DNA of 23,986 nucleotides from Promethearchaeati archaeon (lineage in GTDB: Archaea > Asgardarchaeota > Heimdallarchaeia > JABLTI01). Made by a program: the position numbers and the translations under genes. Of this stretch, positions 1 through 23,986 are shown piece after piece (position 1 is the first letter of the stretch; each line of letters begins with the position of its first letter). Under the pieces are notes generated by a model, which saw nothing but the letters and a program-made list of their open reading frames with translations, had not been told where the DNA came from and ran no database searches. The stretch lies in the NCBI GenBank assembly GCA_013166835.1, contig JABLTI010000038.1, positions 1 to 23,986 on the forward strand, given 5' to 3'.

Positions 1-1
1 G

Positions 2-997
2 ATTATACGATCATTAATTGAAGCTGAAATTCTGTATGAGGATTTAAGTCAAGAATTAAGTGAAATGACTTCTAAAGGAATTTCTGACATAATTCTCTGG
101 TTGCTTATACAAAAATATGGAAAGAAAATTGGTGATTTCACAGCTGAACAAGATATCAGTAAACTTATCATGAGATTTCAACTAGAGTCTGCGTTAGGTT
201 TGTCTAACGCAACACCACAAGCTAAACTCGAATATGGCCTTTTAACATTAAATTATAAAGATAAATTAGCTAAAAAGAAACTTGGAGAGCAACTTATTTT
301 TGATGCTTGGAAAGAAGCACGATTAAACGAACAACCACTAAACATTGGACGAGAAATTTTAGCTATGTTGATTGATTATAGTAATTTATCGCAAGAATTT
401 CTGAGCAAAATCCCAAGACACTTCGAATATGTTACGACTTATTTTAAAAGTGATAAACTAAGATTACAAAGAGCTCTTGGACGATTTAAGATAAAAGGTA
501 GTAAACCAACGGAAATGGAAATGCAAGAAGCTATCATCTTAGATTATCTAAATCAATTTGTTCTAAACTATATTAGTGGAAAAATGAAAGCGGATCCCCA
601 TGAATTAGAAGTTCCAGATGAGCCTACTGAACTAGATCTTAGGATACCAGAGATAGATATTATTGATATGTTAGATGCTGCTTTAAAAAGAGGCATTCGT
701 TCACAAGATAGAGATAATGCAAGAGAAATTCTTGAAACACAGATTCATTCAATGTATCAAAGATGTCTGAATGTAGTGAATGATGAAGTGTCTGTAGGGG
801 AAACTGTTCTTTATGGTCTACTTAATATTAATGGAGTTAAAATCTCTCGAGAAGAGGCTCGGGAATTGGTATTAAATCATTTTAAACGTATGAAAGTGTC
901 TCTACAAACATCTGGAAAGAAGAGAATTGATTCTGTAGTCCAAAAATCTATCAGTATTGAAATTGAAGAAAAAATTATCAAAAGGGATATTCGATAG
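2..997 (+). CDS. Hypothetical, largely alpha-helical protein, 5'-truncated by the window edge
   Basis: The frame of the 65..997 ORF stays open back to position 2 (IIRSLIEAEILYEDLSQELSEM...), so the true start lies upstream. No recognisable motif. Confidence 0.75.
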   Translation: MIRSLIEAEILYEDLSQELSEMTSKGISDIILWLLIQKYGKKIGDFTAEQDISKLIMRFQLESALGLSNATPQAKLEYGLLTLNYKDKLAKKKLGEQLIFDAWKEARLNEQPLNIGREILAMLIDYSNLSQEFLSKIPRHFEYVTTYFKSDKLRLQRALGRFKIKGSKPTEMEMQEAIILDYLNQFVLNYISGKMKADPHELEVPDEPTELDLRIPEIDIIDMLDAALKRGIRSQDRDNAREILETQIHSMYQRCLNVVNDEVSVGETVLYGLLNINGVKISREEARELVLNHFKRMKVSLQTSGKKRIDSVVQKSISIEIEEKIIKRDIR

Positions 998-1012
998 AAA
1001 TATCCCCGTTTT
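984..1012. terminator. Putative bidirectional hairpin terminator between convergent genes
   Basis: GGGATATT (984-991) / AATATCCC (999-1006) perfect 8-bp stem, flanked by AAAA on the left and TTTT on the right. Overlaps the TAG stop of ORF1 and lies just downstream of the aminotransferase stop. Confidence 0.55.
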
Positions 1013-1015
1013 CTC

Positions 1016-2185
1016 TTAGAGATTTGCTAATAAATCATTGATTCTTTTTATACCTTCTAAGATACTTGCTAAATCGCTTGCAAGTGAAAGCCTTATGTAA
1101 TTCTCAGTAACACCAAAGACAGCACCAGCTGTAATGCAAACACCTTTTTCTTGTAAGATTCTAACTGCCAATTCTTCAGAATCAATAGAACCATCATATT
1201 TGATGAATAAATAAAATGCTCCCTCTGGTTTATTACAGGAAAGGTATTCACATTGATCAATCAATTCAAGAGCTTTATCTCTACGTTTCTTATATTCTGC
1301 CACCATTTTCTTTGTTGGTTCCTCTTGTTCTAATGCTTTAATTGCAGCATATTGTGTGGGAGTATTTACACATGTACTGACATTTTGTTGAATCTTATTC
1401 ATAGCAGAAATTAATTCTTTACTTCCTATACTATAACCAATTCGCCACCCAGTCATAGCATGTGATTTACTTAATCCATCAATCACGAGAGTTTTTTCGA
1501 GTGATTGTGAAACTGATAGATATTGATGGTATTCCTCTGAATACACGATTTTCTTGTAAATTTCATCTGTTATTATGTGTAAATTGTAGTCTTGAGAAAT
1601 ATCACTAATAAATTTTAGTGAATCTAAATTGTATATAGCACCTGTTGGATTACTTGGTGAATTAATCAGTAAAACTTTAGATTTTTTATCAATGGCTTCC
1701 TTTATTTTTTCAAATGGGAAACCAAAATCACCGTAATTAGCAGGCACTGATTTTGTGGTAGCACCTATGAAATGTGTTATCCCTTCGTAGCTTGGCCAAT
1801 ATGGAGAAATAACAATCATATTATCTTCTGGATCCAACAATGAGACCAAACCCGCAAAAAGTGAAGCTTTTGCTCCTGGTGTTACTATAATATTTTCATT
1901 GGGATTAACTTCAACACCAGTCTCTTTTGTGTGGATTTCAGCTATTTTCTTTCGTAAAGGCAATATACCTTTTGATGAGGTATAACCTGTTTTTCCTTCT
2001 AGCATGGCTTGATGTGCTGCTTCAATGATTTCTTTTGGGGTGTTAAAATTCGGTTGGCCTATTCCTAAATGGATGATTTCTTTTCCTTGCGCTTCTAATT
2101 CCTTTGCCATTGTAGCCATTTTCAAAGTTCCACTTCTTGGTACTCTTATCGCACACGCTGATAGCAATTCATTATTGTCTTTCAT
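1016..2185 (-). CDS. aspC: PLP-dependent class I/II aminotransferase (aspartate/aromatic aminotransferase)
   Basis: Motifs LGIGQP, GYTSSKG, INSPSNPTG, TDEIY, GLSKSHAMTGWRIG (PLP lysine), PEGAFY, YIRLS; 389 aa. Confidence 0.93.
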   Translation of the reverse strand: MKDNNELLSACAIRVPRSGTLKMATMAKELEAQGKEIIHLGIGQPNFNTPKEIIEAAHQAMLEGKTGYTSSKGILPLRKKIAEIHTKETGVEVNPNENIIVTPGAKASLFAGLVSLLDPEDNMIVISPYWPSYEGITHFIGATTKSVPANYGDFGFPFEKIKEAIDKKSKVLLINSPSNPTGAIYNLDSLKFISDISQDYNLHIITDEIYKKIVYSEEYHQYLSVSQSLEKTLVIDGLSKSHAMTGWRIGYSIGSKELISAMNKIQQNVSTCVNTPTQYAAIKALEQEEPTKKMVAEYKKRRDKALELIDQCEYLSCNKPEGAFYLFIKYDGSIDSEELAVRILQEKGVCITAGAVFGVTENYIRLSLASDLASILEGIKRINDLLANL

Positions 2186-2376
2186 TTGGAAGCTTTCCTC
2201 AATTATTTTGTAACTCTAATTATCTATTAATGATAGTTAAACTAAACAAGTTTTAACTAAATTAGAATCAACCTTTTAATCATTACTATCTATAACATAT
2301 TTCATGCCGACTTTAAAGCAAAAATCTAAAAAAACAATCAGTGTTTAATAGTACTAAAAAATCAAGGTAATTCACT

Positions 2377-3909
2377 TTGTCTGAGGAGTTATTTATAGGG
2401 TTGAAGCGATCTGAAAAATTCAAAGAGTTTCTTAGACGAAATTGGATCATTATACTCATCTGGTTTGTTGCTTTAGTAATTAGAATTTTAGCTGCTGTTT
2501 TTAGCAAAGGGTATATTCATCCTGATGAACAATATCAGTCAATTGAAGTAGCATACAATGAGATTTTTGGATTTGGGAAACTTCCATGGGAGTTCATAGA
2601 GGGTGCGCGCTCTTGGTTGTATCCATACATTGTTGTTGTGATTTTCAAAATTATGATCTATTTTGGGGCAACGAATATTGAAACAATTCTAATTGGTGTA
2701 AGATTGTTTTCCGGTTTAATGTCAATGATAACAGTAATCGTTGCTTACTACTTTGGAAAAAAATTATACAGTAAATTTGTTGGCATTATTGCATCTGGTT
2801 TTGTAGCAATTTGGTTTGATTTTATTTTTTGGTCAACCAGGACTATGACAGATAGTATCGCTATGAATTTCTTCTTTTTAGCTGCATATTTGGTATACTG
2901 TAGCATTCAAAAAGGAAACAAGAATAGTAATAAAATTGAGAGAAAGTTTTTCACGAAAAAAATTTTACAAAGTTTTTTTGCTGGAATTTCAGTAGGATTG
3001 GCTTTCATGTTTAAATTTCCAGTTGCAGCAATTGGTTTACCTTTGTTTATTTGGATAATTGTACATAAGAAATGGAAGGAGCTAGCTTTCTTTACAGGAT
3101 CAATCATTCTCTTGGTTATTGTTCAAGGCTTAATTGATTTAGCTACTTGGGGGTCATTTTTGCATTCAGCCATAACTTTTCTTGACTATAATATTATCTC
3201 AGGTGGAGCAGCATCTCATGGGACACATCCCTTCGGATCATATGCGGCATTGCTTGTGGATTCTTATTTAGAGTATTTCTTAATTTTTCTTCTCTTCATA
3301 TTAATAGCTCTACAAAAGGACAAGAAGACTCTATATCTTGGTTCTATCGTGGTGTTTTATCTTCTTATATTTACATTCATTAAACACAAAGAATATCGAT
3401 TTATATTACCTATTATGTTTTTACTAGTCTTATTAGCAGCAAAAGGATTTGCAAAGTACCCAAAATTTATTCATAAAGCAAATTTGCGAAAAGGAATATA
3501 TTTATTTTTTATAATTCTGACAATTATTTATTCCGGTGTCATGAGTTTTTCATTAAAATCATTTCGACCTAATAATCAGCATTGTCTTGCTTTTCAGTAT
3601 GTTGGCAATTTACCTGATGTAGATGTTGTAGCTACTCTTGAAGGTCCTGGATTTGGAGCTCCTGGTTTGAGTTATTTACAAAAAAATGTTACCTATTTAA
3701 CAGGTTCTATTGCGAACATAGATTATTTCTGTACACATTATAAATCGTCTACTCTCTTCATTGTAATTCATGAGAAAGACTACTTAGAACGAGAATCATA
3801 CATTACGACTATCTTTAATGTAAGAGGAGTCAGTTTGAATATGACTTTTTCAGGAACTCATGATAGATTTGATAGTACTGTGTTAGTTTTCAAAAAACCA
3901 ATATCATAA
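2377..3909 (+). CDS. GT-C fold mannosyltransferase, Alg9/PIG-B/PIG-Z (SMP3) family (Glyco_transf_22-like)
   Basis: Multi-TM. First-loop motif GYIHPDEQYQSIEVAY...LPWEF...RSWLYP, then RTMTDS and HKEYRFILP, match the family pattern (xPDExxQxxE, TWEW...RS, HKExRF). TTG start after AAGGT. Confidence 0.85.
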   Translation: MSEELFIGLKRSEKFKEFLRRNWIIILIWFVALVIRILAAVFSKGYIHPDEQYQSIEVAYNEIFGFGKLPWEFIEGARSWLYPYIVVVIFKIMIYFGATNIETILIGVRLFSGLMSMITVIVAYYFGKKLYSKFVGIIASGFVAIWFDFIFWSTRTMTDSIAMNFFFLAAYLVYCSIQKGNKNSNKIERKFFTKKILQSFFAGISVGLAFMFKFPVAAIGLPLFIWIIVHKKWKELAFFTGSIILLVIVQGLIDLATWGSFLHSAITFLDYNIISGGAASHGTHPFGSYAALLVDSYLEYFLIFLLFILIALQKDKKTLYLGSIVVFYLLIFTFIKHKEYRFILPIMFLLVLLAAKGFAKYPKFIHKANLRKGIYLFFIILTIIYSGVMSFSLKSFRPNNQHCLAFQYVGNLPDVDVVATLEGPGFGAPGLSYLQKNVTYLTGSIANIDYFCTHYKSSTLFIVIHEKDYLERESYITTIFNVRGVSLNMTFSGTHDRFDSTVLVFKKPIS

Positions 3910-3972
3910 AAAGAAAATAAGAAATTAAAAAAAATAAAAAGAAATTTGTCATGTTCTGATAGAACAATGACA
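3908..3972 (-). terminator. Putative terminator of rpl12p (hairpin followed by a long U-rich tract)
   Basis: TGTCATGTTCT-GAT-AGAACAATGACA (3947-3972), an 11-bp stem with one bulge, followed on the minus strand by a T-rich run (A-rich 3908-3944 on plus). Confidence 0.6.
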
Positions 3973-3986
3973 GAATAATAATTAGC

Positions 3987-4295
3987 TCAACCAAAGAGTG
4001 AGCTTAATCCTGATTCTTCTTCCTCTTCTTCCTCTTCTGGTTCTGGTGCAGGAGCAGCGGCGGCAGGAGCAGCAGCAAGTGTAGCTGCTGGAGCAGCAGC
4101 ACTAACCACAGCTGGCATAACAGCGGCAGATTTCAAAGCATCTCCAATGTTAACATCGGCTAAAGCGGCAACTAGTCCTTTGATTCTGTTTTTATCAGGA
4201 GTTACTCCTGCAGCAGTTAAAACATCAGTAACTGCTTTTTCAGTAATCTTTTTACCAGCGGAATGAAGTATTAATGAAGCGTGAAGGTATTCCAT
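3987..4295 (-). CDS. rpl12p: Archaeal 50S ribosomal stalk protein P1 (L12Ae)
   Basis: MEYLHASLILHSAGKKITE N-terminus, Ala/Pro-rich hinge, acidic tail ending GLSSLFG. GGAGA SD-like motif upstream. Confidence 0.97.
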   Translation of the reverse strand: MEYLHASLILHSAGKKITEKAVTDVLTAAGVTPDKNRIKGLVAALADVNIGDALKSAAVMPAVVSAAAPAATLAAAPAAAAPAPEPEEEEEEEESGLSSLFG

Positions 4296-4445
4296 TTTTT
4301 GTTTTTCTCCAAATATTTTACTAACAATTATATTTTGTTATTCTTTATTTGCTTTTCAGCTAACAATTGATGGTTAGCATTGATTTTAAAAATCTTGCGT
4401 TCCCAAGTATAATTAAAAATTTAATATCCAATCCTTCCAGATGAA

Positions 4446-4453
4446 TTTATAAA
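4446..4453. promoter_or_regulatory. Candidate archaeal TATA box in the divergent rpl12p / winged-helix intergenic region
   Basis: TTTATAAA (palindromic) preceded by purine-rich GATGAA, about 70 nt before ATG 4522. Confidence 0.4.
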
Positions 4454-4521
4454 TAGTTATTTGTTTGATAGATTAACTACCTATCACTGATTTGTCACTG
4501 AATTAGCCGGAGTTTTCTTTT

Positions 4522-5358
4522 ATGTCATCAAAGAAAGATAAGAAAAAGAAGAAATCTATTCCGAAAAAGGAGATTCTAAAAGTTATCAAGGATGTCGAAT
4601 ACTTAGATTTAGGTGATCCTTTTGGAGAAAGTGCTCGAAGGTATCTTTCTTTTCAGATAAGTAAATTCATTGACAATGAGGAAGTTTCAGGTTCTATTAT
4701 AACTCCAGAAGGAGTTTATATTTCTCTTACTGCTACTGAAGTAAAAGACATTGTTCGTTTAATTAAGGCTAAAGGAATTTTTGAAATTGAAGCAGTAGCT
4801 CTAGAAAATAAGTGGCCCGTTGAAACTGTGAAATTAATCGCACAAAATCGTGTGAACTTACTCTATCGAAAAGATGGGAAAGCAATTACTCGAGAGACAG
4901 CCCTAGATTTACTTTATCAACAGATTATACAAGGATTAGATTTAGATATCTATGAAATTGCAGATGAATTAGAATTGAAACGATCAATAACAAGAGACCT
5001 TCTGATGACACTAATTAATGAAGGAAAAATAGAAGGCTATTATATAAAATCATCACATAAATTCCTCCCAATTGAATTACTAGAAGAATCGATTAGGGAA
5101 CTGATTGAAGATTTCGAAATGAAAAATGTATCAGAAGTGAAATTCAGTGAGATTGCAGATGAATATGGCATAGGAGAAGAAGAGGTTTACAATATCCTAC
5201 TAAAATTGTACAATGTTGGGGATATAGATGTTCAGCTAAATCTAGGGCAGAAAATCTGTTTCATTAAAGATAATCTCGAGAGAGAAGAATGGGATGAACG
5301 CATCCCTGAAGAAGAGAAGAAACTGGAAATTGAGGACCTAACACAAAAAGATAAATAA
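4522..5358 (+). CDS. Tandem winged-helix (PCI-like; UFL1/DDRGK-like) protein
   Basis: About four ~60-aa helix-turn-helix-plus-wing units, e.g. IYEIADELELKRSITRDLLMTLINEGKIEGYY and FSEIADEYGIGEEEVYNILLKLYNVGDIDVQL. Lys-rich N-terminus and acidic C-terminus. Confidence 0.65.
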   Translation: MSSKKDKKKKKSIPKKEILKVIKDVEYLDLGDPFGESARRYLSFQISKFIDNEEVSGSIITPEGVYISLTATEVKDIVRLIKAKGIFEIEAVALENKWPVETVKLIAQNRVNLLYRKDGKAITRETALDLLYQQIIQGLDLDIYEIADELELKRSITRDLLMTLINEGKIEGYYIKSSHKFLPIELLEESIRELIEDFEMKNVSEVKFSEIADEYGIGEEEVYNILLKLYNVGDIDVQLNLGQKICFIKDNLEREEWDERIPEEEKKLEIEDLTQKDK

Positions 5359-5441
5359 GCTTATCTTTGGGATGAAAAGAAAGTTTTTATGTAGAGTAAA
5401 TAAATGTCATAAAAGAAAAACTAAAAATTGGAGATTAAACA

Positions 5442-6218
5442 ATGAGCGCACCACCAAAACCAAAAAGAAAAATGCCAGACGAATACGATGTATTAACTAT
5501 AAAACTAGCAGCCAAACTGAAAAAGGAAGTTGGATCTGAAATTGCAGCCTTACTATTAGTTGGTAGTGTTGGTCAAGGTAATTATGTGAAAGGAGATTCA
5601 GATTGTGACTTCTACATTGTTATCAAAAAAGATCGTGACAAACAAGTAGAAATTCTGCAAAAAATAGGGATGGTAAAAGCAGAATTTGAAAATGACCCAC
5701 AATATTCATCAATTTTAGATTTGATGGTCTTCTTTGAAGAAGATCTCAATGAACAGAATATCAATGCATCAAGTATTGTTAATTGGGTGCATATTTGGAC
5801 AGGGCAACAAGGGGTTCTTAAAATCGGTAAGGACAATCCTTTCAGTAAATTAAAAGTTACCGAGGAAAAACTCAAATTAGGCGCAACACAAATGTGCCTA
5901 GATAATGTTTTCATCATGCGTGATGGTTTCTTAAATACTCCAGCTGCAAATACTGATGAATTAGCTTTTTATGGAAGTGAAGCAGCTATTGCTTGTGCTC
6001 AAGCATTACTAGTTTTCATTGGTGAAAAAGGATTCAATAGATATAGTGTTCCTGAGCTTTTCAAAGAAAAGTCTCCAGTAAAGGCTTCTCCAAAGGTTGT
6101 TATCGATGCTCGTGATTTCCGTTTAGGTGCAAAAATCGATAATGTTACCGATTTCGTAGAAAAATGCTACGACTTTGGGTGGGCAATTCTCGAATATATG
6201 TTAAAGAATACAAAATAA
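5442..6218 (+). CDS. Pol-beta superfamily nucleotidyltransferase with a C-terminal helical (HEPN/KNTase-like) domain
   Basis: LLLVGSVGQGNYVKGDSDCDFYIV (hGS...DxD), third Asp in ILDLMV, helical C-domain with AIACAQALLVFIGE. GGAG SD upstream. Confidence 0.8.
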   Translation: MSAPPKPKRKMPDEYDVLTIKLAAKLKKEVGSEIAALLLVGSVGQGNYVKGDSDCDFYIVIKKDRDKQVEILQKIGMVKAEFENDPQYSSILDLMVFFEEDLNEQNINASSIVNWVHIWTGQQGVLKIGKDNPFSKLKVTEEKLKLGATQMCLDNVFIMRDGFLNTPAANTDELAFYGSEAAIACAQALLVFIGEKGFNRYSVPELFKEKSPVKASPKVVIDARDFRLGAKIDNVTDFVEKCYDFGWAILEYMLKNTK

Positions 6219-6246
6219 TCTCAAAATAGTACAGAAGGAATAAAAC

Positions 6247-6918
6247 TTGACTTATCGTAGTGATATTGTTCATTTGAGAAGTTTAGTTGGAAAAACTGAC
6301 GCTCAGATTTATCTTATCGTAGGTCCTCCTGGAGCAGGGAAAGAAGCTTTTGCTTTACAATATATGATTGATGGATTCTCTGAAAAGAATAATGCTGTTT
6401 TTATTACCACAGATGATTTTCCGGATGACATAATAGGCAAAATGAGAGAAATGGGATCTGATGCTAAGCCACACATTGATTCAAAACAATTACAATTTAT
6501 CGATGCTTTCTCATATAGAACTGGAGAAAAAATTGATAGAGATATGTTAACGGTGGAAAACGTTAGAGATTTAACTGGCATCAGTGTTATTTTGAAGAAA
6601 CAGATCGATACCAAAGAAAATCTCCGATTAGTCTTCAATACAATTTCTACAATATCTATCTATAATAGTGGCATAGCCTTACTTGATTTCATTCAAGCAC
6701 AAGTAGCTCGACTTAAGCAAAGAAAGCACAGTGGTTTAATATTAGCTCATGAAGGTATGATGGACGAAAAAGTAATCCAGGGTATTAAAGCATTTGTTGA
6801 TGGCGTTATAGAATTTAAAGCTGAAGAAGACGAAAAAGGTGTCTTACAAAGAAAACTCCGCATTGTTTTTGCTCCGAATATTAGAAAATCTGGTTGGATC
6901 AATTTATACCAAGAATGA
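6247..6918 (+). CDS. RecA-superfamily KaiC/RAD55-like ATPase, single domain, degenerate active site
   Basis: YLIVGPPGAGKEAF (Walker A), VFITTDD, FIDAFS, LVFNTIS (Walker B position), VDGVIEF. TTG start 28 nt after the NTase stop. Confidence 0.85.
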   Translation: MTYRSDIVHLRSLVGKTDAQIYLIVGPPGAGKEAFALQYMIDGFSEKNNAVFITTDDFPDDIIGKMREMGSDAKPHIDSKQLQFIDAFSYRTGEKIDRDMLTVENVRDLTGISVILKKQIDTKENLRLVFNTISTISIYNSGIALLDFIQAQVARLKQRKHSGLILAHEGMMDEKVIQGIKAFVDGVIEFKAEEDEKGVLQRKLRIVFAPNIRKSGWINLYQE

Positions 6919-6920
6919 TT

Positions 6921-6968
6921 TAGTGTGCTAGGAATCGCACATCTATTCATTTTCTTTCTTTTCTCTTT
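6921..6968 (+). terminator. Weak hairpin plus T-rich tract after the KaiC-like gene
   Basis: TGTGC (6924-6928) / GCACA (6937-6941) followed by TTTTCTTTCTTTTCTCTTT. Confidence 0.4.
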
Positions 6969-7031
6969 AATATTAGAATTATATTGATAAATTTAAATAG
7001 ACCATTGATAAGAATTACCTCGTGGACTTAA

Positions 7032-7727
7032 ATGGCTGAATGGTATAACTATGTTCTTGCTTTGTCACCTTCCGTTGTGATACTTGGATTATATTTAGCA
7101 AGTTATCTCATTGGAAAAAGAAAGAATAAGGCATTTGCACTTGAGATGCTGTCGAAAATTGCAGTTCCACTGAATGATTTTTGTGATTCCTTCGAAAAGG
7201 TTACCCAAGAAAAGGAACGCTATCAGTTGGTATGCAGACCAATCAAAGATGCTCCAATGAAGTCTATGATCGTTCTCGGTATTCCTTTAGGGAGACCGTT
7301 TATTATAGGGTTCATTTGGGATAAAATTAAGAAAAACAAAGATAAATACACACTCTCAGCAAATTTGAGGAGAAGACCTCCTTTTTCACTTGAAGTACTC
7401 TCTAAAAAACGAAAGAAAGTCTTGAAAGGAGACCAAGATTATTTTATGGAACTAAAGGAGTTAAGCACTACAGGATTTCTCAATGAATTTTTTATTATTA
7501 AAACAAATAATACCAAAATGGCAACTAAAGTCCTTTCGAATGAACCATTGTTAAGATTACTAGCAAAAACTCGAAATCAGACACTTTGGTTATCCTTGAG
7601 AGAAGAAATAAAAGAAGTTGGAATGCAATTCGAGTCTATTTTTGAGTATGAAGAAGAACAAATTGAAAATACTGTTGATCTGTTCTTAGAAGTTATAGAA
7701 GCAATACCATATCCTAAGAATTGGTAA
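7032..7727 (+). CDS. Single-pass membrane protein, CCDC47/DUF1682 (PAT complex subunit)-like
   Basis: N-terminal TM ending YLASYLIGKRKNKAFA resembles the CCDC47 post-TM motif (recalled as YIMNYIIGKNKNSRLA). Downstream segments are collinear with the CCDC47 globular domain. Candidate TATA TTTAAATA at 6992-6999. Confidence 0.65.
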   Translation: MAEWYNYVLALSPSVVILGLYLASYLIGKRKNKAFALEMLSKIAVPLNDFCDSFEKVTQEKERYQLVCRPIKDAPMKSMIVLGIPLGRPFIIGFIWDKIKKNKDKYTLSANLRRRPPFSLEVLSKKRKKVLKGDQDYFMELKELSTTGFLNEFFIIKTNNTKMATKVLSNEPLLRLLAKTRNQTLWLSLREEIKEVGMQFESIFEYEEEQIENTVDLFLEVIEAIPYPKNW

Positions 7728-7765
7728 AAAATTGTGACTATTTAAACGCATCATTTCACTTATAC

Positions 7766-9277
7766 TTATTTTCGAATTTGTGCGAGCACTTCGGGGATTT
7801 TTTCGATAACATCAGTTGCCAATAAACTGTTACCAAAATCCTCTGCTGCAAATTCTCCTGCTTTCCCAGTTAGATAAGAAGCAGCACAGGATGCTCTGAA
7901 TAAGTTTGAATTAACAGCACAAATTGCTCCAAGAATCCCTGCAAGAACATCTCCTGTACCACCAACAGTCATTCCTTCATGTCCGGTTCTATTGATTTTG
8001 TATTTTTGTCCATCACTGATAATATCATATTTACCTTTTAATATGACAGAACAGCTATGCTTCTTCGTTTTCTCTAGAACAATTTGAATTTGATCTTGCC
8101 AGTTTTCTTTCAACACATCTCCAAATACAATCTTAAATTCCCCTTTGTGTGGGGTTAAGACAATTGGTTTATTTTTTAATATTGCTAAATTTTCTGATAG
8201 AGCCTTTAATGCATCAGCGTCAATCACAATTGGTTTATTTTTCGGAATTTGATCTAAAATCTCAGTTACAAATTTGAGAGATTGTGGATTATCACTCATC
8301 CCAGGACCTAAGACCATTACATCGAATTTTTTGAAAATTTCAAGGATTTCGGGGATGTGATTTGGTGTTAAATACTCTCCTTCAAGTTGTCGAACAATCA
8401 TATTAGGGGAATCAGATCTAACAGAATTTGCTATACTTTCCGGAATGCAAGTGATTACTAAATCAGCCCCAGTTCTTAAAGCAGCTCTAGAAGCCAAAAC
8501 AGGAGCACCTGAATATTTACTACTCCCACCAACCACTAAAACAGATCCATTTTCACCTTTATGAGAAGTGGCTTTTCTTTTTGGTATTGCTAGGTGTAGG
8601 TCACCTTTTCCAACGAAAAGCTCTGCTTCTGGTGGCACACCAATTCCTTTCACTATTGTTTTTTCTTTCAATCCTTCTATTGTTAAGCAAGGTTTTGTGT
8701 CGTGAAATGTTACAACTAAATCCGCTGTAACCATCATTTTTGTTTTCTTCGGAATATCAGAAAACATACCAGATGGCAAATCTACACTTATGGTTGGTTT
8801 GTTAGCATTATTCAATGCCTTAATCGCACTTTTAATTGGTTCATAGGGTTCACTAGTAATTCCAATACCTAGTAAAGCATCAATTATTAATTCTACATCT
8901 GTTAGCTCATTTTTCATACGAGAAATTTTAGAGGAATCATTTATTATAATAATATCAATCGAATTCTCCATTTGTTTCAATATTTTAAAATTCTGTTTTG
9001 AGATAGTAGTTCGGATTTTGTTCTCTTGCCCAAGTAAAATAAGTTTTATTTTGCGATCCTTTGATGCAAGATGTCTTGCAGCAACCATCCCATCTCCACC
9101 ATTATTTCCTGTTCCACAGCAAATTGCTATAGATTTTGTTTTTGGATAATGCTCTAAAACCACCTGAGCTACTGCTGCTCCTGCATTCTCCATTAATTGG
9201 GCTACAGAAACACCTAATTCTTCACTGTTTAGATCGATGATTTTTACTTCTTCGGCAATTAAAACCATTGGTTTCAT
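7766..9277 (-). CDS. nnr: Bifunctional NAD(P)H-hydrate epimerase/dehydratase (YjeF)
   Basis: LMENAG, GTGNNGGDG, DALLGIG, SVDLPSG, HKGENG, GPGM, DADAL, LTPHKGEF, GGTGDVLAG. Confidence 0.95.
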   Translation of the reverse strand: MKPMVLIAEEVKIIDLNSEELGVSVAQLMENAGAAVAQVVLEHYPKTKSIAICCGTGNNGGDGMVAARHLASKDRKIKLILLGQENKIRTTISKQNFKILKQMENSIDIIIINDSSKISRMKNELTDVELIIDALLGIGITSEPYEPIKSAIKALNNANKPTISVDLPSGMFSDIPKKTKMMVTADLVVTFHDTKPCLTIEGLKEKTIVKGIGVPPEAELFVGKGDLHLAIPKRKATSHKGENGSVLVVGGSSKYSGAPVLASRAALRTGADLVITCIPESIANSVRSDSPNMIVRQLEGEYLTPNHIPEILEIFKKFDVMVLGPGMSDNPQSLKFVTEILDQIPKNKPIVIDADALKALSENLAILKNKPIVLTPHKGEFKIVFGDVLKENWQDQIQIVLEKTKKHSCSVILKGKYDIISDGQKYKINRTGHEGMTVGGTGDVLAGILGAICAVNSNLFRASCAASYLTGKAGEFAAEDFGNSLLATDVIEKIPEVLAQIRK

Positions 9278-9397
9278 CTCTAGATGAATGTTAGTTATTT
9301 AGTTGTTATAAGATACAAATTGTTTATTTTTCTGTTTTTCTGAAGATTTGTTCTAGCTAGTAATAAAAAAAAGTGTTATTAGCTATTCTGTTGTTAT

Positions 9398-10018
9398 TTA
9401 AGTAGGATTTTCTTCTTCTTTTGGTTTTGCCTTTTCAACGGCAAATTCTATTTCATGTTCGAGCACACTAGCGATTTGTTGAAATTCTTCTGAAAAAATA
9501 TTGTTCTCTCGAGTTAATCTTCTTGCCAAATTTGTATATTCTTTAATAAATTTATCAAAATATTCTTCAGTTTTTTTGTTAGACCGTTTACCCACAATAA
9601 AAATAATTTTCGCAGATTTTGCAAGATTTTTGTGAATTATATTTATGGAATTGATTGTCTCTATATTATTTACAATATGTTCCTTTATTCTGTATAATGA
9701 TTGGTGACTTATTTTATAATCTAGCAATTTCTCAATAAGCAATTTATATTGTAATAAAAATTCTATCAGTTCGATGACTTCAAGCTCAATAGAAGATATG
9801 GCTGCTAGCAATTGTTTCTTTAATTCATTAGATTCTCGAGTTTTAGCTTTCCCAAGAAACTTTTGTAGCTCACTTGCATCGCTTAGAATTCCTTCTTGAC
9901 CTTTAATTCGGAATGAATTGTAGTATTTAAGGAAAAGCGTCTGGAAATCGAATGCTTGCTTGTACAATTGCTTAAGAATATAACCAAGCGACTGTGATTC
10001 CTTAAGATTCTGACCCAA
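9398..10018 (-). CDS. Hypothetical helical/coiled-coil protein
   Basis: 206-aa ORF with TTG start and AAGGGA SD-like motif, filling the gap between nnr and the P-ATPase. Amphipathic helices and no known motif. Confidence 0.7.
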   Translation of the reverse strand: MGQNLKESQSLGYILKQLYKQAFDFQTLFLKYYNSFRIKGQEGILSDASELQKFLGKAKTRESNELKKQLLAAISSIELEVIELIEFLLQYKLLIEKLLDYKISHQSLYRIKEHIVNNIETINSINIIHKNLAKSAKIIFIVGKRSNKKTEEYFDKFIKEYTNLARRLTRENNIFSEEFQQIASVLEHEIEFAVEKAKPKEEENPT

Positions 10019-10140
10019 ATTTCATCATCCCTTTGAAAGCCTAAATTCTTGTTTCTTTCTTGTGCTTTATGTCTAAATATATTAATTATCCCCTTTTATG
10101 ACTTTCAGTTACGGTAGAAAATCATTTTTTTAAAGGTATT

Positions 10141-12399
10141 TCATGAAATTTTTTTTGTTTCATAGGGGCTATTATTATTAAGATCAATTTCACATAAATC
10201 ATCATCACAGTATTCATGAGTCATTCGTTTGCCCTTTACGCGTAAAAGGGCGTTGAAAATTACAAATAATGAAACGCCCATATCGCCGATTAATACAGCC
10301 ATCCATAAGTCAATCCATCCAAAATAAGAAAGAACAAAAAGAACTATTTTAATCAAAATAGCTAAAGTAATGTTCTGAACTATAATCCTCATTGCTTTTC
10401 TACTAACCGTTATGAGATAATGTAAGGCTTCGAAGCTATCAGTCATTAGAACTATATCTGCAGTTTCTAAAGCAATATCAGATCCCTTCGCACCCATTGC
10501 TATACCTACATTTGCATGAGCGAGAGCAGGAGCATCATTTATCCCGTCACCAATCATGGCTACGTGACCATAGGTTTCATAAATTTCATCTATAATTTTC
10601 ATTTTTTGATCTGGAAGTAATTCTGCATAATACTCATCTATCTTGAGTTCACTAGCTATATCACTTGCAGTTTTTGAATTATCTCCTGTAAGCAAAATCG
10701 TTTTCTTAATGTTTAATTCTTTTAATTCATGAATCATACCTTTTGCATGAGGTTTGAGCTGGTCTTGAACTGAAATAAGACCTACTACTATGTCATCGTT
10801 ACTTATAATCACAGTTGATTTTTGTTCCGATTGCATTATTGCTAGACTAGTTGCTAAATGATCGTCCATTTCTAGCTCATTTTCAATCACTATACGATGA
10901 TTTCCTACAAACCATTTTTGCCCATTGATCACTCCTTGGACACCTAATCCAGCAATTGATTTGAAGTCTGTAACTTCTACGGATTCAATCTTTTCATCTA
11001 GCATTTTCTCTTTGATAGCTTTAGCTATAGGATGTTTGGAATTAACCTCAAGAGAACCACTAATTCTAAGTAATTCAATTTCTTCATAACCATCAATGGC
11101 AATAATTTCCTGAACTTGCGGATGACCCAGTGTCAAAGTTCCTGTTTTGTCAAAAGCAAATACTTTCGTTTTACTCAGACTTTCAATATAGGCTCCTCCT
11201 TTTATAAGAACACCATTTCTTGCAGAACGACTGAGTGCAACAACAATAGTTATTGGTGTAGAAAGCACAACTGCACAAGGACATGATATTACTAAAATTA
11301 CTAATGCAATTTTAACCCACTCTGCTAGATTTTCCACATATAAACCACCACCAAAGAGTGGGGGAATAAAAGCGGTAATTAATGCCACAACAAACATAAT
11401 TGGAGTGTAATATTTAGCAAAATTATCAATGAAACGATCAATAGGTGCTCGTTGATCTGAATTCTCTACTAATTCCACAATTTTTCTCAAAAAAATGTCT
11501 TCATATTTCTTTGTTACCAAAATTATTAATGCCCCATCTTCACAAAGAGTTCCTGCAAAAACTTCATCCCCTTTTGTTTTTAAGATAGGCATTGATTCAC
11601 CCGTTATCGGAGCTTGATTTACGTATGATTTGCCTGAAAAAATAACCCCATCTAAGGGAATTCTTTCACCAGCTTTTACGATAATGTGTGAATTTATTTC
11701 GACGCTGATTGCAGGGACAATAATTTCTCCATCGCTGGTTTCCAATGTTGCTTTTGAAGGAGCGTAATTAATCAAACTTTCAATAGAGTTCTTCGCACTC
11801 TCAATACTGATGTTTTCTGCTAATTCAGCTATAGAAAATAAGAAAACAATACTGGTTGCTTCTATATCTTCCCCTAGAATTATTGCGCCAATCGCTGCAA
11901 CAGTCATTAGTATATTAATATCAATCTTGAACCCCTTCAGCGAAAAGAAGGCTTTCTTAAAAATGAATAAACCGCCAATTATCATACCAAAAATGTAAGC
12001 TATACGTGAACCCATTGGCTTTACAAAAGCAAATTGTAATAATGCCCCAATCATCAACAATAATCCTGAAACGATTATTGTATACAGTTCTTTTTTCTTG
12101 AAAATAGACCTCCAGATGCTTTGTTGATGACGTCTCTCCAATTCATCTTGTATTTCATCTTCTGATTTATATTCTGAACTCTCTTCTCTGTATAGAGAGT
12201 AACCAGCTTTTGTGATTACTGATTTTATTTGTTCTTCAGATACTTTATCTGGCTCAATTTCAAAATAGATTTTCTTGAAGACAATGTTTATTCTTACATC
12301 AAGTACTCCTTCTAACCCCAGGAGTTTCTTTTCCAGAGTTTTTCCGCAACCTGCACAATCTATTCCAATAACTTTGTAGGAAAGTTTTGTACTTGACAT
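10141..12399 (-). CDS. cadA: Heavy-metal translocating P1B-type ATPase, Zn/Cd/Pb (P1B-2) type
   Basis: N-terminal HMA IDCAGC, TGES, SCPC, DKTGTLT, HP, TGD, GDGINDAPAL. Lys in the penultimate TM and GDMG in the last TM fit P1B-2. Confidence 0.93.
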   Translation of the reverse strand: MSSTKLSYKVIGIDCAGCGKTLEKKLLGLEGVLDVRINIVFKKIYFEIEPDKVSEEQIKSVITKAGYSLYREESSEYKSEDEIQDELERRHQQSIWRSIFKKKELYTIIVSGLLLMIGALLQFAFVKPMGSRIAYIFGMIIGGLFIFKKAFFSLKGFKIDINILMTVAAIGAIILGEDIEATSIVFLFSIAELAENISIESAKNSIESLINYAPSKATLETSDGEIIVPAISVEINSHIIVKAGERIPLDGVIFSGKSYVNQAPITGESMPILKTKGDEVFAGTLCEDGALIILVTKKYEDIFLRKIVELVENSDQRAPIDRFIDNFAKYYTPIMFVVALITAFIPPLFGGGLYVENLAEWVKIALVILVISCPCAVVLSTPITIVVALSRSARNGVLIKGGAYIESLSKTKVFAFDKTGTLTLGHPQVQEIIAIDGYEEIELLRISGSLEVNSKHPIAKAIKEKMLDEKIESVEVTDFKSIAGLGVQGVINGQKWFVGNHRIVIENELEMDDHLATSLAIMQSEQKSTVIISNDDIVVGLISVQDQLKPHAKGMIHELKELNIKKTILLTGDNSKTASDIASELKIDEYYAELLPDQKMKIIDEIYETYGHVAMIGDGINDAPALAHANVGIAMGAKGSDIALETADIVLMTDSFEALHYLITVSRKAMRIIVQNITLAILIKIVLFVLSYFGWIDLWMAVLIGDMGVSLFVIFNALLRVKGKRMTHEYCDDDLCEIDLNNNSPYETKKIS

Positions 12400-12627
12400 C
12401 TTGAATTTTACAGCCTAATTTTTTTTAATGCCTGTTTTACCAGAACAATAACTCTCATTCATTTTAATCTATAGTTTGATTTAGAAAATAAGAAAGCAAC
12501 AATTATTTGCTTATATTTGTATGGGGGTTAAATTCTCTTCCAAAACGAGACTTATTACTAGTTTTTTAAACGATAAAAAAGTAATAAATCTCAGTATTTG
12601 AGAACTGTTAGAATTATTGTGATAGAC

Positions 12628-15423
12628 ATGAGTGCAAAATTCTATTTCAATACAGCTATGAGAAATATAGCTAATGGTAAGAAACAATCTTTACTATATA
12701 TTCTTGGCATATTTCTTTCAGTCACATTATTGATTTCACTACGATTGTGGTCTTCGACAGCAGAAGACCTTGCAGCTCGTGATTTTCTAACAGACCAAGA
12801 TTTTGAACTAAAAATCACAACATATATGCCCGATAGAATCCCCTTCATTCTTGACTGGTTAGATAATGATCCAATAGTCCAAAAAACATATGAGATGTAC
12901 TACAATCTTGCTTGTTTTAATGCAGAGGAAAAAGATCCTGATTATATTTTTGATCCTCAAGAAGATCCGAATGATCCAATATCGATAACAGCTTTAGGTC
13001 TCTGGCCTAAAGATTCCTTAGATCGAATAGAATCTCAATTCTCTGTTCGTGGTTCATTTGATTTACAACCTAGTGAGGTTCTTATTAGTGAATATGAAGC
13101 AAAGGAAATAGAAGGAATTGTAGGTTATGCTATAGAACCAGGTATGAAAATTAATATTAGTATTGCAAGAAGAAGTCCGGAATTAGGAGAAGTTCGTCTC
13201 TTTCATATGGAGTTACGACATTTCTATAATGTAACAGTTAAAGGTATTTACCGTCCTATACCAACAATTTCAATGCTACAAAAAACCTTCTCTGCAAGTT
13301 TCCTCAGAGATTCAGTAATTTTCTTACGAGAAAACATAATGGATTTAGATATCCTTCAAATGAGAGCAAACGGAATAGAACCAGCTATTATGGTTAAAAC
13401 CAAAATAGATGAATTGAAAAAAAATGGTATTGGAGAGATTCTAAATATTCTCGAGGATTTAGCTGATAGATTGAAAATCGCATACCAATCTTCACAATAT
13501 ATTATTTTAGACACTCCGACAATTGAGCTTCAACAATCATATAGTTTAGCTCAAACAGCAATTGTTTTTATGGTGCCAGTTATTGCTTCTAGTATAATTT
13601 TAACAATATTCACTACGAATATTGTAATTGAAAAGAGAAAAGGTCAACTATATACAATAAAAGATCGGGGAGGACAGAACTGGCAGATAATTGGATTAAT
13701 ACTTTTGGAATTCTTAATCTTAACACTTATTGGAATATTGCTCTCTATAGCAGCTTCTTTTATAATAGCGTCCTTAATTCCATCCATTGCTTCTGGTAGT
13801 TTTTCAGGAGCAGTTTTTAGAGAGTTTATTACTAAAGTAAAATTTCCGTATACCTTAACACTTTACACAACCGTTAGTGTTCTTTTAATCTCAAGTCTAT
13901 TCGTTTTATTGAAATTAAGAATGGTTTTACAAAACAATGTAGAGGAGAAACAAAAGCAAACAAGAGAACGCATTCAAAAACTTGGAGTAATAATTACCAT
14001 TAGTGGACTACTAGTTCTAACTTTGATATATTTAATCTATAATACGATCCAAAATCAAAGGGATATAGTTGATGTTTACAACTTTGATATCTACCAGTCA
14101 CAACAAAGTATGATGATCTTTCTATCAATAATTCTGCTCATAATTCTCCTAGCAATAATCGCTACACTTTTCAGTAACAATATCCTTGGAAAATTAAAAT
14201 GGGTGTACGACAGATTCTTCCTAAACAAATCATTTTTTGTTACGAATTCTTTGAAAAATTCAAAGAGTAAATTAACTTCAATTTTGATAATACTCATCAT
14301 TATCTCATGCTTCAATGTTTTCACATTAAACATCTATGCAACAATTAAAGCTAATGAGCAAGCAGAACAATATTATAAAAATGGAGCAGATTTACGGATT
14401 CACACATCTTATGTTGAATCCACGTATGATACAAATATTTCAGCTATTGATGGGATAGACGAAATAATGCCCGTGTTGAAAACTGAAGGTAAGCTAATCT
14501 ATAATAGAGTTACAGTTTACGGCATCGATCCTATTGTTTATTCTCGAATTGGTCGGTGGGACAGTGTTTCTACAAATCAAGATGTAGTAAACAATATGCT
14601 GCATGATCTAAATCAATCGGATAAAGGAGTGATAATTAGTGATTATGTCTCAGAAAGACTAAATCTCACCCTAGGATCAACATTTACTATAGCTGATTTG
14701 CCTTATGGAAGTGCTTACGAAGCCTTTGAAGTTAAAGGTATTATCCATTCAGCACCGGGTCTTGGTCTTGCATATGGCATCAATATAGAATTAAACCAAC
14801 CAAATCAGGAATTCCTCCTGGTTAATGAAAGAACTTTAAGAGAAGACTATTTGGTCACAGATACAAATTTGTTCTTTGCAAAATTAAAGGATGATGCTGA
14901 CAAAAACAAAGTTAGTGAAGATCTTTTGAATCTTGAAAATGTAATCAGTGTTAATCCTGAAGTTGTAAATGAGAATTTCGTTGGAAAATACATTAGAAAT
15001 TATATTCCTGATGTTAAGACATTTCTTTTGATACAAATTTTACTCATGAACACTGTTGGACTTATAATCATTGGAAATAATATAGAGTTCATTCTAAAAC
15101 AAAGAGACCAGAGCAACGCAATACTCAATACTATAGGTAATTCCAATAGAAGCCTTATCCAAATTATTTTTGCTGAACTACTTGTTATTGAAATAACTTC
15201 TATTATCATTGCATTTATTGTTGGGTTACCATTATCTGTTTATAGTGTTCATTTTAATAGACCAATTTTCACGAATCACAACATCTTAGCTTATAACTTC
15301 AAAATGGATGTGATTGGGATTCCAATTTTTATTATTGCAATATTAGCTATCTCACTCTTAGTTACAATTCCATCATTAGTGAGATTTTCAAAACAAAATA
15401 TCTCTATAATGCTAAGAAAGTGA
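12628..15423 (+). CDS. ABC transporter permease, FtsX/MacB/LolE-like, with two permease modules
   Basis: Pattern TM + large extracytoplasmic domain + TM bundle, repeated twice (KRKGQLYTIKDRGG; GADLRI; QRDQSNAILNTIG). ATG at 12628 after GTGAT is preferred over TTG at 12598. Confidence 0.85.
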   Translation: MSAKFYFNTAMRNIANGKKQSLLYILGIFLSVTLLISLRLWSSTAEDLAARDFLTDQDFELKITTYMPDRIPFILDWLDNDPIVQKTYEMYYNLACFNAEEKDPDYIFDPQEDPNDPISITALGLWPKDSLDRIESQFSVRGSFDLQPSEVLISEYEAKEIEGIVGYAIEPGMKINISIARRSPELGEVRLFHMELRHFYNVTVKGIYRPIPTISMLQKTFSASFLRDSVIFLRENIMDLDILQMRANGIEPAIMVKTKIDELKKNGIGEILNILEDLADRLKIAYQSSQYIILDTPTIELQQSYSLAQTAIVFMVPVIASSIILTIFTTNIVIEKRKGQLYTIKDRGGQNWQIIGLILLEFLILTLIGILLSIAASFIIASLIPSIASGSFSGAVFREFITKVKFPYTLTLYTTVSVLLISSLFVLLKLRMVLQNNVEEKQKQTRERIQKLGVIITISGLLVLTLIYLIYNTIQNQRDIVDVYNFDIYQSQQSMMIFLSIILLIILLAIIATLFSNNILGKLKWVYDRFFLNKSFFVTNSLKNSKSKLTSILIILIIISCFNVFTLNIYATIKANEQAEQYYKNGADLRIHTSYVESTYDTNISAIDGIDEIMPVLKTEGKLIYNRVTVYGIDPIVYSRIGRWDSVSTNQDVVNNMLHDLNQSDKGVIISDYVSERLNLTLGSTFTIADLPYGSAYEAFEVKGIIHSAPGLGLAYGINIELNQPNQEFLLVNERTLREDYLVTDTNLFFAKLKDDADKNKVSEDLLNLENVISVNPEVVNENFVGKYIRNYIPDVKTFLLIQILLMNTVGLIIIGNNIEFILKQRDQSNAILNTIGNSNRSLIQIIFAELLVIEITSIIIAFIVGLPLSVYSVHFNRPIFTNHNILAYNFKMDVIGIPIFIIAILAISLLVTIPSLVRFSKQNISIMLRK

Positions 15424-16374
15424 TTAGAAAGAAAAGACTCCGAGTAAGATAGTGCCAATGAATATTGCTAAAGCGATTACAATCATTATAGTGAAAATAG
15501 ACCAATGCCATTTCAAAATATAATGACCATTTGATAGTCTTATTGGGATTAGACTTATCAAGACAATTTGTGAAGTAAAGAAAGCAGCATTTATGAAAAA
15601 CATAGCAATGATAACATCTGGTAAAAACCAACCTAGAAAAATAAAGGTAATACCAAGTGCTAAATTGATGAATAAACCAATGGAACTAACAAGTCCCTTC
15701 TGTTTTTTAGTCATTAAATGGATTTCAGGAATAACTACCAAACCTGGGAAGAAGATTATCTTAATGGGAGAAATTGACATAACCAAATTAATTATTAGAC
15801 CTATTTTTGAAAGCACATATCTTGAGGAGAAGCCATATTTCTTAGCTAAGAGCTTCTTTGGAAAAACTAATGAGAAATACACTAGGATTATATTGAGTGA
15901 AAAAAATACAAAAAAGTGCCAGGGTAGACTTGACATTAAGATTGAGATAAAACTGTATGAAATGATCATTAAGAGTAAACCTAAGAGGAAATCTAGGATT
16001 TCATTGCCAACTGAAAAATAATCACCAACCATAGAAAAGAATAAACGATCCATTGCTTTTCTTCTGGTAGGTCTTGTGGTGTAGACTTGACCTGAATCAT
16101 CGGTTGTATAATAGTGAGAATCTGATTCAAAATATTCAGGTTCGATTGGAGCACTTTTCCTTCTTTGACGTCTTGTCCTTTTCTCACTAACTTTTACTTG
16201 TGTTTCTTCCTCTACATTTGATTGTGTATAGGATGGAGAAGTAGCAAGATGAAGTTTCTCACAATCATGGTTTTCAGGTAGACGATGTGTGGTACAAAAT
16301 GACTTAGTGCAATATCGACATTTGAAAGGTAAAGCTTCCTTTCTATCACAAGTAGGATATTGACAAGTTACCAT
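15424..16374 (-). CDS. AN1-type zinc finger fused to an M50 (site-2 protease)-like membrane domain lacking catalytic residues
   Basis: CQYPTC...LPFKCRYCTKSFCTTHRLPENHDC (AN1). The membrane part follows the archaeal M50 pattern (KLLAKKYG, FFPGLVVI, GLVSSIGLFINL, SLIPIRLSNG) without HExxH or the catalytic Asp. Confidence 0.8.
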   Translation of the reverse strand: MVTCQYPTCDRKEALPFKCRYCTKSFCTTHRLPENHDCEKLHLATSPSYTQSNVEEETQVKVSEKRTRRQRRKSAPIEPEYFESDSHYYTTDDSGQVYTTRPTRRKAMDRLFFSMVGDYFSVGNEILDFLLGLLLMIISYSFISILMSSLPWHFFVFFSLNIILVYFSLVFPKKLLAKKYGFSSRYVLSKIGLIINLVMSISPIKIIFFPGLVVIPEIHLMTKKQKGLVSSIGLFINLALGITFIFLGWFLPDVIIAMFFINAAFFTSQIVLISLIPIRLSNGHYILKWHWSIFTIMIVIALAIFIGTILLGVFSF

Positions 16375-16457
16375 TTTCTAAATCCACGTTTCTAATGAAA
16401 TAGAAGTGATTTATAGCAATTGCTTTTATTTTGAATTGAATACCAAGAAAGATTTTC

Positions 16458-17975
16458 TTATATTGGGATTACAGGGATTGATTCCTTGCCAAGAAGCTCT
16501 TTCGAACATTTTATGAACTCTACAGATGTCCTAGTAAGATACCAGATGATAGTCACAAATATTATGGAAACCCAGACTACTACTGGAATAATTTGAGTTA
16601 GTCGTAATGCAGGTTGTACGATTATTAGATAAAAGAAAGAATTCTCTGAAGCAGCTAATTTAGATAATTCTAGAAAAGTTACTGGATTATAAGCTTCATA
16701 GATCACTAGTGCAATCCCATGGATTAGTGTGAGCAAAGTGTATTCAATTAGCAATCCTTTCTTTTTCCGAAGCGCTATGAATGGAATAAACCAAGCTAGA
16801 ATTTGGATGTTTATTGCTTTGAAACTAATCGCAAATATGAAAATAGGCAGAAAAACTAGCAGCGTAATTGTAGAGAGCGGTAGCTTATCAATGGTATGTG
16901 TTTTCATTAAACCCTTATATCTTAGAATATAGATGAGAAACACTATGAAATAGATCCCAACAAAAAGTGGCAAGTAGAGTTTTTGAATAAACCAAGGTTC
17001 GTTTTGAGATGCATAAGTATCATCTATTCCTCCAACATACTTCATCTTGAAACCACTCCAGATAATGAACATTGCATTCCAGATAGAGAAACCATAGGCA
17101 ATATGAGAATTTCTTAACAAAATGGCTGAAATAAAATCTGAAGGAATTGTAATTAAGAACGGAAAGATGGGCAAGAAACCAAGAAGCAAACCCAAAAGAA
17201 AAGGTAAAATATCATCTTTTTTCATCCAGAAAATCACAAAAGGAAGAAAAATGAAACCGATGTATTTTGCTGAGGAACCTAGTGCAGCATAAAAAGCAAT
17301 ACCAAACCAATTACCAATCTGAATACAATAAATAACCATTGCAAAACAAAAGATGAGGAGACTATCGTACCTTCCACCACCAGTTTGAAATATTAACGGT
17401 AAACCAAATGCTACAAAATAGCCTGCAATTAATTTCGATTTTCTGACTTTTTCAAATGTAGGATCATCTAAAACATTGCCTTCGTAATCGCGCTTAATAA
17501 TGGCTTTCTCGACAATTTTCATCACAGCTAAAGCTATACCAATATCTGACAAGAGAAAAGGAAATTTCATAAAAACTCGAAGAGCAATGATATTGTTTTT
17601 CCAGGGACAAATGAAATACATAGTCACATACAAAATATCCGCTAAAGGCATATGTGTTGATTGAATATCAGTATAAAGTCTTTCACCTGCAAGAACTCTT
17701 TGAGCGATCTCAATGTAGAAATCAAAGTCCATTCCCCAATGTGTGAACAGGATAAAGAACATTCTACAAGCTATCACAAGAAGAATAATTCGTATTTCAG
17801 GCATTTGCCAGATTCTTTTGATAAAAGAAGCTACTTTTAACCAAGAAATTCTAGATCTTCTTGTAACTGTATTTCCAGCTAGCATATGATCTAAATCCCC
17901 TTCTATAAATTTCTGAGAACTCCTATTTCCAAATCTATTAAATAATTGATCCAAATCTATATCGAGTTTCTTCAA
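16458..17975 (-). CDS. GT-C fold glycosyltransferase, GT87/PIG-M (GT50)-like
   Basis: Multi-TM. First-loop GMDFDFY (acidic), LAGERLY...HMPL, KFPFLLSD, GRYDSL, AKYIGFIFLP, FKAINIQILAWFIP follow the PIG-M/GT87 motif order. TTG start after GGGG. Confidence 0.75.
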   Translation of the reverse strand: MKKLDIDLDQLFNRFGNRSSQKFIEGDLDHMLAGNTVTRRSRISWLKVASFIKRIWQMPEIRIILLVIACRMFFILFTHWGMDFDFYIEIAQRVLAGERLYTDIQSTHMPLADILYVTMYFICPWKNNIIALRVFMKFPFLLSDIGIALAVMKIVEKAIIKRDYEGNVLDDPTFEKVRKSKLIAGYFVAFGLPLIFQTGGGRYDSLLIFCFAMVIYCIQIGNWFGIAFYAALGSSAKYIGFIFLPFVIFWMKKDDILPFLLGLLLGFLPIFPFLITIPSDFISAILLRNSHIAYGFSIWNAMFIIWSGFKMKYVGGIDDTYASQNEPWFIQKLYLPLFVGIYFIVFLIYILRYKGLMKTHTIDKLPLSTITLLVFLPIFIFAISFKAINIQILAWFIPFIALRKKKGLLIEYTLLTLIHGIALVIYEAYNPVTFLELSKLAASENSFFYLIIVQPALRLTQIIPVVVWVSIIFVTIIWYLTRTSVEFIKCSKELLGKESIPVIPI

Positions 17976-18138
17976 TTAATAACCCCTTTATTTTTTAGTG
18001 GAATTCTCAACTACAAACATTTGTTTGGTAATTTGTAGTAGTAGAATCTAAGTTTAGACTCAATCATCTCTCTAAGATTTCACTTAAAAACTTCTAAATC
18101 GTTTAGGGGACTCAAAAATCACTAACGTTTGGAAGAAC

Positions 18139-18178
18139 AAAAATAAAAAAAATAGAAAGGGGTGCGAAAAATTCGCAC
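18139..18178 (-). terminator. Putative hairpin+U-tract terminator of the surface protein gene
   Basis: GTGCGAA-AAA-TTCGCAC (18162-18178), a 7-bp perfect stem, followed on the minus strand by a T-rich run (18139-18158). Confidence 0.6.
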
Positions 18179-18194
18179 ATTAATTCATATGATA

Positions 18195-19787
18195 TTATTT
18201 GCGTCGCTTAATTAAACCTATTGCTGCAACTGCGAGAAGTGCTGGAATAGCAACTAACCAAGTGTATCCTGGGAATATTCCACCTTTAATTGGATCGGGA
18301 GGATTGTAGTTTGGATTGATAATTTTGAAATCAAAATCAATGGAAATTGTTCCAGTTGGCATACCGGAGATTGTAGCGAAATCAGAAGTGATTGTTACAT
18401 CAACATCTGCTTTTATTCTCATTCCTGCGAGTACACCTGATTCTGAATAAGCTATCCAACCTTCTTGATGAAGAATTGCATTGATGTCGATTGTTGGATC
18501 AACTTGAGGATTAAAGAAACCTTCTGGAGTTATTAGTGCTAATGCTGTTGAAAATTCTACATCAACATCTATTGATTCTTTTAAGAAGAAGTAACCCCTC
18601 TTTTCCTCGACTCCAAATTGGGCATCGATTGAGTTAATTGTGAAATCTAAACCAGATGTTGTAGTAGGGATAAATGAGAGGACATCCTCTAGATAGATGC
18701 CAATAATTGTGTCAAATAAGACCATATAACCACCATAGATATCATAGTCAGCAGTTATTGCTGGAGCGTAGAAGTTTGTGAAAGTCATTCCAGTATCCCA
18801 CAATGGTGGTTCTTCTGTTTGGAATCCACCTAAGAAGCCCATGAACAGGTATTCGTTTACTGCTTTAACTAAGGATTCTGTAGTGAAATCATAGGAATAA
18901 ACATCTGCAGTGTAATAAAGCCCTTCAACGTCAGTAATTATATATTTTAGTAATGTTTGACCTTCCATACTTGCAATTTCATCTGTATAGCTATCTATCA
19001 TAGATGTATTGAGCATGGAATAAATATCACCAGTACCTTCTACTGCTAGATGAGCAATATCTGCTACTAATGCGATTTCTTGACCTATCGTAAGATCTAA
19101 TCCCTTAGTCTCTACTGAGGCAATAGCAATATCAAAAATCATGTCACTGTAATTCATGCCCATAATGTAAATGTCTTCAATGCGGATATTAGTTAGGATA
19201 CCATCAGATTTTCTATAAGTTGCAGACATAGAACCATCACCAATAGATATATGTGCTGTGAAGTCATCTGCCAAATTTTCAACTTCAAATCCAACAGCTT
19301 CAAGTGTAAGTTCATGAATAGCCCAGCCATCATCTAAGAAGAAGAATGTTGTTGGGTAAGATCCATTGAAATGGGGAACACCTGAAACAATTATTGCGGG
19401 AGTTGCTGCTCCGGTTGGTATAACTAAATCCAAGGCAGTAAATCCTTCACCGATAGTTATAGTTTCATCATTTTGGAAAATTAAACCCATTCCGTAATTG
19501 ATCCATTTACCAATTACTCCGGATCCAAAATCATTATCTTCTACAGACATAACTTTAACATATAATTGATTTCCTGCAAGATCCGAAATGGTTACATTTG
19601 GTATTGCTGGGAAAGCAAGCTCATTAATATCATATTTAATGGTCATTCCAGCAGTTACGCCAACGTCATCACCAAAAGTATTTGGAGTGTAAACTGGATC
19701 AACGGTATTATTTGTACCAATGACAGTTAACAAAGGTGTGAGCATTAGCATCATTGCTGTAAAAACTATTATTTTGTTCAACCTCAA
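18195..19787 (-). CDS. Cell-surface (glyco)protein with signal peptide, internal two-fold repeat and PGF-CTERM-like C-terminal anchor
   Basis: Likely TTG start at 19787, 7 nt after AGGTGA. Signal-like RLNKIIVFTAMMLMLTPLL. Acidic, beta-rich body with five N-x-S/T sequons. Ends PGYTWLVAIPALLAVAAIGLIKRRK. Confidence 0.8.
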   Translation of the reverse strand: MRLNKIIVFTAMMLMLTPLLTVIGTNNTVDPVYTPNTFGDDVGVTAGMTIKYDINELAFPAIPNVTISDLAGNQLYVKVMSVEDNDFGSGVIGKWINYGMGLIFQNDETITIGEGFTALDLVIPTGAATPAIIVSGVPHFNGSYPTTFFFLDDGWAIHELTLEAVGFEVENLADDFTAHISIGDGSMSATYRKSDGILTNIRIEDIYIMGMNYSDMIFDIAIASVETKGLDLTIGQEIALVADIAHLAVEGTGDIYSMLNTSMIDSYTDEIASMEGQTLLKYIITDVEGLYYTADVYSYDFTTESLVKAVNEYLFMGFLGGFQTEEPPLWDTGMTFTNFYAPAITADYDIYGGYMVLFDTIIGIYLEDVLSFIPTTTSGLDFTINSIDAQFGVEEKRGYFFLKESIDVDVEFSTALALITPEGFFNPQVDPTIDINAILHQEGWIAYSESGVLAGMRIKADVDVTITSDFATISGMPTGTISIDFDFKIINPNYNPPDPIKGGIFPGYTWLVAIPALLAVAAIGLIKRRK

Positions 19788-19821
19788 AATTATATCACCT
19801 AATGATAGGAATTTTTCCAAC

Positions 19822-19840
19822 GTAAGTAGTTCGTACTTAC
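19822..19840. promoter_or_regulatory. Perfect inverted repeat upstream of the surface protein gene (operator or 5'-UTR hairpin)
   Basis: GTAAGTA-GTTCG-TACTTAC, lying between a minus-strand TTTATTAA (19866-19873) and the SD/start. Confidence 0.45.
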
Positions 19841-19921
19841 ATCTAACTATTTATTAATTAACAGTTTAATAAAGGGTTGCTATTAGGTAAGTAAATTAAT
19901 CTTCTGTGCAATCTTTAGATT

Positions 19922-20677
19922 CTAAGTGGTGGATTCTTCTTCTCCTGCTGGAGATATCTTGCCAAGATTGAAACCTATGATCTGGAGAATCGGTCCTGCT
20001 ACCCAGAATAACGTAGCAAAAATCCAAAACACTATTTCCCACGGACTGTCTGGGTTTATTTCATCAACAACTCCATTTAAGGCAAAAATTAGAACGCCTA
20101 ATACTATGAAAGTAAATCCTAAGATGACAAATAGAATTCTTTTCTTAATAACTGGATCATCTACTTCTTTTCTTGTTCTTGCAAAGTAAATATTCGCTAA
20201 AATGATCATAACAACAGGAACTAGGTATAGGAAAATTAAAACCCAAGGAGCATCTTGAGTGGTTTTAATCCCAGTACCAATATCTGTTTGATCTTCTGAA
20301 TCATAAACAACTTTGTCAAAGATTGCTCCTACTACTGTATTAGCAATTGCAAGGATTATAAGGGGAAAATTAACATACCACTTCTTTAGATAATGCTCAC
20401 CTTTATACATAGTAAAGGCTGTAGCGAAAATAAGAAATGCTCCAACAGAACCTCCCCCTGAGACAAAATCTCTGATAAGATTGGCACCAATTGTGGGATC
20501 TTTAAACAAGAAAGTTAACCCGTTTAATACTAATGAGATGCCCCATGCACAGAGAGAATAAAAGAAAAGAAGATTAAGAGTTGCTTTCACATCTTTTATT
20601 AGAATAAGAACACCGACTGTAATCGCTACAACTCCAGCTATAATATTAATAATGTTTATCGGATGCGAGGCAAACAT
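19922..20677 (-). CDS. Stand-alone seven-TM membrane protein (HisKA_7TM/5TM-7TM receptor-like sensor domain)
   Basis: Seven hydrophobic segments. N-terminal GVLILIKDVKATLNLLFF...W pattern typical of HisKA_7TM-type input domains. No cytoplasmic output domain. Confidence 0.65.
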   Translation of the reverse strand: MFASHPINIINIIAGVVAITVGVLILIKDVKATLNLLFFYSLCAWGISLVLNGLTFLFKDPTIGANLIRDFVSGGGSVGAFLIFATAFTMYKGEHYLKKWYVNFPLIILAIANTVVGAIFDKVVYDSEDQTDIGTGIKTTQDAPWVLIFLYLVPVVMIILANIYFARTRKEVDDPVIKKRILFVILGFTFIVLGVLIFALNGVVDEINPDSPWEIVFWIFATLFWVAGPILQIIGFNLGKISPAGEEESTT

Positions 20678-20681
20678 ATTC

Positions 20682-20730
20682 TTCCCTTATCATATCACTT
20701 TTTCAGATAGGATTTTGTAGGATAAGGGAA
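20682..20730. promoter_or_regulatory. 10-bp perfect inverted repeat overlapping the ribosome-binding region of the 7TM gene
   Basis: TTCCCTTATC (20682-20691) / GATAAGGGAA (20721-20730) with a 29-nt spacer. Confidence 0.45.
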
Positions 20731-20864
20731 AAATAACTTTTAAATTAATTGTCTTTAACCAAAGATGAGTATTTTTGTCCGCATACGTAATGTTCGATGA
20801 ATTTTTATTCTAGAAAACACTTTCTAAAAATAGTGTAATCACTCAATTAAACGAGAGGAAACAG

Positions 20865-21644
20865 ATGAGTAAGAAACCTGATTTGAGAGCATTAGCTGGA
20901 ACAGTTCTAGAAGATGATGCGGATTTTGATGAAGTGCATATTTTGGGAGGACTCGAATCCAATCATAGTTTAAATGCAAATCTAGTAGATGTAAAAGGAT
21001 CAATAAAACTTCGTGGCAGTCTTTGGACGCACAGATTGAAAGTCTATGGTGGTTTGAGAATCGATGCAGATGTCATTGTTGAAATGGATATGGACATCAA
21101 AGGAGGATCAGTAGTAGGCGGGAAAATCCAAGCAAGAGATTTAGATGCATCAGGTGGAGTACAAGCTAAAGAAGGTATTAAGGTTACCAACTTGACTGTT
21201 AAAGGAGGAACAAAAAGCAATAAGCACATTGAAGTCGAAGAAAAAATCGACTCAACAGGAGGGTTAACTGCTTTTGGGAATATTTCAGCTTCCGAAATAA
21301 AATCTGTAGGGGGACTCATTGCTGAAGGAGACGTGAAGGTTCATGGTTTAGTTGATATAAGAGGGAAAGTGGAAGTCGGTGGGGATATCGAATGCGAGGA
21401 ATTCATCTTCAAAATAAGTTCACCTTCATTTGTAAATGGAAAGATAAAAGCGAATAAGATTACAATTGAAAAAGACGAACACGCCAAAATGGAAAGTTTT
21501 CTAAGAGTAACTGAGATTGTATCTCCAAACAGAATTGAAATAGATTATGTGATAGCAGAACGTGTGGTCTGTCCAAAGATGAAAGCAGGGCAAAACTGCC
21601 GAATTGGAGAACCATTGGACAAAGAATACGAACCAGAATATTAG
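20865..21644 (+). CDS. Bactofilin-like (polymer-forming cytoskeletal) beta-helix protein
   Basis: Roughly 17-aa repeats with alternating hydrophobics and GG/G turns. C-terminal IEIDYVIAERVVCPKMKAGQNCRIG resembles the end of long YhbE/YhbF-type bactofilins. GAGAGG SD upstream. Confidence 0.78.
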   Translation: MSKKPDLRALAGTVLEDDADFDEVHILGGLESNHSLNANLVDVKGSIKLRGSLWTHRLKVYGGLRIDADVIVEMDMDIKGGSVVGGKIQARDLDASGGVQAKEGIKVTNLTVKGGTKSNKHIEVEEKIDSTGGLTAFGNISASEIKSVGGLIAEGDVKVHGLVDIRGKVEVGGDIECEEFIFKISSPSFVNGKIKANKITIEKDEHAKMESFLRVTEIVSPNRIEIDYVIAERVVCPKMKAGQNCRIGEPLDKEYEPEY

Positions 21645-21672
21645 AGGGTAGAAACCCTCTCTCTTTATTTCT
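21643..21672 (+). terminator. Putative hairpin+pyrimidine-tract terminator of the bactofilin gene
   Basis: AGAGGGT-AGAA-ACCCTCT (21643-21660), a 7-bp perfect stem overlapping the stop, followed by CTCTTTATTTCT. Confidence 0.6.
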
Positions 21673-21690
21673 GTCGGTCATTTGTAGCTT

Positions 21691-21698
21691 TTTATATA
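21691..21698 (+). promoter_or_regulatory. Candidate TATA box for the epimerase-flippase unit
   Basis: TTTATATA about 40 nt upstream of ATG 21738, directly after the upstream terminator. Confidence 0.45.
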
Positions 21699-21737
21699 TA
21701 ATTTCTAAGTGAGCACTTGAATCACTTTGACTGAGTT

Positions 21738-22757
21738 ATGAACATGACAACAATATTAGTTACTGGTGGAGCAGGTTTTATTGGCTATCACTTGACAAAA
21801 TATCTACTCGAGAGAGACGTCAAAGTAGTAGTTTATGATAACTTCTCAGATTATTACACTCCTCAATTAAAATGGAAGAATGCTCAAGAAGTAGAGAAAC
21901 TAGGAGCAACCATTGTCGAAGGAGATATTCTTGATAAGAAAACATTGGCAAGAACACTCGAGAAGGAGAACTGTGAACGAGTCATCCATCTTGCAGCCCA
22001 ACCCGGTGTTAGATACTCAACAATTAATCCTGATAAATCACTGAGAATAAATGTCGAGGGAACATCAAATGTCCTAAATGTTTCTCGAGAATGTAATATC
22101 TCAAGAGCAGTAATCTCAAGTTCATCCTCTGTTTTCGGTCCGACTATTTTCATGCCCATGAACGAAGGTCACCCAAGAAATCCAATCTCTTTCTATGGAG
22201 TCAGCAAATTAGCCACAGAGAACCTTGTTGCAGTTTGTAGACATCTGTATCCTGATTTTGAAACAACAATTATTCGACCATACACAGTTGTTGGATCTCG
22301 TCAGCGTCCAGACATGGGCATAAACATATTCGTTTCCAAAGCTATGACTGATGAAACAATAACTGTTTTCGGTGATGGAAAACAAACCAGAGACTGGACA
22401 AATGTTGAGAACATGGCTCAAGCATTTCACCTTGCTGCAACCAAATCTTCTGCGAAGAATGAAAATTTCAATATTGGGGCTGGCACAAGAATATCTGTGA
22501 ATAGGGTTCTTTCGATGGTTTCTGAGGTGACCAACAGAGAGTTGTCTCTGGAATATGCTGAAATGAACAGAGCAGATGTTCGTGACACTTTTGCTGATAT
22601 TTCTAAAGCAAAAAGATTGCTAGGCTATGATCCAAAGAAAACTATTTACGATGCAATCGAGGATTTCACAGAGTTTTGGATAACCCAGCACTACAGTAGC
22701 CAACTCTTAACTAATGATTCATCGAGTCAAACTGCTAGTTCTATTTCAATAAAATAA
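21738..22757 (+). CDS. NAD-dependent NDP-sugar epimerase/dehydratase (extended SDR; UDP-glucuronate 4-epimerase-like)
   Basis: LVTGGAGFIG, HLAAQPGVRYS, SSSSV, YGVSK (YxxxK), RPDM, GDGKQTRDWT. Confidence 0.92.
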   Translation: MNMTTILVTGGAGFIGYHLTKYLLERDVKVVVYDNFSDYYTPQLKWKNAQEVEKLGATIVEGDILDKKTLARTLEKENCERVIHLAAQPGVRYSTINPDKSLRINVEGTSNVLNVSRECNISRAVISSSSSVFGPTIFMPMNEGHPRNPISFYGVSKLATENLVAVCRHLYPDFETTIIRPYTVVGSRQRPDMGINIFVSKAMTDETITVFGDGKQTRDWTNVENMAQAFHLAATKSSAKNENFNIGAGTRISVNRVLSMVSEVTNRELSLEYAEMNRADVRDTFADISKAKRLLGYDPKKTIYDAIEDFTEFWITQHYSSQLLTNDSSSQTASSISIK

Positions 22758-22809
22758 CATTATATGTGAATTGATAGAAGGGAAATCCAAGTAAGGAAAG
22801 TATTAAACA

Positions 22810-23892
22810 TTGGCAGAAGAAATACAAGAAATCCTCGATGAGGAAGAAGAAAAGCGTTCATTAGGTTGGTTCAAGAAGTATTGGAAGTACCTTCTTGGTT
22901 TCTTAGTAACAATAAGTTTGTTAGTGATATTAATTTGTTTTGCTGAACCCAAGCTGATTTGGGAGAGTCTTACTGGTTCAAATTATCAGTTAATTCTTGC
23001 ATCTTTTGGCATTACGTTCTTATTGTTTGTAATCAAAATACTTAGGTGGCAAGCAATTCTTAGAGTACAAGGTTGCAAGATTTCTTTCTTTGAAGCCTTG
23101 GATTTAATTCTTATTGGTACTTTTGGATCAGCAATAACCCCCGCAAAAGTCGGGGATATTTTGAGAGCATTTTATCTCTCTAAGAGAAAAGAAGATGTGA
23201 AGATAGGGAAAGCAGTTTTTTCTGTTGTGTTTGACAGAATCTTAGATCTTGCGGGGATAATTCTCATCGTTGGAGTAACTACTCCTTTCATTTTAACTAG
23301 TGTTGATACTACAATTGCATGGTGGATTCCAGCGGGCATTTCTGTTGGAATCGTAATCTTCATTGTTTTAACTGTTTTAGTTTTTAATAAGAAAATAACA
23401 GGTCCAGTCCTAACCTTTTTTGTGAAATTTATCTCAAGAGTATTCAAGAAAAAAGAAGCAAAAAATAAAATTAAACTAACTACAGAGGAGATAGTTAATG
23501 ATTTCTATGAAGGGCAAAAAAATTATCGAATAAAGAACTATCTTTGGTTAGGCTTCTTATCAATTCTCTTTTGGATAATCCTTGGTATGCAAGGTTGTGT
23601 ATTATTACTTGCTTTCAATGTTAGAAGTAGTCCTTTTGTTGTTATAGCTGTTTTATGTCTCGCTGCAATAGTTGCAATGTCGATTCCAATAAGCATCAGT
23701 GGTATTGGTATTCGAGACACAATTATTATGTCAATGCTCTGGCTTATATTAGGAATAGCAAACGCTGAAGCATTAAACCTCTCGATAATTCAAACCTTCT
23801 TGAATGTCTTGATTCCAGGTTTAATAGGTGGGTTCTTAACCTTGCGCAGAGGAGATAGAAAAGATCAACCTAAATCCCCAACTATTGCTTAA
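22810..23892 (+). CDS. Lysylphosphatidylglycerol-synthase TM / flippase-like protein (UPF0104, AglD2-like)
   Basis: RWQAIL, TPAKVGDILRA, SVVFDRILD, PISISGIGIRD; multi-TM; TTG start after AAGGAAAG. Confidence 0.88.
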   Translation: MAEEIQEILDEEEEKRSLGWFKKYWKYLLGFLVTISLLVILICFAEPKLIWESLTGSNYQLILASFGITFLLFVIKILRWQAILRVQGCKISFFEALDLILIGTFGSAITPAKVGDILRAFYLSKRKEDVKIGKAVFSVVFDRILDLAGIILIVGVTTPFILTSVDTTIAWWIPAGISVGIVIFIVLTVLVFNKKITGPVLTFFVKFISRVFKKKEAKNKIKLTTEEIVNDFYEGQKNYRIKNYLWLGFLSILFWIILGMQGCVLLLAFNVRSSPFVVIAVLCLAAIVAMSIPISISGIGIRDTIIMSMLWLILGIANAEALNLSIIQTFLNVLIPGLIGGFLTLRRGDRKDQPKSPTIA

Positions 23893-23960
23893 GCTCGGTT
23901 TTTTCTGAGTAAACTTAAAATAAATCAAGAATCACTATAGAATTGAGGGAGATTGCTTAG

Positions 23961-23986
23961 ATGAATGAAAAAGCAATAGCATTAAC
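23961..23986 (+). CDS. Probable start of the next gene, cut by the window edge
   Basis: GAGGGA SD-like motif (23945-23950), then ATG AAT GAA AAA GCA ATA GCA TTA open to the edge. Confidence 0.4.

Follow-up and report, generated by a model that had tools for sequence, protein, structure and literature searches.

An Asgard archaeal protein resembling the core of CCDC47, with a possible role where membrane proteins insert

Does the 231-residue protein encoded at this archaeal locus share its origin with the core of CCDC47, and what might it do in the cell? CCDC47 (calumin; PF07946, formerly DUF1682) belongs, as a subunit, to the PAT complex and also to the multipass translocon of metazoans and the SND3 translocon of fungi (6W6L, 7TM3, 7TUT and 9I78). 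According to the available sections of PMC7505659 and PMC12572126, its body lies at the back of Sec61 and touches the large ribosomal subunit, its TM helix holds the small TM chaperone Asterix, and its latch helices, a positively charged C-terminal coiled coil, reach Sec61 and the ribosome exit tunnel. The literature treats CCDC47 as a eukaryotic ER factor, and a 2022 Nature paper describes PAT components as absent from prokaryotes. A full-text literature search returned no paper joining CCDC47 or the PAT complex with Asgard archaea, and only plant papers for DUF1682, PF07946 and IPR012879. Archaeal CCDC47 is unmentioned in the available portions of PMC12572126, PMC7505659, PMC9630114, PMC11186639, PMC13261788, PMC8745461, PMC7616256 and PMC9816642, and the accessible content of six text supplementary files of PMC10307638 contains no CCDC47, PF07946, IPR012879, DUF1682 or calumin. 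An initial annotation of the 23,986-nucleotide stretch of DNA analysed here (the window) had proposed that one of its genes encodes a core-only archaeal CCDC47.

A conserved gene for a single-pass membrane protein

The window derives from a Heimdall-group Asgard archaeon, and the open reading frame in question, which opens with ATG, lies exactly where the initial annotation had placed it (Table 1). Its orthologues share the same start methionine in the alignment, and dN/dS is 0.053 against the L009 copy and 0.041 against the L004 copy, four further comparisons being saturated at synonymous sites. Judged from the sequence comparisons, a 231-residue frame conserved from the same methionine with a dN/dS of about 0.05 is a real gene. 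Two RNA-library contigs are identical to parts of it (7130-7280 and 7292-7442), for which DNA carry-over is possible. RNA-library and probable-DNA contigs together cover parts of 5400-7800, and the junction between the KaiC-like gene and the CCDC47-like gene falls outside the covered parts. Within the upstream spacer, which is possibly the gene's own promoter, the sequence tttaaata at 6992-6999 resembles a TATA box and lies 32 nt ahead of the start codon.

Table 1. Features of the CCDC47-like gene, its product and its upstream neighbours (positions in the window)
Feature	Positions	Strand	Extent	Basis	Remarks
Pol-beta-type nucleotidyltransferase gene	5442..6218	+	258 aa	Pfam PF01909, E 3.2e-5	two genes upstream
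KaiC/RecA-fold protein gene	6247..6918	+	223 aa	Pfam PF06745, E 4.3e-23	upstream; P-loop GPPGAGKE
AT-rich spacer	6919..7031	+	113 bp	sequence read directly	upstream of CCDC47-like gene
CCDC47-like CDS	7032..7727	+	231 aa	ORF list, orthologues, dN/dS, Pfam, model	stop codon 7725-7727
Extracytoplasmic N-terminus (predicted)	7032..7055	+	residues 1-8	sequence, hydropathy	
Single TM segment	7056..7112	+	residues 9-27	hydropathy, DSSP helix, alignment to 7tut_4 from 135	
GKRKNK	7113..7130	+	residues 28-33		juxtamembrane G-x3-N motif with basic residues
Globular alpha/beta domain (predicted cytoplasmic)	7173..7700	+	residues 48-223	model, VIA-align, Foldseek	
Basic loop SKKRKKVLKGDQ	7401..7436	+	residues 124-135	conservation	
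IPYP	7704..7715	+	residues 225-228		C-terminal motif at protein end

The product is a conserved single-pass membrane protein. The TM segment noticed initially is its only hydrophobic segment (residues about 9-27; Kyte-Doolittle maximum 1.94, in windows starting at 8-10) and is followed by GKRKNK. In the model, residues 3-47 form one continuous helix (DSSP), of which the TM segment is the N-terminal part. Ahead of the TM segment there are about 8 residues, with neither a signal peptide nor an acidic luminal-type domain, and no residues follow the globular domain, so that the description "core-only" is borne out. Because GKRKNK follows the TM segment, the positive-inside rule would make the topology N-out/C-in, with a short outer N-terminus and the basic globular domain in the cytoplasm. 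The segments from which the CCDC47 resemblance was originally read all occur in the translation: SYLIGKRKNKAFA, EKVTQEKERYQLVC, SMIVLGIPLGRPFII...KDKYTLSANL, FSLEVLSKK and LNEFFIIKTNNTKMATKVL...LLRLLAK...LWLSL.

No other part of the family's sequence is as well conserved as the G-x3-N motif. In the window protein together with 26 distant relatives, G28 is kept in 96% and N32 in 81%; R88 (96%), D104 and P116 are conserved positions of the globular domain. In 21 close relatives R127, V130, K132 and D134 of the basic loop are invariant, as are I225, P226 and Y227 of the C-terminal motif, while P228 is found in at least 90%. Residues 61-140 carry a net charge of +12 and the cytosolic part has a pI of 9.36; the loop at 124-135 might offer a surface to which RNA or acidic lipid could bind.

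Resemblance to CCDC47 in sequence and fold

CCDC47 (PF07946) was the sole Pfam family matched by the protein at E values up to 10 (E 4.2e-6). The score of 26.6 bits falls 1.1 bits short of the curated cut-off of 27.7, and the best single stretch, which contains the G-x3-N motif, aligns only residues 15-58 with profile positions 9-49; taken by itself, the stretch scored 14.8 bits when all six frames were scanned. As a control, PF07946 gave weak sub-threshold matches in 2 of 14 unrelated genomes. An NCBIfam search with the window protein returned nothing. Relatives matched PF07946 independently, including 19 of the 34 members of the family alignment (E <= 0.01) and 12 of 27 distant representatives, the latter mostly over profile positions of about 5-250. 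Three relatives exceed the cut-off (P0049 at 33.5, L034 at 32.6 and L052 at 35.0 bits), two of which span nearly the whole profile; in L034, residues 18-307 align with positions 8-314 of 326. The Pfam comparison suggested in the initial annotation therefore gave a match below the cut-off for the window protein itself and matches above it for relatives. Among the CCDC47-like proteins encoded at 17 diverse loci, 12 were without any Pfam match at E <= 0.001.

A profile search of 1.84 billion representatives yielded only 33 proteins, of 43 to 302 residues, none of them the size of CCDC47 (about 480 residues in human). No longer, fused relatives of 530-2000 residues were found, and a wide-alignment search (116-529 residues) recovered archaeal proteins only and no eukaryotic CCDC47. 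Five archaeal-side sequence searches against all PDB chains reached no CCDC47 chain; the rows that they did return (bacterioferritin, ribosomal S20 and a designed coiled coil) are attributed to chance. PF07946 also matched weakly (15.6 bits, profile positions 233-289) at a second place in the genome, on contig C115; considered as a separately encoded tail, this match was rejected as compositional, because it lies inside a K/E-rich helix of a soluble 313-residue protein.

The AlphaFold model of the protein is confident (pLDDT 92.0, pTM 0.86), and the Foldseek comparison proposed at the outset returned translocon chains as its top three matches: 7tm3_4 (E 2.6e-10, TMq 0.73), 9i78_4 (4.5e-7) and 6w6l_7 (4.3e-6). 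VIA-align placed 222 of the 231 residues on 7tut_4 of the mammalian multipass translocon (Z 18.5, rmsd 3.0, 15% identity), with residues 7-231 of the model on chain residues 135-401, and gave Z 16.7 for 9i78_4 of the fungal SND3 translocon. Below these chains came TtfA (6t84_A, Z 11.4), and the next unrelated row scored 6.2. Chains 7tm3_4, 7tut_4, 6w6l_7 and 9i78_4 were assigned to CCDC47 by elimination, because in the sections on complex composition available from PMC7505659, PMC13261788 and PMC12572126 no other component apart from the Sec61 subunits is common to the complexes of mammals and fungi, and no other combines a single TMD with a globular domain and helices. Collinearity with CCDC47 rests on the structural alignment (residues 7-231) and the Pfam stretch (15-58).

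The Pfam results and the fold together relate this Heimdall-group Asgard protein to CCDC47 over its TM helix and globular cytosolic domain, which supports the homology proposed in the initial annotation, and we regard homology between the two cores as very probable. In both proteins the single TM helix continues into the cytoplasm and is accompanied by a juxtamembrane G-x3-N/basic motif, and both have the same globular alpha/beta fold, collinear over 222 of 231 residues. The archaeal protein differs in having neither signal peptide nor acidic luminal domain, in ending at IPYP without latch helices or coiled coil, in lacking a detectable Asterix, and in residing in an archaeal cell membrane instead of the ER.

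Distribution, C-terminal tails and divergence of the family

The family is present in 117 of 400 Asgard genomes and in 73 of the 83 genomes of the class, closed genomes included, which argues against contamination or recent import. Its lineages differ most visibly at the C-terminus. All 11 loci of the window protein's own family, f1 (L004-L014, including the window's locus L008), encode 0 residues after the globular domain, and a positively charged C-terminal coiled coil comparable to the latch helices is absent from all 11. Tails in f2, f4, f5 and f6 are 4-32 residues long and mostly polybasic, whereas those in f3 comprise 62-70 K/R/E-rich residues at 19 of 19 loci and open with an (L/Q)PIP motif similar to IPYP. 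A single long helix is predicted for the f3 tail (residues 252-307, pLDDT 92.9), and its inclusion lengthens the Foldseek alignments from 265 to 304 columns with 7tm3_4 and from 298 to 344 with 9i78_4.

The f3 proteins (for example L034, 308 residues; L052, 299 residues) are orthologous to the window protein over the TM segment and the globular domain, with profile E values of 1e-58 to 1e-67. They share its fold (Z 17.7 to 7tut_4) and are about 24% identical to it. They pass the Pfam CCDC47 cut-off that the window protein misses by 1.1 bits, carry the C-terminal helix that it lacks, and adjoin a gene for a Ras-like GTPase rather than the nucleotidyltransferase and KaiC-like pair. The most distant subgroup (P0030, P0037, P0043, P0049, P0050 and P0056) is 25-30% identical to an Asgard protein of family f9.

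The suggestion that the window copy could be an ancestral translocon chaperone is not supported here, either as to ancestry or as to the chaperone role. In an unrooted tree it sits on a long branch (stem of 1.65 changes per column), it deviates at positions 85 and 198, which are otherwise conserved in the family, and among the families nearest to it no other lineage lacks a tail. For these reasons the window copy looks like a divergent form rather than an ancestral one; the tree, being unrooted, allows a tail lost or a tail gained.

Possible function and alternative readings

Taken together, the best overall explanation is a homologue of the CCDC47 core that acts as a docking scaffold at the place where membrane proteins insert, to which we give a probability of roughly 55%. 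The functional part, taken by itself, is advanced by analogy with CCDC47, tentatively and at less than even odds. The protein would be anchored in the membrane where membrane proteins insert and would serve as a docking platform there, among ribosome, SecYE-beta and an Oxa1-type insertase, with the conserved juxtamembrane G-x3-N motif as a contact for a membrane partner. Because the latch helices are absent, it would be unable to brace or gate SecY as CCDC47 does.

Could the resemblance be spurious, or point elsewhere? A nonfunctional frame, or a chance likeness created by a basic stretch behind a TM helix, would account for a Pfam score below the cut-off, for a best stretch that coincides with the TM-plus-basic region, and for the weak PF07946 matches in unrelated control genomes. 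We consider this refuted, with hardly any probability left to it, by a dN/dS of about 0.05, full-length orthologues in 117 of 400 Asgard genomes, a confident model and a fold match (Z 18.5) spanning the whole globular domain; the resemblance of the 231-residue protein to CCDC47 exceeds chance (Pfam E value, 19 of 34 members, Z 18.5). A better-founded objection comes from TtfA (PDB 6T84), the mycobacterial trehalose monomycolate transport factor A, which supports MmpL3-dependent mycolate export, a pathway not known from archaea. Its alpha/beta domain shares the fold (Z 11.4, 157 of 178 residues, 6% identity), and since a bacterial protein does so, part of what the protein shares with CCDC47 is common property of a broader superfamily among prokaryotes; the literature searched contains no mention of TtfA together with CCDC47. 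Carried further, the protein would be one of many TM-anchored alpha/beta proteins in an ancient superfamily that spans the prokaryotes and takes in TtfA, DUF3137 and unnamed bacterial families. It would work like TtfA, as an accessory of a membrane transporter or lipid-export system, eukaryotic CCDC47 would be just another offshoot of the superfamily, and the CCDC47 likeness would say little about translocons. TtfA is indeed the third-best structural match (Z 11.4, and 11.3 for an orthologue; Foldseek E 4.1e-5), DUF3137 is matched by 2 of 27 distant relatives (P0037 at 31.7 bits, above that cut-off) and its model also matches in Bacteroides thetaiotaomicron, and the 30 nearest ESM-Atlas clusters are all unnamed (top score 0.96), with three listed as mostly bacterial; the TtfA family (PF28092) scores 0.78 there and CCDC47 0.79. 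These ESM-Atlas scores, however, are leads without alignment, with taxon labels resting on few members. TtfA scores far below the CCDC47 chains (11.4 versus 18.5 and 16.7), which also cover the TM helix (222 of 231 residues); its solved chain is the soluble domain only, and the likeness measured is one of fold. Within the family alignment PF07946 is matched by 19 of 34 members and DUF3137 by 1 of 34, and the long basic C-terminal helix of f3 is shared only with the CCDC47 family. The initial annotation had allowed for a better match to an unrelated bacterial DUF; DUF3137 (PF11335) is matched neither by the window protein (E up to 10) nor in its genome. A superfamily origin of this kind consequently seems improbable to us as the full explanation. 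Type III secretion chaperone/YbjN-like folds (SicP 1JYO, AvrPphF ORF1 1S28 and AmyR 5FR7) have a similar alpha/beta sandwich arrangement, but they lack the TM helix that the window protein has and any sequence signal, and their scores (Z 5-6 for the window model, up to 7.4 for an orthologue) lie in the range of a common arrangement.

The main rival to an insertion-site scaffold is suggested by the neighbouring genes. The CCDC47-like protein could be the membrane anchor or adaptor of a module with the nucleotidyltransferase and a KaiC/RecA-fold, largely pseudo-ATPase protein, tethering or regulating this cytoplasmic pair, for example in signalling or nucleotide modification rather than protein insertion, with the CCDC47 fold reused merely as a protein-binding platform. 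All three genes run in one direction, separated by 28 and 113 bp, and an RNA-library contig identical to the window spans the nucleotidyltransferase/KaiC-like junction (6066-6317). Synteny makes the KaiC/RecA-fold gene a recurrent neighbour in f1, f2, f4 and f5, its P-loop being lost in the f2, f4 and f5 orthologues, and the nucleotidyltransferase a recurrent neighbour in the same families and in f33. Among 20 chosen loci from 17 families, both neighbours occur within 3 kb in four (L051, f1; L049, f2; L035, f4; and L036, f5, rearranged), and the nucleotidyltransferase alone adjoins the CCDC47-like gene in L048 (f33). A KaiC-like gene is found in 8 of 11 f1 loci, the other 3 being cut by contig ends. 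Yet 15 of the 20 diverse loci lack these neighbours, as do all 17 f3 loci within 1.5 kb, which argues that the family as a whole is independent of them, and other families keep other company: a Ras-like GTPase in f3, and E2, JAB and Arf-like GTPases in f6. The 113-bp AT-rich spacer with its TATA-like box likewise suggests a separate promoter, and in PADLOC the CCDC47-like protein matched no defence system, while its two neighbours drew weak hits of a generic kind only. Co-folding residues 28-231 with the KaiC-like protein gave a score of 0.00 in two runs without controls, a result that speaks neither for nor against the association. On balance we judge the module unlikely to be the principal role.

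A larger proposal may also be entertained, which we hold to be speculative and rather doubtful: that eukaryotes received the scaffold of their PAT complex and multipass translocon from Asgard archaea, and that Heimdall-group cells already run a ribosome-docked "back-of-SecY" station for multi-pass proteins, in which the f3 forms would gate SecY through their basic helix and the tail-less forms would hold an Asterix-like TM chaperone through G-x3-N. Were this true, the published view that prokaryotes lack PAT components would be wrong. An Asgard family with a CCDC47-type body, and with a basic C-terminal helix in sister lineages, would add a further archaeal root of the ER translocon beside Sec61, OST, TRAP and Oxa1-type insertases, and the origin of the machinery that inserts multipass proteins would become testable in archaea. 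The tail-less form would offer a natural dissection, a CCDC47 body without latch helices and without a recognisable Asterix, and the link to the TtfA fold hints that prokaryotes have a broader superfamily of helpers anchored in the membrane.

Some observations count against the scaffold role. The latch helices, through which CCDC47 is known to act on Sec61 and at the exit tunnel, are absent here, and the same fold occurs in TtfA, which does a different job. Asterix was not detectable in 83 genomes of the class. As stated initially, no Asterix-like gene lies nearby: the spacers flanking the CCDC47-like gene measure 113 and 38 bp, and no small TM ORF stands beside it. In its own genome, which is 85% complete, Asterix (PF03669) gave only one 16.2-bit match containing 3 stop codons, and none of the 83 genomes of the class had a match over the cut-off, the 2 weak ones containing stops; the model itself matched in 4 of 14 control genomes, and a small TM protein could diverge beyond the reach of the profile. 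A search of the same 85%-complete genome did not find the ribosomal protein eL6, a eukaryotic contact of the CCDC47 globular domain according to PMC7505659. The TMEM147 model (PF09767) had no match in the genome and none in the control genomes either, and is uninformative. In favour of the scaffold role, the search for TMCO1 recommended in the initial annotation did recover an Oxa1/TMCO1-family gene in the genome, at 87.5 bits.

Sequence and fold relationship to CCDC47

The initial annotation had proposed kinship with CCDC47 for the open reading frame at 7032..7727. Its coordinates were borne out, and all archaeal segments quoted for it are present in the translation. Since 21 close relatives (71-90% identity) share its start in the alignment and dN/dS is 0.053 against locus L009 and 0.041 against L004 (4 other comparisons were saturated at synonymous sites), the frame is a real gene. 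The 113-bp upstream spacer is rich in AT and has a TATA-like box 32 nt 5′ of the ATG. Three contigs of RNA library X1 are identical to the window, two of them inside this frame (see table), DNA carry-over being possible. Contig C65, the window, belongs to a 3.56-Mb genome that comprises 260 contigs and is 85% complete. Among the other holders of a CCDC47-like gene are several closed single-contig genomes, an argument against contamination, and an artefactual origin is extremely improbable.

When the protein was compared with Pfam (E up to 10), the sole family recovered was PF07946 (CCDC47, DUF1682), at E 4.2e-6 and 26.6 bits, 1.1 bits short of the 27.7-bit cut-off, with residues 15-58 aligned best to profile positions 9-49; NCBIfam gave no match. 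This score would not be decisive by itself, as the same stretch reached 14.8 bits in a six-frame scan and two unrelated genomes of the 14 used as controls gave weak sub-threshold matches. A profile of close relatives searched against 1.84 billion representatives retrieved 33 proteins, 28 of 200-302 aa and 5 shorter fragments. Twelve of 27 distant relatives match PF07946 individually (E <= 0.01), in most cases along profile positions ~5-250, and one of the 27, P0049, exceeds the cut-off (33.5 bits). Two orthologues from the sister family f3 also exceed it: L034 (32.6 bits; residues 18-307 on profile positions 8-314 of 326) and L052 (35.0 bits; nearly the whole profile). In the wide family alignment A2, PF07946 is matched by 19 of 34 members and DUF3137 by 1. 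No Pfam match at E <= 0.001 was found for 12 of 17 CCDC47-like proteins scanned, and sequence searches from the archaeal side against PDB chains never reached a CCDC47 chain. By these profile scores the PF07946 signal is a family property, extending beyond the window protein.

The AlphaFold2 model computed from A2 (pLDDT 92.0, pTM 0.86) consists of one long helix (residues 3-47), an alpha/beta domain and a last helix at 208-223. Foldseek against the PDB placed translocon chains in the top three ranks, 7tm3_4 (E 2.6e-10, TMq 0.73), 9i78_4 (E 4.5e-7) and 6w6l_7 (E 4.3e-6), followed by mycobacterial TtfA (6t84; E 4.1e-5) and a next row at 1.6e-2. A Foldseek-independent aligner superposed residues 7-231 of the model on 135-401 of chain 7tut_4 (Z 18.5, rmsd 3.0, 222 residues, 15% identity), with Z 16.7 for 9i78_4, 11.4 over 157 residues for TtfA, and at most 6.2 for type III chaperone-like and YbjN-like folds. 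The four translocon chains were assigned to CCDC47 by elimination, because it is the sole non-Sec61 component common to mammalian multipass and fungal SND3 translocons and the only one described with an N-terminal TMD, a globular domain and C-terminal latch helices (passages of PMC7505659, PMC13261788 and PMC12572126). Taken together, the family-wide profile signal and the fold match uphold the proposed kinship, and we put the odds of homology between the window protein and the CCDC47 body at about 0.9.

Family distribution and C-terminal tails

With A2 as query (E <= 0.001), CCDC47-like matches were found in 117 of 400 phylum genomes (22 of 90 among those of high quality), which covers 33 of 85 genera. 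The window's own class, own genome included, accounted for 73/83. Family counts were 10/11 in f1 (the window's own), 1/1 in f2, 26/31 in f3, 3/3 in f4, 8/12 in f5, 22/22 in f6, 2/2 in f7, 5/5 in f13 (outside the class), 6/6 in f14, 7/7 in f24, 5/5 in f25, 4/5 in f28, 1/19 in f12, 0/14 in f19 and 0/135 in f20. Genomes of f6 often carry two paralogues.

The description of the window protein as core-only held. Only ~8 residues precede its TM helix, which leaves it without signal peptide or acidic luminal domain, and a conserved IPYP motif directly follows the globular domain, with a tail of 0 residues in 11 of 11 f1 loci and no latch helices. Eukaryotic CCDC47, in contrast, has both latch helices and a luminal domain. 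Tails in f3 span 62-70 residues in 19 of 19 loci (26-30 Lys/Arg, 10-16 Asp/Glu) and begin at a similar (L/Q)PIP motif; those of f2, f4 and f6 are polybasic and 4-10 residues long, and that of f5 is basic, with 27 residues. In the model of L034 (pLDDT 92.9) the tail forms one long helix, residues 252-307, and the body aligns with 7tut_4 at Z 17.7. Relative to the window model, the Foldseek alignment of tail-bearing L034 is longer, at 304 instead of 265 columns with 7tm3_4 and 344 instead of 298 with 9i78_4. Homology between the predicted f3 tail helix and the C-terminal helices of CCDC47 is likely, although Lys/Glu-rich helices may align by composition.

A maximum-likelihood tree of 21 proteins chosen to span 17 families, with a midpoint root for drawing only, placed f1 on a long stem (1.65 changes per column) as sister (support 92/90) to a group of f2, f3, f4 and f5 (89/87), all basic-tailed. 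Because the tree has no outgroup, it fits a tail lost in f1 and one gained by its sisters equally well. Among the positions best conserved between the window protein and 26 distant relatives, G28 and R88 reach 96%, D104 and P116 89% and N32 81%. At position 85, f1 has P where 85% of relatives have L, and at 198 M where 89% have P. Given these deviations at otherwise conserved positions, the window protein is, on the alignment, a divergent family member and no portrait of the ancestor; the suggestion of an ancestral form, set against the 1.65 stem, is not supported.

Partners and candidate role

The initial annotation had also proposed searching for Asterix and TMCO1. Asterix (PF03669) was above cut-off in 0 of 83 class genomes, two weak matches containing stops; the 85% complete own genome gave one 16.2-bit match with 3 stop codons, and 4 of 14 controls matched too. 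An Oxa1/TMCO1/EMC3-family protein is encoded there (87.5 bits), as in 3 archaeal control genomes. TMEM147 was not matched in this genome, its profile matching nowhere, controls included, and eL6, a mammalian contact of the CCDC47 body (passages of PMC7505659), was not found in the same 85% complete assembly.

The window protein has one TM helix, its single hydrophobic segment (residues ~9-27, Kyte-Doolittle maximum 1.94) being followed by GKRKNK. From the positive-inside rule we infer an N-out/C-in topology, which would make the basic domain (pI 9.36; net +12 over residues 61-140; last helix acidic) cytoplasmic. Passages of PMC7505659 and PMC12572126 place the eukaryotic body at the back of Sec61, in contact with eL6 and rRNA helix H25, with the TMD holding Asterix and the latch helices bracing Sec61 and extending to the exit tunnel. 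By analogy, the archaeal protein may serve at insertion sites as a docking scaffold, anchored in the membrane and holding a membrane partner; it cannot gate SecY. This tentative reading is suggested by retention of the CCDC47 body and by a juxtamembrane motif conserved far beyond the needs of a plain anchor.

A docking scaffold has to be weighed against a module formed with the two co-directional upstream genes (see table), which is unlikely. Both adjoin the CCDC47-like gene in 4 of 20 diverse loci (f1, f2, f4 and f5, rearranged) and the nucleotidyltransferase recurs without the KaiC-like gene in a fifth (f33); neither occurs in the other 15, and the 1.5-kb surroundings of 17 f3 loci contain neither. 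The KaiC-like neighbour looks like a RecA-fold pseudo-ATPase: its P-loop, GPPGAGKE with Glu where Ser/Thr is usual, is retained only in the window's genus and gone in f2, f4 and f5. Its orthologues in L049, L036 and L035 keep a D-x-FS(Y/F)R...E motif, YN and a C-terminal Trp invariant despite P-loop loss.

Less probable again is a TtfA-like accessory role inside a wider prokaryotic superfamily. The ESM Atlas speaks for it: the nearest 30 clusters of window:7032-7724 are all unnamed (top 0.96), and three listed ones (213-245 aa) are labelled mostly bacterial (Chloroflexota, Acidobacteriota); the nearest named clusters are CCDC47 (0.79) and a TtfA family (0.78), all of these being leads without alignments. 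The three may be bacterial relatives of the same architecture. TtfA, a mycolate-export factor, shares with model residues 32-231 the fold of the CCDC47 body (Z 11.4, and 11.3 for L034).

Earlier reports and further neighbours

What is known already is, by database annotation, the precomputed PF07946 tag on relatives (15 of 28 matches to the window protein); the nearest carry the annotation "hypothetical protein", their source given as Candidatus Heimdallarchaeota or Asgard group archaea and once as Thorarchaeota. The archaeal CCDC47 core without tail or luminal domain appears to be new. CCDC47 is called "conserved across eukaryotes" in a passage of PMC7505659, and passages of PMC11186639 report Heimdall TRAP homologues without mentioning CCDC47. 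Full-text literature searches returned no paper joining CCDC47 or the PAT complex with Asgard archaea (preprint supplements of structure-based Asgard surveys may list the family), and CCDC47's Pfam/InterPro identifiers only in four plant papers; the text supplements of PMC10307638 leave the family unmentioned. No paper in these searches named TtfA and CCDC47 together, and their structural link may be unreported.

Features of the window, in order of position
Feature	Position	Strand	Remark
ALG9-like GT22 mannosyltransferase	2377-3909	+	
Ribosomal stalk protein P1	3987-4295	-	
Protein with PCI/winged-helix match	4522-5358	+	278 aa; weak E3_UFM1_ligase (UFL1-like) match
Pol-beta-type nucleotidyltransferase	5442-6218	+	co-directional, upstream of CCDC47-like gene
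X1 RNA contig	6066-6317		spans nucleotidyltransferase/KaiC-like junction
KaiC/RecA-fold protein	6247-6918	+	co-directional, directly upstream of CCDC47-like gene
CCDC47-like gene	7032-7727	+	231 aa, ATG start
X1 RNA contig	7130-7280		inside CCDC47-like frame
X1 RNA contig	7292-7442		inside CCDC47-like frame
AN1 zinc finger protein (N-terminal finger)	15424-16374	-	316 aa; 7.7 kb from CCDC47-like gene
Large ORF	16458-17975	-	505 aa
Large ORF	18195-19820	-	541 aa
Large ORF	19922-20677	-	251 aa
Bactofilin-type match	20865-21644	+	259 aa; E 7.6e-7

Small GTPase genes are recurrent neighbours in f3, f4 and f6: in f3 (L034, L052) the gene directly upstream is Ras-like, in f4 (L035) a Ras-like gene is two genes away, and in f6 (L037) E2 and JAB genes lie upstream and two Arf-like genes downstream. 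Six of 20 loci have an NAD(P)HX repair gene nearby, which in the window is arranged tail to tail. The three consecutive large ORFs matched no Pfam family at E <= 0.001. In f25 locus L044 a SecY gene (6888-8315) lies 2.1 kb away with Nop5 between, one locus that may be chance. The PCI protein, P1 and GT22 (cut by the locus end) occur together by phmmer only in same-genus L051 among 20 loci. L052:393-1304 encodes a protein similar to the AN1 one, and the CCDC47-like gene of this f3 locus follows ~3 kb downstream.
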